From positions 192,001-256,000 of the forward strand of contig JBDTZG010000001.1 of assembly GCA_040005235.1 (NCBI GenBank): a stretch of 64,000 nt of DNA, written 5' to 3'. Under the pieces are notes generated by a model that was not told where the DNA came from, ran no database searches, and worked only from the letters and a program-made list of their open reading frames with translations. The DNA is from Acidobacteriota bacterium. Its GTDB lineage: Bacteria; Acidobacteriota; Thermoanaerobaculia; Multivoradales; UBA5704. Positions 1 through 64,000 of the stretch are shown in pieces. Position 1 is the stretch's first letter. Every line of letters begins with the position of its first letter. The position numbers and the translations under genes were made by a program.

Positions 1-3000
1 CTACCTCGGGCAGGCCGACGCGTCCGCCCGCGGAGCGGGGCAAGCCTCTTCCGCCTCGCCTTCCACCCTCGCTATCGCCCGCGAAAACCCCGGCCCCACC
101 CTCTCGCCGCTCGCCACCCGCGCGCACGAGCTGGCAGTCTCGGCCGTGATCTCGGGCGGCGCCCTCCGCGTCGAGCTGATCTACGGCGCCGAGCGGCTGG
201 CCAAAGAAACCGTCGAAGCCTGGGCCGCCGCCTTCCGCGCGGAAGCCCTCGCGCTCGCCGAGCACTGCGCTTCGCCCGAGGCGTTCGGCTACACGCCATC
301 GGACTTCCCGCTCGCCCGCCTCGACCAGGCCACGATCGACCGCCTGTTCGGCGACGATCGCACGGTCGAAGATGTCTATCCGCTCGCGCCGCTCCAGGAG
401 GGGATGGTGTTCCAAACCCTCGCGGCGCCCCGCTCGGGGGTCTATTACGAGCAGCTTGCGGCGACCCTTTCCGGCCCGGTCGACGACAACCTGTTCGGCC
501 GCGCGCTCGCCGGGGTCCTCGCCCGGCACCCGATCCTCCGCACCTCGTTCCGTTGGCAGGGGAGCGAAAGCCTCCTGCAAGTCGTCCAACACCAAGTCGA
601 GCCGCCGCTGCTGATCGACGATTGGCGCGACGTACCGGCCGGCGAGATCCCGGGGCGCCTCGCGGCGCTGCTCGAAGCCGACCGCCGCGCCGGATTCGCG
701 CTCGACCGCGCGCCGCTGGTCGCCGCGCGGCTGATCCGCACCGACGAGGACGAGCGGACCCTCGTGCTCGCGAACCATCACGCGATCCTCGACGGCTGGT
801 CGTACCAGTCGTTCACCGCCGAGCTGTTCGCGCTTTACGCCGGCCTGCGCTCCGGCCGCGCGCCCGAGCTGCCGCACCGCCGCCCCTACCGCGACTACAT
901 CGCCTGGCTCGTCACCCGCGACCGGGGCGCTTCCGAGGCCTATTGGCGACGCGCCCTCGCCGGCTTCCGCGAGCCGACGCCGCTGGTCGTCGATCGTCCG
1001 GCGCCTCTCGGCCGGACGGGGCACGACGCCGGCACGGTCGAGCGCTCGCTGCCGCGCGCGACCAGCGACGCGCTCGATGCCCTCGCCCGACGCGAGCAGG
1101 TGACGCTCAATACGGTGGTCCAGGCGGCGACTGGATTGCTGTTCGCCCGCTACTCGGGGCAAGACGACGTGGTCTTCGGGACCGCGGTCTCCGGCCGGCC
1201 GCCGGGCCTTGCCGGCATTGAGAGCATGCTCGGGCTGTTCTTGAACACGCTGCCCGCGCGCGTCGTCTCGCCGCCCGACCGGGCGCTCGGGGCGCAGCTA
1301 CGCGACGTCCAGGAGCGCCAGCTCGAAATGCGCGAGCACGAGCACAGCGCTCTGGTCGACGTCCAATCGTGGAGCGAGGTCGATCCCGGCCGCCCGTTGT
1401 TCCAATCGATCCTGGTGTTCGAGAGCTATCCGCGCGAGAAGGCGGTCGCCCAAAGCGCCGCCGCGGAAGCGGGCGCCGAGCCGTTCGCCGCGGTTCGCGA
1501 CGTGCGTTTCGAGGAACGGACCAACCTGCCGCTCGCGCTCGTCGCGGCGCCGCTCGACCGGTTGTTTCTGCGCGCCTCGTTCGACACCGACCGGTTCGAC
1601 GCGGCGACCGCCACCAGGCTGGTCGACCACCTGGAAAACCTGCTCGCCGCGATGGCGAATGCGCCCGAGGCCGCTCTCCGCGAGCTGGCGCTCCTGTCGC
1701 CGGCCGAAGCGGCCGCGCTGGTTTCAGTGCCGCAACCGGCCGACGCCCAAGGGAGCTTTTGCCTCCATCGCCGCTTCGAGCAGATCGCTTCCGAACGACC
1801 GCTCGCGCCGGCCGTCACCTTCGGCGCCGAGACGATTCCTTACGGCGACCTCGAAGCCCGGGCGAACCGCCTGGCGCATCGGCTCCGCGCGCTCGGCGTC
1901 GGCCCCGAGGTGCGGGTCGCCCTCTGCCTCGACCGGACGGCCGAGATGCTGGTCGCGATCCTCGCCGTGCTCAAAGCCGGCGGCGCCTACGTGCCGCTCG
2001 ATCCGACCTATGCGCAAGAGCGGCTCGGCTTCGTGCTCGCGGATGCCGAAACGCCGGTCGTGATCTCGCAAAGCGACCTGGCGGACGCCCTGCCGCCTTG
2101 TACAGGGGAAGAAGGCGGCGCCAGGCTGCTCCTGCTCGACCGCGAGGATTTCGCAGACGAAAGCGCGGCGCCGCTCGCCGATGGTGCGACGCCGGACAAC
2201 GCCGCCTATGTGATCTACACCTCGGGTTCTACGGGTAAGCCGAAAGGCGTCGTCGTCACGCATGCCAACGTCGCTCGGCTGTTCCGCTCGACCGACCGCT
2301 GGTTCGGCTTCGGCACCGACGACGTTTGGACGTTGTTCCATTCCTACGCCTTCGACTTCTCGGTCTGGGAAATCTGGGGTGCGCTGCTCTACGGCGGCCG
2401 GCTGGTGGTCGTCCCGTACGCGGTCAGCCGCTCGCCGCGCGATTTCCGCGCGTTGCTCGCCGCGGAGCGGGTCACCGTGTTGAACCAGACCCCGTCGGCG
2501 TTCCACCAGCTCCAGCGCGCGGACGAAGAGGCGGGGGAGGGGGCTTTCCCGCTCGCGCTGCGCACGGTGGTGTTCGGTGGCGAGGCGCTCGACCTCGGTG
2601 CCCTCGCCCCCTGGTTCGGCCGTCACCCGGAAGATCGCCCCCGCCTGGTCAACATGTACGGCATCACCGAGACCACCGTGCACGTCACGTATCGGCCGCT
2701 CGGCAAAGCGGATGTGGGCTCCGCGAGCGTGATCGGCGAAGCGATCCCCGACCTCGCGCTACGCCTGCTCGACGCGCGCGGCGATCTGGTGCCGGTGGGA
2801 GTGCCGGGGGAGATCCACGTGGTCGGCGACGGCCTCGCGCGGGGTTATCTCGCGCGCCCCGATTTGACCGCCGAGCGGTTTGTTCCCGACGCCTATTCAA
2901 CACTGCCCGGCGCTCGGTCGTACCGCTCGGGCGACCTCGCCCGGCGTCGCCCCGCGGCTTTGGACGTGACGCTCGAGCTCGAATATCTCGGGCGCATCGA

Positions 3001-6000
3001 CCTGCAGGTGAAGATCCGCGGCTTCCGCATCGAGCTGGGGGAGATCGAAGCGGCATTGACCGCGCACCCGAGCGTGCGCGAAGCGGTGGCGGTGGTGCGG
3101 GGCGACGGGGACGACCGGCGCCTGGTCGCCTACCTGGTGGCACCTCCGGACGCGCCGTTGGCCAGCTTCGAAGCGGAGCTGCGCGAGCACCTGCGCGCGC
3201 GCCTGCCGGAGCACATGCTGCCGTCGTTCCTGGTGCCGCTCGCCGCGCTGCCGCTCACCCCGAACGGCAAGGTGGACAAGAAGGCGCTGCCCGCGCCGGA
3301 GATCGACCTCGGGGGCGGGTTCACCCCGCCGGGCACGCCGCTCGAACTTCGCCTGGCCGAGATCTGGGAACGACTGCTCGGCGTCGCGGGCGTCGGCCTC
3401 GAATCCGATTTCTTCGCGCTCGGCGGCCACTCGCTGCTCGCGATGCGCCTGTCGTCGCACGTGCGCGAGGCGCTGGAGCTGGAAATCCCGGTCACCCTGG
3501 TGTTCGAGGAGCCCATCTTCGGCGCGTTCGCTCGCACGGTCGAGGGAATGATCGAAGGATTGGGCGAGGGGGTGGGCGGGACGGCCGGAAAAGCGGCTCG
3601 CAAGGCGCTCGACGCCACCTCCGCCGAGCCGGCGCTCGTCGCCCTCGCGCGCACCGGGCCGGTCGCGCTCTCCTACTCGCAGACGCGGCTTTTCATGTTC
3701 GACCGGCTGCGCCCCGGAGACACCCTTTACAACATGGGCGGCACGCAGCGCCTGGGCGCGCGGCTCCGGCTCGACCTGCTCGCCGCGGCCATCGACCAGG
3801 TGGTGCGCCGGCACGAATCGCTGCGCACGGGCTTTTCCGAGATCGACTCCCATCCGGTCCAGATGATCCACCGCGAGGTCGAGGTCCGGCCGCGGCTGAT
3901 CGATCTTTCCGCTCTCGCGCTCAGCCGATCGCCGGAACCCGAGATGGTGCGCCTGAGCGCGCTCCAGGTCGGCACTCCGTTCGATCTCGGCCGGCCGCCC
4001 CTTCTGTCGATCTGGCTGGTCCGGCTCGGTGCCGCGGGCGACGTCCTGCTCTACATGATGCACCACATCATTTCGGACGGCTGGTCGATGGGCGTTCTGG
4101 TCTCCGAGCTTTCCGCGGCCTATGAGGCCTTGGCGGCCGGCCGATGGCCCGACCTGCCGGCGCTGCCGGTGCAATATCCCGATTACGCGGTCTGGCAGCG
4201 CGACTGGTTCGAGCGCGGCGAGCTCGCCCGCCAGCTCGGCTACTGGCGCGAACGACTGGCCGGAGCGCAGCCGAGCGAGCTGCCGACGGATCGCAAGCGT
4301 CCGGCGGTGTCGAGCTTCCGCGGCAGGCGTTTCCGCACGGCGCTCGACAGCGCGACCTCGAATGCGCTCCTGGCGCTCGCGCACGATCACCGCGCGTCGA
4401 TCTTCATGATGGTGCTCGCCGGTTTCGACGCGATCATCGCCCGCTGGTCGGGCCGCGACGACGTCGTCGTCGGCTCGCCGATCGCCAACCGCCAGCGGCG
4501 CGAGATCGAGGGATTGATCGGCTTCTTCGTCAACACCCTGGTCCTGCGAACCGACCTTTCCGGCGATCCAAGCTTCGCCGAGGCGCTCGACCGGACCCGC
4601 GACGCGGCGCTCGGCGCGTTCGGCCATCAGGATCTGCCGTTCGAGCGCCTGGTCGAAGAGCTGGCGCCGCGCCGCGATCCGGCGCGCCATCCGCTGTTCC
4701 AGCTGCTGTTCAACCTGGTGAACACACCGAGCGAGACCTCGGCCAAGGGCTCTCCCGGGTTCACCGCGGAGGCGGATTCGCCGGCTCCTGAGCTGCAGTC
4801 GGCGACCGCGCTGTTCGACCTCCAACTGTTCGGGATCGAGACCCCCGGATCGATCCAGCTGGTCTGGGAGTACTCGCTCGACCTGTTCGAGGAGGCCACC
4901 GTCCGGCGTTTCGCCCGGGGCTTCACGAGCCTGCTCAAAGGTGCTCTCGCGCGGCCGGAGACCCGCCTCTCCGAGCTGCCGCTCCTTTCGGCCGCCGATC
5001 GGATCGAGCTGCTCGCCGCCGCCGCGGGGCCAAGCTCGAACCCGCTTCCCGACCATTTCCTTCACCAGCGTCTCGCCCGCGAGGCGGCGGCTCGACCGGA
5101 TGCCCCGGCGGTGCGGTTCGGCGGCCGGGTCGTGACCTACGCCGAGCTCGATGCCGCGTCGAACCGCGTGGCGCGCCACCTCCAGGCCCTCGGCTTCGGC
5201 GTGGAGCTCACGGTCGGCCTCTGCTTCGATCATTGCCCCGAGCTGCTGTTCGCTCTGTTCGGCGTGCTCAAGGCGGGCGCTTCCTTCCTGCCCTTGGACC
5301 CGGGTTACCCGGAAGAGCGGCTGTCGTATCAGATCGCCGACTCGGGTACTTTGGCGGTGCTCACCGACGAGGCGAACGAACCGCTCGCCCGGCTGCTCGG
5401 CGCGCCGCTGGTTATCTGCGTCGACGGCCCGGAGGTTGCGGGCGAGAGCGCGGAGGCGCCGGCGCCGGAAGGGTTCGAGCCGGAGCGCGCCGCCTACCTG
5501 CTCTATACCTCTGGATCGACCGGGCGGCCGAAAGGGGTGGTCGTCACCCATCGCGGCCTCGCGAGCCTGGGGGTCGAGCAGGGCCGCCTGTTCGGCGTCG
5601 CGCCGGAGGGTCGCGTGCTGCAGTTCGCCTCTCCCGCGTTCGACGCCTCGGTCTCCGAGATCGCGATGGCGGTCGAGGCGGGCGCCGCGCTGGTCATGGC
5701 GCCGCGCGAGGTGCTGTTGCCCGGCGCCGACTTCATCCGGCTGCTCAAGGACGAGCGGGTGACCACCGCGACGCTTCCTCCCTCCCTGCTCGCCACCCTG
5801 CCGGCCGGAACGGAGAGCGAGCTGCCGGACCTCGCCAACCTGATCGTCGCGGGCGAAAGCTGCCAGCCGAAGCTCGCCGCCCGATGGGCGGCAGGCCGGC
5901 GATTCCTCAATGCCTACGGGCCCACCGAGACCACCGTGTGCGGCACGGTCGCCGACCTGTCCGGCGCGACGCTCTCGGCCGATCGTCCGTTGCCGCTCGG

Positions 6001-9000
6001 CCAACCGCTCGCCCACGTCCAGGTCCGGGTCGTCGATCGCTGGTTCGAGCCGGTGCCGGTCGGCACTCCCGGCGAGATCGTCATCGGGGGCGTTGGCCTG
6101 GCCCGCAACTACCACGGCCGGCCCGATCTCACCGCCGAGCGCTTCGTGCCCGATCCGCTTGCCGGCGGGGAGGGCGACTCGCCGGGAGGCCGGATCTACC
6201 GGACCGGCGACCTCGCTCGCTGGCGGCCGGAGCCCCGGCAGCCGACCGGCCTCGACCTCGAATACCTCGGCCGGATCGATTTCCAGATCAAGATCCGCGG
6301 ATATCGCGTCGAGCTGGGGGAAATCGAGGCCGCCTTGACCGCTCACCCCGAGGTGCGCGAGGCGGTGGTGGTGGTCAAGGGCGAGGACGACGACCGGCGG
6401 TTGATCGCGTATCTGGCGGCGACACCTTCCCCGACCCTCGAAGCGGAGCTGCGCGAGCATCTGCGCACGATCCTCCCCGAGTACATGGTGCCGGGACGCT
6501 TCGCGATGCTCGCCGCGTTGCCCTTGACCCCGAACGGCAAGGTCGATCGCAAGGCGTTGCCGGAGCCCGGAGTGGAGCTGGTGGAGGGGGTCACCCCGCC
6601 GCGGACGCCGGTCGAGCGGCGCCTGGCCGAGATCTGGGAAGAGCTGCTGGCGGTCTCGGGCGTCGGGCTCGAATCCGCGTTCTTCGAGCTCGGTGGACAT
6701 TCGCTCCTCGCGATGCGATTGACCTCGCGCATCCTCGAAGGGTTGGGTCTCGACCTGCCGATGCAGGCGATCTTCGACGAGCCGACGCTCGAATCGTTGG
6801 CGGCCCGGATCGAAACCGGGTTGAAGGAGAGCCAAGGCGGGGTTGCCGCGCCCGCGCTCCTGCCGCTGTCGCGCGGCGAGGCGCTGCCGCTGTCGTTCGC
6901 GCAGACCCGCCTTTGGATGCTCGATCGCCTGCTTCCGGGCGGGTCGCTCTACAACATGGGCGGCCTTCAGCGTTTGGGGAGCGGTCTCCGTTTCGACCTG
7001 TTCGCCGCGGCGATCGAGATCGTGGTGCGCCGCCACGAGACGCTGCGCACGAGCTTCGACGAGATCGACCTGGCGCCGATTCAGATCATCCATCCGGAGG
7101 CCGCGGTGCGGCCCCGGCAGATCGACCTCGCCGCGCTCGCCGCGGGCGAACGCGAAATGCTGCGGCTCGGCGCGCTCCAGCTCGCCCAGCCGTTCGACCT
7201 CGGCCGGCCGACGCTCCTGCGCCTCTGGCTGGTCCGGCTCGCGACCGAGTCGGTGCTCCTCTACGTGATCCACCACATCGTCTCCGACGCCTGGTCGATG
7301 GGCCTCCTGATCTCGGAGATCACCGCGGCCTATGCCGCGCTCGCCGAAGGGCAGAGGCCGGACTTTCCCGAGCTGCCCATCCAGTACGCCGACTTTTCGG
7401 TCTGGCAGCGCGCCTGGTTCGAGGGCGGCGAATTGGACCGCCAGCTCGGCTACTGGCGGACCCAGCTCGCCGGCCTGCCGGCGACCGAGCTGCCCGTCGA
7501 CCGGCCGCGCCCGCCAGTGTCGAGCTACCGCGGCCGGCGGTTCCGCACCGCGCTCGCCACGGACGTCGCGGCCGCCCTCGGCACGCTGGCGCACGAGCGC
7601 CAGGCCTCGGCGTTCATGGTCCTGCTCGCCGGCTTCGACGCTCTGGTCGCCCGCTACGTCGGCCAGGACGACGTCGTCATCGGCACGCCGGTTGCGAACC
7701 GTCGCCGCCGCGAGGTCGAAGGGCTGATCGGATTCTTCGTCAACACCCTGGTGCTGCGCACCGACCTCGACGGCGACCCGAGCTTCGCCGAGGCGGTCGA
7801 TCGGACGCGGGAGACCGCGCTCGGCGCCTTCGCCCACCCGGATCTGCCTTTCGAGCGCCTGGTCGAAGAGCTGGCGCCGCATCGCGACATGGCGCGGAAC
7901 CCGCTGTTCCAGCTGATGTTCAACCTGATCGGTTCCTCTCAGGCCGAGGCGGGCGAACGCTCCGCCAAGTCTCCCCGGGATGTCGGATCTTCGCCGGCCC
8001 AGGACGCGACGGCGCTGTTCGACCTGCAGGTCTATGGGGTCGAAACCTCCGACTCGTTCGATCTCCATTGGGAATACTCGGTGGACCTGTTCGAAGAGGC
8101 GACGATGCGCCGCCTCGCCCGGGGTTATGAGTCGCTGCTCGCCGCCGCGGTGGCCCGGCCGGAATCGCGCCTGTCGGATGTTCCGCTCCTCTCCGCTGCG
8201 GAGCGCGCCGAGCTGGTCGCCGCCGGCACCGGTCGCGCGGCGGGCGCGAGCGGCCGGGTTCACGAGCGGATCCGCGAGCAGGCGGCGGCAACGCCCGCTG
8301 CGATCGCCTTCGCCGCCGGTTCCGACACCCTCACCTACGCCGAGCTGACGGCGCGGGCGAACCGGCTCGCGCGGCGCCTCGCCCGCCTGGGCGTCGGCGT
8401 CGAGTCGCGCGTCGGCATCGCGGTCGAGCGTTCGCTCGCGTTGCCGGTGGCGGCCCTGGGCGTGCTCGGTGCCGGCGCCTCCTACGTGCCGCTCGATCCG
8501 GCCTATCCGGCGGAGCGGCTCGCCTACATGGCCGCGGACGCCAGGCTCGCGGCGCTGGTCGTAAGCGGCGATCTGGAGGATCTCGATCGGCGCTTTGCCG
8601 CCTACGCGCCGGTCGTGGTGAGGATCGCGCCGGATGGCGAGATCGACGGCGCCGAGCTTTCGACCCCGTTGCCCTCCCGGGTCGGGGCGGAAAACCTGGC
8701 GTACACGATCTACACCTCGGGCTCAACCGGTCAGCCGAAGGGGGTCGAGCTGTCGCACGGTGCCCTCGCCAACTTCTTGGACGCGATGATCGAGCGTCCC
8801 GGCGTGGTCGCCTCCGACGTGCTGGTCTCGGTCACTTCCCTGTCGTTCGACATCGCGGGTTTGGAGCTGTACGCGCCGCTCCTGGTCGGGGCGCGGACCG
8901 TGATCGCGCGGCGCGACGAGGCGACGGACGGCAGCCTGCTCGCCGCGCTGCTCCGGCGGAGCGGCGCCACGGTGCTCCAGGCTACCCCTTCGGGTTGGCG

Positions 9001-12000
9001 GGTGTTGCTGGCCGCGGGCTGGACCGGCGATCGCAGCTTGAAGGCGCTGGTCGGCGGCGAGGCGCTCCCCCCGGCGTTGGCCGGCGAGCTGCGTTCGCTC
9101 GTCGGCTCGTTGTGGAACATGTACGGCCCGACCGAAACGGCGGTCTGGTCGACGCTCGACGAGGTGGGCGCGGGGCCGGTCTCGATCGGCCGGCCGATCG
9201 CTGCCACCCTAACCTACGTCGTCGATCGCCGGGGCGACCTGCTGCCGCAGGGGGTCCCCGGCGAGCTGTGGATCGGCGGCGCGGGCGTGGCGCGCGGCTA
9301 CCGCGGGCGCCCCGACCTCACCGCCGAGCGCTTTCTACCCGACCCCTGGTCGGCGGAGTCGGGCGCGCGCCTCTACCGCACCGGCGATCTCGGGCGCTGG
9401 CGCCCGGACGGTCGATTGGAGTGCCTCGGCCGGATCGACCATCAGGTGAAGGTGCGCGGCCATCGCATCGAGCTCGGCGAGATCGAAGCGGTGCTCGGCA
9501 GCCATCCGGCGGTCGCCGCCTCGGCGGTCACGCTGTTCGGCGAGGGCGAGGATCGGCGCCTCGCGGCCTACGTCGTCCTGCGGCCGGGAGAAGAAGAGGA
9601 GATCTCGCTGCGCGACGCGCTCGCGCCGTTCCTGCTCGAACGGCTGCCGGAGTCGATGATGCCTTCGGTCTTCGTCCGTTTGGCGGCGCTGCCGCTCACC
9701 CCCAACGGCAAGGTCGACCGCAAGGCGCTGCCGTCTCCCGACTTCGAGATGGGCGCTGCGGCGACCCCGCCGCGCACGCCTTTCGAGAAGCAGGTCGCGG
9801 CGATCTGGGAGGAGGTGCTCGGGGTCGCGGGCATCGGGGTCGAGTCCCATTTCTTCGCCCTCGGCGGCCATTCCCTTCTCGCGATGCGCTTGGCGTCGCG
9901 CCTGCGCGAAACGTTCGGCCTGGACCTGCCGCTGCGCGCCATTTTCGAGGCGTCGACGCTGGGCCTGTTCGCCGCCCGGGTCGAGGCCGCCCTGGCCGCC
10001 GGGTCCGAGGAAGCCGGAGGCGCCGAGGAGGCGCTCGTCCCCCTGCCGCGGACGGGGCCGCTGCCTCTGTCGTTCGCCCAGGCGCGGCTCTGGCTGCTCG
10101 ATCGGCTGGCTCCGGGCAATCCGTTCTACAACTTGGGCAGCGCGATCCACCTTGGACGGCGGCTGCGCTATGACCTGTTCTCCGCGGCGGTCGGCACGGT
10201 GGTGGCGCGGCACGAGTCGCTGCGCACGAGCTTCGGCGAGCACGATCGGGAGCCGACCCAGACGATCCACGGCGACGTCGGGGTCCGGCCGCGCCAGATC
10301 GACCTGGCGGGCCTCGCGGCGCCCGCGGCGGAAGCGCTGCGCCTCGGTTCGTTGCAGCTCGCGCAACCCTTCGACCTCGGCCGTCCTCCACTCCTGCGCC
10401 TCTGGCTGGTGCGGCTCGGAGCCGCGGAAGATGCGCTGCTCTACGCGATCCACCACATCGTCTCGGATGCCTGGTCGCTCGGCCTGTTGGTCGCCGAGAT
10501 CACCGCGAGCTACGCCGCGCTCGCCGCGGGCCGAGCCCCGGAGCTGCCGGCGCTGCCGGTGCAGTACGCCGATTTCGCCGCCTGGCAGCGCTCGTGGCTG
10601 GCTGAAGGCGAGCTCGCTCGCCAGCTCGACTACTGGCGCGGCCGGCTGGCCGGCGCGCCGGGCACCGAGCTGCCGACCGACCGGCCGCGGCCGGCCGTCT
10701 CGTCCTATCGCGGGCGCGGCCTGCGCACAGCGGTCGGTCCGGGTCTCGCCGCGGGCGTCGCCCGGATCGCCCGCGGCGCCCAAGCCTCCCCCTTCATGGT
10801 GCTGCTCGCGGCGTTCCAGGCGGTGGTGGTCCGCTACGGCGCGGGGGAGGACGTGGTTCTCGGCACGCCGATCGCGAACCGCCGGCGGCGCGAGGTGGAG
10901 CGCCTGATCGGCTTCTTCGTCAACACCCTCGTCCTGCGCACCGACCTTGCCGGCGATCCGAGCTTCGCCGAGGCGCTCGCGCGGACCAAAGAAACGGCGC
11001 TCGGCGCGTTCGCCTACCAGGACATGCCGTTCGAACGGTTGGTCGAAGAGCTGTCGCCGCGCCGCGACCTGGCGCGCAATCCCTTCTTCCAGCTGATGTT
11101 CAACCTGATCAACACCCCGGCCGCCGAGGGCGCGTCGCGGCGGGACGGCGCCGGAGAGCCGCCGGATACCGCCGACCGGCCGGCGCTCGACGTCCAGCCG
11201 GCGACGGCGCTGTTCGATCTCCAGATCTACCTGATCGAGGCGCCCGATGCGTTCCACCTCTATTGGGAGTACGCCTCCGACCTGTTCGAGGAGGCGACGA
11301 TCCGTCGCCTCGGCCGCGCCTACGAATCGCTGATCGAGGGAGCCGTGGCACGGCCGGAGGGCAAGCTGTCGGATCTGCCGCTGCTCTCCGCGCCGGAACG
11401 GGCGGAGCTTCTGGCGACCGGCACCGGTCCCTCGGCCGCAGGCGGAGGAGGCCCGGTCCACGAACGGATCGCCGCCCAGGCGCTGCGCACTCCGGCGGCG
11501 GTCGCCGTGATCGCCGGAACCGATGCGCTCACCTACGCCGAGTTGCAGGAGCGGGCCGACCGCTTGGCGCGGCGGTTGCGTCGTCTCGGAATCGGCGTCG
11601 AATCGCGGGTCGGGATCGCCGTCGAGCGGTCGCTCGCGCTGCCGGTCGCGACGCTCGGCGTGCTGGGCGCGGGCGCCTCGTACGTGCCGCTCGATCCCGC
11701 CTATCCGGCCGAGCGCCTCGCCTACATGGCGGCGGACTCGGGGCTCGCGGCGGTGATCGCAAGCGACGATTTGGCAGATCCCGAGCGCTTCGCGGGCTAC
11801 GCGTCGATCGCCGTTCTGATCCACCCCGACGGTTCGATCGACGGCGGGGAGGATGCGCCTTTCGCCGCCGCCGACACGGCGGCTCAAAACCTCGCCTACA
11901 CGATCTACACCTCCGGCTCTACCGGCCTACCGAAGGGGGTCGAGCTGTCGCACGGCGCGCTCGCGAACTTCCTCGACGCGATGATCGAGCGCCCGGGCCT

Positions 12001-14020
12001 CGACGCCCAAGACGTTCTGGTCGCCGTCACCTCGCTGTCGTTCGACATCGCGGGGCTGGAGCTGTACGCACCGCTCTTGGTCGGCGCCCGCACGGTGATC
12101 GCCCGGCAGGACGAGGTGATGGGGGGAGCGCTCCTGGGCGATCTGCTCGCCCGCAGCGGCGCCACGGTTCTGCAAGCGACCCCCTCGGGCTGGAGGGTGT
12201 TGCTCGGCTCGGGTTGGCCGGGCGACCCGGGCCTGAAAGCTCTGGTGGGCGGCGAGGCGCTTCCCCCGGCACTGGCTGCGGAGCTGCGCGGCAAAGTAGG
12301 AACGCTGTGGAACATGTACGGTCCCACCGAGACGGCGGTCTGGTCGACGGTGGACGAGGTGGGCGCGGGGCCGATCTCGATCGGCCGGCCGATCGCGGCG
12401 ACCGGGCTGTACGTGGTGAACGCCTACGGCGGTCTGTTGCCCGCGGGAGCGTCGGGCGAGCTGTGGATCGGCGGCGCGGGCGTTGCGCGCGGCTACCACG
12501 GCCGGCCGGACTTGACCGCGGAGCGTTTCCTGCCGGACGTCTACTCGCGGCAGCCGGGCGCGCGGCTCTATCGAACGGGAGACCTCGCGCGCCGGATGCC
12601 CGATGGCCGTTTCCAGTGCCTCGGCCGGATCGACACCCAAGTCAAGGTGCGCGGCTTCCGCATCGAGCTGGGCGAGGTCGAGTCGGTGCTCGCCGCTCAT
12701 CCGCGGATCGCGCAGTCGGTCGTGATCGCCCGGGCCGGCGAAGCGGGGGCAGAGCACGAGCTGGTCGCCTATTTCGTGGCCCGGGACGGCGATCACGGCG
12801 GGGAGATCGCCACGGCGGAGCTGCGCGCCCATTTGAAGGAGCGGCTGCCCGATTACATGGTGCCCGCCCAGTTCGTCAGGCTCGACGCGTTGCCGATGAC
12901 GCCGAACGGCAAGGTCGATCGCAAAACGCTCCCCGATCCCTCGCGCGAGGCGCGCGGCGGTGCCGGAGGGGAGCTGCCGGGGACCGAGATGGAGATCCAG
13001 GTGGCGGCGGTCTGGCGCCAGGTGCTTCACCTCGAATCGGTCGGCCTCGACGACAATTTCTTCGATCTCGGCGGCCATTCGCTCGTGGCGCTCAAAGTCC
13101 AGGCGCAGCTGGAGCTTCTCCTCGGCCGGACGGTCGAGCTGGTCGCGCTGTTCCGCCATCCGACCGTGCGCCAGCTCGCCTCGGCTCTCGAACCGAAGGG
13201 CGCCGCGGAGGTCGATTCGAAGCGATCGAGCGTGCTGGTGCCGATCCAACCCCTGGGCACCCGCGCGCCGCTGTTCGTTCTGCCCCCGCTCGGCGGCACG
13301 GTCTATTTCTACCGCGCTCTCGCCCAGGAGCTCGGCCCCGATCAACCGGTCTGGGGCCTGCAGACTCCGGGGCTCGAAGGGGACCAGGAACCGATCGACG
13401 ACTTCGAAGCGCTGGCCGAGCTCTTCTTGGCGGCGATCGCCCCGGTGCGACGCGCGGGGGCACCGGTTCACCTCGCCGGAGCTTCGCTGGGCGGCCTGCT
13501 GGTGTTCGAGATGGCGCGGCAACTGGCGGCCCGCGGGGAACAGATGGGCATGGCGGCCCTGCTCGACACGGCGGGCGGCAGCGCCACGGCGATCGACGAC
13601 CGCGCCGCGTTGGTCGCCATGGTCCACATGCTCACCGAAGGGCGCTTCCGCATTCCGCCCGAGCAGCTCTTGGGACTCACCCCCGACGAGCAGATCGACC
13701 GGGTGTTCGCCGAGGCGGCAGCGCGCGGAATCTCGACCGAAGGGGTCAGTCGCGACCGGATCGCCCGACTCCGCCGCGTCATCGAGGCGAACTTAAGAGC
13801 CCGCGCCGGCTATCGCGAGCAAACCTACAGCGGCAGCCTGCTGTTCTGCCGCGCGGAAATTCGCTTGCCGGGAGAGCCGGACCGCCCCGAGACCTCCTGG
13901 CTCCCGTTGGCCGCAGGCGGCGTCGAAGTCCACGACGTGCCCGGCGATCACGAGTCGATGCTCCAGCCGCCGAACGTGGCGCGCCTGGCGGAGATCCTGG
14001 CGGCGAAGCTCGCGGAGTAG
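1..14020 (+). CDS. Non-ribosomal peptide synthetase, 5'-truncated by window edge: [E end]-C(DCL)-A(Thr)-T-C-A(Tyr)-T-C-A(Gly)-T-C-A(Gly)-T-TE
   Basis: Frame is open from base 2 (YLGQ... epimerase motif, then YTPSDFPLA linker). Four HHxxxDxWS C motifs, four YTSGSTG.PKGV A motifs, four GGHSL T motifs, terminal TE with GASLG and GDH. Specificity codes read by eye against GrsA positions: DFWNVGMVHK, DASTIAAVCK, DILQLGMVWK twice. Confidence 0.97.
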   Translation, partial: YLGQADASARGAGQASSASPSTLAIARENPGPTLSPLATRAHELAVSAVISGGALRVELIYGAERLAKETVEAWAAAFRAEALALAEHCASPEAFGYTPSDFPLARLDQATIDRLFGDDRTVEDVYPLAPLQEGMVFQTLAAPRSGVYYEQLAATLSGPVDDNLFGRALAGVLARHPILRTSFRWQGSESLLQVVQHQVEPPLLIDDWRDVPAGEIPGRLAALLEADRRAGFALDRAPLVAARLIRTDEDERTLVLANHHAILDGWSYQSFTAELFALYAGLRSGRAPELPHRRPYRDYIAWLVTRDRGASEAYWRRALAGFREPTPLVVDRPAPLGRTGHDAGTVERSLPRATSDALDALARREQVTLNTVVQAATGLLFARYSGQDDVVFGTAVSGRPPGLAGIESMLGLFLNTLPARVVSPPDRALGAQLRDVQERQLEMREHEHSALVDVQSWSEVDPGRPLFQSILVFESYPREKAVAQSAAAEAGAEPFAAVRDVRFEERTNLPLALVAAPLDRLFLRASFDTDRFDAATATRLVDHLENLLAAMANAPEAALRELALLSPAEAAALVSVPQPADAQGSFCLHRRFEQIASERPLAPAVTFGAETIPYGDLEARANRLAHRLRALGVGPEVRVALCLDRTAEMLVAILAVLKAGGAYVPLDPTYAQERLGFVLADAETPVVISQSDLADALPPCTGEEGGARLLLLDREDFADESAAPLADGATPDNAAYVIYTSGSTGKPKGVVVTHANVARLFRSTDRWFGFGTDDVWTLFHSYAFDFSVWEIWGALLYGGRLVVVPYAVSRSPRDFRALLAAERVTVLNQTPSAFHQLQRADEEAGEGAFPLALRTVVFGGEALDLGALAPWFGRHPEDRPRLVNMYGITETTVHVTYRPLGKADVGSASVIGEAIPDLALRLLDARGDLVPVGVPGEIHVVGDGLARGYLARPDLTAERFVPDAYSTLPGARSYRSGDLARRRPAALDVTLELEYLGRIDLQVKIRGFRIELGEIEAALTAHPSVREAVAVVRGDGDDRRLVAYLVAPPDAPLASFEAELREHLRARLPEHMLPSFLVPLAALPLTPNGKVDKKALPAPEIDLGGGFTPPGTPLELRLAEIWERLLGVAGVGLESDFFALGGHSLLAMRLSSHVREALELEIPVTLVFEEPIFGAFARTVEGMIEGLGEGVGGTAGKAARKALDATSAEPALVALARTGPVALSYSQTRLFMFDRLRPGDTLYNMGGTQRLGARLRLDLLAAAIDQVVRRHESLRTGFSEIDSHPVQMIHREVEVRPRLIDLSALALSRSPEPEMVRLSALQVGTPFDLGRPPLLSIWLVRLGAAGDVLLYMMHHIISDGWSMGVLVSELSAAYEALAAGRWPDLPALPVQYPDYAVWQRDWFERGELARQLGYWRERLAGAQPSELPTDRKRPAVSSFRGRRFRTALDSATSNALLALAHDHRASIFMMVLAGFDAIIARWSGRDDVVVGSPIANRQRREIEGLIGFFVNTLVLRTDLSGDPSFAEALDRTRDAALGAFGHQDLPFERLVEELAPRRDPARHPLFQLLFNLVNTPSETSAKGSPGFTAEADSPAPELQSATALFDLQLFGIETPGSIQLVWEYSLDLFEEATVRRFARGFTSLLKGALARPETRLSELPLLSAADRIELLAAAAGPSSNPLPDHFLHQRLAREAAARPDAPAVRFGGRVVTYAELDAASNRVARHLQALGFGVELTVGLCFDHCPELLFALFGVLKAGASFLPLDPGYPEERLSYQIADSGTLAVLTDEANEPLARLLGAPLVICVDGPEVAGESAEAPAPEGFEPERAAYLLYTSGSTGRPKGVVVTHRGLASLGVEQGRLFGVAPEGRVLQFASPAFDASVSEIAMAVEAGAALVMAPREVLLPGADFIRLLKDERVTTATLPPSLLATLPAGTESELPDLANLIVAGESCQPKLAARWAAGRRFLNAYGPTETTVCGTVADLSGATLSADRPLPLGQPLAHVQVRVVDRWFEPVPVGTPGEIVIGGVGLARNYHGRPDLTAERFVPDPLAGGEGDSPGGRIYRTGDLARWRPEPRQPTGLDLEYLGRIDFQIKIRGYRVELGEIEAALTAHPEVREAVVVVKGEDDDRRLIAYLAATPSPTLEAELREHLRTILPEYMVPGRFAMLAALPLTPNGKVDRKALPEPGVELVEGVTPPRTPVERRLAEIWEELLAVSGVGLESAFFELGGHSLLAMRLTSRILEGLGLDLPMQAIFDEPTLESLAARIETGLKESQGGVAAPALLPLSRGEALPLSFAQTRLWMLDRLLPGGSLYNMGGLQRLGSGLRFDLFAAAIEIVVRRHETLRTSFDEIDLAPIQIIHPEAAVRPRQIDLAALAAGEREMLRLGALQLAQPFDLGRPTLLRLWLVRLATESVLLYVIHHIVSDAWSMGLLISEITAAYAALAEGQRPDFPELPIQYADFSVWQRAWFEGGELDRQLGYWRTQLAGLPATELPVDRPRPPVSSYRGRRFRTALATDVAAALGTLAHERQASAFMVLLAGFDALVARYVGQDDVVIGTPVANRRRREVEGLIGFFVNTLVLRTDLDGDPSFAEAVDRTRETALGAFAHPDLPFERLVEELAPHRDMARNPLFQLMFNLIGSSQAEAGERSAKSPRDVGSSPAQDATALFDLQVYGVETSDSFDLHWEYSVDLFEEATMRRLARGYESLLAAAVARPESRLSDVPLLSAAERAELVAAGTGRAAGASGRVHERIREQAAATPAAIAFAAGSDTLTYAELTARANRLARRLARLGVGVESRVGIAVERSLALPVAALGVLGAGASYVPLDPAYPAERLAYMAADARLAALVVSGDLEDLDRRFAAYAPVVVRIAPDGEIDGAELSTPLPSRVGAENLAYTIYTSGSTGQPKGVELSHGALANFLDAMIERPGVVASDVLVSVTSLSFDIAGLELYAPLLVGARTVIARRDEATDGSLLAALLRRSGATVLQATPSGWRVLLAAGWTGDRSLKALVGGEALPPALAGELRSLVGSLWNMYGPTETAVWSTLDEVGAGPVSIGRPIAATLTYVVDRRGDLLPQGVPGELWIGGAGVARGYRGRPDLTAERFLPDPWSAESGARLYRTGDLGRWRPDGRLECLGRIDHQVKVRGHRIELGEIEAVLGSHPAVAASAVTLFGEGEDRRLAAYVVLRPGEEEEISLRDALAPFLLERLPESMMPSVFVRLAALPLTPNGKVDRKALPSPDFEMGAAATPPRTPFEKQVAAIWEEVLGVAGIGVESHFFALGGHSLLAMRLASRLRETFGLDLPLRAIFEASTLGLFAARVEAALAAGSEEAGGAEEALVPLPRTGPLPLSFAQARLWLLDRLAPGNPFYNLGSAIHLGRRLRYDLFSAAVGTVVARHESLRTSFGEHDREPTQTIHGDVGVRPRQIDLAGLAAPAAEALRLGSLQLAQPFDLGRPPLLRLWLVRLGAAEDALLYAIHHIVSDAWSLGLLVAEITASYAALAAGRAPELPALPVQYADFAAWQRSWLAEGELARQLDYWRGRLAGAPGTELPTDRPRPAVSSYRGRGLRTAVGPGLAAGVARIARGAQASPFMVLLAAFQAVVVRYGAGEDVVLGTPIANRRRREVERLIGFFVNTLVLRTDLAGDPSFAEALARTKETALGAFAYQDMPFERLVEELSPRRDLARNPFFQLMFNLINTPAAEGASRRDGAGEPPDTADRPALDVQPATALFDLQIYLIEAPDAFHLYWEYASDLFEEATIRRLGRAYESLIEGAVARPEGKLSDLPLLSAPERAELLATGTGPSAAGGGGPVHERIAAQALRTPAAVAVIAGTDALTYAELQERADRLARRLRRLGIGVESRVGIAVERSLALPVATLGVLGAGASYVPLDPAYPAERLAYMAADSGLAAVIASDDLADPERFAGYASIAVLIHPDGSIDGGEDAPFAAADTAAQNLAYTIYTSGSTGLPKGVELSHGALANFLDAMIERPGLDAQDVLVAVTSLSFDIAGLELYAPLLVGARTVIARQDEVMGGALLGDLLARSGATVLQATPSGWRVLLGSGWPGDPGLKALVGGEALPPALAAELRGKVGTLWNMYGPTETAVWSTVDEVGAGPISIGRPIAATGLYVVNAYGGLLPAGASGELWIGGAGVARGYHGRPDLTAERFLPDVYSRQPGARLYRTGDLARRMPDGRFQCLGRIDTQVKVRGFRIELGEVESVLAAHPRIAQSVVIARAGEAGAEHELVAYFVARDGDHGGEIATAELRAHLKERLPDYMVPAQFVRLDALPMTPNGKVDRKTLPDPSREARGGAGGELPGTEMEIQVAAVWRQVLHLESVGLDDNFFDLGGHSLVALKVQAQLELLLGRTVELVALFRHPTVRQLASALEPKGAAEVDSKRSSVLVPIQPLGTRAPLFVLPPLGGTVYFYRALAQELGPDQPVWGLQTPGLEGDQEPIDDFEALAELFLAAIAPVRRAGAPVHLAGASLGGLLVFEMARQLAARGEQMGMAALLDTAGGSATAIDDRAALVAMVHMLTEGRFRIPPEQLLGLTPDEQIDRVFAEAAARGISTEGVSRDRIARLRRVIEANLRARAGYREQTYSGSLLFCRAEIRLPGEPDRPETSWLPLAAGGVEVHDVPGDHESMLQPPNVARLAEILAAKLAE

Positions 14021-14044
14021 GGCCTTTTCCCTGGCCGGGGAGTC

Positions 14045-14540
14045 CGGCGGAATCCTCGAAAATCCGCCGGAGACGGCGGCGAACGGCTCCGTAAAGCCGC
14101 TGTCGGCCGTCGACGGCGGCTCTGCGGCCTCCGAGAGCGGCTATCCGGCTCTGGATTCGGCCATCGCCCGTGGAACCTCGCTATCGAGAACGGGATAGCG
14201 AGCCTTGCGCCTCGAAAGCCGCTATCGCTCGCGAAGAGGACGTTGCGGCGGCTGCGAGCGGCTGTCGGTCTCGGATAGCCGCTCTACGTCAAGGAATCGC
14301 GCGTTTTTCCTTCTGCATCCCGGATTCCGCGCCGGACGCCCGAATCCAGCGGCGGAAAGCCGCTTTCGACGGTCGCGCCGCCGTGGCGGCGGCCGCATTC
14401 GCCCATCGGGACTCGCTGAGCGCTTGCGCCGCCGACAGATCGGCTGCCATCACGCCATTGGCTCCGCCATTCCAGGGAATTGGAAGCGCGCGCAGGACAT
14501 CGTGCTACGAGCAACCGCCGATTTCTCTACGCCCCCTACA
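14045..14540. repeat. Degenerate tandem array, about 20-21 bp period, palindromic core GA(T/A)AGC-N-GCT(A/T)TC
   Basis: Cores start at about 14092, 14112, 14133, 14153, 14173, 14194, 14214, 14254, 14274 and 14355 (GAAAGCCGCTTTC is a perfect dyad). AGAGCGGCTATCCG (14134) is inverted at 14272-14285. Lies between convergent genes; right boundary is uncertain. Confidence 0.65.
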
Positions 14541-14549
14541 TCGCGCTAT

Positions 14550-16133
14550 TCACTGCCGCCGTTCCACCAGAAACCACCGCCCCGCCCGCTTGACCTGCAT
14601 CTCTGCAAGGTGCGGTCCGAACGCCGCCGTCAGTTTCTCCGCGCCACCTCGTACGAGGTAGTACCGATAGTGGGGCCCATGCCGCTCGTAGACGAACTTT
14701 CGCGGATTCCACTCGTCCCATTCTGCGAGCAGGGCGTCGTCCTCGTTCTTGCCCGGCCGGTAGGCGACGGGGGAATTCCAGAACTGGACGAAGGAGAAAT
14801 GGATGCGGCCTCCTTTGGCGACTTGGTAATAGGCGGGGGTATGGATCAGCAGCGGCGGTTCCTCCCAGCCTTCGGTTCCCAGCTCGCCGCCGGGTTCGTA
14901 GATCAGACCCGCGAGGGCCTGGCCCGGCTCGGTCGAATCGAGCAGCTCGGAGAGGCCGGCGGTTTCGGCGGAGAACGCGAGGAAGCCTGTCGCCGTCCGT
15001 AGGAATTGCCCGGCGAGCAGCCCGGCCGTGAGCAGCGCCGCGAGGCGCAGGCGCGGGGAGCCGGCGGGGAGCCGGGGGAGGCCCGGGATCGCCAACATCG
15101 CCGCGAGCGGCAGCAGCCGGTCGGAGACCAGATAGCCGCGCGTGTAGTTGGGCAGGATGAAATAGAGCAATGCCACCCAGCCGGCGAGCGAGAGGAACCG
15201 GGTGCGGTACAGAGCGCCGCCGTCGTCGCTCCGAGGAAGATCGGAGCGTGGCACGGCGAGCACCAGGACCACGCCGAGGAGGATCGCGGCGAGCAGATAG
15301 CACGCGCCGTCCGCCGCGCCCGAAAACAGGTTCGAAGGCATATGGGCGATGCGTAAGGAAAGTGGTGCGAAATGCGCAGGCTCGGCCGCCAACCGCTGCT
15401 GGTAGCCGGTCATCGCCTCGGCGGCGTGCAGATGCGCCCACGCCAAGGCGCCCATGCCCAGCGCGAGACCGGGAACCGTCGAGGAAACTTGGAGTGCCAG
15501 GCGTGGCAGGCTCGGACGGCGGACCAGCGCGAGCCAGCCGACGGCACCGGCAAAGATCAACAGGAATTCGAGGTGGACGGTATAGAACAGCAGGCCGATC
15601 CCGGCGAGCAGCGCCCAGCCCTGAGCGCCAAACGGCCGATCGAACAGCCGATCGGTGAGCGCCACCCCTAGGAGCACCAGCGGATAGGCGATCAGGTTGT
15701 CGACGAAACCCCAGGAGAAGGCGGAGTTGTAGGTGATGCCCAGAGCGAGCAGCGCGTACCACGCCGGCCGGCCGGTGCGGCGGCAGAGGAGCGCCGCGGC
15801 GAGCGGCACGGCGAGCAGAGAGATCGAGACGACGAGCTTCCCCGCCGCTTCGATCGGCAGCAGGAACCCGAAAGCCGCGGTGAGCATTTCGAACAACCCT
15901 TGCGGGCGCCAGAGGACGATCTCGTAGGTCTGCCGTAGGGCGCGGGCGGGATCGCCGTAGAAGCGGAGAATCGAGGCCGCGGCGAGCTGCTGCGGGTAAT
16001 CGACCATCGGGAGAAATCGGACCAGCCAGAGGGGCAGCACCCAGAGCGCCCCGACCGCGCCGAGCCACATGGACAGGCGCAGCGGCCGGCGCGGCGGAAT
16101 TTCTTCCACGGGGGGGATAGAGGGGGCGGTCAT
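14550..16133 (-). CDS. Multi-pass membrane protein, GT-C-like glycosyltransferase candidate
   Basis: Many hydrophobic segments, N-terminal loop PMVDYPQQ, soluble C-terminal domain. Start moved to ATG 16133 (MTAPSIPP) because the longer ORF overlaps the divergent PLD gene. Confidence 0.6.
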   Translation of the reverse strand: MTAPSIPPVEEIPPRRPLRLSMWLGAVGALWVLPLWLVRFLPMVDYPQQLAAASILRFYGDPARALRQTYEIVLWRPQGLFEMLTAAFGFLLPIEAAGKLVVSISLLAVPLAAALLCRRTGRPAWYALLALGITYNSAFSWGFVDNLIAYPLVLLGVALTDRLFDRPFGAQGWALLAGIGLLFYTVHLEFLLIFAGAVGWLALVRRPSLPRLALQVSSTVPGLALGMGALAWAHLHAAEAMTGYQQRLAAEPAHFAPLSLRIAHMPSNLFSGAADGACYLLAAILLGVVLVLAVPRSDLPRSDDGGALYRTRFLSLAGWVALLYFILPNYTRGYLVSDRLLPLAAMLAIPGLPRLPAGSPRLRLAALLTAGLLAGQFLRTATGFLAFSAETAGLSELLDSTEPGQALAGLIYEPGGELGTEGWEEPPLLIHTPAYYQVAKGGRIHFSFVQFWNSPVAYRPGKNEDDALLAEWDEWNPRKFVYERHGPHYRYYLVRGGAEKLTAAFGPHLAEMQVKRAGRWFLVERRQ

Positions 16134-16161
16134 CGACCGCGCATCGTACACTCTGCGCCGC

Positions 16162-17487
16162 GTGCTCCCTTCCCTTCGCTTTCGCTCGATCCGCTCCTGC
16201 GGGATTGCACTCCTCCTCGCCGGTCTGATCGGCCGGGCTGAATCGGCTCGCGGCGACCAGGTCCGTCTGCTCGACACGGTGCTCGAAGCCGCGGCCTCGC
16301 GGGTCGAGGGGGCGATCGGTGCGAAGAAGGAAATCCTCACCTCGGCGTTCATCGTCGGCGACGATCCGTTCTCGCTCGGCGCGCTCGCGCTGCTGCGCGA
16401 CGCCGCCCGGCGCGGCATCTCGGTCAAGCTGCTGATCGACAGCCAGTGGAACAAGATTCCGGTCGCGGTTCAGGCGCACCTGGTCGACGAGGGAATCGAA
16501 ATCCGGACCTACCATCCGTTCGTCTGGGGCAACCTCCACTGGCTCACCCGCCGCCTTCACGACAAGCTGGTCATCGTTGACGGCGAGCTCTTGATCGCCG
16601 GGGGGCGCAATATCGAGAGCCCGTATTTCGGCCTCGGCCCTGCCCAGATGGGGGTGCGCAACTATCTAGATTGCGACGTCGAGGTCCGCGGCGCCCTCGC
16701 GGCTGAAGCGCGCGACTATTTCCTCTTGCTGTGGAACAGTCATCACGTCAAGAAGCGCAACCGGCCGGCCTCTCCGGCGGCGAAGGCCGAAGCCGCGCGC
16801 CAGCTCGACGCCTACCAGGCGTGGCTCGACGCGCGGATCGCCACCGCCCGCAAGGCGGGCATTCCGCTGCTCGACGCGCCGACTCCGGTCGAGCACCTCC
16901 GCTTTCTCCACGACCCGATCGGCCGCAAGGATCAAGAGCGCGGAGTCGGCCCGGAGCTGCTCGCGCGTTTGGAGTCGGCGCGGGTTTCGATCGCGATCGA
17001 ATCGCCGTACCTGATTCCCACCCGCGCGTTTCGCCGCGGCCTGGCGCGGGCTCTCGAACGAGGGGTCAAAGTGCGAATCCTCACCAACTCGCTGTCGACC
17101 ACCGACAACCTCTGGGCGCAGGCCGGCTACGTCGGCAGCGAGCGCCGGCTGGTCCAAAGCGGCATCGAGCTGTGGGAGTACCACGGCGAAGAGAGCCTGC
17201 ACTCGAAGGTTGCGGTGATCGACGGCCGGTGGCTGGTCGTCGGCTCGTTCAACATCGATCCGCGTTCCGAGTATCTGAATTCCGAGATCGCCGTCGAGGT
17301 CGACAGCCCGGAGCTTGCGGCCGCCGAGCAGGAGGTGATGGCGACTCACCTCGCCAGCTCCTGGCGGATCGACGAACGGGGCCTGCCGGAAGGGGCGACC
17401 GAGCGGTTTCCCGGCGTGCCGAAGGCGAAGGTCAGAAAGCTCCGCTGGCTCAAACTGCTCGCGCCGTTGATCCGCAGCCAGCTGTAA
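16162..17487 (+). CDS. Phospholipase D / cardiolipin synthase family (ClsC/YmdC-like), secreted
   Basis: Two HKD motifs (HDKLVIVD..GGRN; HSKVAVID..GSFNID). Signal-peptide-like N-terminus from GTG 16162 (start uncertain). Confidence 0.9.
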   Translation: MLPSLRFRSIRSCGIALLLAGLIGRAESARGDQVRLLDTVLEAAASRVEGAIGAKKEILTSAFIVGDDPFSLGALALLRDAARRGISVKLLIDSQWNKIPVAVQAHLVDEGIEIRTYHPFVWGNLHWLTRRLHDKLVIVDGELLIAGGRNIESPYFGLGPAQMGVRNYLDCDVEVRGALAAEARDYFLLLWNSHHVKKRNRPASPAAKAEAARQLDAYQAWLDARIATARKAGIPLLDAPTPVEHLRFLHDPIGRKDQERGVGPELLARLESARVSIAIESPYLIPTRAFRRGLARALERGVKVRILTNSLSTTDNLWAQAGYVGSERRLVQSGIELWEYHGEESLHSKVAVIDGRWLVVGSFNIDPRSEYLNSEIAVEVDSPELAAAEQEVMATHLASSWRIDERGLPEGATERFPGVPKAKVRKLRWLKLLAPLIRSQL

Positions 17488-17520
17488 ACGAAAACCGGCC
17501 GATCGTTGCCGATCGGCCGG
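17487..17520 (-). terminator. Intrinsic terminator for the di-heme gene (possibly bidirectional)
   Basis: Perfect stem CCGGCCGATCG-ttgc-CGATCGGCCGG (17495-17520) followed by TTTTCGTTT on the minus strand. Confidence 0.75.
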
Positions 17521-17565
17521 GCAGAATTCGACGTGAGCGATGCGATGGCGCTCTGTTGCGCTCGT

Positions 17566-18795
17566 TTAGAGAGAGTTCAGGAAGGCGATCAGCTGGTTCT
17601 TCTGGGTCAAGCTCAGGTTGATGTAGTTGTTGATCACCGGATTCGCTTCGCCGAAGTGCGCGAGGATCGCGTTATTACGCGTGAAGGAGATCGTGTCGTG
17701 CATCATGCGCGAACGCGTCCGTAGGCCCCAAAGCGGCGGGGTGCGCATTTTGGTGAGCGTGCTCTGGCCGCCGTTCTGGACGATGAAGTCGCCGGTGCCG
17801 ACGTCGTGGAGCATGAAGTCGCTGTAGGGGTGGATGATCTTGTCGCCGAGCGCCGGCGGGATGGTGAACTTGCCGCCGTTGACGATCGTTCCGGCCGGGG
17901 CCGTGGTGATCGATGTCCGGTGGCAGTTGGCGCAGCCGATGCTGGTGAACAGGTTGGAGCCGGTGATCGCGTCCGAAGTGGCCGCGGCGACCGTGTCGCG
18001 CGGCGGGGCTTTGGTCGCGCGCATGAAGCGGGCGAAGAACTCGACGTCGGGACCGAACGGCTCGGTCACGGTGGGCGCCTCTTCCGGATCGGGAACGGTG
18101 TCATACGCCGCGACCGAGACGCCGTTGCTGGTGTTCTCCGTCGGCTGGAGCGGGCTGGTGATGCCCATCTCGTTCAAGTAGGCATCGGCCGAGAACGACA
18201 GCAGGCTCGCGTGCTGGTTCTTCCAGCCGAAGCGCGCGACGCGCGTCTGGCCGGGAGCTTCGCCGACCGGCACGTTGATGATCTGCCCCTTCATGCCGGA
18301 AGGCTGGGAGTTGCGGATCGTCGTGAACGTCGCGTCGGCGATCGCTTCGACGAAGCCGTCGCCGAGAAGGTTGAGCGAGGAGCGGAAGTCTGCCACGTTG
18401 TCTTCGCCCGCCACGCGCTCTTGGATCGCCGCGTTGATCGCGCGGTCGTTGATCAGCGAGCCGCCCGGCCGATCGGTGAACGTGAAGCCGTCGTAACGGC
18501 CGACCCGCAGCTCGGTGATCTGGCTGGTGCCGCCGGACACCGGGGTCTGGTGGCATTCGGCGCAGGCCTGCGCGTTGTACAGCGGACCGAGCCCGTCGGC
18601 GATGTCCTCGCGCCCTTCGAACGTCTCGCGATCGAGATCGAAGGTCGCCTGCGACGTGAAGCCGTTGGTGAGATTGTCGAATCCGGCCGGGGCCTCGGTG
18701 GCGGTGATCGCGTTGATCAGCGGTACCGACGCGAGGGCCGCTGCGATCCCAACCGGGATCGAAAGCCGCCGAATCCACTTCGTCGCTCTGCTCAT
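17566..18795 (-). CDS. Di-heme oxidoreductase family (DHOR) secreted protein
   Basis: Two CxxCH motifs (CAECH, CANCH), DGLGPLYN, RFGWK, YSDFMLHD, RTPPLWG. Signal peptide; AAGGAG RBS before ATG 18795. Confidence 0.88.
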   Translation of the reverse strand: MSRATKWIRRLSIPVGIAAALASVPLINAITATEAPAGFDNLTNGFTSQATFDLDRETFEGREDIADGLGPLYNAQACAECHQTPVSGGTSQITELRVGRYDGFTFTDRPGGSLINDRAINAAIQERVAGEDNVADFRSSLNLLGDGFVEAIADATFTTIRNSQPSGMKGQIINVPVGEAPGQTRVARFGWKNQHASLLSFSADAYLNEMGITSPLQPTENTSNGVSVAAYDTVPDPEEAPTVTEPFGPDVEFFARFMRATKAPPRDTVAAATSDAITGSNLFTSIGCANCHRTSITTAPAGTIVNGGKFTIPPALGDKIIHPYSDFMLHDVGTGDFIVQNGGQSTLTKMRTPPLWGLRTRSRMMHDTISFTRNNAILAHFGEANPVINNYINLSLTQKNQLIAFLNSL

Positions 18796-19039
18796 GTCGC
18801 TTCTCCTTCTACGGTAACGCACCGGAGGGATGGATCCCCGGCGGAAGCGCCCTTGGCGGGCGGACCTTCGCGGGGCGACCGGGCGCGAAAACACAAGGCT
18901 CACGCGGGACCGAGACAAATCGGGCTGAATTAGGTAAACGAGCGTCTGATATTTAAGGGTGCTCGGCACAGCGTAAACGGGACAGTGAGACGCGCGATTT
19001 CTCTGCGAAGTTTTACCGAGCGGGTAAACTCCCCTTCCG

Positions 19040-20701
19040 ATGGCCCTCCCCTCGACCGAACCCCGCCTCGCGCTCGACTACGTGTCGCCCCTGCCGCCGG
19101 TGCGTTCGGGGATCGCCGATTACTCGATGGACCTCCTGCCGAACCTCGCGGCGCGGGCCGACGTGCGGGTTTTCGCCCTGGCCGACCAGCCGGTGGCGCC
19201 GGAGGTGAGCGCGGCCTGGCATCCGGTGCCGACCGATTCGATCGAGCACCCGGTGGGAGAAGGAGGCCGGCTGCCGCTCTACCACATGGGCAACAACCGG
19301 TATCACTTCGAGGTGCTGCGCCTCGCGCTCGAACGTCCCGGCGTGGTGGTGCTGCACGACCTCTTCCTCCATCACCTGCGGCTCGACTCAACCCTCGGCC
19401 GCGAGCGGGGCCGGGAGGATTTCGATCTCTACTGCGAACGGCTGCGCCAAGACGAAGGCTGGATCGGCGAGGCCGCCGCCTTGGTCAAGCGCTGGAGCGC
19501 CTACGGCGAGGCTCCCGTGTTCGCGCTGCCGGCGCGGCGCACGCTGCTCCGGCGCCAGCGCGGCGTGCTGGTCCACGGCGAATGGGCCGCGCGCGAGTTG
19601 CGCGAGGAAGACCCGGGGCTCCGGGTACGCGCGGTGCCGATGGGCATTCCGCTACCGCCCGAAGCCGACGCCGAGGCGGGCCGGCGGTTCCGTGCCCGGT
19701 ACGGTCTGCCGGAGGCGGCGCCGCTGCTCGGCTCGTTCGGTTTCCAGACTCCGATCAAGCGCACCGGCGCGGCGATCGAAGCGCTTGCCGCCCCCGGCCT
19801 CGAACGGGTCCACCTGCTGATCGTCGGCGAATCGTCGGGCCTCGATCTCGACGGGCTGGCGCGCGCGGCGGGGGTCGCCGAGCGGGTCACCCACCTCGGC
19901 TTCCTGCCGTACGACCAGTTCGAGGCGGCGATCGCCGCCTCCGATCTCTGCTTGAACCTCCGCTATCCGACCGCGGGCGAGACTTCGGCCTCGCTGCTCA
20001 GGGTGCTCGCGGTCGGCCGGCCGGCGATCGTTTCGGATTACGCGCAGTTCGCCGAGCTGCCGGAGGAGATCGCGCTCAAGGTACCGCCGGGAGAGGGGGA
20101 GGCCGCGGCCCTCGCGGCGGCGCTCCGGGAGCTGCTCGGCCGACCGGAGCGATTGCGCGCCATGGGAGAGGCGGCGCGCGAGCACGTCCGGACTCACAAC
20201 GATCCGGCGGCGGCGGCGGACGCGATCGTCGCCGCCTGCCTGGAATGGCGTTCGTCCCCGCCGCTTGGAGGTCCGGGGGTCCGAGGAGACGGCGAGGTGC
20301 AAGGGGCCGCGCCGCCGGCACCGACCAGCCTGACCTGGCACGAGTTTCCGGGCGACCTTTCAGTCGAAGGCGCCGAATTGCCGTGGGCGCCCGGCGAACG
20401 CCGCGAGCTGACGATCCGGCTCGCGAACAAGGGCTTTGCCCGCTGGCTCGGCGGCGAGCGCGGGCCGGGAGGTCTGGCGCTGGTGATCAAGCTGTTCGAC
20501 GGCGGCGTGGGGGGCGAGGATCTGCTCTCCGATCGCCACTGGTTGCCGCTGCCGCGCGATCTCGATCCGGGCGAGGAGACGTCGTTTCGAACCGAGATCC
20601 GCCGACCGCCGGGGCCGGCCCGGCTGCGTATCGAGCCGCACCTGTTCGGCAGTCTCGGATTCTCGCGCCTCTCCGGCCCCTGGTGGGAGCGCGACCTGTG
20701 A
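19040..20701 (+). CDS. GT4-family glycosyltransferase with C-terminal Ig-like extension
   Basis: SPLPPVRSGIADYS, YHMGNN, VVLHD and NLRYPTAGETS motifs. Confidence 0.88.
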   Translation: MALPSTEPRLALDYVSPLPPVRSGIADYSMDLLPNLAARADVRVFALADQPVAPEVSAAWHPVPTDSIEHPVGEGGRLPLYHMGNNRYHFEVLRLALERPGVVVLHDLFLHHLRLDSTLGRERGREDFDLYCERLRQDEGWIGEAAALVKRWSAYGEAPVFALPARRTLLRRQRGVLVHGEWAARELREEDPGLRVRAVPMGIPLPPEADAEAGRRFRARYGLPEAAPLLGSFGFQTPIKRTGAAIEALAAPGLERVHLLIVGESSGLDLDGLARAAGVAERVTHLGFLPYDQFEAAIAASDLCLNLRYPTAGETSASLLRVLAVGRPAIVSDYAQFAELPEEIALKVPPGEGEAAALAAALRELLGRPERLRAMGEAAREHVRTHNDPAAAADAIVAACLEWRSSPPLGGPGVRGDGEVQGAAPPAPTSLTWHEFPGDLSVEGAELPWAPGERRELTIRLANKGFARWLGGERGPGGLALVIKLFDGGVGGEDLLSDRHWLPLPRDLDPGEETSFRTEIRRPPGPARLRIEPHLFGSLGFSRLSGPWWERDL

Positions 20702-22584
20702 ACGAGCCCTCACAAACCGGAATGAGTGCCATCGAGCGTTTCGGCTGGGTGGTCCTGTTCGCCTTGCTCGCGGCGGTCCTGGTCGGTACGGCGACGTTTT
20801 CCCGCGCGGGCCGGCCATCTCTGGTCGGCGACGAGGCGACCTACGCCATGCAGGCGGCGTCGCTCGCGTTCGATTTCGACTTGGAGTACAGCCGCGCCGA
20901 CTACGATCGCTTCGTCCGCGAATGGGGTGGCGCTCCGGACGGGCTGATCCTCGAGAGCCGCAACCTGGCCGCGACGTCGAAAGCGCCGCGCGCCCTCACC
21001 TACGGCAAACCGGTCGCCTACGCACTGTTCGCCGCGCCTTTCGTGCGCGCGGCCCCCGTGCGCGGCCCGCTGATCGCCAACGCCCTCGCTTTGGCGCTCG
21101 CGTCATGGCTCGCGGCCCGCACACTCCGGCGGCGCCTCGGCGCCGTGGCGCCGATCTGGGTGGCGGTGTTCGTGTTCGCCTCGGTATCGTTCGGCTATGC
21201 GTTCTGGGTTCACGCCGACCTGTTTCTGTTCGCCGCGGTCGCCGCGGGCTTCGCGGTCGCCTATGGCGGCAACGATTGGGGGGAGTGGGGAGAGAGCCGG
21301 CGCCGCGATACGCCGATGCCGGAGATCTACGAAGGCGAAGAGACGATCCCCGCGAGCCGTACGTTCTGGCGCTTTTTCGCCGCCGGGCTCCTGCTCGCCA
21401 TCCCGGGCTCGTTTCGGCCGTTCTATCTCGTTCTTCTGCTCCCCGCGGCGATGGCCGTGCCGAGATCCAAACGGATGGCCGGCCTCGGCGGTCTCGCGCT
21501 CGGCGCGCTGTTGCTGCTCGGCGGCGTAGGGACGATCCAGGTGGCGGCCGGCGGCAGTTTTACCGGTTACGGCGGCGAGCGGCAAGGTTTCTACCCGCGC
21601 ACCGGTTATCCGGAGGTGGATTTTCCCGCGAGCGATTGGGAACGCTCGATCAAAAGATGGGGCAATACCTCGTGGACGCAGGAAGGGGCGATCACCCCGA
21701 GCCCGGATCTCAAGCTTTGGGGCTGGAACGCGATCTATTTGTTGATCGGCGAAAACATTGGCGTCGTCCCCTACTTCTTGCCGATTCTTCTCGCGCTCTT
21801 CGCCTACTCCGGCGACCGGGGGCGACGGGCGATCCCGCTCGCGGTGGCGGTCGCCGCGCTCTGCTTCCTCGCGATCCGGCCGTTCAATTTCTACGGCGGC
21901 GGCGGGGCGATCGGCAATCGCTATTTCCTGCCGCTCTATCCCGCGCTCTGGTTTCTCGCCGGCCGACCGCTCCGAGGCCGCGCGGGAATCGGCGCGGCAG
22001 CGCTGATCGCGGCCCTGGCCGCCCCTTTCCTCTGGCCGCTCTGGACCCATCCGCGGGCGTTTCCGATCGCGCCGGACGGCCGCTATGCCCATACCTCCGC
22101 GATCGCCCGCGAGCTGTTGCCTTACGAGACCACGCAGAGCCACGTCCCCGGCGGCCAGGATCTGTCCGCCCACGGCCTCTGGCTCAAGTTTCTGGACGGA
22201 CCGGCGGGCCAACGCGACGGCCGCGCCTACGTCGAGGGTGACGGCAAAGGCGAGATCCTCCTCGGCAGCCCGAAGCCGCTCTCTTCCGTCCTCGTCGATC
22301 TCGCGCCGAACGCCCCGAGCACGCTCGAAGTGAGCGGTGGAACGTTCGGCGAAAAGATCCTCCGGCCGGATGGCGGCATCGCCTACTTTGTCCACCTGAA
22401 CAGCCCGCGCGCGGTCCACCCCATGTGGTGGACCGACGACCCTTGGAGCCTTTATCGCCTCTCGCTCCAGCTGCCCGGGGGTAAAGGAAAGATCGGCTTC
22501 GACCTCGAACCCGCCGAAGAGGAAGGCGGCCAAGAGCAGAAAGGCCCGTTCATCATTCATCGCCACACACCGGGTCCGGGGTAG
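20698..22584 (+). CDS. Multi-pass membrane protein, GT-C/PMT-like glycosyltransferase candidate
   Basis: GTG overlaps the upstream stop. GDEATY acidic motif after the first TM, many TM segments, GGGAIGNRYFLPLYP. Confidence 0.65.
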   Translation: MNEPSQTGMSAIERFGWVVLFALLAAVLVGTATFSRAGRPSLVGDEATYAMQAASLAFDFDLEYSRADYDRFVREWGGAPDGLILESRNLAATSKAPRALTYGKPVAYALFAAPFVRAAPVRGPLIANALALALASWLAARTLRRRLGAVAPIWVAVFVFASVSFGYAFWVHADLFLFAAVAAGFAVAYGGNDWGEWGESRRRDTPMPEIYEGEETIPASRTFWRFFAAGLLLAIPGSFRPFYLVLLLPAAMAVPRSKRMAGLGGLALGALLLLGGVGTIQVAAGGSFTGYGGERQGFYPRTGYPEVDFPASDWERSIKRWGNTSWTQEGAITPSPDLKLWGWNAIYLLIGENIGVVPYFLPILLALFAYSGDRGRRAIPLAVAVAALCFLAIRPFNFYGGGGAIGNRYFLPLYPALWFLAGRPLRGRAGIGAAALIAALAAPFLWPLWTHPRAFPIAPDGRYAHTSAIARELLPYETTQSHVPGGQDLSAHGLWLKFLDGPAGQRDGRAYVEGDGKGEILLGSPKPLSSVLVDLAPNAPSTLEVSGGTFGEKILRPDGGIAYFVHLNSPRAVHPMWWTDDPWSLYRLSLQLPGGKGKIGFDLEPAEEEGGQEQKGPFIIHRHTPGPG

Positions 22585-22670
22585 GCCGGGCGCTGTGGGA
22601 GCTTCAGATCTCTCCCGTGCCCTGGGCTTCGGTCTTCGGTGGTAGCCTCGGCTCAAAGGGGAGGATTGAA

Positions 22671-23159
22671 ATGTATCCAGCGGAAAATAAGAATTGGTGG
22701 GGGCGGAATTGGAAGTGGTTCGTTCCCACCGGCTGCATGACCCTGATTTTGCTGGTGGGGGGCTGCTTCGGCTCGGTTCTCATGGTGGCTTTCACCGCAA
22801 TGAAATCGTCCGATGTCTACAAGGACGCGCTCGTCAGAGCCCAGGCCGATCCGGAAGTCGTCGCGGCGTTGGGCAGCCCGATCACGACCGGTTTTTTCAC
22901 CAGCGGCAGCATCAACACCAGCGGTCCCACCGGGGACGCCGCCTTTTCGATCCCCCTCTCCGGCCCCAAGGGTAAAGGCACCATCCAGCTCGAAGCCAAG
23001 AAGTCCGCCGGGGAATGGACTTTCACCACCCTGGTGGTCGATGTGAAGAATCCGCCCCAGCGAATCGATCTTCTGGCGAAGTCCCAGAAGGAAGAACCCG
23101 CGGAGGAAGAGCCCGCGCCGGACCAACCCGAGCAGAGCGACTCTGCGCCGAATACCTGA
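22671..23159 (+). CDS. Cytochrome oxidase assembly Coa1-family protein
   Basis: NWWGRNWKWFVP, one TM, then SDVYKDAL..A..DPEV..ALGSPI, IPLSGPKGKG. RBS GGGAGG before ATG 22671. Confidence 0.75.
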   Translation: MYPAENKNWWGRNWKWFVPTGCMTLILLVGGCFGSVLMVAFTAMKSSDVYKDALVRAQADPEVVAALGSPITTGFFTSGSINTSGPTGDAAFSIPLSGPKGKGTIQLEAKKSAGEWTFTTLVVDVKNPPQRIDLLAKSQKEEPAEEEPAPDQPEQSDSAPNT

Positions 23160-23229
23160 GGCGGGATCGTCTCTAGGTCTTCGATTCCTGTCACCGTAGA
23201 AGCGCCGGCCGCTAGTCGCGGGGGCGCTT

Positions 23230-24396
23230 TTACGCGGCCGGGGCCGACGGGGCGAGCCCCTGATTCGGAAGCAGGCCGCGGAGAAAACCCTCGCCGGGGA
23301 GGCACCAGATACCGTCGATACGCAGCCGCTCCGTGCCGCGATAGATCAGCAGGGCCTCGGCTTCCGGATAGTCTTCGCGGAAGGCCCGCAACGCCCGCAG
23401 ATCCTGCGGCCGAACGCGCGTCGTGTTTTTGACCTCGATAGCCGAGAAGCCGCTTGGGCCGTAGACCACGAAATCCACTTCGACGCCCTTTCGGGTGCGC
23501 CAGAAATAGAGCTTGGAGTCGATTTCCGAATAGGCGATCCACGCCCGCAGATGTTGCGCGACGAGCCCTTCGAATGCTGCACCTTCGATCTCCTCGTCGC
23601 GGTCGAGGGGACCTCGCGGACGCAGCGATCGGTAGACCCCCGCGTCGAAGAGGTAGAACTTGGGATGACTTGCGGTCCGGCGCTGCGCGCGGCGGGTGAA
23701 GACCGGCACGTGGAATGCCAGCAGGAGATCCTCCAAAACTTCGAGATAGCGCGCCACGGTACGGCGCTCCACCTCGCACTCCCGCGCCACCTCGGTGGTG
23801 TTGAGGATCGAACCGTGGGAGAAGGTCACGGCCTCCAGGAAACGCGCGAAACTCCCGGCGTCGCGAGCCCAGCCTTCGAGTCGAACCTCCTGATCGAGAT
23901 AGAGCGATGCGTAGGAGTCGAGAACCTCCGTCGGCCGAGGCGCCGCCCACACGAGGGGAAGCATCCCCTGGACAAGCGCCCGGTCCAGCGCGAAGCTGGG
24001 GAGCTCAGCCGCCATGAAGGGATGCAGGGTCCGGTTGAGTGCCCGGCCCGCCAGCAGGTCCACCCCGCCGCGGCGCAGCTTGCGCGCGCTTGATCCCGTC
24101 AGCACGAAACGCCGTTCCTGGCGTTCCTCGATCAAAGAATGCACGACGCTCAGCAGCTCGGGGACCCGCTGCACCTCGTCGAGGATCACCACCTCCGCGT
24201 GCGGCGAACCGGCGACGATCTCCGCCAACCGTTCGGGACGGGCGTCGAGAGCGCGATGTACCTCCGGCTTGAGCAGATCGATCAGCAGCGCGTTGGGGAA
24301 GACCTGCCGCAGCAAGGTCGATTTGCCGGTTCCTCGCGGTCCGAAAAGGAAGAAGCTCTGGTCAGGAAGGGGGAAAAACCGGCGCAGGATATCCAT
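23230..24396 (-). CDS. AAA_14 ATPase with DUF4143 / PD-(D/E)xK-like C-terminus
   Basis: Walker A GPRGTGKST, Walker B LDEVQ, LTGSSAR, LAGRA, EVDFV...AIEVK. ATG at 24396 preferred over TTG at 24408. Confidence 0.9.
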   Translation of the reverse strand: MDILRRFFPLPDQSFFLFGPRGTGKSTLLRQVFPNALLIDLLKPEVHRALDARPERLAEIVAGSPHAEVVILDEVQRVPELLSVVHSLIEERQERRFVLTGSSARKLRRGGVDLLAGRALNRTLHPFMAAELPSFALDRALVQGMLPLVWAAPRPTEVLDSYASLYLDQEVRLEGWARDAGSFARFLEAVTFSHGSILNTTEVARECEVERRTVARYLEVLEDLLLAFHVPVFTRRAQRRTASHPKFYLFDAGVYRSLRPRGPLDRDEEIEGAAFEGLVAQHLRAWIAYSEIDSKLYFWRTRKGVEVDFVVYGPSGFSAIEVKNTTRVRPQDLRALRAFREDYPEAEALLIYRGTERLRIDGIWCLPGEGFLRGLLPNQGLAPSAPAA

Positions 24397-24433
24397 TTTG
24401 CGGCTCAAATCGGAATTGGCAAGTCCATTTTGC
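24392..24433 (-). promoter_or_regulatory. Candidate sigma70 promoter flanked by direct repeats GCAAAATGGA
   Basis: Minus strand reads GCAAAATGGA-c-TTGCCA-N16-CAAAAT; the second GCAAAATGGA contains the candidate ATG. Confidence 0.4.
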
Positions 24434-24525
24434 CCCCTTGGGGGACAGGTGTCAACCCGAGATCCCCGGAGATGGCTGCTTCAAATGACGGGGAAGGGCG
24501 ACGGAGGCCGCCGAGGTGCCGGTCA

Positions 24526-25176
24526 TCAGGCCGGGCGTTCGTCATCCCCGAATTGAGCGGCCTGCCACAGGTCCTGGAATTTCTCGCGCACGTAGGGATT
24601 GAGTGACAGAGCGAAGTTTTCATCGACCGCGTTTTGCCGGATCAGCTCGATCACGTCCGCGAGATCTCTCAGCCGGTGCGGAGCGGTCATGCCGGAGGCC
24701 AACTTCAGCTCGATCAGGGTCGCGAGAGGCAGCAACGCGAAACGCTCGCCGCGCACGGCCGCTTTCAGTGGATCGGGGAATGCAACGGGCTTTTCCTTGC
24801 CGTCTCCGGGAAAATCGCCGGTGAGCAACACGTCGATGTCGACGTTCTCGGTGGCGTCCCGCAGCCCTCTGCTTCCGGGGAATTTCTCTACGTAACCGCG
24901 TCCGAGATAAGCCTTTTTGAAAGCTTCCAGATCCTCGCGGCGCAGCAAGACGTCGACGTCGCTGGTAGTCCGTTGGTAGCCGTAGGCATTGAGAGATAAT
25001 GCGCCGACGATCGCATAGGGAATCTTCAGCGCCGTCAGACGATCCACCAGACGCGTGAGCGCCCCATGCACATTGGACTTGTTCATGAAAAACCTGCCCG
25101 CTTCCCGGGCGCCTTCCACAAACCGCTCTTCGACTTGATGGCTAAGTCGGTCGATTCGGGGCGGTGAGCAATCCAC
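24526..25176 (-). CDS. Predicted nucleotidyltransferase (DNA pol beta superfamily; DUF6036/AbiEii-like)
   Basis: YAIVGALSLNAYGYQRTTSDVDVLL (G..A..R.T.DxD), IDVL, LIELKL, RDLADV. Start uncertain. Confidence 0.7.
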   Translation of the reverse strand: MDCSPPRIDRLSHQVEERFVEGAREAGRFFMNKSNVHGALTRLVDRLTALKIPYAIVGALSLNAYGYQRTTSDVDVLLRREDLEAFKKAYLGRGYVEKFPGSRGLRDATENVDIDVLLTGDFPGDGKEKPVAFPDPLKAAVRGERFALLPLATLIELKLASGMTAPHRLRDLADVIELIRQNAVDENFALSLNPYVREKFQDLWQAAQFGDDERPA

Positions 25177-25290
25177 GGGAATCCTCTCGTCGGCATTCTA
25201 GCCGCAATGCCGTTTAGGAGCCCAATCTGGGCTGTCCACTTTATCTCTCAGATCTGCGATCGGGATCGCCCAGCCAGTGCGACGAAAACG

Positions 25291-25323
25291 AGAAAAGGCC
25301 GGCGGCACCCAGCCGCCGGCCTT
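25291..25323 (-). terminator. Intrinsic terminator
   Basis: AAGGCCGGCGGC-accca-GCCGCCGGCCTT stem with a short T-tract on the minus strand, just after the stop at 25356. Confidence 0.75.
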
Positions 25324-25355
25324 CCAACCTTCATCCCACCCAACAGGCCGGTCGC

Positions 25356-26438
25356 CTAAGGCGTGAAGCCTTCACGGTCGACCAGGCCGTTCAAAACGTC
25401 GCTGTTCTGCGAGACGCCTTCGAGGTTGTAGTAGTTGATCGGTCCGCCCGACGTCTTCTGGATCCAAAGCTCGACGCGGGAGGTGGTGAAGCGGATCACC
25501 TCAGGCCAGAGGAAGCCGTTCGGGCGCGGGCCGATGATGCGGACGAAGATCTCCGAGCGGGTCGCGATGGCGCCTGCGAGGCAGAGCGTCTCCGGCACGC
25601 AATCGGTGACTTTCGTTGCGATGCGGCTGTTGTCGATCCGAGACTTGAATTGGAAGCCCGGCAGCGCGGTCGTGGTCAGCCACGGTCCGTCGGGCGGGAG
25701 GGGATCGGGTCCGCCGGTGGGGGTGAACTCGGCGCGGAACATTACCGCCCGGTCGGTGGCAAAGGTATCGGTGATCGGTTGCCAGCTGGTCGCGCCGTCG
25801 ACCGATTGGAAGACCTTGGCGAGCGGAGTTCCCGCGCTTTCGTCGGCGCAAACGAACAGCGCCTGATTGGCAACCCCATCCCACTGCACGCCGACGTATG
25901 CGCCTCCCGATCCGAGTTGCAGGCCCAGGTTCGTGCAATCCTCCCCAACGAAGCTGCTGTTGAACGCGGAGCCGATGCCCACCGAAGAGGGCACGCTTCC
26001 GAGGAAGCTGCCGGGCGTTCCGTTGGGGCCATCGTCATCATAGATGAGGAAGTTGAACGACATCGCGGAGGGGCTGCTGCCGGTCAACCAACAGGCGCAG
26101 ACACGCGAGAGCGTCGATGGGTAGCTTGGCGGGGCCAGCCGCTGCACCACGCGAATGTCCGGCGCGGCGACCCGATAGCCCTCCTCGATGCTCCCATCGT
26201 CCGCGGCGACTCCGCCGCTGCAGGTCGGGCCGGCTTGGGGGAGGTAGGGGGACCCGCCTCGAAGATCGGTGAATCGAAAAGCGCTTTGGGCGTAAACGCC
26301 CGTGGAAGAGAGCAGAATCGCCACTCCGAGGCCGAGCAAGGTCGACGCGGGACGCGTCGACCGCTGGGAGAATTCGGCAAGGTTTTTTTGGGATGGGCTC
26401 CCAGAGTGGTCATTTTTTCCGACTGCATTGGTGTTCAT
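25356..26438 (-). CDS. Secreted protein with distinctive ~115-aa C-terminal domain
   Basis: Signal-like LLGLGVAILLSSTGVYA, Cys-containing beta-rich core, Pro-rich linker, then GPWLTT...CVPETLC...GPRPNGFLWP...DREGFTP. Confidence 0.75.
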   Translation of the reverse strand: MNTNAVGKNDHSGSPSQKNLAEFSQRSTRPASTLLGLGVAILLSSTGVYAQSAFRFTDLRGGSPYLPQAGPTCSGGVAADDGSIEEGYRVAAPDIRVVQRLAPPSYPSTLSRVCACWLTGSSPSAMSFNFLIYDDDGPNGTPGSFLGSVPSSVGIGSAFNSSFVGEDCTNLGLQLGSGGAYVGVQWDGVANQALFVCADESAGTPLAKVFQSVDGATSWQPITDTFATDRAVMFRAEFTPTGGPDPLPPDGPWLTTTALPGFQFKSRIDNSRIATKVTDCVPETLCLAGAIATRSEIFVRIIGPRPNGFLWPEVIRFTTSRVELWIQKTSGGPINYYNLEGVSQNSDVLNGLVDREGFTP

Positions 26439-26537
26439 AGGGGTACTCCTCCTTTGCGGTCCTCTGAAAGTGCAAGGCGGGTGCCGTGGAATCGATCGGC
26501 TTCCCAGGGGCCGGCCGAGACTGCCAGACTGGAACCC

Positions 26538-27053
26538 ATGGGCAACCTCTCGATCGCGCTCGCCGCGCCTGCCGACGCTCCGGCCCTCGCCGCTCTGCAT
26601 ACGGCGGTGGCGGAGCGGCTGACCCGCGACTTCGGCCAAGGACATTGGTCCTCGGTGGTGACGGAAAAAGGCGTGCTGCGCAACATGGACCACAACCGGG
26701 TGCTCGTGGCTCGAGATAGAGACCGCCTGGTGGGCACGCTCAGCCTGGTCAACAAGAAACCTTGGGCCATCGATCCGGCGCATTTCACCGCCGTGCGCCG
26801 GCCGCTTTATCTTCTGAACATGGCCGTCGAACCTGCCGTGCAACGAAGAGGTATCGGGCGATATCTGGTCGAAGAGGCGAAGGCGGCGGCGCGAGCCTGG
26901 CCGGCGGAGGCGATCCGTCTCGACGCCTACGACGCCGAGGCCGGAGCGGGCACCTTTTACGCCAAGTGCGGATTTGGCGAAAGGGGCAGGGTGGTCTACC
27001 GGAACGTGCCGCTGGCCTATTACGAGTTGCTGCTCGATAAGGCGGGGATTTGA
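26538..27053 (+). CDS. GNAT-family N-acetyltransferase
   Basis: MAVEPAVQRRGIGRYL (motif A), IRLDAY, FYAKCGF. Confidence 0.88.
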   Translation: MGNLSIALAAPADAPALAALHTAVAERLTRDFGQGHWSSVVTEKGVLRNMDHNRVLVARDRDRLVGTLSLVNKKPWAIDPAHFTAVRRPLYLLNMAVEPAVQRRGIGRYLVEEAKAAARAWPAEAIRLDAYDAEAGAGTFYAKCGFGERGRVVYRNVPLAYYELLLDKAGI

Positions 27054-27364
27054 GAATCCCCGCCCGATTCGGCGTGTTCGTCCGTCGGATTCGCCAGGAA
27101 ATCCTCCATCAGCTTCGACTCCTGGTCGCGCAAGGAGGGCAGAACATTTTCGAGCCCGGCCGCGCCGCTCACGTAGGTTTCTTTCTTGCCGTCGACTGCC
27201 AAGCGCTCCCAGAGTCCGGTGGAGACTTCCGTCCAACCCTGTGCTGCGAGATCCTTGCTAACCGATCCGTCGGTAACGGTCAACGAGAAGTCTCCGGCGA
27301 AGCTACAGACTGAAGAGGAGAGGCAGAGCAGGCCAGCGAGCGAGGCGATCTTCCAAAATTTCAT
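27020..27364 (-). CDS. Small secreted protein, possibly C-terminally truncated
   Basis: Clear signal peptide MKFWKIASLAGLLCLSSSVCSFA with GGAGG RBS. The 3' end overlaps the convergent GNAT gene. Confidence 0.5.
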   Translation of the reverse strand: MKFWKIASLAGLLCLSSSVCSFAGDFSLTVTDGSVSKDLAAQGWTEVSTGLWERLAVDGKKETYVSGAAGLENVLPSLRDQESKLMEDFLANPTDEHAESGGDSQIPALSSSNS

Positions 27365-27464
27365 CCGAAATCCTCCGAAGTGGCGGCGGGGAACATCCGC
27401 GCCTCCAACTAACGGAGTGCATCGAGTCGGAAATGTGGACCCCGGGGAGCGCGATCAGAGGCGA

Positions 27465-28118
27465 TCAAAGGCGATCGAGGTCGACGTTCGGAGCCAGGCG
27501 AACAGCGGCCGGCCGCCGGACTTCGCGCGCACGGACGATGTAACGCTGGGGGGCCGCGCCGATGTAGTGGAAGGGGTAGCAGGTCACCAGCGTGAGCGTG
27601 GGGGAGGAGCCCGGGGCGAGCACGCCGATCTCGGTGGGCTCGACGATGCGGAGGTCCTCGACGAGGTAGTCGTAGGTTCCGTCGGTCGTGACGAGCTGAA
27701 TCGGATCGGCGAGCTTCAGCTTCGCGAGGCCGCGAAAGAAGGTGTCGCGGTGGCCGGCAAGCGCGACGTTGCCGGACTCGCCCGGCAGTGCGGTGTTCGG
27801 GATGTGGCCGATGGCGCGATTCAGGAGCGGATCGTCGACTCCCTCGGCGACGATCGCATCGATTTCGGCCGTGGGGATGGTCAAGCGGCCGATCACTTCG
27901 GAGGCGGCCGGTTTCCGCTCGTGCGAGGCGGGAGTCAAACCCTGCGAGACGGCGTTCTTTGCCGCCGTCGCGAGCCGGACGGTTTCGATGCGCTGATAGG
28001 CGAGGCGGTCGAGCTCGACCCAGGACACGTAGCCCAACGCCAGAAAGGCGACTAGGAACAGTGCCCGTTCGAAAGAACGGGCACCGCTCCGAATCGCCTC
28101 GCTGGGTGAGATCAGCAT
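27465..28118 (-). CDS. Sortase (class D-like)
   Basis: N-terminal anchor, LAGHRDT (His), TLVTCYPF (Cys), QRYIV (Arg). Confidence 0.93.
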   Translation of the reverse strand: MLISPSEAIRSGARSFERALFLVAFLALGYVSWVELDRLAYQRIETVRLATAAKNAVSQGLTPASHERKPAASEVIGRLTIPTAEIDAIVAEGVDDPLLNRAIGHIPNTALPGESGNVALAGHRDTFFRGLAKLKLADPIQLVTTDGTYDYLVEDLRIVEPTEIGVLAPGSSPTLTLVTCYPFHYIGAAPQRYIVRAREVRRPAAVRLAPNVDLDRL

Positions 28119-28135
28119 TGGGGGGAACCGTTTGG

Positions 28136-28861
28136 TTAGTGGGTGGTCCGCTGCCGCATCAGAAGAGCGGCGGCGCCGAGGGCGAGGAGACCGAAGACGA
28201 AGACCGCCGGTTCGGGGCTGGCCGTCTGCGGCAGGCTGGTGTCGTTCGCCATAGTGTTTTTAGACGCCATGGTGTCGTTGGCCATCTTATCGTTGGCCAT
28301 GGTGTCGTTTGCCATCGTGTGGTTGGTGTCCATCGTGTCCGCCGACTTGTCCATCGTGTCGTTCATCGGCGCGGCGGCCGTGGTGCCCATCGTCGAATCG
28401 GTCGTCGTTTCCATCGCCCGGTTCGGGTCGTTGGGCTGCATCGGCTTGGCCGGAGCCTGGTAGCCGCCGGTGGTGCCCACCACGGTCGAGCGAGATTCGC
28501 CCGTCTGGCCATTCGTGCCCGGCGTACCGGTGTTGGTCAGAGTGCGGGTCGTCGTGCCGCCCGGTTTCGCGGGGGCCGCCGCCTCGGTTCCTTCAACGAC
28601 CTGGACGGCCTGGAAACCGCCGGTATCCAAAGCATGGTAGACGACGGTTACCTGATCGCCCTCGGAAACAATCGCCGGCTTCGAGGTCGCCGAATCCATC
28701 ACCAGATTCAGGCGGGTGCCGGCGTCGGTCTGGACCACCAAGTCGAACGCGGAAGACGAGATCACGCGCCCCGAGACCGTTTTGTTCATGGTTTCCTGGG
28801 CGTAGGCGGCAGCTCCGACGGCGAGGACGAGGCAGAGGAATAGGTTCGATATGCGCTTCAC
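28136..28861 (-). CDS. Sortase substrate with LPQTA motif and Met-rich pentapeptide repeats
   Basis: GTG start with AAGGAGG RBS, signal peptide, small beta domain, (T/K)MAND repeats, LPQTAS + hydrophobic segment + basic tail RQR. Confidence 0.88.
   Translation of the reverse strand: MKRISNLFLCLVLAVGAAAYAQETMNKTVSGRVISSSAFDLVVQTDAGTRLNLVMDSATSKPAIVSEGDQVTVVYHALDTGGFQAVQVVEGTEAAAPAKPGGTTTRTLTNTGTPGTNGQTGESRSTVVGTTGGYQAPAKPMQPNDPNRAMETTTDSTMGTTAAAPMNDTMDKSADTMDTNHTMANDTMANDKMANDTMASKNTMANDTSLPQTASPEPAVFVFGLLALGAAALLMRQRTTH
28238..28366 (-). repeat. Intragenic 15-bp repeats encoding TMAND-type pentapeptides
   Basis: MNDTMDKSADTMDTNHTMANDTMANDKMANDTMASKNTMANDT. Confidence 0.85.
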
Positions 28862-28955
28862 GAGGGCCTCCTTCGAATTGGGCGATGAGCCGTCACCTTG
28901 GAACGAACATGAAGCGAGTCGGTGACGACCTTTGCCCGGCATGCCCTCGAAAAGG

Positions 28956-28970
28956 GCAAGAGCGATGCCA
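28956..28970 (-). promoter_or_regulatory. sigma54 (-24/-12) promoter candidate for substrate-sortase operon
   Basis: Minus strand TGGCAT-cgctc-TTGC matches TGGCAC-N5-TTGC with exact spacing, about 95 bp upstream of the start. Confidence 0.65.
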
Positions 28971-29044
28971 GGTTCCCCCGCCCGGGAGGGGATGCGCAAT
29001 GAGGCAGTCGTTGCCGGTGCCGGGGCTCGGCTGGCAGGAAATGC

Positions 29045-29069
29045 CCGCGGGAGTCGAGACCTCCCGCGG
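29045..29069. terminator. Stem-loop after the BNR gene
   Basis: CCGCGGGAG-tcgagac-CTCCCGCGG; no strong U-tract. Confidence 0.4.
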
Positions 29070-29088
29070 CCGGAATGCGCCGGTTCGT

Positions 29089-31002
29089 TTACTCGATTTC
29101 GAGCCGTAACAGCCCTTCGCCGTCGGTGCCGGCCCAGAGGATCTCACGCCGGCCGTCGAGGGCGAACGCCCCCAAGAATCGATCGGCGGGTAGGCCGTCG
29201 CCCTGCGACAGCCAGGCGGCGGTTGCGGCGTCCCAGCGGTAGATCCCTTTCTTCGCGACGCCGGCATAGACACCGTCGGGCCGCTTCGGGTCCGGAACCA
29301 GCGTCGCGATCTCGCCGCCGAGCGGCGCGCCGAGCGGCTGAAAGGTCCGGCCGCCGTCGATGCTCCAGGAGACCGTGCCGTCGGGCGCGCCGACCCACAG
29401 CGCGTCGGCGCGGTTCGGGTCGAGCACCAGCGACGAGAGGTGATGCACGTCGCCGATGCTCTGCCAGGTGGTGCCGGCGTCGAGGCTCTTCTTGAGGTCC
29501 GCAAACGTCGTCGCGTAAAGCGTGTTGCCCCGCCGGGGATCGACCGCGAGGGCGGTCGCGTCAAGCGGGCGTTGGCGATGGCGCCAGGTCCGGCCGCCGT
29601 CGGTCGAGAGGGCGAGGATCACCGTGCGGTCGGGATCGAAACGCTCTTCATAGACGGACGCGACGTAGAGCTTTTTGGGGTTGCTGGGATCGATGGCAAA
29701 GGCGGAGTGGAAGCCTTCGAGGAAGGGAAGGTACCCCGCGTAGAGGGGGAGCAGCAGGCGCCAGGTCAATCCGCCGTCGCGGCTCGTGAACAGGCCGATC
29801 GGACCGTGACCGTAGGCCCGATCTCCGTCGCTCGGATCGAAGACCACCTGCTCGTGGCCCGGAGAGGTGGCCTTTTTCCACGTCGCCCCGGAATTTGCGC
29901 TCGCGAAGACCTCCGGCGTTAGCGCAAGGACGCGCGGCAGCACGTCGCTCGAAGCGGCGATACCGCCGATACGGTGGGCGGTGATCCCCTGGCTCGATGC
30001 GCGCCAGCCGGCGCCCCCGCTTCCCGAGCGCCAGACGCCGCGATCGGAGCCCGAAAGGATCGTTCCGCCGGCAAGCGGTGCGAGGGCGGCGACCGAACCG
30101 TCCGGACCGCCCTGGCGGACGCCTTGGGCATTCGCCGCCGGCAGCCAGGTGTCGCCATCGTCGCCGGAACGGAGAACGCCGTCGGAAGTTGCGATCAGCA
30201 GGCTTCCTGTGCGGGTGAACGCGAAATCGCGGACATAGGTCGAGAGGTCGCGATCCAACTCGATCCAGGTGGCGCCTTCGTCGTCCGAGCGATAGAGCGT
30301 GCCCGACGTGAGAAGGAACGCGTCGCCCGCCGGATTGAAACCGAAACGCGGCTGGCTGACGATGCCGGGAAAATTCGACGATTCTGCCCAGGTGAGGCCG
30401 CCGTCGCGGCTGCGCAGCACTTTGCCTTCGGTGAGAGCGTCCCGTCCGATCACGAACAGGAGGTTCGCCTTCCGGGGGTGGACGCCCACGGCTTCGGCTT
30501 GGAATTCGGGGAGCGCGAAGGGCGCCCAGTGGTTCCCGAGATTGCGGCTCCGGTAGATGCCGTGGTTGGTTGCCGCCCATAGCGTTCGCGGGCTGCGCGG
30601 ATCGAGGGTCAACGCGGACGCCGAGCCGAGTACGATTCCCGAACCCACCTGCACGTCTTCCCAGGTGACGCCTCCGTCGGCACTTTTGGCGAAAGACCCG
30701 GCGAAAGCCCCGAGCTCCGCGAACAGCAGGCGCGCGTTGGTGGGCGCCACTTCGATCCGGTAGGCGGTGGTCAGGCTCGCCTGCCGACCGGGCGAGTTCC
30801 AAGTTTGGCCGCCGTCGGTGCTTTTGACGACGCCGCTCGGCCGGATGCCGGCATACACCACCCCCGGAGCGCTCGGCGCCGCGGCGAGAGAGAGGATCGG
30901 GCCGCCATACAGGGGGACCGGCTGCCAGGTGGCGGCCGGGAGGGTGCCGGAGAAGAACGCCAGGCCGAGTGCGGCCAGGAGGGTAGGTCGGATTTTGTTC
31001 AT
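29089..31002 (-). CDS. Secreted BNR/Asp-box beta-propeller protein
   Basis: Signal peptide MNKIRPTLLAALGLAFFSGTLPA; more than 10 S-x-D-x-G-x-T-W-type repeats. Confidence 0.85.
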   Translation of the reverse strand: MNKIRPTLLAALGLAFFSGTLPAATWQPVPLYGGPILSLAAAPSAPGVVYAGIRPSGVVKSTDGGQTWNSPGRQASLTTAYRIEVAPTNARLLFAELGAFAGSFAKSADGGVTWEDVQVGSGIVLGSASALTLDPRSPRTLWAATNHGIYRSRNLGNHWAPFALPEFQAEAVGVHPRKANLLFVIGRDALTEGKVLRSRDGGLTWAESSNFPGIVSQPRFGFNPAGDAFLLTSGTLYRSDDEGATWIELDRDLSTYVRDFAFTRTGSLLIATSDGVLRSGDDGDTWLPAANAQGVRQGGPDGSVAALAPLAGGTILSGSDRGVWRSGSGGAGWRASSQGITAHRIGGIAASSDVLPRVLALTPEVFASANSGATWKKATSPGHEQVVFDPSDGDRAYGHGPIGLFTSRDGGLTWRLLLPLYAGYLPFLEGFHSAFAIDPSNPKKLYVASVYEERFDPDRTVILALSTDGGRTWRHRQRPLDATALAVDPRRGNTLYATTFADLKKSLDAGTTWQSIGDVHHLSSLVLDPNRADALWVGAPDGTVSWSIDGGRTFQPLGAPLGGEIATLVPDPKRPDGVYAGVAKKGIYRWDAATAAWLSQGDGLPADRFLGAFALDGRREILWAGTDGEGLLRLEIE

Positions 31003-31064
31003 GGGGAGAGAGTAGGCCGGTTTCCCCGTTGGCGTCGGCCGTTGTGGGACGAACGGCGGATGGG

Positions 31065-31103
31065 CGAAGCCGAGGAGCCCCGGGCCGGGATTCCTCGGCT
31101 TCG
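31065..31103. terminator. Intergenic stem-loop
   Basis: CGAAGCCGAGGA...TCCTCGGCTTCG 12-bp stem just after the stop at 31112. Confidence 0.45.
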
Positions 31104-31111
31104 GTTTGGCA

Positions 31112-33262
31112 TCAGAACCAGTATTTGGCCTTCTTGGCCCACTCGCTTTCCGGGTAGTTTTTCTTGAGCAGGTCGAACGTCGCTTTCGACAAGTTCGGCT
31201 TCTCCTGGCGGCAGCCGGCGACTTTGGCTCGCTGGGAGGTGAGATACAGGGCCTCCGGGACGTTCGGGTCGGCCGGCCGTTCGCGCGCCCAGGCGAGCAC
31301 CCGGTTGGCCACCACGTCGTAGCCCTCGCCCAGCGCTTCAAGCGTCTTTCCCTCGCGCTCGGCGGCGGCGTTCTCCGCGGCGGAAAGAAAAGACGGTTTG
31401 CCCGACAGATCGGGCAGGTCGGAGTTCTTGTCGTCGTCTCCGACCTCGGTCGGGAGCTTCGCGCACCACCAGTTGCGGCGGTAGTCGTCGATCTCGCCGA
31501 CCGCGGCCCAGCGCGGAAAGCCCCCTTCGACGACCGGCGCGAGGCCGGGGTTCTTGAGCAGCGCCCAAGCCGCCAGGCTCGGGCGGCCGGCGGGAGAGGC
31601 GGCGGCCCACGCGGCGATCTCCGGCACCTCGTTTCCGATCGTCTTCGCAGCGCTTTCGGCCATCGCCGGGTCGCCGAGCAACAGGGCGCGCGTCCAGGCG
31701 GCTTCGGCCAGCCGCTTGCGGACGTCCTCGGCAGTCACTTTGCCTGACGCCGCGCCAAAGCGGGCGAGCGGCAGCGAGGTGTTCAACCAGAACGCCGCCT
31801 CGCCGGTCAGATAGCGAGCGCTCGCCGCTTCTTTCCGGTCCTCCTCGGTGGCTTCTGGGTCGCTCAAACGTTGCTGGACCCCGTCGCGCAAGAGATCATC
31901 GAGACTCGTCGAGGTCCGCAGCCGCAGGCTCTTTGCCAGGTTCTCCGAGCCGCGCGAGAGGGGACTTTGAAGCAGGTGGTCGAGATCTTTTCGCGCCTCA
32001 CCACCCTTGCCGGCGGCGATCAACAGCCGCGCGCGCTGGAAAGCCGCGGTGGCCTTGCCGGGCGAATCGTCCTTGAGGTCGGCCGCCGCCTGGAGCAGGT
32101 CGGCGGGCGTCTTGCCGTCGCCCGGAGCGACCGTCAAGGCCGCCACCAGCCAAGGTAGGGTGTGTGTCGCCCGCCAGTGTTCGAGCGCCTTGGCGGCCCC
32201 CTGCGGGCTCGGCGCGCCGAAGACGTCGATCCACTCGGTGAGCGGATCGGGCTGAGCGGGATGGGCAGCGCGGCGGAGCAGATAGGAATAGTCGACCAGC
32301 TGCCGGCCGAACGCCGCCGGTTCGATCTCGCGCGCGGCCAGGAGGCCGGCCAGCTCCGTCGTCCGTTCCGTCGGCCGGGCGCGGATCGCGATCCAATCGC
32401 GCAGACGGCCGGCGGCCGGGTGCCACGCGGCGCGGTCCTTGTCCGCGATCAGCGCCGCCAGCTCCTGGTCGGCTTGGGCGAGGCGTTTTCGGTCGACCTG
32501 CCCGGGGCTCAAAGAGGCCTGCCGCACGAGCGCCCGGGTCGCAAGATAGGGGGCGATGCCGCTCCAGGGGGAGGACTTCTCCTGGGCGATCGCCTGGAAG
32601 CGTGACCGGGCGTCGTCGAATCGGCCGGCGTAGAGGCTCGCCGCCGCCATCTGGTAGCGCCGGTCGGCCACCAGCTCTACCGGCAGGCCGGGCTCAGGCG
32701 CCGCGACGGCCGGCGCTTCGCCGCCGTCGACGCAGGAGGCGAACACGGCGTCCTGCGCCTTCACCCAAGAGGCGACCGCGGCGGGGAAACGGGTTCGCCG
32801 GTCGGCGAGCGTAGCGATTGCGGTGCGAAACGCATCGGCCGGGCAATTCAGGTAGGGCACGGAGTCGGTGTACGCCTCACCCGATTCGTCGACCGCGGGG
32901 ATCTCGACGTAGCGGTCGGTCGAGATCGACACGTCTTCGGCGCCCGGAACGGCCGCCTTCCGCGCCTCCAGCCAGGCGTTCGGCAGAGGCCAGACATCGC
33001 TTTCGTCCGGGCCGGCCGGCGCGAGGGCCGCCACGTCGCCGGCCGGAGTCGCCAAGCCGGAGAGGCGCCGCCAGGCCAGAACCTGCCAAGCCGTTTTGAG
33101 CGACGGGGAGAGCACGTCGAGGTGGCCGGAGAGGAAGCGTGCCGGATCGTCCGGTTCCTTCCTCCGGACGAATTCGGGCGGGCTGAAATCCGGCCCGCAG
33201 GCGGGAAGCGGCAGACTGGCGAGCAGCGTGGCGGCGAGCACGGCACGAAGGGAAACATTCAT
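31112..33262 (-). CDS. Exported alpha-helical protein coupled to the DUF3142 gene
   Basis: Signal peptide ending LPACGPDF; TPR-like helices; C-terminus SKATFDLLKKNYPESEWAKKAKYWF. ATG overlaps the upstream stop. Confidence 0.7.
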   Translation of the reverse strand: MNVSLRAVLAATLLASLPLPACGPDFSPPEFVRRKEPDDPARFLSGHLDVLSPSLKTAWQVLAWRRLSGLATPAGDVAALAPAGPDESDVWPLPNAWLEARKAAVPGAEDVSISTDRYVEIPAVDESGEAYTDSVPYLNCPADAFRTAIATLADRRTRFPAAVASWVKAQDAVFASCVDGGEAPAVAAPEPGLPVELVADRRYQMAAASLYAGRFDDARSRFQAIAQEKSSPWSGIAPYLATRALVRQASLSPGQVDRKRLAQADQELAALIADKDRAAWHPAAGRLRDWIAIRARPTERTTELAGLLAAREIEPAAFGRQLVDYSYLLRRAAHPAQPDPLTEWIDVFGAPSPQGAAKALEHWRATHTLPWLVAALTVAPGDGKTPADLLQAAADLKDDSPGKATAAFQRARLLIAAGKGGEARKDLDHLLQSPLSRGSENLAKSLRLRTSTSLDDLLRDGVQQRLSDPEATEEDRKEAASARYLTGEAAFWLNTSLPLARFGAASGKVTAEDVRKRLAEAAWTRALLLGDPAMAESAAKTIGNEVPEIAAWAAASPAGRPSLAAWALLKNPGLAPVVEGGFPRWAAVGEIDDYRRNWWCAKLPTEVGDDDKNSDLPDLSGKPSFLSAAENAAAEREGKTLEALGEGYDVVANRVLAWARERPADPNVPEALYLTSQRAKVAGCRQEKPNLSKATFDLLKKNYPESEWAKKAKYWF

Positions 33263-33921
33263 CGATCGATCTCCCGAAGAGCGGATAGCAGAGCATGTCG
33301 CGTCCAGGGGTGCGGAGGGAAGAGGTAAACCGTACGACCGGGGAACTTTCCCGGCACGGGCTCGTCGGTGGCGAGTCCGACGCTGGTGCGGCAGAGGGGA
33401 AGCGAGAAGTCTCGGCCGCGCGCGAAGTGGCTGCGGATCGCCCCGCCTTCCGATCCCATGCGAAACAGCATCGGCACCGCCTCGTCGACGGGAAGGTCGG
33501 CGATCCAGGGATCTCCCAGACACCAGGAGGCGAGCGCGGTGATCGAGAGCGTCGTCTTGGCGGGCAGGCGGCGGCGCAGCTCGGTCAGCAGCGCGCGGTA
33601 GTACGGCCGCTGCAACCTCGTCGCATCGAAGTCGATCTGCAACCCGGTCGCGCGCCAGCGGGCGGGAAGCGGAGCGATCTGGGCGGCGAGGTCGGGGATC
33701 TCCCGCGCGAGGAGTCCGGGACCCGGCAGCAAACCGTGCGCCGCTTCGAGCCGGACCACGGCGAGCCGCGGGACCGCGTCCGGAAGGGCGATCGGCTGGC
33801 GGCGCAGCGCGAGCCGCGCCCCGCCCCGATCGATCCGCACCGTGCCGGCGAGCAGGGCCACGGCCGTGGTGTCTCCGTCGAGGAACAGGAGCCGCTCGGG
33901 ACGCTCCCACGCCCAGAGCAC
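33259..33921 (-). CDS. DUF3142-family protein (GH18-like fold candidate); true start probably further upstream
   Basis: LWAWERPE, GLQIDFDAT, LSITALASWC, DEAVPMLFRMG. In-frame upstream extension to CTG 34053 encodes a signal ending SFPAC. Confidence 0.78.
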   Translation of the reverse strand: MLWAWERPERLLFLDGDTTAVALLAGTVRIDRGGARLALRRQPIALPDAVPRLAVVRLEAAHGLLPGPGLLAREIPDLAAQIAPLPARWRATGLQIDFDATRLQRPYYRALLTELRRRLPAKTTLSITALASWCLGDPWIADLPVDEAVPMLFRMGSEGGAIRSHFARGRDFSLPLCRTSVGLATDEPVPGKFPGRTVYLFPPHPWTRHALLSALREIDR

Positions 33922-34078
33922 GATCGGCCGGCGGGCGACCCCCTGCGATTCGCCCGGCGCGCGGCAAGCCGGAAACGAAACCAGAGAGGCAACCCAGACG
34001 GCGCCGAAGGCGAGTCCTTTGCGACCTCTTGTCGTCCGAAGCGCCCTTGACAGGAAAGAAACGAGGGTGGCCCGCGCT

Positions 34079-35158
34079 TTAGTTGAAGTAGCCCGCGACG
34101 TCCAGGATCACATGCACCGGACCGGTCGATTGGTTCGTCACCTGGATCGAGCCGCTCAGGCTGCCGACGGAGACGATCGCATTGTTGGTCCGCGTTTGGC
34201 CGGCCGAGAAGTTGATCGTGCTGACGTTGCCCGAAGGAGCCACGTCTCCCGCTCCGATCCTGAGGCTTCCCGTCGACGCCGCGCCGGTGACCGTGACCCG
34301 GAGCGCGATCGCCTTGGAGTTGTTGCCCAGGCCGAGGCCGTTGATCGGCAGGCCGCATTCGCCCCCGAGCCCGAACAACCGCGTTTCTCCGGATTGCAGC
34401 ACCGGCCCGCCGAGCGTTCCGGTCGGATTCCTCGTGTCAACCAACCGGCACGGGTTCAGGGTGTAGAAATCGCCGACCGGGATCGAGCAGGCGCGGACCG
34501 CTTTGCCGCTCTTCACGACGAGATTCCCCTCTTCGAGGCCGTTCGTCGTATCGATCGCGTGTTGGATGTAGTAATAGGTGACGCCCGGCGTCACGGTGGT
34601 GTCGGTGATCCCGTTGTTGATCGTGTGAAAGACGATCCGGTTGGCCGGGCCGGGAATGAAATTCGGGGCGGGCGAGCGGTAGAAGTTGTACACCGACGAG
34701 GCGCCGCAGAGCGGCCGCGCGTCGTCCGAAACCAGCACGAGAGCGCATTGCTGCGATTCGTCGTAGATGCCGCCCAGGCCCGGAAAGACCGGCGGAGCGA
34801 CGCAAGGGGCGCCCGATCGCGCCTCGACGCAGGCCGAATGCGGCCCGGGGACCAAAGAATCCTCGATCTCGTAGGAGTAGACCTGCCCGTCGGTGAGGCC
34901 GGTGTCCAAATAGGAGAGCTGGGGATAGAGGTCCACGATCCGCGTCGCGGGACCGGGTGCGCTGCACGGGCCGGCGGCGCGATAGATGCTGTAGAACGTG
35001 CTTTGATTGATCGCGGGGTGCCAGGCGATGCGGATCTGGCCGCTGGCCGGCGAGGCCGCATTCAGGATGGGCGGTAGGATCTGGCCCCGGACCGGAACCG
35101 AGGCGAGGCCGCCCAGAAGGAGAAACGCGAGCTTGGCTCTAATGAACACGATGGGCAT
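34079..35158 (-). CDS. Secreted protein: FN3-like modules plus C-terminal 'FYTLxPCRLVDTR...HVILDVxGYF' domain
   Basis: Signal peptide; YSIYRA..YLDTGL..GQVYSY and YNFYRS..TDTTVTPGVTYYY FN3-like motifs; C-terminal domain 34079-34471. Confidence 0.75.
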   Translation of the reverse strand: MPIVFIRAKLAFLLLGGLASVPVRGQILPPILNAASPASGQIRIAWHPAINQSTFYSIYRAAGPCSAPGPATRIVDLYPQLSYLDTGLTDGQVYSYEIEDSLVPGPHSACVEARSGAPCVAPPVFPGLGGIYDESQQCALVLVSDDARPLCGASSVYNFYRSPAPNFIPGPANRIVFHTINNGITDTTVTPGVTYYYIQHAIDTTNGLEEGNLVVKSGKAVRACSIPVGDFYTLNPCRLVDTRNPTGTLGGPVLQSGETRLFGLGGECGLPINGLGLGNNSKAIALRVTVTGAASTGSLRIGAGDVAPSGNVSTINFSAGQTRTNNAIVSVGSLSGSIQVTNQSTGPVHVILDVAGYFN

Positions 35159-35332
35159 AGTTTAGCATCGGAGCCGGAGGTGAGGCCGGATGGCCACAAA
35201 CTTCCAGAGCTCCGCGTTCGGCGTTTCATTTCGAGCCGCGCTCGACATCCCGTTACCGTTAAGATGGCTCCGAAATCCGAGGTTCATTGGCGGCGAAGGA
35301 CCTCGCACTTCCGAAATTGCCGGGGAGGCAGA

Positions 35333-36079
35333 GTGCAAGAGACGAGCAGCGCCCAGACGCCCCACGAGGTCTTACCCGCCTACTACGGCTCTTCCGCGGA
35401 GCGCCGCCCGTTCGTTCGCCGCCTGTTCGACGACGGCGCGCCGTACTACGAGAAGATCAACCGCTGGATGTCGTTCGGGACCGGAGTGTTCTACCGGAAG
35501 GATGCGCTCCGGCGGGCGGGTCTCACCGCGGGGATGAAGGTGCTCGACGTGGCGACCGGCACGGGAGTCGTAGCGCGCGCGGCGCTCGAATTGGTGGGAC
35601 CCGCGGGCAAGGTCATCGGGCTGGATCCGAGCGCCGGCATGCTCCACGAAGCGGAGCGCATCCCCGGTCTCCGCTGTGTGCGCGGCTTCGCCGAAGCGCT
35701 TCCCGTGGCCGATCGCAGCGTCGACTTCCTAAGCATGGGCTATGCCCTTCGGCACGTCGCGGACCTCGCCGCCACCTTCATCGAATACCGCCGCGTCCTC
35801 CGCGCCGGAGGGCGCCTGCTGATCCTGGAAATCGTCCGGCCGAAGAACCGGCTGACGCTCGCCTGGATTCGCTTCTACTTGAAAAGCCTGGTCCCCTGGC
35901 TCACCTCCATGGGATCCCGCGAAGCGCGTACGATGATGGAGTATTTCTGGGACACGATCGATGCCTGCGTCCCGCCGGAAGCGATCCTCCAGGCGCTCGA
36001 ACAAGCCGGCTTCGCCGATGTCCGGCGCGTGGCACAGTGGGGTTTTCTTACCGAGTACCAGGCGCGGCGGGTGGACTGA
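35333..36079 (+). CDS. Class I SAM-dependent methyltransferase (UbiE/MenG-like)
   Basis: VLDVATGTG, GLDPSAGML, MGYALRHV, RVLRAGGRLLILE. GTG 35333 has a GGAGG RBS. Confidence 0.88.
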   Translation: MQETSSAQTPHEVLPAYYGSSAERRPFVRRLFDDGAPYYEKINRWMSFGTGVFYRKDALRRAGLTAGMKVLDVATGTGVVARAALELVGPAGKVIGLDPSAGMLHEAERIPGLRCVRGFAEALPVADRSVDFLSMGYALRHVADLAATFIEYRRVLRAGGRLLILEIVRPKNRLTLAWIRFYLKSLVPWLTSMGSREARTMMEYFWDTIDACVPPEAILQALEQAGFADVRRVAQWGFLTEYQARRVD

Positions 36080-36348
36080 GCTTCCGCTCGAAAGCCCGCT
36101 CAATTTTCTTGCGAACCCCATCGATCGAAAGGGCGGCCCGGAGCGGACCGCCCTTTCCTACTGTTCCATGGGAAGGGTCGGTCAAGTCGCGCGGGGGGCA
36201 TCCCTCCGACGCAGGAACAACGTTCCCAGAACGACGAGCAAGAGGATGAGCACTCCGAGGCCCCAAGGTGTTGTTGCGAGAATGTTAGCACGAGAGGTCA
36301 GCTGGACGTAGCCGCAACCGGATTTCGGCCTCGGGATCGATCTGCACC

Positions 36349-36394
36349 TTGCACTACTCAGGACGTTGAGTAAAATTACTCAGCGTATTGAGTA
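36349..36394 (+). promoter_or_regulatory. sigma70 promoter overlapped by two TACTCA-N6-TGAGTA operators
   Basis: TTGCAC (36349)-N16-TAAAAT (36371). Palindromes at 36355-36372 and 36377-36394; the second covers the TTG start. Confidence 0.75.
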
Positions 36395-37599
36395 ATCCGT
36401 CGATGCCCTTCACTCGCCCACAGAGCGCTGTTCTGGCGCGCCGCCTCCGCGAACCGCGCCGATTGGTAATCGTCGTGGCGGGGCCGCGACAGGTCGGGAA
36501 GACCACCCTGGTGCTGCAAGTTACCGAGGCCTCGGGCCTCGTGACGCGCTACGCGAGCGCGGACGAGCCCACGCTTCGGGGTTCGTCTTGGCTGGAGCAG
36601 CAATGGGAGGCCGCGCGTCTCTCGGCCGTCGAGGCCGGAGGGCGCGGCGCCGTGCTGGTTATCGACGAGGTCCAGAAGCTCACCGGCTGGTCCGAGACCG
36701 TCAAGCGGCTGTGGGACGAGGACACCCGCGCCAAGCGCCGCCTTCGGGTAGTGCTTCTCGGCTCGGCGCCGCTGCTGATCCAGCAGGGCCTCACCGAGAG
36801 TTTGGCGGGGAGGTTCGAGACGCTCTATCTACCGCACTGGTCGTTCTCCGAAATGCACGACGCGTTCGGCTGGAACGTCGAGCGGTATATCTACTTCGGC
36901 GGTTACCCGGGTGCGGCACCTCTCGCCCGGGAGCCGCAGCGATGGGCGCGCTACGTCCTCGACTCGTTGATCGAAACCACGATCTCGCGCGATGTCCTGC
37001 TCATGTCCCGGGTCGACAAGCCAGCCCTGCTGCGGCGGCTGTTCCAACTCGGGAGCAGCTACTCCGGCCAGATCCTCTCGTATACCAAGATGCTAGGGCA
37101 GCTCGCGGACGCCGGAAACACCACGACGCTTGCGCACTATCTGGACCTTCTCGGAGGGGCAGGAATGCTGGTCGGACTGCCGAAGTTCGCGGGCGAGGTG
37201 GTGCGGCAGAGAGGGGCAAGCCCGAAACTTCAGGTGCTCAACACGGCACTGATGACCGCCCCATCGGGGCTCTCCCCGAAACAGGTGCGCGCGGACCGCG
37301 AGCTGTGGGGCCGGCTGGTCGAATCGGCCGTCGGGGCACATCTCGCGAACGCCGCCGCAGCGGGGATTTGCGAGCTGTTCTATTGGCGGGAGCGCGATCG
37401 GGAGGTGGACTTCGTCGTCCGGCGCGGGCGATCGCTCACTGCGATCGAGGTCAAGAGCGGCACGAATCGCGAAGTCCCCGCGGGCCTCGAAGCGTTTGCA
37501 GCCGCCTACCAACCGAAGCGCTCGCTTCTGGTCGGCGGCGACGGCATCCCGCTCGAAGAGTTCCTCGGCAAGCCGGTGGAGCATTGGGTCCCGGCCTGA
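36388..37599 (+). CDS. AAA_14 ATPase with DUF4143 / PD-(D/E)xK-like C-terminus
   Basis: GPRQVGKTT, IDEVQK, LLGSA, ESLAGRF, GGYPG, EVDFVV...AIEVKSG. Confidence 0.92.
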   Translation: MSNPSMPFTRPQSAVLARRLREPRRLVIVVAGPRQVGKTTLVLQVTEASGLVTRYASADEPTLRGSSWLEQQWEAARLSAVEAGGRGAVLVIDEVQKLTGWSETVKRLWDEDTRAKRRLRVVLLGSAPLLIQQGLTESLAGRFETLYLPHWSFSEMHDAFGWNVERYIYFGGYPGAAPLAREPQRWARYVLDSLIETTISRDVLLMSRVDKPALLRRLFQLGSSYSGQILSYTKMLGQLADAGNTTTLAHYLDLLGGAGMLVGLPKFAGEVVRQRGASPKLQVLNTALMTAPSGLSPKQVRADRELWGRLVESAVGAHLANAAAAGICELFYWRERDREVDFVVRRGRSLTAIEVKSGTNREVPAGLEAFAAAYQPKRSLLVGGDGIPLEEFLGKPVEHWVPA

Positions 37600-37619
37600 G
37601 CTCCGAGCCTTCGATGTGC

Positions 37620-38205
37620 TCGATGGCGAACACAAACCGCACCGTGTTGAAACTCAAGAGCGCAACCGCGACTCGAAGAACGAGGCCGGGAACGCCGCGT
37701 GCCGGCGCCCGGAGTTGCGAGGGACCAGCCGAAAACCGCGCACCGATCGGCGGTTTCCGCGCCCCCGTGCGGCGAACGCAGCTCCCGGTCGCCGAGCGCT
37801 GCGATCTGGGTGCCGAACGTTGGGCGGCGCAGCGCGAACGCTGCGCACAGGTGCGCGGACGCTACGCACCGGAATTTCGAACGCAAGAAGCGCAACGCAG
37901 AGCGCGAGCGCCGCTCTGCCGAACACAAGTGCTGCTACGCCGAGCGCAAGATGTGGCGCGCGACGTCCCGGAAGCGGTTCGCCGCGCGCGGGGACCCGTC
38001 CCCGGCGTCCGGAACGCAGCGCTTTGTGTTCCCGGCGCGCACGGTAGCGTTCGAAATCCAGGTCGTTGCGTTCGCGCACCTGTGCGTTGCGTCCGCGTAC
38101 CGGTGCATTGCGTTCGTGTCGTGCCCGGTTGCGTTTGGCCACCGGGAAGGTGCGTTCGCGAAGCGGGTCCGGAATGTCGGGCAGCGGGCCGTCGTTTTCG
38201 CGTAG
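37620..38205. repeat. Head-to-head 21-bp-period degenerate array forming a long imperfect inverted repeat
   Basis: GAACGCA-like cores at 37774, 37794, 37815, 37836, 37857, 37879, 37900, 37921, 37942. Reverse cores (TGCGTTC-like) end at 38031, 38052, 38073, 38094, 38115, 38136, 38157. About 37833-37886 is an imperfect reverse complement of about 38045-38096. Confidence 0.85.
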
Positions 38206-38208
38206 CGG

Positions 38209-39405
38209 TCAGCCCACGGCGGCAACCACCTCCCGCACGTTCGCGCCCTCTTCCGCCACCCGATCCAACGCCCGTTCCAGATCGTCCAGCAGGTCGCGCA
38301 CGTCTTCCAGTCCCACCGACAGGCGCAGCAGCTCCGACGTGATCCCGGCCCGCGCTCGCGCCTCTTCGCTCATCGCGGCGTGGGTCATGGTCGCCGGGTG
38401 GGCGATCAAACTCTCCACACCGCCGAGCGATTCGGCGAGGGTGAAACAGGCGAGCCCTTGGACGAAGCGCTCGACCGCGCCCGGGAGGGGATGCAGCTCG
38501 AAGCTCACCATCCCGCCGTAGCCCGCCTGCTGCCGTTTCGCGATCTCGTGCCCCGGATGGTCGGAGAGGCCGGGATAGTGGACCCGGGCGACGCCTGGCT
38601 GCTCGGCGAGGAACGCGGCCACGGCGCGGGCGTTTTCTTCATGGACGCGCATCCGGGCAGAAAGTGTGCGTAGGCCGCGGAGCGTGAGGTAGCTGTCGAA
38701 CGGCGCGCCGGTTAAACCGACCGCATTGGCCCACCAGCCGAGGCGTTCCAGCAAGGCCGGATCTTTCGCCACCACCGCGCCGCCTACGACGTCGCTGTGA
38801 CCGTTCAGATATTTGGTGGTCGAATGGATCACCAGATCGGCGCCGAGCGCGATTGGTTGTTGGAGAGCGGGGGAGAGGAAAGTGTTATCGACGGCCACCC
38901 GGGCGCCGTGCGCATGAGCCAACGCGGCGAGCCGGGTGAGATCGTAGATCCGCAATAGGGGATTGGATGGGCTTTCGATCCATACCCACGCCGGGCGCCG
39001 GGCGAGCGCTTCGCCGAGGGCCGCCGGGTCGCCATAATCGACGAAATCGACGTCGATCCAACCTTTTTCCGCATAGTGGCGCAGCAGGCGATAGGTGCCG
39101 CCGTAGCCGTCGTGCTGGGCGAGCAGCCGATCGCCGGGGGAGAGCAGATGGAGCATCAGGGCCACGGCGGACATGCCGCTCGACGTGACCACCGCGCCCG
39201 CGCCCCCTTCGAGCGCCGCGATCGTCTCGCCGAGCTGGTCGCGGGTAGGGTTCCGGGTCCTTGAATACTCATAGGCGCCGGGCCGTTTGAAGCCGGCAAA
39301 CGCGTAGGTCGCCGAAAGCGTGATCGGCGGCATCACGGCGCCGGTCGTCGGATCGGAACCGATCCCTGCGCGAACCGCGCGGGTGGTCGAACGGAAGGCG
39401 GTCAT
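38209..39405 (-). CDS. metB: Cystathionine gamma-synthase
   Basis: YEYSRTRNPT, SSGMSA, ESPSNP, VDNTF, HSTTKYLNGHSD (PLP Lys), AESLGGVESL, RLSVGLE; met operon context. Confidence 0.92.
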   Translation of the reverse strand: MTAFRSTTRAVRAGIGSDPTTGAVMPPITLSATYAFAGFKRPGAYEYSRTRNPTRDQLGETIAALEGGAGAVVTSSGMSAVALMLHLLSPGDRLLAQHDGYGGTYRLLRHYAEKGWIDVDFVDYGDPAALGEALARRPAWVWIESPSNPLLRIYDLTRLAALAHAHGARVAVDNTFLSPALQQPIALGADLVIHSTTKYLNGHSDVVGGAVVAKDPALLERLGWWANAVGLTGAPFDSYLTLRGLRTLSARMRVHEENARAVAAFLAEQPGVARVHYPGLSDHPGHEIAKRQQAGYGGMVSFELHPLPGAVERFVQGLACFTLAESLGGVESLIAHPATMTHAAMSEEARARAGITSELLRLSVGLEDVRDLLDDLERALDRVAEEGANVREVVAAVG

Positions 39406-40415
39406 CGCGCCACCTCCGCGAGATCCGAGCGGACGATCGCGCCGATCGTCTCCTCTTCTTTGAGGAACGCGTCGTGGCCGTAGCGCGTATCGATTTCGAT
39501 CAGTCGAACCGGTCCGGCGATCCGCCCCGCCAGATCGCGGATCTGCTCGACCGGCACCAGCTCGTCGGACGTGGCGGCGACGAGCGTGACCGGTGAGCTG
39601 ATCTTTTCCGGTTCTACCCTATGCAGGTCGATCGCGAGCGACAGCGAGAGGAACGCCTCGGGGAAAAAGCGCGAAGCGAAATCGCGACCGCGCGCTTCGA
39701 GATAAGACTCCACCGCGAAACGCGCCCTGCCTTCGAGCACCGTCGGCGGATCGGTGAACCGCTCGGCCAGCTCGCGCCGGCTGCGATAGGTGGTGAGCGC
39801 GAGGCCGCGCGCCAGCTCCAAGGCTTCCGGCCCTTCGCCGTGCCGGCTTCCCAGCTCGACGATCCGCCGTTGAATGCTCCGCCAGGCGGAGGCGTGCGGA
39901 TGGCTCTCATGCGCCGCGGAGATCGCCGTCACGCCGCGGAGCCGCTTGGGGGTGAGGGCGGCAAACGCCAGGCCCACCATGCCGCCGTACGAGGCGCCGA
40001 CGAAGCGATCGATCGTTTCGATTCCCAAGTCGTCGAGCAGCGCGAGCAGCGCCCGCGCCTGGTCTTGGGACGAGACGATCGGAAACTCGCTCGATGAATC
40101 CGCGCCCCGCGCCGGCCCCGAGGAGGCGCCGATTCCGCCGAGCCAGTCGGTCGAAAGAACCCGACAACGGTCGGTGTCGATCGCGCGTTCCGGGCCAACC
40201 ACCCCCTGCCACCAGCCCGGGGAAGGATCAAGGCTCGTTGCGGTGACGTGGCGGCCGGCGGAGATCCCTCCTTGCACCACCACCAGCGGCGCGTCGGGCG
40301 GCCCGGTCAGCTCGAACGCGAGCAGCCCGGAACGGAGTGCGCCGCCATGCTCGAGCGGAAATTCGAGCGGCAGATGGTACAGGCCGGTTCCCGCCGTGAT
40401 CTCGACCGCGCTCAT
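39402..40415 (-). CDS. metX: Homoserine O-acyltransferase (alpha/beta hydrolase; acetyl vs succinyl not determinable)
   Basis: GGISAG, GWWQGVVG, GASYGGM (Ser), SDELVP (Asp), YGHDAFL (His). Translationally coupled on both sides. Confidence 0.9.
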   Translation of the reverse strand: MSAVEITAGTGLYHLPLEFPLEHGGALRSGLLAFELTGPPDAPLVVVQGGISAGRHVTATSLDPSPGWWQGVVGPERAIDTDRCRVLSTDWLGGIGASSGPARGADSSSEFPIVSSQDQARALLALLDDLGIETIDRFVGASYGGMVGLAFAALTPKRLRGVTAISAAHESHPHASAWRSIQRRIVELGSRHGEGPEALELARGLALTTYRSRRELAERFTDPPTVLEGRARFAVESYLEARGRDFASRFFPEAFLSLSLAIDLHRVEPEKISSPVTLVAATSDELVPVEQIRDLAGRIAGPVRLIEIDTRYGHDAFLKEEETIGAIVRSDLAEVAR

Positions 40416-41560
40416 GCGACACCTCCCGCCACGACGGTCTCGAAGCTTCGCGCCGATGCTCGGCCCAAACCGCGAGCCAAGGCGAGCACGTCGGCCAGAA
40501 GCGCCTCGGCCGTCCCCTCCGGCCCCAGGCCGGAGCCGACGTGAACGCGCAGGCCGCGCCCGGTCTTGTAGGCATAGACCACACGATCCGAAGGAACCGC
40601 GAGATGGCTGCCGCGCGGGATCTCTTCGTAGGCGAGGCTGAAACTTCCGTCGCGCGAGGCGCGGCCGATCAACCGCGTGGTGGACCGGCGATCCCGCCGC
40701 TCGCGAAGCAAGTCGGGATCGAGCGCGTGGAGATTCAACTTCGCAACGTCTGCAGGCGAGAGCGGGAAACCCCACAACGCGCGCACGACGATCGAGAGCT
40801 TCACCGCCGCGTCCGAACCGTCGAGATCCTGTGCCGGATCGGTTTCGAGCAGCCCGCGCCGGGTGGCGGAAGCGATCCCCTCTTGGCGGCTCCGGCCCGC
40901 TTCGATCTCTTCGATCAACGCGGTGGTCGAGGCATTGCCTACTATCTCCACTGCGGTACAGGTCGCGCGAAGGTCCGCCATCTCGGCGGTGAGATGCGCC
41001 CCCGTGCCGCCGAGCACGGCGTTCAATCCGACCCGCGAATGATTCCGCGGAGAGAGGAGATCCTCGCCGGCAAAGCAGAGGGCGTCTTTGGCGGCGAGCG
41101 CCAACCGCGCGCCACGGTCGAGGATCGAGCGGCAGCGGCTGGCGGCGATCTCGGGTTGGGCGAGATCGGTCGGAGTCGCATCGATCACCAAGTCGGCGCC
41201 GACCAACGCAAGCCCGTCCTCGGTCGAAATCGCGAGCCCGCCGTGATGCGGCCCGAGCGATCCGCCGCGCGATTTGAAAGCCGCGACGGCGCGCGGCTCC
41301 AGGCCGCGGGGATCGAACAGGGTGCCGGTCGAATCGGAGACGGCGAGCAAGCGCAGCGGCAGGCGGGCGATCCGTTCGAGGAACGCGCGTCCCACTTTGC
41401 CGGGACCGAGAAGGTGGAGCGTGGGAATCGAAGAGGGCGAGTACGTCGAGGCTAAGGATGGGTGAAGCGTCTCGGCAGAGGCGGCCGAAATGGGCGAAGT
41501 GGGCGAGCTTCCCGAACAGGTGAATCCGGAGGAGGGCGAGGCGGAGGCGGCGGTCGTCAT
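40412..41560 (-). CDS. hom: Homoserine dehydrogenase, divergent
   Basis: LLGPGKVG Rossmann motif, VIDAT, LAAKD, GLLETDPAQDLDGSDAAVKL; first gene of the met operon, AAGGAG RBS. Confidence 0.78.
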   Translation of the reverse strand: MTTAASASPSSGFTCSGSSPTSPISAASAETLHPSLASTYSPSSIPTLHLLGPGKVGRAFLERIARLPLRLLAVSDSTGTLFDPRGLEPRAVAAFKSRGGSLGPHHGGLAISTEDGLALVGADLVIDATPTDLAQPEIAASRCRSILDRGARLALAAKDALCFAGEDLLSPRNHSRVGLNAVLGGTGAHLTAEMADLRATCTAVEIVGNASTTALIEEIEAGRSRQEGIASATRRGLLETDPAQDLDGSDAAVKLSIVVRALWGFPLSPADVAKLNLHALDPDLLRERRDRRSTTRLIGRASRDGSFSLAYEEIPRGSHLAVPSDRVVYAYKTGRGLRVHVGSGLGPEGTAEALLADVLALARGLGRASARSFETVVAGGVA

Positions 41561-41698
41561 GGCGAAATCTCCTTTGAGTCTCGACGCACGAACGCGTCGA
41601 GGGCAATTCCGGAGATCGCGGGGGTAAAGCGTCGTCGGGGAAAGCGTCCGGCGGTACTAACTAGAATTGAGGGCGAAGACCCCCATGCACCGTTCGGA

Positions 41699-41839
41699 CT
41701 CATCTTCCGGCGAACCGCTCGACCCGGAGCAAAAAATCTCCGGAGGGTTTCCGTTGGATTTGGCACCACTGCAAGGGATTTCTCCCTCGAAGGTTGCCCC
41801 GGCGTCTGCGGGCCAATTCCCTCAGCCGGTCTCGATGAG
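41699..41839 (-). ncRNA. SAM-I riboswitch (S-box)
   Basis: Minus strand CTCATCGAGA-ccggct-GAGGGAATTGGCCC-gcaGAcgCCggg-GCAACC...GGTGCCAAATCC...GGAAGATGAG matches the SAM-I consensus with P1 CTCATC/GATGAG; upstream of hom-metX-metB. Confidence 0.93.
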
Positions 41840-41885
41840 CAGGCGGATTGTGCGGGGAAGGGACGGAGTTGTCAAACGGTGGTCG

Positions 41886-44800
41886 CTACTTTCCCCCTGC
41901 CCAGACCCCCGGCAACCCAGCCCCCTGGGCCTGCCGGTCGAGGGCCGCGACATCTCCCGAGATCAAACCGTCCAGCTCGGCAACATCCTTGTCGAGCTCG
42001 GCTTTTTCCCGGGCGTACTCTTCGCGCATGCCTTGGGTCGGAGCTCCGTCGCCTCCCTTGACGGTATCGAACAGCGGCGCCAGGCGCGAGTAGAGCTTCG
42101 CTCCTCCTTCGAAGGCGAGGATGTCGTAGATCACGGTCGCTTTCGGATTGTGGAGCTTGCCTTCGAGCGCGTCGAGCTTGGCCACCGCGGCCTCAGAAGC
42201 TTTGACTAGGGCAGCTTTCGAATCGTCCTTGCGGATCAGATCGGCGCGGGCGGCGACTTGTCTTTTGACCGAGCGCAGTTTTTCGACCGTGCGGGTGAGG
42301 CGGGTGAGGTCGTCGCGGACGGCGAGCGAGAGATCGAGCTGCGCCGCGAGGTCGGCGGTGACGGCGGGGAAGCGCGGGTCGGGGAGGACCTTGGCGGTCA
42401 TGCTCTGGCTCTGTCCGTCGACACTCAGTTTGAACGTGTAGGTTCCCGGCAGGGCGGTCGGACCGTAGAGAGGATAGCCGGCGTCCAGAATGCCGCCGGG
42501 GACCATTTCAGCGCCGTCCCAGAGGAGGTCCCAGGAAGCGAGGTTGAGCCCCAGCTCCTTGCCCAGCACCCGGTCTTTGAGGCCGTCCACCTCGTCCTTC
42601 ACGTACTCCGTGCTGCCGGTCGCTTCGGCCGCCTTGCTGCTGCGGCGGGCGACCAGGCGGCCGGAGTCGGTGTAGACCTCCAGCGCCACGTCGCCCTTCG
42701 GCGCCTTGCCCAGCCAGTAGGCGACGCGCACGCCGCGGTCGGGGTTGCTAGCGGTCCACACCCCTTGGCGGGCCACCCCTTCGCGCAGCGTCCAACGGAC
42801 CGCGTCGGGCCCGGGGAAAAGATGCAGGTCGCCCTTTCTCGCCTCTTCCGACAGCTGGAACAGGAGCGAGGTGTCGTCCAGCATCCACATTGAACGGCCG
42901 TGAGTGCCGACCACCAGGCTGTTGCCCGAGACCGCAAGGTCGTGAACCGCCACGGTAGGCAGGTTCAGCTTGAGCGAGCGCCAGGTGGTTCCGTCGTCGG
43001 TCGAGAAGAGGACGCCCCGCTCGGTCCCGAGATAGAGCACCCCCGGCCGCGCGGAGTCGGCGCGGACGGCGTGGAGGTAGACGTCGCGCCGTAGGCCGGA
43101 GGCGGGCTTTCCGCCCATTCCCAGCCGCTTCCAGCTTTTGCCGAAGTCGGTCGTCTTCCAGAGATAGGGCGCCATGTCGTCCATCCGGTGGTTGTCGACC
43201 ACCAGATAGGCGGTCCCGGCGTCCTTTGCCGAGGGCTCGATCATCGACACCGTGCCCCATTCCGGAAAGCCGGGCACCGCGGCCGTGACGTTGTCCCAAT
43301 GGGCGCCGCTGTCGCGGGTGATCTGCACCAGACCGTCGTCGCTACCGGTCCAGATCGTACCCGCGGCGACCGGCGACTCGGCGACTGCGAAGATCGTGGC
43401 ATAGGTCTCCACCCCGGTGTTGTCGCCGGTGATCGGCCCGCCCGACCACTTCTGCGTCGACTTGTCGTTGCGCGTCAAATCCGGGCTGATCGCCTCCCAA
43501 GTCTGCCCCGCGTCGCGGGTGCGGAAGAGGACGTTGCTCCCGTGATAGACGGTCTTCGGATCGTGCGGCGAGGTAGCGATCGGCGCGGTCCACTGGAAAC
43601 GGTAGAGGAGATCCTCGCCGCCATGGCCGGAAGGGTTGTCCGGGTAGATGCTGACGTTGCGGGTCTGGCCCGTCTCGCCGTTGTAGCGGGTGATCGTCCC
43701 GCCGTACTCCCCGGCGTAGATGATGTCCGGATCGGCGGTGTCCGAGGCGACGAAACCCGCTTCGCCCCCCCCCACTCCGCGCCAGTCGACGTTGCGGATT
43801 CCGGTGTGGGCGAGGGTGTCGGACGGCCCCTGCGCGGTGCCGATGTCCTGGAGCGCGCCGGCCACCCAGAACGGCCTGCGGCTGTCGATCGAGGCATGGT
43901 AGAACTGGCCGATCGGCAGTGACGGCGAGCTCCAGTTTTCGCCGCCGTCGAACGAGACGTCCACCCCGCCGTCGTTGCTCGCGATCATTCGCTTCGGATT
44001 CTTCGGATCGAACCAGATGTCGTGGCAGTCGCCGTGGTGCAGCCCCTCGACGAAGTCGAAGGTCTTGCCGCCATCGATCGACTTGAGCATCGGCACGTTC
44101 GGGCACCAGACCTCGTTCGGGTTGGTCGGATGGACGGCGAGGGTCGAGTAATACCAGGCGCGCTGCCGGATGCGCCGATCGCCGGAGACGAGCGTCCAGC
44201 TCTCGCCGCCGTCGTCGGAGCGGAACAGGCCGCCTTTCTCGTTCTCGATCAGCGCGTAGACCCGCCGACTGTCGGACGGCGCCACCGCCACGCCCACCTT
44301 CCCCCAGATGCCGTCGGGCAGGCCGCTGCCGGTGAGCTGCTTCCAGGTGTCTCCCCCGTCGCGCGACAGCCAGAGGCCGCTGCCCGGGCCGCCGCTGGTC
44401 ATCTCCCAAGGGCGCCGCCGGGCCTGCCAGAGGCCGGCGAACACGAGGTTCGGATTGTTCGGATCGAGCGTCACCGCGGAGGCGCCGGTCCATTCGTCTT
44501 TTTTGAGCACCTGTATCCAAGTTCGGCCGCCATCCCTCGTCCGGTAGACGCCGCGCTCCGGATTCGGGCCGAAGGCATGGCCGAGCACCGCGGCGTAGGC
44601 GATGTTCGGATCACGCGGATCCACCGCCATCTGGCCGATCTGCCCTGCCTGGTTCCAGACGTGGTTCCAGCTCTTGCCCGCGTCGGTCGACTTATAGATG
44701 CCGTTTCCCGCCGCCACGTTGCCGCGGATGTTCGCCTCGCCCGAGCCGACGTAGATCACGTTCGGGTCGGACGGCGCGATCGCGAATGAGCCGATCGAGG

Positions 44801-45137
44801 AGATCGGCTGGTCGTCGAAGATCGGCGAGAAGGTCTTGGCGCCGTCGGTCGATTTCCAGACGCCGCCGGAAGCCGCCGTGAAGTAGAACAGGTTCGGGTC
44901 GCCGGGGACCCCCGCCGCGCGCGTCGTCCGCCCGCCCCAGGCCGGGCCGAGCAGCCGGTACTTCAGCCCCTTGACGCCGGGAGGATCTTCGAGCTTGACC
45001 TCTTGGTCGACCTTCTGCGTGCCGTCTTTCGGCGGGGCGTCGCTCGAAGGCGGGGCGCCCGCGGCCAAGGGACCGGTCCACAGGAAAAGCGCGAGTGCGA
45101 GGGTCGAGAGATGGATCAGGCGGCGGATCGAGTGCAT
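41886..45137 (-). CDS. Secreted VPS10/BNR-repeat glycosyl hydrolase-like protein
   Basis: Signal peptide; YRLLGPAWGGR, GGVWKSTDG, GSGEANIRGN, RQRAWYY, NDGG, RFQWTAP, THGRS; coiled-coil tail. Confidence 0.88.
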   Translation of the reverse strand: MHSIRRLIHLSTLALALFLWTGPLAAGAPPSSDAPPKDGTQKVDQEVKLEDPPGVKGLKYRLLGPAWGGRTTRAAGVPGDPNLFYFTAASGGVWKSTDGAKTFSPIFDDQPISSIGSFAIAPSDPNVIYVGSGEANIRGNVAAGNGIYKSTDAGKSWNHVWNQAGQIGQMAVDPRDPNIAYAAVLGHAFGPNPERGVYRTRDGGRTWIQVLKKDEWTGASAVTLDPNNPNLVFAGLWQARRRPWEMTSGGPGSGLWLSRDGGDTWKQLTGSGLPDGIWGKVGVAVAPSDSRRVYALIENEKGGLFRSDDGGESWTLVSGDRRIRQRAWYYSTLAVHPTNPNEVWCPNVPMLKSIDGGKTFDFVEGLHHGDCHDIWFDPKNPKRMIASNDGGVDVSFDGGENWSSPSLPIGQFYHASIDSRRPFWVAGALQDIGTAQGPSDTLAHTGIRNVDWRGVGGGEAGFVASDTADPDIIYAGEYGGTITRYNGETGQTRNVSIYPDNPSGHGGEDLLYRFQWTAPIATSPHDPKTVYHGSNVLFRTRDAGQTWEAISPDLTRNDKSTQKWSGGPITGDNTGVETYATIFAVAESPVAAGTIWTGSDDGLVQITRDSGAHWDNVTAAVPGFPEWGTVSMIEPSAKDAGTAYLVVDNHRMDDMAPYLWKTTDFGKSWKRLGMGGKPASGLRRDVYLHAVRADSARPGVLYLGTERGVLFSTDDGTTWRSLKLNLPTVAVHDLAVSGNSLVVGTHGRSMWMLDDTSLLFQLSEEARKGDLHLFPGPDAVRWTLREGVARQGVWTASNPDRGVRVAYWLGKAPKGDVALEVYTDSGRLVARRSSKAAEATGSTEYVKDEVDGLKDRVLGKELGLNLASWDLLWDGAEMVPGGILDAGYPLYGPTALPGTYTFKLSVDGQSQSMTAKVLPDPRFPAVTADLAAQLDLSLAVRDDLTRLTRTVEKLRSVKRQVAARADLIRKDDSKAALVKASEAAVAKLDALEGKLHNPKATVIYDILAFEGGAKLYSRLAPLFDTVKGGDGAPTQGMREEYAREKAELDKDVAELDGLISGDVAALDRQAQGAGLPGVWAGGK

Positions 45138-45499
45138 GCGGCGTCCTCGCGAAAGGGAGGTTGGGGGAGTCCGGGGTCCGAAGAGCCTAGCCCATGGTGG
45201 CGCTCCAGGCCAGGCCGGCCGGGAGGAGGATTTGCGCGAGGAAGGCTCCGGGCGAACTGAAGCCCGGAGGAAAGGAGGGGGGGATGCGGAGGGTGAAAAA
45301 CGGCGCCGATCTTTTGGGGAGACGGGGCACCGAGGGAACGGTAAGAAAACGAAAGGAAAGATTAAAGCTGCGCGGCGCGAGCCGAAACGATCGCCGAGAG
45401 GAGCGGAAACGATCGCCCCGGCTTCGCGCCGCGGGATCTCGGACGACCCGAGATCCAACGCCGGGGAGAGTACGGCGCCGGACTCGGGGGGTGCTATCG

Positions 45500-45830
45500 A
45501 AATCTTGACTGTTTGTATACCGCTTGGTCGATCGTGAAATCGGCAACCCTACCCGGCGCGTCGGCGACACGTCGCCGACGCGTCGGTTCGGCGCTCTCGG
45601 ACTTCTAGATTGCGAGCCGATGGAGTCGACCGCCATCAGGGGAAAACTGAATTTCGCCTCCAAAAAAACTAACCTCAGTTGCAACTCGCACGAATGAAAG
45701 CGTTTCGATTTGGAGCGGCATGCTTCTTGAAAATAGTTCGTTCCCGAACCACGATCAGCGGGTATAGTTATTGAAAATTCCAGACAATGTCCGGCGCCGG
45801 TAGCAGGGCGACGGCAAGAAGGAAGGAGGG
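45500..45830 (+). promoter_or_regulatory. AT-enriched divergent regulatory region upstream of the Tad locus
   Basis: Local drop in GC; candidate TTCCCG-N16-TATAGT (45741-45768); TTGAAAAT at 45727 and 45771; hairpin GCGTCGGCGAC-ac-GTCGCCGACGC near 45558. Confidence 0.4.
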
Positions 45831-45837
45831 CGATGAG

Positions 45838-47067
45838 GTGATCGCTCCAGGTTTCGCTGCCGTCGGCGAGGACCCGAGGGTTCTGCGTATCCTGATCGCC
45901 CATGCCGACGCGGCGACCCGGCGGGCGATCGACCAGGCGCTGCGTCGAACCGCCCTCGGTCCGGTCGCGATCTACGAGGCCCCTTCGCTGCTGGACGGCT
46001 TGCGCAACGTCTCGCGGATCGATCCTCACGTCGTCCTCGTTGATCTCTCCGAAGACCGCGACCTGGCGCTCGAGCTGGCCCGCGAGGCGCGGCGCCCGGG
46101 CCGGCTGATCGTCGGCCTGTACAGCCCGCTCGCGGTGCAGGAGCGCGAAGGCGACCTGTTCCGTCGCGCCGCGCGGGCCGGCTTCGGCGATTTCGTGCCG
46201 CTGCCCGCGGCGGAGGACGAGCTGGCGGCGGCGCTTCGCGCGGCGCAGGTCGGACACGGTGCGGCCGCCTCGCCCGCCGGAGAGCGGGCGGAGGGGCGGG
46301 TGGTCGCCTTTGTCGGTCACAAAGGGGGAGTGGGCACCTCGACGCTGGCGGTCAACACGGCGCTTGCGCTCGCGGCCTCCGGGCGGGTCGCCTCGGGCGT
46401 CGCGCTGTGCGACGCCGCGCTCCAGTTCGGCTCGGTCGCGGCGCTGCTCGGGCTGGTGCCCGAGGTCGACCTCGCCGACCTGGTCCGCGATCTCGACGAA
46501 CCCGAAGCGCTCATGAGCTATCTGACGTTCGAGGGGAAGACCCGGCTCGCGGTGCTCGCCGGACCGCGCGATCCGCGCGCGGCGGAAAGGATCTCGCCGG
46601 AGGACTTGGGGCGGGTGCTGATCGCTCTGCGTCGCCGGTTCGGCCTGGTGGTGGTCGACACGCCCGTCCTCCTCGACCTGCTGAGCCTCGCGGTGCTCGA
46701 CCTGGCCGAGACGATCGTCCTGGTCACCGAGGCGCTCGCCCCGACGGTGGTGGCAAGCGCGATCTGGCTCGACCTGTTGGCCGAACAGGGATTCGCCGGC
46801 GATCGGTTTCGCGTTGTGCTCAATCGGCATTCCTCGGCCGCGGGAACTCTGTCGGAGCGGACCGTCGCCGAGCACCTGGGGCGGTCGATCGACCTGATCG
46901 TGCCCGAGCACGAGGCGGTGCGCCCGGCGGGCGCCACCGGCTCGCCGATGTTCCTCGCCCAACCGAAAACGGCGTTCTCCCAAGCGGTGGGCCGGCTCGC
47001 CGAGGCGACACTCGCCGGCGCGGCGCGAGCGGGTTCGGCGCCCGCGCTCCGGAGCCTCTTCGGATGA
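45838..47067 (+). CDS. cpaE: Tad pilus localisation protein CpaE/TadZ (receiver-like + MinD-like ATPase)
   Basis: Degenerate receiver, deviant Walker A GHKGGVGTST, DAALQFG, VVVDTP, VVLNR. Confidence 0.88.
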   Translation: MIAPGFAAVGEDPRVLRILIAHADAATRRAIDQALRRTALGPVAIYEAPSLLDGLRNVSRIDPHVVLVDLSEDRDLALELAREARRPGRLIVGLYSPLAVQEREGDLFRRAARAGFGDFVPLPAAEDELAAALRAAQVGHGAAASPAGERAEGRVVAFVGHKGGVGTSTLAVNTALALAASGRVASGVALCDAALQFGSVAALLGLVPEVDLADLVRDLDEPEALMSYLTFEGKTRLAVLAGPRDPRAAERISPEDLGRVLIALRRRFGLVVVDTPVLLDLLSLAVLDLAETIVLVTEALAPTVVASAIWLDLLAEQGFAGDRFRVVLNRHSSAAGTLSERTVAEHLGRSIDLIVPEHEAVRPAGATGSPMFLAQPKTAFSQAVGRLAEATLAGAARAGSAPALRSLFG

Positions 47068-48467
47068 CCGACTATCGCGAGCTGCTGCGCGCCGGTTGGC
47101 GCCATCGCAAGAACGACGACGACGATCGGCGCGGCGCGCCGGCCGAACGGACGGTGGGGGTGCTCGGCGGGGACGCGGCTACGAATGAGAGCGCGCCGCG
47201 GCGCCAACGGCGGCAGGTCCTCGAACTGTTTTTAAAGAGCGTCGACCAGAGGAACAGCACCGCCCAGATCGGCTCGCGCGAGGCGCGCCACCGGGTCGGA
47301 CGGCTGGTCGACGACGCGGTCTCCTCCGGCGGGATCGCGCCGCTCGACGCGCGCGAGCGCGTCAAGCTCGAAGACCAGGTGGTCGCCGAGATCCGCGGCC
47401 TGGGGCCGCTCGAGCCGCTGTTTTCCGATCCGACGGTCTCCGACATCCTGGTCAACGGCCCCGACGAGGTTTGGGTTGACCGCTTCGGTCGGCTCGAACG
47501 GACGCGGATCCGCTTCGACGACGCGGCGCACCTCTCCCGCATCCTCGGTCGGCTGGTCGGCTCCCAAGGCCGGCATCTCGACGAGGCGTCGCCGCACGTC
47601 GACGTCCGCCTGCCCGACGGCAGCCGGCTACACGCGCTGATTCCGCCTCTCGCGGTCGCCCCGGTGGTGTCGATCCGTCGCATGCGTCCGGTGCCGTTCC
47701 GGCTCGAAGAGCTGGCCGCGAGCGGCGCGATCAGCCCGGAGGTGGGGGCCTTTCTTTCCGCCGCCGTTGCCGGCCGGTTGAACATCTTGATCTCCGGCGG
47801 CACCGCATCGGGAAAGACCACGCTGTTGAACGTGCTCGCGGCGCTCATCCCTCATCAAGAGCGGGTGATCACGATCGAAGAGACCGTCGAGCTGCGCTTC
47901 GCCCATCCACACGTGGTGTCGCTCGAAGCGCGGCTGCCGAACATCGAAGGCACCGGCGAGGTGTCGCTGCGCGCGTTAGTCAAGAACGCCCTGCGCATGC
48001 GCCCCGACCGGATCCTGGTCGGCGAGGTGCGCGGGCCCGAGGCGTTCGACATGTTGCAGGCGATGAACACCGGCCACGAGGGGAGCTTGACGACGGTCCA
48101 TGCGAACAGCCCGGAGGACGCCCTGCGGCGGTTGGAGAACCTGGTGCAGATGGGCGGCTTCGAGCTACCGAGCGCGGCGATCCGCGAGCTGCTCGGCGCG
48201 GCGTTCGATCTGGTGATCCAGATGAACCGGTTCCGCGACGGCTCGCGCCGGGTGACCGGCGTGCGGGAAGTGCAGGTCGTGGCGGGGCAGTTGGTCACCC
48301 GCGAGCTGTTCCGGTTCGAGGCCGACGGCGGAGGCCGGGAGCGGGGCGCGGGGCGGCACGTCGCGACCGGCATCCGACCCGCGTTTCTGCCCCGACTGGT
48401 GGGGATTCCCGGGTTCTCGGAGGCTTTGTTCGTGCCTGCCGGCGAACCGGTGAGGGAGAGGACCTGA
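47064..48467 (+). CDS. cpaF: Tad secretion ATPase CpaF/TadA
   Basis: [64 protein letters not shown] overlaps the cpaE stop. Confidence 0.95.
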
Positions 48468-49426
48468 TGCCGGCCTGGGCCGAAAGCCTGCTGTTGCTCG
48501 CCTCCGCCCTGGTGGTCGCGGGGGCGGCGGCCGACTATCTGCGCGCGGGTTTCGCCGAGCGGCGCGATCGGCAGTTTCTGGATCGCCTGGCGGAGCGCCA
48601 GGGCGAGCGCGGCGGTCGCGAGCTTCGCTCCGCGGGGGCCGGAGACGCCGTGGGCACCTCGGAGGCCGAGCGGCGCGAGGAGGTGCCGGCGTTGGAACGA
48701 AAACTGCGCGCCGCCGGGCTGCCGATTGGCCCGATGACCTTTGTGGCAGCGGTGCTGCTAGGGCTGGTGGCGGTCGTCGTTTTCCTGCTCGCCGAGTTTC
48801 CCAATTTGGCCGTCGCGGCGTTTGCCGGCGGCGGGCTCGCCCTCTACCTTCCCTGGGCTTGGCTCGGCTCGCTCGGACGCTGGCGCGCCCGGCGTTTTGA
48901 GGCGCGCCTGGGCGAGGCGCTCGGCTTCATGGTCGGCTCCCTCCAAGCGGGGGAGAACCCGACCCAGGCGTTCGCCAGCGTCGCCGAGGCTTCGACCGGC
49001 GCGATTCGCCGGGAGTTCTCCGAGGTCGCCCACCGGCTGGGATTGGGCATGCCGATCCGGCGGGCGCTCTCGAGGATCACCGAAGGGTACGACGCCGAAG
49101 GGGTGCGCCTGTTCGCCCAGAGTCTGATCGCCAAGTGGGAGGTTGGCGGCGATCTCGCGCCGCTGCTCGAATCGGTGGGCCGGATCGTCCGCGATCGGAT
49201 CCAGGTGCGGCTTCGCTTGCTGTCTCAGCTCGGCGGCGCGAGGGTGACTGCTGTGGCGGTGGCGCTCCTTCCCTACGCGGTGATCCCGATCTTCCTGTGG
49301 AAGCTGCCGAGCATGATCCACCGCCTGTTCGACCATCCGCTCGGACCGTCGCTGATGGTGGTCGCGGTCCTGCTTCAGATCGTCTCCTGGATGTGGCTCG
49401 GGCGGATCTTGAGGATCGAGCTGTGA
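48467..49426 (+). CDS. tadB: Tad inner-membrane platform protein TadB
   Basis: T2SS-F pattern: [21 protein letters not shown]; TM segments; follows cpaF. Confidence 0.88.
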
Positions 49427-50313
49427 GCGGGCTCGACGCGCTGCTCGCTGTGGCGTTGATCGCGGCCGTGGTCTGGCTGGTGCGGACGCGGCCGGTCGGG
49501 TCGTTGGGTTCTCTCGGCTCCCTCCATGCGCTCCAGGGCTCCGGCGCCGTGGCAAGGCCGGGGGCGGCCCCCGCCGAAGGGTGGCGGGAGCGGGCCTCGG
49601 CCCGGGTACAGGGCTATTTCCCGACCGTGGCGCGCCAAGCGGGTTATGACCCGGCGGCGCTCTCCGGTTTCTTCCTCGCGGCGCGCCTGATCTTCGCCCT
49701 GCTGTTTCCGTCGCTGCTGATCGAGCTGCTCGCCCCTTGGGGGGCGGTGCCTGCGTCGCTCACGGCCGCCTGGCTCGTCGTGCCGGCGTCGATCGGATTC
49801 GTCTTGCCGGATCTCTGGCTACTGGGTGTGCGGCGGCGGCGCAAGGCGAAGGTTGCGCACGGGCTGTCGTTCTTCGCCGACCTCCTGGTCGCCTTTCTCC
49901 ATTCCGGCTTGAGCCTCGAACAGGCGTTCCGGCGCGCCGGGCGCGAAGGGTTTTCCCCTTCGCATCCGCTCGCCCGCGAGGTGGCGACCGTGGGGGTCGA
50001 GCTCGACGCCGGGCAGGATCCCGCGATCGCGTTCCGGGCGCTCGCGGAGCGCACGGGGGTGGCCGAGCTGCGCGGCATCGCCTCGGCGCTCCAGCTCGGC
50101 GCCCGCCTCGGCACGCCTGTCAAGACGACGCTCGCGGCGCACGCCGAGCTGCTCTGGACCAAGCGGCGCGAGAGTGCGCTCAAGAAGATCAACGCCGCCG
50201 CGGTAAAAGTGACGTTTCCGGTGATGCTCGCCGGTTTTCCCCTGTTCTTCCTGCTCACCTTCTTCCCGGCGATCCTGGAGCTGCTGGATGAAGTGCGAGC
50301 CGTTCTCGGTTGA
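49423..50313 (+). CDS. tadC: Tad inner-membrane platform protein TadC
   Basis: LPDLWL, DLL...SGLSLEQA, LAERTG..EL, AAVKVTFP. GTG overlaps the tadB stop. Confidence 0.88.
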   Translation: MSGLDALLAVALIAAVVWLVRTRPVGSLGSLGSLHALQGSGAVARPGAAPAEGWRERASARVQGYFPTVARQAGYDPAALSGFFLAARLIFALLFPSLLIELLAPWGAVPASLTAAWLVVPASIGFVLPDLWLLGVRRRRKAKVAHGLSFFADLLVAFLHSGLSLEQAFRRAGREGFSPSHPLAREVATVGVELDAGQDPAIAFRALAERTGVAELRGIASALQLGARLGTPVKTTLAAHAELLWTKRRESALKKINAAAVKVTFPVMLAGFPLFFLLTFFPAILELLDEVRAVLG

Positions 50314-52088
50314 CGTTCGACCCTAAGGAGAGGTGCGAAGTGAATCTGACGGAAGAGATTCGGAATCCGGTGAGCGACCTGGCGGCGGCGAGCCCTGACG
50401 ACGAAACCTGGGCTGCGCCGCGCTGGGCGTTGGGCGCTCGGGCGACGGTCCTTTGGGGCCTCGCGGTGCTCGGCTTTCTGCTGCTCTGCTATCGGCCGCT
50501 CGATCCAACGGAGTTGATGGCGCATCTTTCGTACGGGGACTGGCTGCTCCAACACCGGGCGCTGCCGGCCGCCGATCCGATTCAGCCGCTCGCCGCGGGG
50601 ATGCCGATCCTCGATGCCTCGTGGCTCGCGCAAGCGGTTCTCGCGACGGTTGAACGGGCGGGTGACGGGGCGGCAAGCCACGCGGGCGCCGGCTGGCTCG
50701 CGGCACTGTTCGCGCTGCTTCGCCTGGCTGGTGCCGCGCTGCTGCTCTCGGCCTTTCGCCGCGTCTCGGGAAGCTGGGCTTGGGGCCTTGTCGGCCTTGC
50801 CCTGGTGCTCGCTTTCGCCGGAGGGGCGGGAGGGCCTTGGGAGACCTTGGGGCCGGCGACGTTCGGCGCGCTTTGCATGGCCTTCCTGCTCCGACGGATC
50901 GCGAGCTTCGAGGCCGACCAACAGGGCCCGCCGACTCCCGGCCGGGGAGCTTTCAAGGAGCTGGCGGCGGCGGCCGGTTGGGTGGTTCTGTTCGCGCTGT
51001 GGGCGAACCTCCACGTCTCGTTCGTGCTGGGGTTGGCGGTTCTGGCGCTCGGTGCCGCGGGCAAAGGGCTCGAAGCTCTGTCCCGCCGCCGCGAGCGTCC
51101 GTCCAGCGCCTGGCGTTCGCTGGTGATCGATCGCCCTTTCCGACGCTGGCTGCTGTTCGCCGAGCTCGCCGCGGCGGCGACGTTGATCAACCCGTACGGC
51201 ATCGAGCTCTGGCTTCACGTCTGGCGCCTGCGCTCGAACCCGAACCTCGCCGGCATGCCGGCTTGGCAACCGCTGTCGGTCGAGAAGGCCGGGGGCTGGG
51301 CGTTCGCCCTGGCGATCGCGGTGTTGCTCTGGGCCTTTCTCCGGGGCTCCTCGCGGCGCCGGCCGATCCCCGTCGCACAGGCCCTGTGGGGGATCGGGCT
51401 TGGGCTCGCTGCGCTCGCGGCGGCGGGTCTGCTCGCCCCGTGCGCTCCGCTGTTCGTCCTGATCCTGCTCCCTCAATTCGCGGCGCTGTTGGACGACCTG
51501 ACGTCCGGCCTTCGCGCCGAAGGTGCTGCCGGCCGCTTCGGACGTTGGGCGTCGGGCGCGCGGGAACGGTTCGGGTTTCTCGCCGAACCGTCCTGGCACA
51601 AATCGGTGCTCGCCTTGGCGCTCCTCTGGGCGGCGTTCGTCCTGTCGCCGGTCGGCGCGTCGCTGCTCCGCGGCGAGGCGCGACCGCCCGAGCGGGCGTT
51701 TTCCGCGAGCGCGCCGGTCGCTCTCGCCGGCTATCTCGCCGCCCATCCTCCCCGCGGCCTGACGTTCATGCCGACCGTTTGGGCGGACTGGCTGGTGCGG
51801 CAAGGGCCACAGGGGCGCGATCGGCTGCGGCCGTTCGCCACCACGGAAATAGAGGGGCTGCCGACGGAAGTCTGGCAAGACTATCTGCGGATCGCGGGCG
51901 GCGCCTCCGACTGGCAACGGGTGCTCGACCGGTATGGCGTGCGCACCGCGATCTTCGACCGCGAGGCGCAACACGGACAAATCCAATCGCTGCGCTATGC
52001 CGAGGATTGGCGCCTCGCCTACGAAGACGACCGGAGCTTCGTCTTCGAGCGGACGGCCCCGACCTCGACGAAAGGAGGCAAGTTATGA
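50310..52088 (+). CDS. Multi-pass membrane protein, GT-C-like glycosyltransferase candidate
   Basis: AHLSYGDWL...P.ADP, SWLAQ, LWANLHVSF.LG, TLINPYG, WQP; soluble C-terminal domain (W..VLDRYGV). Coupled to tadC; start could be 50340. Confidence 0.65.
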   Translation: MTFDPKERCEVNLTEEIRNPVSDLAAASPDDETWAAPRWALGARATVLWGLAVLGFLLLCYRPLDPTELMAHLSYGDWLLQHRALPAADPIQPLAAGMPILDASWLAQAVLATVERAGDGAASHAGAGWLAALFALLRLAGAALLLSAFRRVSGSWAWGLVGLALVLAFAGGAGGPWETLGPATFGALCMAFLLRRIASFEADQQGPPTPGRGAFKELAAAAGWVVLFALWANLHVSFVLGLAVLALGAAGKGLEALSRRRERPSSAWRSLVIDRPFRRWLLFAELAAAATLINPYGIELWLHVWRLRSNPNLAGMPAWQPLSVEKAGGWAFALAIAVLLWAFLRGSSRRRPIPVAQALWGIGLGLAALAAAGLLAPCAPLFVLILLPQFAALLDDLTSGLRAEGAAGRFGRWASGARERFGFLAEPSWHKSVLALALLWAAFVLSPVGASLLRGEARPPERAFSASAPVALAGYLAAHPPRGLTFMPTVWADWLVRQGPQGRDRLRPFATTEIEGLPTEVWQDYLRIAGGASDWQRVLDRYGVRTAIFDREAQHGQIQSLRYAEDWRLAYEDDRSFVFERTAPTSTKGGKL

Positions 52089-53353
52089 GCGGGATCGCCA
52101 CCTCGGGACCTTCGACCCGCGCGGCGCGCTTCGGTGGCCTCTCGCTCGGGCTGCAACTGGCGCTGCTGGCCGGTGCGGCGTCGTGGGGCGTCTGGCAAGC
52201 GCGGGCGGATCTCGGCTCCCGGGCGCTGCCCCCTTTACGGACGCAACCCTACGCCGTGCCGCCGCTCTACGACGATCCCGCGGTGGTCGCGGATCAGGAT
52301 CTCGCCCGCGTCCTGCCGCGCCTCGGCCTGCGCGGCAAGGGCGCGCAAACTGTGATCGGCCACGTCGAGCACGGCCTGCGCGCCTGGGGGCCGGGCGTCC
52401 AGTTCGCCGATCCGGGTTTCCTTTCGGGACCCGACATGATGCACGTGCTGCTCAACAACTGGCGTTTCGTCAGCACCTACGGACCGAGCCAGCGGTCGCT
52501 GCTCTACGCCGGCAGCGACGGCCGGGCGACCGGCAGCATCGGACGGCAGGACGAGCCAGGGGTGCGCGTGCGGGTCCTCGAAGGGGTCGCGAGCAGCCCG
52601 CACGTCGATCACCTGCTCGCCACACTCGGGGAGGTGGGCACGACGCTCGACACCTCGATCGTCGCCCCGGGCCAACCGACCTCTCTGCGCGCGGTGCTCG
52701 AACAGTCGCTCCGGACCTTCGACCTGAATCAGGCGGAGTACGAATGGTCGTCGCTCGCTTACGCGCTCTACCTGCCGCCGACCCATGCCTGGCGCACCTC
52801 CGAAGGGCGCGAGATGACGTTCGACCGACTCGCCGAACGCCTGATGCGCGAGGAGCTGCCGCGCGGGGTCTGCTCGGGGAATCATCGCCTTCATGCCCTG
52901 GTGGTCTTCCTGCGCATCGACGACCGGATGGCCAAAGAGGGAGCGCCGCGGATCCTGTCGCCCGCTTCCCGCCGCCAGGTCATCTCCTACCTACGCGAGG
53001 TGACCGCGATGCTGGTGCGGCACCAGCACCCGGACGGGTTTTGGAACGGCGATTGGCCGACCTCGGCTCCAGCTCAGGCGGAGCCGTCCGGACGGATCGG
53101 CGACCGGCTGAGCGACCGGCTCATCGTCACCGGGCACGCGCTCGAATGGTGGTCGCTCGCGCCGCCGGAGATCTTGCCGCCGCGCGCGGTGCGCGCCGCC
53201 GCCGGACGCTGGTTGGTGCGCACGATCGACGGCATGTCGGCGGATCAGATCCAGGCCAATTTCTCTTTTCTGTCGCACGCTGCACGCGCCCTCGCCCAAT
53301 GGCGGGGCAGCACGCCCGCCGAGATCTTGGCGCGCGGTGCGGCGAAAGGGTAG
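52085..53353 (+). CDS. Membrane-anchored hypothetical protein, possible alpha/alpha-toroid enzyme
   Basis: One N-terminal TM; HVDHLLA, QAEYEW, GVCSGNHRL, HQHPDGFW (QW-like), TGHALEW, SHAARAL. Confidence 0.7.
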   Translation: MSGIATSGPSTRAARFGGLSLGLQLALLAGAASWGVWQARADLGSRALPPLRTQPYAVPPLYDDPAVVADQDLARVLPRLGLRGKGAQTVIGHVEHGLRAWGPGVQFADPGFLSGPDMMHVLLNNWRFVSTYGPSQRSLLYAGSDGRATGSIGRQDEPGVRVRVLEGVASSPHVDHLLATLGEVGTTLDTSIVAPGQPTSLRAVLEQSLRTFDLNQAEYEWSSLAYALYLPPTHAWRTSEGREMTFDRLAERLMREELPRGVCSGNHRLHALVVFLRIDDRMAKEGAPRILSPASRRQVISYLREVTAMLVRHQHPDGFWNGDWPTSAPAQAEPSGRIGDRLSDRLIVTGHALEWWSLAPPEILPPRAVRAAAGRWLVRTIDGMSADQIQANFSFLSHAARALAQWRGSTPAEILARGAAKG

Positions 53354-53395
53354 GGCTCGGCACGGCAAGACCTTTCGTATGGAGGGAGTGGTACC

Positions 53396-54157
53396 ATGAG
53401 GGAATCCAACGGCATGAGGTCTGAAGTCGAGATGTACAGCGTTCGACGAGTGGAGAACCATCGCGCTCCCGCCGAGCCGGCACCCTTGGGGTCCGCCGAT
53501 CGGCCGGTGCCATCGCTCTCAGCGCAGCTCGCCCTGGTGCAGGAGCGAGAACGGCGGCGGATCGCCCGCGGCCTGCACGACGTCGTCGGCCATTCCCTCG
53601 CCCTCGCCCGGATGCAGCTCGCGCAGCTGCTCGCCACGGAACCGTGTGCAGAACGGCGCCGGGCGTTCGAACAGGTGGGCGAGCTGTTGGGTTGCGCGGT
53701 CGAGGAGACCCGTTCGCTGACCTTCGAGCTCAGCTCGCTGGTGCTCTGCGAGCTGGGGTTGGAGCCGGCGCTGCAAAGCCTCGGCGAACGGGTCGCCGGT
53801 CTGCAAGGTTTTCGTTTCGATTTCACCACCGACCACCTGCAGAAACCGTTGTCCGAGGACGCAGAAACGATTCTTTACCGGGTGGTCGAAGAGCTATTGG
53901 TCAACGCGGCGAAACACTCGAAGGCGCGGGCGATCGAGCTGATCGTGCGGCGGGCGGAGGATCGCGTCCAGATCGCGGTCGAGGACGACGGCGTCGGGTT
54001 CGACGCTTTGGCGATCGGGCCGCAGCCCACCGGGCTCGGCCTTCCTGGGGCGCGTCAGCTTCTCCGCCATCTCGGCGGACGTCTGGAGATCGATTCCGCC
54101 CGCGGGAAGGGCAGCCGCATGGTGGTGACGGTGCCGGTTCGGAGCAACCCGTCATGA
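53396..54157 (+). CDS. HisKA_3 (NarX-type) histidine kinase without sensor or TM domain
   Basis: ERRRIARGLHD, EELLVNAAKHS, EDDGVGFD, GLGL, GGRLEIDS. Exact start uncertain. Confidence 0.88.
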   Translation: MRESNGMRSEVEMYSVRRVENHRAPAEPAPLGSADRPVPSLSAQLALVQERERRRIARGLHDVVGHSLALARMQLAQLLATEPCAERRRAFEQVGELLGCAVEETRSLTFELSSLVLCELGLEPALQSLGERVAGLQGFRFDFTTDHLQKPLSEDAETILYRVVEELLVNAAKHSKARAIELIVRRAEDRVQIAVEDDGVGFDALAIGPQPTGLGLPGARQLLRHLGGRLEIDSARGKGSRMVVTVPVRSNPS

Positions 54158-54807
54158 GCATCCGCATCCTGATCGCCGACGATCACGAGATCATGCTCGA
54201 CGGCTTGCGCGCGCTGCTGGAAAAGCAGGCTGATTTTTCCGTCGTCGGTGTGGCAAAAGACGGCAAGGAGGCGGTCGACAAATCCTGCTCGCTGGCGCCG
54301 GACGTCGTGGTGATGGATATTTCGATGCCGGGATTAAACGGCATCGACGCGACCCGCCAGATCACGGCGAAGCGGCCCGAAACCAAGGTGCTCTGCCTGT
54401 CGGCGCACGCCGAGCCCCGGTTCGTCGAAGCGATGCTCGAAGCGAACGCCGCGGGCTACCTGCTCAAGGAGTACTCCCAGGAGAGCCTGGTGCAGGCGAT
54501 CCGCCACGTCATCGCCAACGAGGTCTACATCTGTCCGCGCGTCGGCTACGCCGTGGTCCGTGCGCTCAAGGCCGAACGGCCGAGCGCGGCCTCGACCGTC
54601 GAACCGCTCACCGAACGCGAGCGCGAAATCCTGCAGCTGATCTCGGAAGGGCATTCGACCAAAGACATCGCCGAGCGGCTGTTCCTGAGCATCAAAACCG
54701 TCGGCACCCACCGCGAGCACCTGATGGACAAGCTCGACATCCACTCGATCGCCGGCCTGACCAAGTACGCGATTCGTGAAGGCCTGACCGACGCCGCGCT
54801 CGGATAG
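54154..54807 (+). CDS. NarL/LuxR-family response regulator 1
   Basis: IADDH, VMDISMPG, GYLLK, LTEREREIL, KTVGTHR. Coupled to the kinase. Confidence 0.93.
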   Translation: MSIRILIADDHEIMLDGLRALLEKQADFSVVGVAKDGKEAVDKSCSLAPDVVVMDISMPGLNGIDATRQITAKRPETKVLCLSAHAEPRFVEAMLEANAAGYLLKEYSQESLVQAIRHVIANEVYICPRVGYAVVRALKAERPSAASTVEPLTEREREILQLISEGHSTKDIAERLFLSIKTVGTHREHLMDKLDIHSIAGLTKYAIREGLTDAALG

Positions 54808-54854
54808 CGCCTCGCCTCCGAAACCGCCGTCTGCCGGCGGTAGAAGCAAACCGG

Positions 54855-54925
54855 AAGAATCAGGTTTTTCGGTGGGCAGAATCAGTCGCCCGCCGATGGC
54901 ATTGGTCGCGCCGGTTCCCTACAGT
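54855..54925 (+). promoter_or_regulatory. Conserved regulatory block, copy 1
   Basis: AAGAATCAG.TTTTT...CAG..TCAG.CGC..GCCGAT.GC...GCCG.T.CCCTACAGT, also at 55702-55773. Confidence 0.6.
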
Positions 54926-55019
54926 CTTCCTAAGATTACAGCGCTGCGGTGCCTTCAAGTGGAAGAAGGCGAGAGAAAGCCGGAGGGAAGAGTTTCGTTC
55001 CATTTCGGGGAGACCACCC

Positions 55020-55673
55020 ATGAGCATCCGCATCCTGCTGGCCGACGCGCAACAGATCCTGCTCGACGGCTTGTGCGCTCTGCTCGAACGGGAGCCCGGC
55101 TTCGAGGTGATCGGCGTCGTGCGGGACGGCCGGGAAGCGGTCGAGCGGGCCATGGCGGAGACGCCCGACGTGGTGGTCATGGACACCTCCATGCCGGGTC
55201 TAAACGGCGTCGATGCGACACGCCAGATCACGACGAAACTGCCCGCGGTCAAGGTGCTCTGCCTCTCTGCTCACGCCGAGCCCCGTCTCGTGGCGGCCAT
55301 GTTCAAAGCCAATGCCTCCGGCTATCTGCTCAAGGATACCTCGCACAAAGAACTGGTGCGGGCGATCCGTCACGTCATGGCGGGGGAGGCCTACATCTGC
55401 CCGCAGGTCGGCGCCGCCGTGGTCCAGGCGCTCAAGGCGGAGAAAGCGCGGACGGCCTCGACGATCGAGCCGCTCTCCGAGCGCGAGCGCGAGATCCTGC
55501 ACCTGATCGCGGACGGCATTTCGGCCAAGGGGATCGCCGACCGGCTCCATCTGAGCCTCAAGGCGGTGGGATCTGAGCGCGAGCAGCTGATGACGAAGCT
55601 TGACATCCATTCGATCGCCGGCCTGACCAAGTACGCCATCCGCGAAGGCCTCACCGACGAGGCTTCCGCATAG
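55020..55673 (+). CDS. NarL/LuxR-family response regulator 2 (paralog, partly degenerate)
   Basis: Colinear with regulator 1; ADDH is changed to ADAQ, phospho-Asp retained, recognition helix altered (KAVGSER). Confidence 0.92.
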   Translation: MSIRILLADAQQILLDGLCALLEREPGFEVIGVVRDGREAVERAMAETPDVVVMDTSMPGLNGVDATRQITTKLPAVKVLCLSAHAEPRLVAAMFKANASGYLLKDTSHKELVRAIRHVMAGEAYICPQVGAAVVQALKAEKARTASTIEPLSEREREILHLIADGISAKGIADRLHLSLKAVGSEREQLMTKLDIHSIAGLTKYAIREGLTDEASA

Positions 55674-55701
55674 TGTCGATGCCGGCGGATTCGGAAACCC
55701 C

Positions 55702-55773
55702 AAGAATCAGTTTTTTTGCACCTCAGTTTCAGACGCTTGCCGATAGCCTCGGCCTAGGCCGATCCCCTACAGT
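55702..55773 (+). promoter_or_regulatory. Conserved regulatory block, copy 2, upstream of pilin genes
   Basis: Aligns nearly gap-free with 54855-54925. Confidence 0.6.
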
Positions 55774-55909
55774 TCAACTTGTCAAAGGCAACATCGCTCT
55801 CGGGCTCATTGGTAGGCTCGTCCTCGACTAGAGCGGGAGTCGAGAGCCGGGCGGAGGGTGTTCTCCAAATTGGAGCTTTACCCGCAGACCTAAGAAAGGA
55901 GTTGGCACC

Positions 55910-56260
55910 ATGGTACGAAGGGGAAAGAAGGGGCAGGCCGGATTCATCGTCAGCGCCGAGATCATTTTCATCTTGACGATCATGATCTGCTGCGTGGCGA
56001 TCGGGTGGTCCTCGATCAGCGCCAAGATCATCGGCGAGATCGGCGACCTCGGCTCGGCGATCGGTTCGCTCAACCAGAGCTACAGCATGAGCGGCATGGC
56101 GGTCGGCCATCCCACCGATCCGGTCCATCCGACGGACATCGCGTTCTGGCGCGGCAGCAGCTTCGAGGATCACCAGGACTTCTGCGATCAGGGTGGCACC
56201 TGCGGCGTTCGGATGTGTATCCCGCCGGCCCCCGAGTGCACGCCGCTGCCAACCCCGTAA
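55910..56260 (+). CDS. Flp-like pilin 1 (non-canonical, Cys-rich tail)
   Basis: AAGGAG RBS; basic leader, QAG|FIVSAE, hydrophobic helix, EIGDLGSAIGSLNQSYS; Tad context. Confidence 0.75.
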   Translation: MVRRGKKGQAGFIVSAEIIFILTIMICCVAIGWSSISAKIIGEIGDLGSAIGSLNQSYSMSGMAVGHPTDPVHPTDIAFWRGSSFEDHQDFCDQGGTCGVRMCIPPAPECTPLPTP

Positions 56261-56298
56261 CTCCGGGGAAGGGTCTGAGCTTCGCAGAGAAGATGAAT

Positions 56299-56328
56299 GG
56301 ACTCCGAAAGCCTTCGCTCTCGGAGTCC
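56299..56328 (+). terminator. Stem-loop after pilin 1 (related copy at 56775-56803 after pilin 2)
   Basis: GGACTCCGA...TCGGAGTCC; second copy GGCTCCGAG...CTCGGGGTCC. Confidence 0.5.
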
Positions 56329-56374
56329 TGTGACACTTCTCGGGGCTCGAGCAGCACGAAAGGAGCCGACACCC

Positions 56375-56728
56375 ATGATGCGAAAAGGAAAGGAAAAGCA
56401 GGCCGGCTTCATAGTCAGTGCCGAGATCATTTTTATCCTGACGATCATGATCTGTTGTGTAGCGATCGGCTGGTCTTCGATCTGCGCCAAGATCATCGGC
56501 GAGATCGGCGACCTCGGCTCGGCGATCGGCTCGCTCAACCAGAGCTACAGCATGAGCGGCATGGCGGTCGGCCATCCCACCGATCCGGTTCATCCAACGG
56601 ACATCGCGTTCTGGCGTGGCAGCAGCTACGAGGATCACCAGGACTTCTGCGATGCGGGCGGAACCTGCGGCGTTCGGATGTGCATACCGCCGACCCTCGA
56701 GGGAGCGGTCGTCGTCGATATCCCGTGA
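56375..56728 (+). CDS. Flp-like pilin 2 (near-identical tandem paralog)
   Basis: AAGGAG RBS; mature region nearly identical to pilin 1, differing mainly in leader and last ~12 residues. Confidence 0.75.
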   Translation: MMRKGKEKQAGFIVSAEIIFILTIMICCVAIGWSSICAKIIGEIGDLGSAIGSLNQSYSMSGMAVGHPTDPVHPTDIAFWRGSSYEDHQDFCDAGGTCGVRMCIPPTLEGAVVVDIP

Positions 56729-56906
56729 TCGACGAATTGCCGCTAAGGGTCGCCAAAGTTGAAAAGAGTCGAACGGCTCCGAGGGCTACGGCTCTCGGGG
56801 TCCACTTTCGTGCCGCAGCCTGCTCTCAGGTGCCGGCTTGGACTTAGCAGCCTTCCACACGACGCATCCGAAACGCTGGGGTGTGATGACCTACAAGGAG
56901 ACCGAG

Positions 56907-57755
56907 ATGAGCGACGCAATCCAAAGCAGTCCTGAGACGACAGGTAGCCCCTATTTGCCGCTGCTTCTGGCCGGGCTACTTCTTTGCGGAGTGCTCCTGC
57001 CGTTATCCGTCACCACCGCGAGCGCCGCCGGGCTGGACTGGAACACGGCGGCATGGACGCCAAACGGCACCCTGGGGCCGAAGACGTTCGTGTTGAGCAA
57101 CGGCATCAGCGTCACGATCACGGTGATTCAGCCGGGAGGAACCACGGGGATCTTTTCGAATGGCACTCCGTCAGAGGACTGTGACACTACGATGTCGATA
57201 CCGCCGGGTCAGTGCCCCAACAACAACTTCGGCACCGCCCACGACCTGGGGATCGAGTTCAATCCCGCCGCTGGAACTCCCCCGGTCACCTCGCCGATTC
57301 TCATCCAGATGGATTTTTCCCCGGCGATCAATGCCTTGAACTTCGACATCTCCGACATCGACTATTCGCTCGGCTCGACGCTCGGCGTCGACTTCCGGCG
57401 GGACCAGGTCGTGCTCTCGAGCGTACCTGCGGCAACCCCCACGCTCACGTTCAAGAACCCGATGCTGGCGACCCACACGTTCAGCATCAACAACGCTACG
57501 TCTACGGCGACCGCCAACTGTAACCCCCCCGCAAGTCCAGGCGTCGAGGACTGCAACAGTTCGCTGGACACGGCCAATCCCAACACGGACACCGGGACGC
57601 TCAATATCAATTACCCCTTCCCCCAGGCCCTGACGCGGGTGACCATCACCTACAACGAAGCCGGGAGTGGGAGCAACCCGTCGAGCCGCGGCATTGGATT
57701 GCTGGCCAACCTCGTGGAGACTCCAGTCGAGCTCACCAAATTCACGATCGAGTGA
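56907..57755 (+). CDS. Secreted Thr/Pro/Asn-rich beta protein ending in TPVELTKFTIE
   Basis: AAGGAG RBS, signal peptide ending ASA, two Cys pairs, terminal PVEL motif. Confidence 0.82.
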   Translation: MSDAIQSSPETTGSPYLPLLLAGLLLCGVLLPLSVTTASAAGLDWNTAAWTPNGTLGPKTFVLSNGISVTITVIQPGGTTGIFSNGTPSEDCDTTMSIPPGQCPNNNFGTAHDLGIEFNPAAGTPPVTSPILIQMDFSPAINALNFDISDIDYSLGSTLGVDFRRDQVVLSSVPAATPTLTFKNPMLATHTFSINNATSTATANCNPPASPGVEDCNSSLDTANPNTDTGTLNINYPFPQALTRVTITYNEAGSGSNPSSRGIGLLANLVETPVELTKFTIE

Positions 57756-57782
57756 CCTCTCCCCGCGCCGCGTGGAAAGGGC

Positions 57783-60437
57783 GTGGAACAGAAAGCTGGA
57801 TCGGTCATGTGGATTAGGCTCGCGGCCGCTTTCATGGCGCTTCTCGCGCCGGCCGCTGCGACCGCAGCGGTCGCGCGACCGACGTTCAAGATCGCTGTCG
57901 AAGAGACGGCTGCCTATCGCGTGCGCTTCGAGGATCTCGCATCGGCGGGGCTCGGCAGAAGGCTGCCCAGTGGGGGCTTGGTTCTCACCTGCGCCGGTTT
58001 GCCGGTGCCCCTCTGGGTGGAGGACGGCGGCGACGGAACCTTCGGCCCCGGGGACCACCTGGAGTTTCTCGGCCGACGCCTGGCCGGAGAGGTCTCCACC
58101 CTCAACGAGGACACCCGCGAGAACGTCTACGTGCTGCGTACCGACGCGACCCATCCGGCGCGCGGCAGCATCGCCGCCCCTCCTGCCTCCGGTCCCCCGC
58201 TCGCACTCTTCACGGCGCGCCACCTAGAGCAGGACCTCTTGATCTTGCGCCTGCCGCCGCCGGTGGACGGCCGGCGCGACGAGCTGTGGTACTGGGCCAA
58301 GCTGACCCAGGATCAGGAGCCCTGGAGGCAGACCCTCGACCTACGCGATCTGGCGTCCGCTTCGGTCGGCAAGGCCGCCCTCTCGCTCCAGTTTCGCGGC
58401 TGGTCGCAGCCGCGCGAGAAGGCCGATCCTGGCGATGCCGACCATCGGGTCGAGGTCCTTCTCAACGGGGCGGTGATCGCGAGCGCGGCCTGGAACGGCA
58501 CCGACCTCTACCGGCTCGACGTTCCCGGCCTCGCGCTCGACGCCCTGGTGCCGGGAGACAACATCGTGGAGCTCAAAGTTCCGCCTCGGGCTGCGAATGC
58601 GGCCGGCACGCCGCTCGTCGACGTGGTGATGCTCGACTGGATCGAGATCTCCTATCCGCGCTCGGCGTGGATCGGCGACGAACAGGCGCGGCTCACGCTG
58701 GTCGCCGCCGGCAAACCGGGTCCGCTGCGCATCCGGAGCGATAAGAACAAGGCGGGCCAAGGGCTCCTGGTGTTCGGCGACGGAGGTTGGCGCGGCGTGG
58801 CGCGCGCCGTGGGGGATGCCACCTGGGCCGTCGATCCGCCCCCCGGCGAACGCGCCGTGATCGTCACTCCCGCAACCCGCCTCGCGGCCCCGGCCGCCAT
58901 CGTGCTCGACCGCCCGTCCCGGCTGGCCGATCCCGGCAACCGGGCCGACTACATCATTATCGCCCACTCGACGCTGATCGATGCCGTCCGGCCGCTCGCC
59001 GAGCTCCACCGGGCACGGGGGCTCCGGGTCATGGTCGTCGACGTCGAGGACGTCTATGACGAGTTCAGCCATGGCATCGCCGGCCCGCGCGCCCTGCGCT
59101 CGTTTCTCGACTTCGCCTGGCACCATTGGGCGAGGCCGGCGCCGCGGTCCGTGCTGCTGGTCGGCGACGCGAGTTGGGACGCCAAGAACGCCCACGCCGA
59201 AGACGCAAACTACCCCGATTCGATCTACCGGCCCGGGGAGTCGGAGCCCTTCGCCAAAATCCCCAGCACTCCTTATGCGGTCGAGGCCGGTCTCAACCAC
59301 CGCAATCTGATCCCCACCTGGATCCACACCACCCGGGACGGGCATTCGGCGAGCGACAACTGGTTCGTCGCGATCGACGGCGACGACGACCTTCCCGACC
59401 TGGCGATCGGCCGGTTTCCGGTCGTCGAGCCCGCGGAGGTGTCCGCGATCGTCGAGAAGATCCGGCGCTACGTCACCGCTCCCGAGCCCGGTTCGTGGCG
59501 GCGCGACGTCCTATTGGTCACCAACGACGAGCCGAGCTTCCAGGCCGGCAGCGACGGCCTCGCCCGGTGGGTTGCGACGATGGGTTACGCCACCGAGAAG
59601 ATCTATCCGGCCGCCGCGGAAGTGAGCAACGAGCGGAACACCCAAAACCTTCTGGCGGCCTTCGATCGAGGCGCGGCGATCGTTCATTTCTTTGGCCATG
59701 GCGGCCGCTACATTTGGCGCACCGGACCTCCCGACCTGGTGAAGAACCAGGACCTGTTCACGCTCGCCGACCTCGACGGGCTGCAACCGACCGGCCGGTT
59801 ACCGGTGGTCCTCAGCATGACCTGCTACTCGGCTCCGTTCGACCACCCCAACGCCGATTCGATTGGCGAGAAGCTGCTGCGGATCCCGGGCAAGGGCGCC
59901 ATCGCGGTGCTCGCCGCCTCGTGGCGCAACGCTTCTTCGGCGTCCTGGGGGCAGGCTGTGATCGCCGAGTTGACCCATCCCGGAGCGACGATCGGCGAGG
60001 CGGTGATGCGGGCCAAGTACCAGATCCAGGACCCGGATTTCGTCGCCACTTACAACCTGTTGGGCGACCCTGCCATGCCGATGGCGCTGCCGTCGGGCGC
60101 CATCGCGCTCTCCACCGCGGACCGAGAGGCTGGGCGGATCATCCACGTCGGTGGGGAGGTGAGGATCAGCCATTTTTCAGGTCGGATCGCGATCGATCTC
60201 GTTGGCGAGCGAGGCGAGATCCTCGGGAGCGCCGCGCTGGACCTTCCGACGCCCCGCTTCGTCGCCGACCTGCCCGTCTCCGAGGAGGAATTCCTGGCCG
60301 TACGCGGGGTCCGCGCCTACGCCTGGAATGCCGGCCGGGGCCTCGATGCGACGGGGGGCATCGAGTTCACCGACAACCTTGCACGGCGTGCCGCTCTCGC
60401 CACGGCGGCGGCTGTCGCAGAAGGGCCCACCCCGTGA
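57783..60437 (+). CDS. Peptidase C25 family (gingipain/PorU-like) secreted protein
   Basis: ADYIIIAH, VEDVYDEFSHG, VLLVGDA, SDNWF, PDLAIGRFP, catalytic FGHGG and SMTCYS, YNLLGDP. Signal peptide from ATG 57807. Confidence 0.92.
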   Translation: MEQKAGSVMWIRLAAAFMALLAPAAATAAVARPTFKIAVEETAAYRVRFEDLASAGLGRRLPSGGLVLTCAGLPVPLWVEDGGDGTFGPGDHLEFLGRRLAGEVSTLNEDTRENVYVLRTDATHPARGSIAAPPASGPPLALFTARHLEQDLLILRLPPPVDGRRDELWYWAKLTQDQEPWRQTLDLRDLASASVGKAALSLQFRGWSQPREKADPGDADHRVEVLLNGAVIASAAWNGTDLYRLDVPGLALDALVPGDNIVELKVPPRAANAAGTPLVDVVMLDWIEISYPRSAWIGDEQARLTLVAAGKPGPLRIRSDKNKAGQGLLVFGDGGWRGVARAVGDATWAVDPPPGERAVIVTPATRLAAPAAIVLDRPSRLADPGNRADYIIIAHSTLIDAVRPLAELHRARGLRVMVVDVEDVYDEFSHGIAGPRALRSFLDFAWHHWARPAPRSVLLVGDASWDAKNAHAEDANYPDSIYRPGESEPFAKIPSTPYAVEAGLNHRNLIPTWIHTTRDGHSASDNWFVAIDGDDDLPDLAIGRFPVVEPAEVSAIVEKIRRYVTAPEPGSWRRDVLLVTNDEPSFQAGSDGLARWVATMGYATEKIYPAAAEVSNERNTQNLLAAFDRGAAIVHFFGHGGRYIWRTGPPDLVKNQDLFTLADLDGLQPTGRLPVVLSMTCYSAPFDHPNADSIGEKLLRIPGKGAIAVLAASWRNASSASWGQAVIAELTHPGATIGEAVMRAKYQIQDPDFVATYNLLGDPAMPMALPSGAIALSTADREAGRIIHVGGEVRISHFSGRIAIDLVGERGEILGSAALDLPTPRFVADLPVSEEEFLAVRGVRAYAWNAGRGLDATGGIEFTDNLARRAALATAAAVAEGPTP

Positions 60438-60578
60438 ACTGTGTCGCACAATCCTGCCGCCGAGGTAAGGAATCCGAAAGGCTTCCGAGGGACTCGCGCC
60501 GGGGGCGTCTTCTTGGATCCGGCGGCTTGGCCGCCCCGGGCGCTGTTTGGTGATTTCCGCTAAACTGCGCGCCACGCC

Positions 60579-61424
60579 ATGATGCGCAGGGAAACCTTTC
60601 GGAATGCCGCGGAAAAACCCTGGGCGCGAATCGCGGTCCTGGCGGTCGCGTTGATCCTGGTCGCCGTTTTGCTGTACCGCCAGGTTCAACGTTTTCGCGG
60701 TGATCTCGAAGTGTGGGTCGCCGCCTCCGACCTGGCTCCCGGAGCCGAGGTCGGCAAGACGAACTTGAAGGCGCTGCGGGTCCGCGAAAGCGAGGTGCCG
60801 GGCACGGTGTTGCGCGAGCAGAGTGCGATTCTCGGCAAGCGCCTCGCGCGGGCCAAGCGCGCGGGCACCCCGTTCTTCAAGGCCGACTTCGCGCCGCCCG
60901 ACCAAGGACCGGGGCTCGCCGGCATCCTGCCCGAGGGGCGGGTGCTGGTGTTCCTGCCGCTCGCGAGTCTGCCGTTGGCCGAGCTGGTCGAGCAGCTCCG
61001 CTTCGGCGACCGGTTCGACGTGGTCGCATTCGGCGCGTTGCGCAGCGGCGGCCAGGGCGCGGTGCCGTTGGTCCATGATGCCTTCTTCGTCGGCTGGGTG
61101 GCGGAACGGCCGGCCGCCGAGGGAGCCAAGAAAGCCGACGGTCTCGGCGGCCAGATCGCCGACGCGCTCGCCAGCTCTTCCGGTCAAAAAGGTGGCGGCG
61201 CAGCCCAGTCGCCGCTGCTCCTGGCGGTCCATCCGTGGGAGGCGATGCCGCTCGCCGAGGCGCAGGCCTCGGGCGCGCCGCTCTCCCTGGTGCTTCATGG
61301 TCGCGCCGAAGTCGAAAAGGGCAAGATTCTCACCCTGCCGATGCCGCGCTTCGGCGAGGTCGAAGTGATTACCGGTGGCAAACGCGAAAAGATCACCTTG
61401 GCCGGAACTGCTCCGCCACAATGA
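60579..61424 (+). CDS. cpaB: CpaB/RcpC-like SAF-domain pilus assembly protein
   Basis: N-terminal TM, VWVAASDLAPG SAF domain, LPEGR, GDRFDVV, C-terminal VEVITG; precedes the secretin. Confidence 0.78.
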   Translation: MMRRETFRNAAEKPWARIAVLAVALILVAVLLYRQVQRFRGDLEVWVAASDLAPGAEVGKTNLKALRVRESEVPGTVLREQSAILGKRLARAKRAGTPFFKADFAPPDQGPGLAGILPEGRVLVFLPLASLPLAELVEQLRFGDRFDVVAFGALRSGGQGAVPLVHDAFFVGWVAERPAAEGAKKADGLGGQIADALASSSGQKGGGAAQSPLLLAVHPWEAMPLAEAQASGAPLSLVLHGRAEVEKGKILTLPMPRFGEVEVITGGKREKITLAGTAPPQ

Positions 61425-63235
61425 GTGTCATGAGAATGAAAACGGCGATCGTCCTGGGACTCGTGGCGCTGTGCGGCGCAGTGGCCCTCGCAGGGGGCGC
61501 ACAAGGCGCACCCGACCTTCAGACGGTCGAGAGCCGCGGCACGCTCCAAGCCATGATCGGCATCGGCCGGCTGGTCACCTTGCCGCTCGACCTCGAACGC
61601 CTGGCGCTGGCCGACGAAGGGCTCGCCCGGCTGCAGGTGGTCTCTGGGCGCGAGGTCCTGCTCACCGGCCTGCGCACCGGCAAGAGCACGCTGTTCGTTT
61701 GGCTGGCCGGGGGGCAGCGGCTGCGCTACGAGGTCGAGGTCGAGCGCGACCTGTCGTTCCTCAAGAAGGTGCTCTTAGAGCTCGATCCGAGGATCAAGGC
61801 CGAGGCGAGCGAGGACGGTTCGTCCGTGGTTCTCTCCGGCGAGACCGCCGATCGGGAGACCTCCGAGCAGGCCGAACGGATCGCGACCAACATGCTGCGG
61901 GCGGAGGGGACGGCCGCCGCGGGTGGGGGCGCCGTGCAGGTGGTGAGCTTGCTCCACGCTCCGATTTCCTCGGCGGCTCCCGACCTCTGGCTGGACGAGG
62001 CGCTCCGGGCGATTGATCCGCGGATCAGGCCGCAACGCATTCAGGTCGGTCCGGAGCCCAATCCCGAGCGCGACTCCTACATCCTCAAAGGGAGGGTCAA
62101 GAACGTCCAGGCGCTCACGCGCGCCGTGATCCTGGCCGAACGCCAGCTCGGCAACTCGGGCGTCCGCGTCTCGTCGCCGGCCGGCGGCTTGAGCTTCGAG
62201 CGCAACCAGAACTTCTCGGGCGGCGGAGCGGGCGGCGGAGCCGCCGGATCGCTCGGGGGCTCCAGCAAACTTCAAGGCGGCCTGGCCGGGCAGATCGCGC
62301 GCGGCCTCGCGATCACCAGCGAGTCGGGGCGGGTGCTGTCGATGCTCGAAGTGGACGAGCTGCCCCAGGTGATGGTCTCGATCCGCGTCCTCGAAGTCGA
62401 CCGGGCCAAGGCGAAGAAAGCGGGCGTCAACTTCCGGTTCGACGCGGATCACCTGTCGCTCGGCAGCGCCCCCGGCCCGCAAGGGCGCCCGCCGCGCCAG
62501 CTCGGCGGCACTCCCGACGTCTCTTCGGTGGCCGGAAGCCTGGTCGGCAGCTTCGTCGATCGAACGCTGTCGATCATCTCGGCGATCGATTTCCTGGAGG
62601 ATCGCGAGCTCGCCCGCTCGGTCTCCCAGCCGAACATCCTCACGCTCTCAGGGGAAGAGGCCTCGGTGCTGGTCGGCGGAGAAATTCCGATCCCGATCAC
62701 CACGCTCTCGCAGGTGAATTCGGTGCAGGGTTTTTCGTTCCAGGATTTCGGCGTCCGGCTCGACATCCGCCCGACGGTAGGCGAAGACGGGGTGATCGCG
62801 CTCGAAGTGGCGCCGAGCATCATCCGCCCTTCCCCCAGCCTCGGAGTCGGCGGCGTCCCCGGGTTCCAGGTCCAAAGCGTCCAGACCACGGCGCGCGTCT
62901 CGGCCGGCCAGAGCCTGGTGCTCGGCGGGCTGCTCAGCTTCGAAGAGGGTTTCGATGAGTCGCGCCTGCCCGGACTGGGCAAGTTCCCGTTGTTCCGCTG
63001 GCGCCGGAAAAGCCGGCAGCAGCAGGAGCTGCTGTTCGTGATCACGCCGCGCCTGGTGGCCTCGGGACCTACCCCGACCGGGCCGGTCGAGCCGGCGCGC
63101 GGCGAGAAGATCGATCTGCCGCCCCTCGATTGGCGGGATCCACAGCACGCGCCGAGTTGCGCCGAGCCGGATCCCGCGCTGGACGAGACCGGGCTGCCGC
63201 CCGCCTTCCGTCGCGATCCCCCCGAGCCGCGGTAA
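61421..63235 (+). CDS. cpaC: CpaC/RcpA-type outer-membrane secretin
   Basis: Pil_N-like N domain (LTGLRTGKSTLFVW), QVMVSIRVLEVDR, PNILTLSGEEASVLVGGEIPIP, FGVRLDIRP, GQSLVLGGL, ELLFVITPRLV. Confidence 0.92.
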   Translation: MSVMRMKTAIVLGLVALCGAVALAGGAQGAPDLQTVESRGTLQAMIGIGRLVTLPLDLERLALADEGLARLQVVSGREVLLTGLRTGKSTLFVWLAGGQRLRYEVEVERDLSFLKKVLLELDPRIKAEASEDGSSVVLSGETADRETSEQAERIATNMLRAEGTAAAGGGAVQVVSLLHAPISSAAPDLWLDEALRAIDPRIRPQRIQVGPEPNPERDSYILKGRVKNVQALTRAVILAERQLGNSGVRVSSPAGGLSFERNQNFSGGGAGGGAAGSLGGSSKLQGGLAGQIARGLAITSESGRVLSMLEVDELPQVMVSIRVLEVDRAKAKKAGVNFRFDADHLSLGSAPGPQGRPPRQLGGTPDVSSVAGSLVGSFVDRTLSIISAIDFLEDRELARSVSQPNILTLSGEEASVLVGGEIPIPITTLSQVNSVQGFSFQDFGVRLDIRPTVGEDGVIALEVAPSIIRPSPSLGVGGVPGFQVQSVQTTARVSAGQSLVLGGLLSFEEGFDESRLPGLGKFPLFRWRRKSRQQQELLFVITPRLVASGPTPTGPVEPARGEKIDLPPLDWRDPQHAPSCAEPDPALDETGLPPAFRRDPPEPR

Positions 63236-63255
63236 CCGGCACTGGGAGTCTAGAG

Positions 63256-64000
63256 ATGCCCCGGCGCATCCGCCTCCTCGCGCTGCTCCTCACCCTCCCG
63301 CTCGTTGCCTGCCGGCCGGCGGAGCGCCGGCATTTCGAACGGGGACTCAAAGCGGATCGAGCCGATCGGCGCCAAGAGGCCGAGCAGGAATATCGCGCGG
63401 CGCTGGCCGCAAACGCTGATTTCGCTCCCGCCTATCTGAAGCTCAGCCGCCTACTGGTCCGTTCCGGCCGGCTCACCGAAGTGCTCGCCGTCGCGCGAGA
63501 AGGGGTGCGGCGGTTCCCACGCGAGCCGCAGCTCCGCTCCTGGTATGGCGACGCCCTGCTCCGGCGCGGCCGTCTCCCCGAAGCCGAGCGCGAGCTGCGC
63601 CAGGCGCTCGTTCTTCCCGGGGCGGGCGCCTATCCCCTCTACACGCTTGGGCTGGTCTATCTGAAGCAGGGGCGGAACCGCGAGGCGCGCGAGCAGCTGG
63701 AGCGGGCCACGGCGCTCCAGCCGAGCGCGCCGGAAGGGTGGTATCAGCTGGCGAACGCCTGCGATCGGCTGGGCGATCCGTCGGCGCGGGAACGGTCGCT
63801 CGCCCGTTTCGCGCCGCTCTATTCGCCGCCGCCATCTTCAGCCGCCGCCAACGTTGTGGTCCCGCCCGCCAAGGCGGCAGCGGAAGCGGCAACGCGTTCC
63901 GCCGCCAAGCGCCCGAACCTGATCCTGATCTCGATCGACACGCTGCGCGCCGATCGGCTCGGCTGCTACGGCGGACCTCATCCGGCGAGCCCGGCGATCG
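63256..64000 (+). CDS. TPR lipoprotein fused to a sulfatase-family domain (3'-truncated by window edge)
   Basis: Translated by hand, no stop: MPRRIRLLALLLTLPLVAC lipobox, several TPRs, Ala/Pro linker, then RPNLILISIDTLRADRLGCYG...SPAI (sulfatase N-terminus). Not in the ORF track. Confidence 0.85.
   Translation, partial: MPRRIRLLALLLTLPLVACRPAERRHFERGLKADRADRRQEAEQEYRAALAANADFAPAYLKLSRLLVRSGRLTEVLAVAREGVRRFPREPQLRSWYGDALLRRGRLPEAERELRQALVLPGAGAYPLYTLGLVYLKQGRNREAREQLERATALQPSAPEGWYQLANACDRLGDPSARERSLARFAPLYSPPPSSAAANVVVPPAKAAAEAATRSAAKRPNLILISIDTLRADRLGCYGGPHPASPAI

Follow-up and report, generated by a model that had tools for sequence, protein, structure and literature searches.

Phased 21-bp repeat arrays in two facing arms form a previously undescribed family at gene ends in an Acidobacteriota bacterium and its relatives

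The gap between two converging genes in a 64,000-nucleotide stretch of DNA from an Acidobacteriota bacterium (the window) is a 600-bp non-coding sequence built from two facing arms, along each of which a 7-base motif recurs every 21 bases, and this element belongs to a previously undescribed family of repeats located at gene ends. Read directly in a 21-nt register, window positions 37600-38208 hold nine GAACGCA-type cores at steps of 20-22 bp followed by seven TGCGTTC cores at steps of exactly 21 bp (Table 1), which bears out the initial annotation of at least nine forward and at least seven inverted cores. The 20-bp step in the left arm is compensated by a later 22-bp step. A repeat search returned a four-copy direct family with spacings of 21, 21 and 42, together with 63-nt inverted arms that are 71% complementary, and Tandem Repeats Finder reported just two short pieces of period 21 (37891-37950 and 38064-38116).

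Table 1. Features of the repeat element and its flanking genes in the window
Feature	Position	Strand	Description
DUF4143/AAA_14 ATPase gene	36388-37599	+	Stop codon borders element on the left
Whole element	37600-38208	.	Occupies the entire gap between the converging ATPase and PLP enzyme genes
Left arm, outer part	37611-37773	+	Degenerate cores CGAACAC 37627 and GGAACGC 37689; local palindromes; conserved in G003
Left arm, weaker outer copies	37628 and 37690
Left arm	37774-37948	+	Nine GAACGCA-type cores; steps 20, 21, 21, 21, 22, 21, 21, 21
Left-arm cores 1-3	37774, 37794, 37815	+	GAACGCA, GAGCGCT, GAACGTT
Left-arm cores 4-6	37836, 37857, 37879	+	GAACGCT, GGACGCT, GAACGCA
Left-arm cores 7-9	37900, 37921, 37942	+	GAGCGCG, GAACACA, GAGCGCA
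Dyad centre	37949-38024	.	Short local palindromes, e.g. 37968-38005
Right arm	38025-38157	-	Seven TGCGTTC-type cores (GAACGCA on the - strand); all steps 21 bp
Right-arm cores 1-4	38025, 38046, 38067, 38088		TGTGTTC, AGCGTTC, TGCGTTC, TGCGTCC
Right-arm cores 5-7	38109, 38130, 38151		TGCGTTC, TGCGTTT, TGCGTTC; weak copy 38193
Right arm, outer part	38158-38208	-	Weak core 38193; ends 3 nt before the PLP enzyme stop codon
Candidate heptad frame	ATG 37952 to TAG 38203-38205		84 codons
Cys/Met-metabolism PLP enzyme gene	38209-39405	-	Stop codon borders element on the right

Members of the family share a common anatomy of two homologous inverted arms, with the forward arm reading CGAACGC and the reverse arm GCGTTCG. 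Within an arm, some 7-10 units of 21 bp follow one another in a set order, and each unit combines a conserved 7-nt core (CGRACRC) with a 14-nt spacer that drifts almost neutrally while keeping its length. As judged by eye, the order of unit types is common to copies at different loci, and the centres of paralogous elements carry a similar short hairpin of the CCGCTTCG / CGAAGCGG type.

Copies were sought with a pattern of three CGAACGC cores at exact 21-bp spacing, allowing up to two mismatches and using the same pattern read backwards as the control. Matches outnumbered control matches by 22 to 0 in the source genome, 35 to 0 in G002 and 32 to 1 in G003, and they were present in all seven other genomes of the genus, although those in G001 and G005 may be chance. 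All 17 nhmmer matches in the source genome fall at four loci, to which one deleted remnant can be added. The initial annotation had raised the possibility of an unrecognised genome-wide element at convergent gene ends that a scan for periodic dyads could reveal, and these four loci, with more in congeners, support an unrecognised multi-locus family at gene ends. Copies at different loci are 66-79% identical by BLAST. A forward block followed by a reverse block was found in 19 of the 25 mapped clusters; two others are forward-reverse with two preceding reverse cores, four have a single orientation, and no cluster consists solely of a reverse block followed by a forward one.

A second genus (G018, G008) has dyads as well, and the CGAACGC core at a 21-bp period recurs in several genera with different spacers. 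On the metagenome contig L243 the core and period are the same and the polarity of the arms is opposite. Four exact cores were matched at 120 or more metagenome loci, which among those listed are mostly of single orientation and include one (L186) that looks coding; at least 120 stretches of genome contigs matched three exact cores. Viral contigs yielded 55 matching stretches, with no clear dyad of the window type among the clusters listed. The core orientation of one viral-contig cluster, L311, is '++---'. A BLAST comparison of the element with 72,556 plasmid records and a phage collection gave no match. The available portions of the extragenic-repeat literature contained no comparable element for Acidobacteriota, and nothing relevant was found in such portions of the literature on 21-bp repeats or helical phasing, foldback subrepeats or the core sequence.

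The family keeps its genome position across species. In the closest relative, G003, a copy aligns over window positions 37611-38208 at 86-88% identity, and the presence of this copy at the syntenic site of an independent genome shows that the element is not an assembly artefact. Relative to the window, the left arm of G003 is two units shorter (a 42-bp gap) and the outer right arm is one unit longer; differences in length between species are whole units (42 bp for G000 versus G003; 21 bp in G006). The window copy is orthologous to G003:C23, C7 to G003:C16 and C18 to G003:C61. C42 is found in up to four species (G003:C22, G006:C96 and G004:C154), and shared sites also link G002:C19 with G003:C37 and G002:C9 with G007:C33.

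Orthologous copies show purifying selection on both the cores and their spacing, acting at the level of nucleotides. Between G000 and G003, substitutions affect 3 of 112 core sites and 23 of 196 spacer sites (Fisher p = 0.005), such that the cores evolve about four times more slowly. Spacer divergence is 11.7%, approaching the 15.4% seen at third codon positions of the neighbouring PLP enzyme gene. Core versus spacer changes in five further pairs were 6/97 versus 38/269, 8/98 versus 39/350 (not significant), 8/105 versus 114/407, 13/91 versus 98/366 and 23/105 versus 135/385. Distances between neighbouring cores on the same strand are exact multiples of 21 in 198 of 256 cases, off by one in 21 and other values in 37, a count that is partly biased because the loci were found by a pattern requiring CGAACGC at 21 bp. 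The exact spacing could partly be a legacy of slippage by unit lengths rather than of helical phasing; C42 contains five near-identical units, which indicates recent expansion.

Where both flanking ORFs could be called (18 loci, using a crude GC3 rule), the neighbouring genes converge at seven loci, are co-directional at 11 and diverge at none, although the crude gene calls and the fact that several loci are mutual orthologues mean that the last figure overstates the evidence. Unrelated housekeeping genes flank 22 other arrays, and no gene common to array flanks was found among 43 flanking ORFs. A scan for promoter and terminator consensus sequences across 36200-38600 gave no promoter-like site and, beyond the limits of the element, a single terminator-like site; the gap between the ATPase and PLP enzyme genes yielded no canonical terminator. 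All or part of the stretch is present in six sequencing runs, which are presumably of DNA, and no RNA run was among those listed.

What might such an element do? The best reading, which we hold tentatively, is that the arrays are putative protein-binding sites presented on one face of the DNA and positioned downstream of genes. The cores would be recognition sites for a sequence-specific protein, and binding at every second turn of B-DNA (21 bp = 2 x 10.5) would place all the sites on the same face of the helix, with the two arms forming two converging protein arrays. The two-fold symmetry of the element and the fact that it was seen only downstream of at least one gene suggest a role that is independent of direction, which may be to stop or insulate transcription at gene ends or to handle supercoils between genes. 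Neither the neighbours in the window nor the 43 flanking ORFs yielded a gene for Rep, ParR, ParB or a similar binding protein. The initial annotation had offered two physical readings of the element, as sites on one helix face or as a long dsRNA or cruciform; the evidence leans toward the former and away from a long fold maintained by selection.

An alternative, which is rather unlikely, is a foldback in RNA or as a cruciform: in read-through transcripts of the flanking genes the two arms would pair as a long, imperfect hairpin that ends or stabilises transcripts arriving from both sides, with the cores perhaps bound by an RNA-binding protein. The fold is predicted to be very stable, with minimum free energies of -341 kcal/mol for the + strand and -322 kcal/mol for the - strand (RNA z of -4.78 and -4.30; DNA z of -5.29), and the comparison with shuffled sequences suggested by the initial annotation came out in its favour, as both strands fold better than all 20 shuffles. 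The element is also the sole sequence between two converging genes that lack a recognisable canonical terminator, it shares the family's absence from between diverging genes (0/18), and dyad symmetry is the rule in the genus; even the reversed polarity of L243, which retains the dyad, would be tolerable to a hairpin. The placement downstream of genes, the missing canonical terminator and the very stable fold fit a role at the RNA level equally well. The evolutionary tests, however, do not support the long hairpin. When a structure predicted in one species was scored on the other, single substitutions broke predicted pairs in 27 of 39 cases and kept them in 12, with one compensatory change, and three reciprocal or opposite-strand tests gave similar counts. 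Complementarity of the arms is 50.3 of 84 within an element versus 49.2 of 84 between elements, and this equality means that the arms do not co-evolve. A hairpin alone would need neither a conserved core nor an exact 21-nt spacing, and a permissive Rfam scan of 36000-40000 gave only GlsR27, below threshold (E = 0.61, with 20 bits where the gathering score is 100). As for small hairpins inside single units, Watson-Crick covariation is weak, the best pair being complementary in 0.46 of units versus 0.32 expected.

The arrays might instead descend from a non-autonomous mobile element of the foldback or MITE type, now decayed to old, immobile copies, whose arms were long terminal inverted repeats composed of phased transposase sites. 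We consider this origin unlikely, although it would account for arms that are homologous unit by unit and for the unit order shared between loci, which implies that the whole dyad must have spread as one piece. Congeners also differ in copy number, from few or none at the stringency of the scan in G001 to 35 pattern matches in G002, and several copies lie at contig ends or synteny breaks. The two arms are inverted and homologous, and they are arrays of 150-250 bp rather than short termini. Against mobility, a scan of the 43 flanking ORFs gave no match to a transposase, integrase or Rep family, the nearest of 11 Y1 transposase matches in the source genome is 18 kb from any array, and the plasmid and phage collections hold no match. 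The 66-79% identity between loci shows that there was no recent burst, and selection for transposition would not maintain conserved cores in copies that are fixed at orthologous sites. Comparison with relatives, which the initial annotation had proposed as a route to an empty site, yielded neither a clean one nor a target-site duplication: G001 and G004 carry other genes downstream of the PLP enzyme gene, G002 loci have rearranged or missing flanks in G000, and in the sole case of presence versus absence (G003:C37 versus G000:C66) about 350 bp were deleted from inside the element while both outer ends were kept.

Could the 21-bp period instead reflect a heptad-repeat protein, as the initial annotation recognised a conserved translated frame would? 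The arms would then encode small proteins read outward from the centre on the GCGTTCG strand in the frame GCG-TTC (Ala-Phe-x5). Openness of the reading frames is what speaks for it: the Ala-Phe frame has one stop in 1148 codons over 164 units versus 12.1 expected from position frequencies (P = 7.5e-5), its G+C content by codon position is gene-like at about 0.65/0.54/0.77 (a hand calculation from the frequency table), the source genome has two open 184-codon frames that span the element, and comparable ORFs (189 and 168 aa) span the G003 copy. In other genera, long open frames rich in G+C at third positions likewise contain arrays of this core (0.87 in G061; 0.84 in G086 over an open stretch of 474 codons). 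Substitutions nevertheless show no codon periodicity. The 70 substitutions between G000 and G003 split 22/28/20 by codon phase versus 17/19/61 in the PLP enzyme gene, the distribution is flat in five other pairs as well, pooled spacer rates by frame position are 0.239, 0.237 and 0.273 (six pairs, 46 units), the right arm in the window has 7/8/6 substitutions over the three positions, and core positions that would be synonymous are conserved as much as the others. In addition, the ATG at 37952 is ACG in G003, the 20- and 22-bp steps shift the frame inside the left arm, frames on the CGAACGC strand hold 8, 8 and 8 stops (164 units), and neither 184-residue frame across the element has a Pfam match. 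From these substitution patterns we judge that the element is non-coding, and a heptad protein is very improbable.

The initial annotation's self-contained cassette of operator, DUF4143 ATPase and array (36349-38205), which do adjoin in the window, deserves next to no credence, since G003 has operator-like palindromes (98.7% identical) and the array without window positions 36425-37610 (the ATPase ORF), G004 has the orthologous ATPase and the same operator with no array within 900 bp downstream, only one of 13 DUF4143 genes in the source genome adjoins an array, contrary to the association that the annotation had itself made decisive, and only one of the four arrays of that genome adjoins a DUF4143 gene. 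The element is independent of the ATPase gene, and a false lead is thereby removed: the ATPase gene is no part of the element.

Extragenic repeats scattered through the genome are well documented for Proteobacteria and Firmicutes. The unit of the REP clusters or BIMEs (bacterial interspersed mosaic elements) of Enterobacteria and Pseudomonas is an imperfect palindrome of 20-40 nt present in tens to hundreds of copies per genome. Both REP/BIME sequences and the window family are extragenic, non-coding and located at gene 3' ends or between converging genes, and both consist of short motifs in opposed orientation that are able to fold. The available parts of two papers describe BIMEs as protein-binding sites and mRNA stabilisers (PMC3733652, PMC2817692), and stabilisation of mRNA is the role that the hairpin reading would assign to the window element. 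In contrast to REP/BIME sequences, however, the unit of the window family pairs a non-palindromic direct core of 7 nt with a spacer of 14 nt, in an exact 21-bp phase; its motifs form one block per orientation with no alternation; it occupies only 4-5 loci per genome rather than hundreds; and it has no associated Y1 (RAYT-type) transposase gene, with copies at the same sites across species. CRISPR arrays consist of identical repeats of at least 23 nt and unique spacers of similar or greater length, whereas the window family conserves just 7 nt of each 21-nt unit and does so in two inverted blocks. The initial annotation's statement that the element is not a CRISPR, REP or simple VNTR is supported.

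In the iteron arrays found at plasmid origins, as in centromere-like arrays (parC of plasmid R1 is an example), units of about 20 bp are spaced by whole turns, which lets a protein sit on one face of the DNA. The window family likewise has units of roughly 20 bp at whole helical turns, within the 17-22 bp or so of such repeats, and in either system the cores are conserved, the spacers vary and blocks occur in both orientations. Unlike these arrays, the window family has no rep or par gene beside any copy and no plasmid match, and it is present at several chromosomal loci among housekeeping genes. The foldback transposons of Drosophila are mobile and have long inverted arms of tandem sub-repeats around a short centre, with arm length being variable. 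The window family also has inverted sub-repeat arms around a short centre, but the Drosophila elements are eukaryotic and mobile, and no sign of mobility was found for the window family. Tus-Ter and RTP-Ter fork traps and the Sal-box terminators behind rRNA genes consist of oriented protein-binding blocks that face each other or are repeated, and these sites act on replication or transcription arriving from either side. They may offer a functional analogy only, and they have no sequence similarity to the window family. As far as the available portions of the sources describe them, the BOX elements of Streptococcus pneumoniae and a minisatellite-bearing MITE of Porphyromonas gingivalis are interspersed, intergenic elements that resemble the window family in having an internal module of tandem repeats that varies in copy number and in being able to fold (PMC3049150, PMC4596501). 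Those elements have distinct end modules and many similar copies, whereas in the window family the whole arm is a phased array and the copies are few, old and at fixed sites, with cores that are under purifying selection.

The window family unites several features that do not occur together in known families, namely purifying selection on a short core, strict phasing at two helical turns, arms that face each other, few copies and retention at the same sites across species. Returning to the reading of the arrays as phased protein-binding sites, a more specific and quite improbable version is that in this acidobacterial family a putative sequence-specific protein polymerises on CGAACGC cores two helical turns apart, and that the two converging arrays together would make up a symmetric barrier of protein and DNA where genes end. 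If so, the barrier could block transcription in both directions, insulate supercoils or act as a compact trap for replication forks, and it would be a bacterial parallel to Tus-Ter traps or to the protein-dependent terminators that are repeated downstream of rRNA genes in eukaryotes. Since the CGAACGC core and its period recur in several genera with different spacers, the arrays may also constitute a lineage-wide cis code, in which arrays are born and lost by unit slippage.

The combined features of the window family point towards a signal that acts in cis and is read by a host factor, and not towards selfish DNA. Should this be true, the arrays would provide a handle on how transcription units are ended or insulated in these uncultured bacteria, and an array would serve as a defined bait for finding the factor.

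The 609-bp intergenic gap between the ATPase and PLP enzyme genes is occupied end to end by a dyad of phased 21-bp units, each consisting of a 7-nt core (CGAACGC or GAACGCA-type in the forward arm, GCGTTCG or TGCGTTC in the reverse arm) and a 14-nt spacer. A layout of the DNA in a 21-nt register bore out the coordinates and counts that the initial annotation had assigned to the phased cores (table below), and a repeat search gave the same layout, with 63-nt arms that are 71% complementary. Successive left-half cores are 20, 21, 21, 21, 22, 21, 21 and 21 bp apart, all six steps in the right half are exactly 21 bp, and weaker core copies lie farther outward on both sides. A consensus scan of the element found no canonical promoter or terminator, and Tandem Repeats Finder returned only two short period-21 pieces within it. 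The same program reported a separate tandem repeat at window 28237-28326, with a 30-bp period, a 15-bp sub-period, 2.9 copies and 78% matches.

Features of the window element, its copies in the source genome (G000) and the corresponding segment of the closest relative (G003)
Feature	Position	Strand	Remark
DUF4143/AAA_14 ATPase gene	36388-37599	+	left neighbour of element
Left half, nine GAACGCA-type cores (starts)	37774, 37794, 37815, 37836, 37857, 37879, 37900, 37921, 37942		21-nt register layout
Right half, seven TGCGTTC-type cores (starts)	38025, 38046, 38067, 38088, 38109, 38130, 38151		21-nt register layout
Cys/Met-metabolism PLP enzyme gene	38209-39405	-	right neighbour of element
Loci in G000	C118 (window); C18:426-790; C7:200-700; C42:41390-41900		local scan and nhmmer profile, all signals
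Remnant in G000	C66:39887-39923		middle deleted
Extra segment in G003	L031 (G003:C23) 3195-7168		absent from window; DUF805 gene, 812-codon ORF, 364-codon ORF

The element belongs to a dispersed family. A pattern of three CGAACGC cores spaced exactly 21 bp apart, allowing 2 mismatches at most, was matched 22 times in the 6.2-Mb source genome, against 0 matches for the same pattern read backwards. Among the 41 relatives searched, all seven other genomes of the genus had matches (35 versus 0 for the control in G002, 32 versus 1 in G003), and a second genus (G018, G008) has clear dyads. Copies stand at orthologous positions in two to four species. A search of 92 genomes of the family that allowed no more than 1 mismatch gave matches in 21; some of these matches are clearly coiled-coil repeats within coding sequence (G074, G008:C310), and others are long one-orientation arrays with the same core and different spacers (G061, G083, G086, G092, G094), which may be elements of another kind.

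Core maps of the window and of 24 other loci gave 26 clusters of at least four cores, or 25 after exclusion of one small intragenic cluster. A forward block is followed by a reverse block in 19 of the 25, two more have two reverse cores ahead of this form, four are in one orientation, and none is reverse-then-forward only. Distances between neighbouring same-strand cores (n=256) were exact multiples of 21 in 198 cases, off by one in 21 and other in 37, a count that is partly ascertainment given that the search pattern itself required two 21-bp steps. The unit consensus is CGAACGC-WACGMACCGGTKCG, with positions 1-7 near-fixed except that the third and sixth show purine transitions. By eye, each unit of one arm has its homologue in the other, counted from the outer ends towards the centre; copies at different loci share the order of unit types and have a TTGCGACGCAA-type motif on the outside and a short hairpin at the centre. 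On a metagenome contig (L243, 1312-2091), sixteen TGCGTTCG units precede sixteen GAACGCA units at 21/22 bp between two same-strand genes; core and period are those of the window element and the polarity of the arms is opposite, so polarity may not be essential across lineages.

Other phased arrays were seen as well. In another genus, locus L019 (G013:C3, about 1260-1830) has 21-bp arrays with different cores, by eye about 16 units of GAYCGCGTTCAAAGTCRTTYT and then CCGTCCG about every 21 or 42 bp, and arrays phased at 21 bp may be more widespread in the family. Locus L007 of a further genus (G024:C28, about 1470-1770) holds a one-orientation array that recurs about every 84 bp, or four 21-bp slots, in which CGAACGC takes every second slot at 42-bp intervals and CGAAGGC one of the two intervening slots; it may be a related array type.

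Substitutions between species fall unevenly within the unit. G000 and G003 differ at 3 of 112 core sites and at 23 of 196 spacer sites (Fisher p = 0.005), and four of five other pairs agree (core versus spacer changes of 6/97 versus 38/269, 8/105 versus 114/407, 13/91 versus 98/366 and 23/105 versus 135/385), whereas the fifth lacks the contrast (8/98 versus 39/350, p = 0.46). Spacer divergence (11.7%) is near that of third codon positions in the adjoining PLP enzyme gene (15.4%). Where species differ in element length they do so by whole units, with 42 bp separating G000 from G003 and a 21-bp change in G006. The low rate of core change, the whole-unit length changes and the copies at orthologous sites together indicate that cores and spacing are maintained while the remainder drifts, also in copies that have kept their site since the species diverged. 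In the right arm of the source genome's C42 copy (L177, G000:C42:37000-46000, about 4690-4800), five 21-bp units GGTGCGGTCGCCAGGCGGGTC are near-identical and the units at that position have diverged in the G003, G004 and G006 orthologues, which points to a recent unit expansion in the source species.

One possibility is that the arms are maintained to pair with each other. The predicted fold of the strand is very stable (RNA z -4.8 and -4.3; DNA z -5.3), but two tests for selection on pairing were negative. When pairs of a fold from one species were scored in the other, 151 were unchanged, 12 single changes kept and 27 broke the pair, and there was 1 compensatory double change; three reciprocal and opposite-strand tests gave similar counts. 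The RNAalifold result is not an independent test, because the program selects surviving pairs. In addition, the best 84-nt ungapped match of a left arm to the reverse complement of a right arm averaged 50.3 within elements and 49.2 between elements, which indicates that the arms do not co-evolve; they are complementary because they are built of the same units. The favoured, though tentative, reading is that the cores are protein-binding sites on one helix face; such a role fits the conservation of the short core, the constant length of spacers that evolve almost neutrally, and a period that equals two full turns of B-DNA.

It is very improbable that the element is instead a translated heptad repeat, in which 21 bp would be seven codons. 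Two 184-codon frames are open across it, and the GCG-TTC (Ala-Phe) frame on the strand opposite CGAACGC looks gene-like, with a single stop in 1148 codons where 12.1 were expected, which speaks for translation; the remaining frames of that strand have 38 and 5 stops. The CGAACGC strand, however, has 8 stops in each of its three frames (164 units), and the 70 differences between G000 and G003 in the element are spread 22/28/20 across the three phases, covering all six frames, compared with 17/19/61 over codon phases in the adjoining PLP enzyme gene. Five further orthologous or homologous pairs are equally flat, spacer change rates in the Ala-Phe frame are 0.239 at first, 0.237 at second and 0.273 at third positions (46 units pooled from 6 pairs), and would-be synonymous core positions are as conserved as other core positions. 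Moreover, the opening ATG of the right-arm frame is ACG in G003, and the 20- and 22-bp steps in the left arm shift the frame. From the stops, the substitutions and these frame details together, we conclude that selection does not act on the element as a translated sequence.

The proposal of a cassette of operator, ATPase and array (36349-38205) did not hold, since the ATPase is separable. In G003, which is ~91% identical to the window on both flanks, window 36350-36424, the palindromic operator, joins window 37611 directly; 1186 bp with the ATPase ORF are missing and the element is retained at 86-88% identity. Conversely, the ATPase orthologue of G004 is preceded by the same operator and has no array in the 900 bp that follow it, and one of 13 DUF4143 matches in G000 adjoins an array. 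Thus, the ATPase gene is not part of the element. About 4 kb of other genes separates the G003 element from the PLP enzyme gene; the 812-codon ORF there has FAD_binding_4 and methyltransferase domains, and the 364-codon ORF has no Pfam family. Together with the missing ATPase ORF, this segment indicates that both flanks of the window element are sites of gene gain or loss. Ahead of the ATPase gene, the palindromes at 36350-36424 form two TACTCA...TGAGTA-type dyads. G003 retains them at 98.7% identity despite its deletion of the ORF and flanks of only ~91% identity, and the same palindromic sequence lies upstream of the G004 orthologue.

Neighbours of 22 other arrays are unrelated (for example CMD, GDP-mannose dehydratase, DUF362, cupin, M23 peptidase, EF-P, GGDEF, transhydrogenase and FtsX), and none of 43 flanking ORFs scanned encodes a transposase, integrase, Rep or Par protein. 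Since unit order is common to different loci, the whole dyad must, on this comparison, have been copied between sites at some past time. Signs of present mobility are absent from the comparisons made: copies at different loci are 66-79% alike, cross-genome comparison of flanks found no target duplication or clean empty site, the Y1 transposase genes of G000 are situated away from arrays, and plasmid and phage collections held no match. Conservation of cores in fixed orthologous copies is not what selection for transposition would maintain. A ~120-bp repeat flanks a 156-codon Y1_Tnp gene (444-782) at 197-311 and 914-1032 of L355 (G000:C114) and recurs on at least eight other contigs (e.g., C18:6135-6251 and, outside the window, C118:117370-117486); this resembles a REP/RAYT-type system and is distinct from the 21-bp arrays.

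We class the element as an interspersed extragenic repeat with phased sites. Its nearest known counterparts are REP/BIME clusters and iteron or centromere arrays, from both of which it departs in defining features. REP/BIME clusters are similar in placement and opposed motifs, and are described as protein-binding sites, but here the unit is not palindromic, copy number is low and a RAYT gene is absent. Iteron and centromere arrays share the helical phasing; unlike them, the element has no rep or par gene. The portion of the literature returned by our search contained nothing similar to a phased 21-bp dyad element.

Of 18 loci with both neighbours called by a crude procedure (long ORFs with high third-position G+C), 7 lie between converging, 11 between co-directional and 0 between diverging genes, a placement that is suggestive only because several loci are mutually orthologous and some neighbours lie over 1 kb from the array. 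Owing to the two-fold symmetry of the dyad, polymerases or forks would meet an identical site order from either side, and on this basis we infer that the element could act at gene ends as a barrier or insulator that works regardless of direction.
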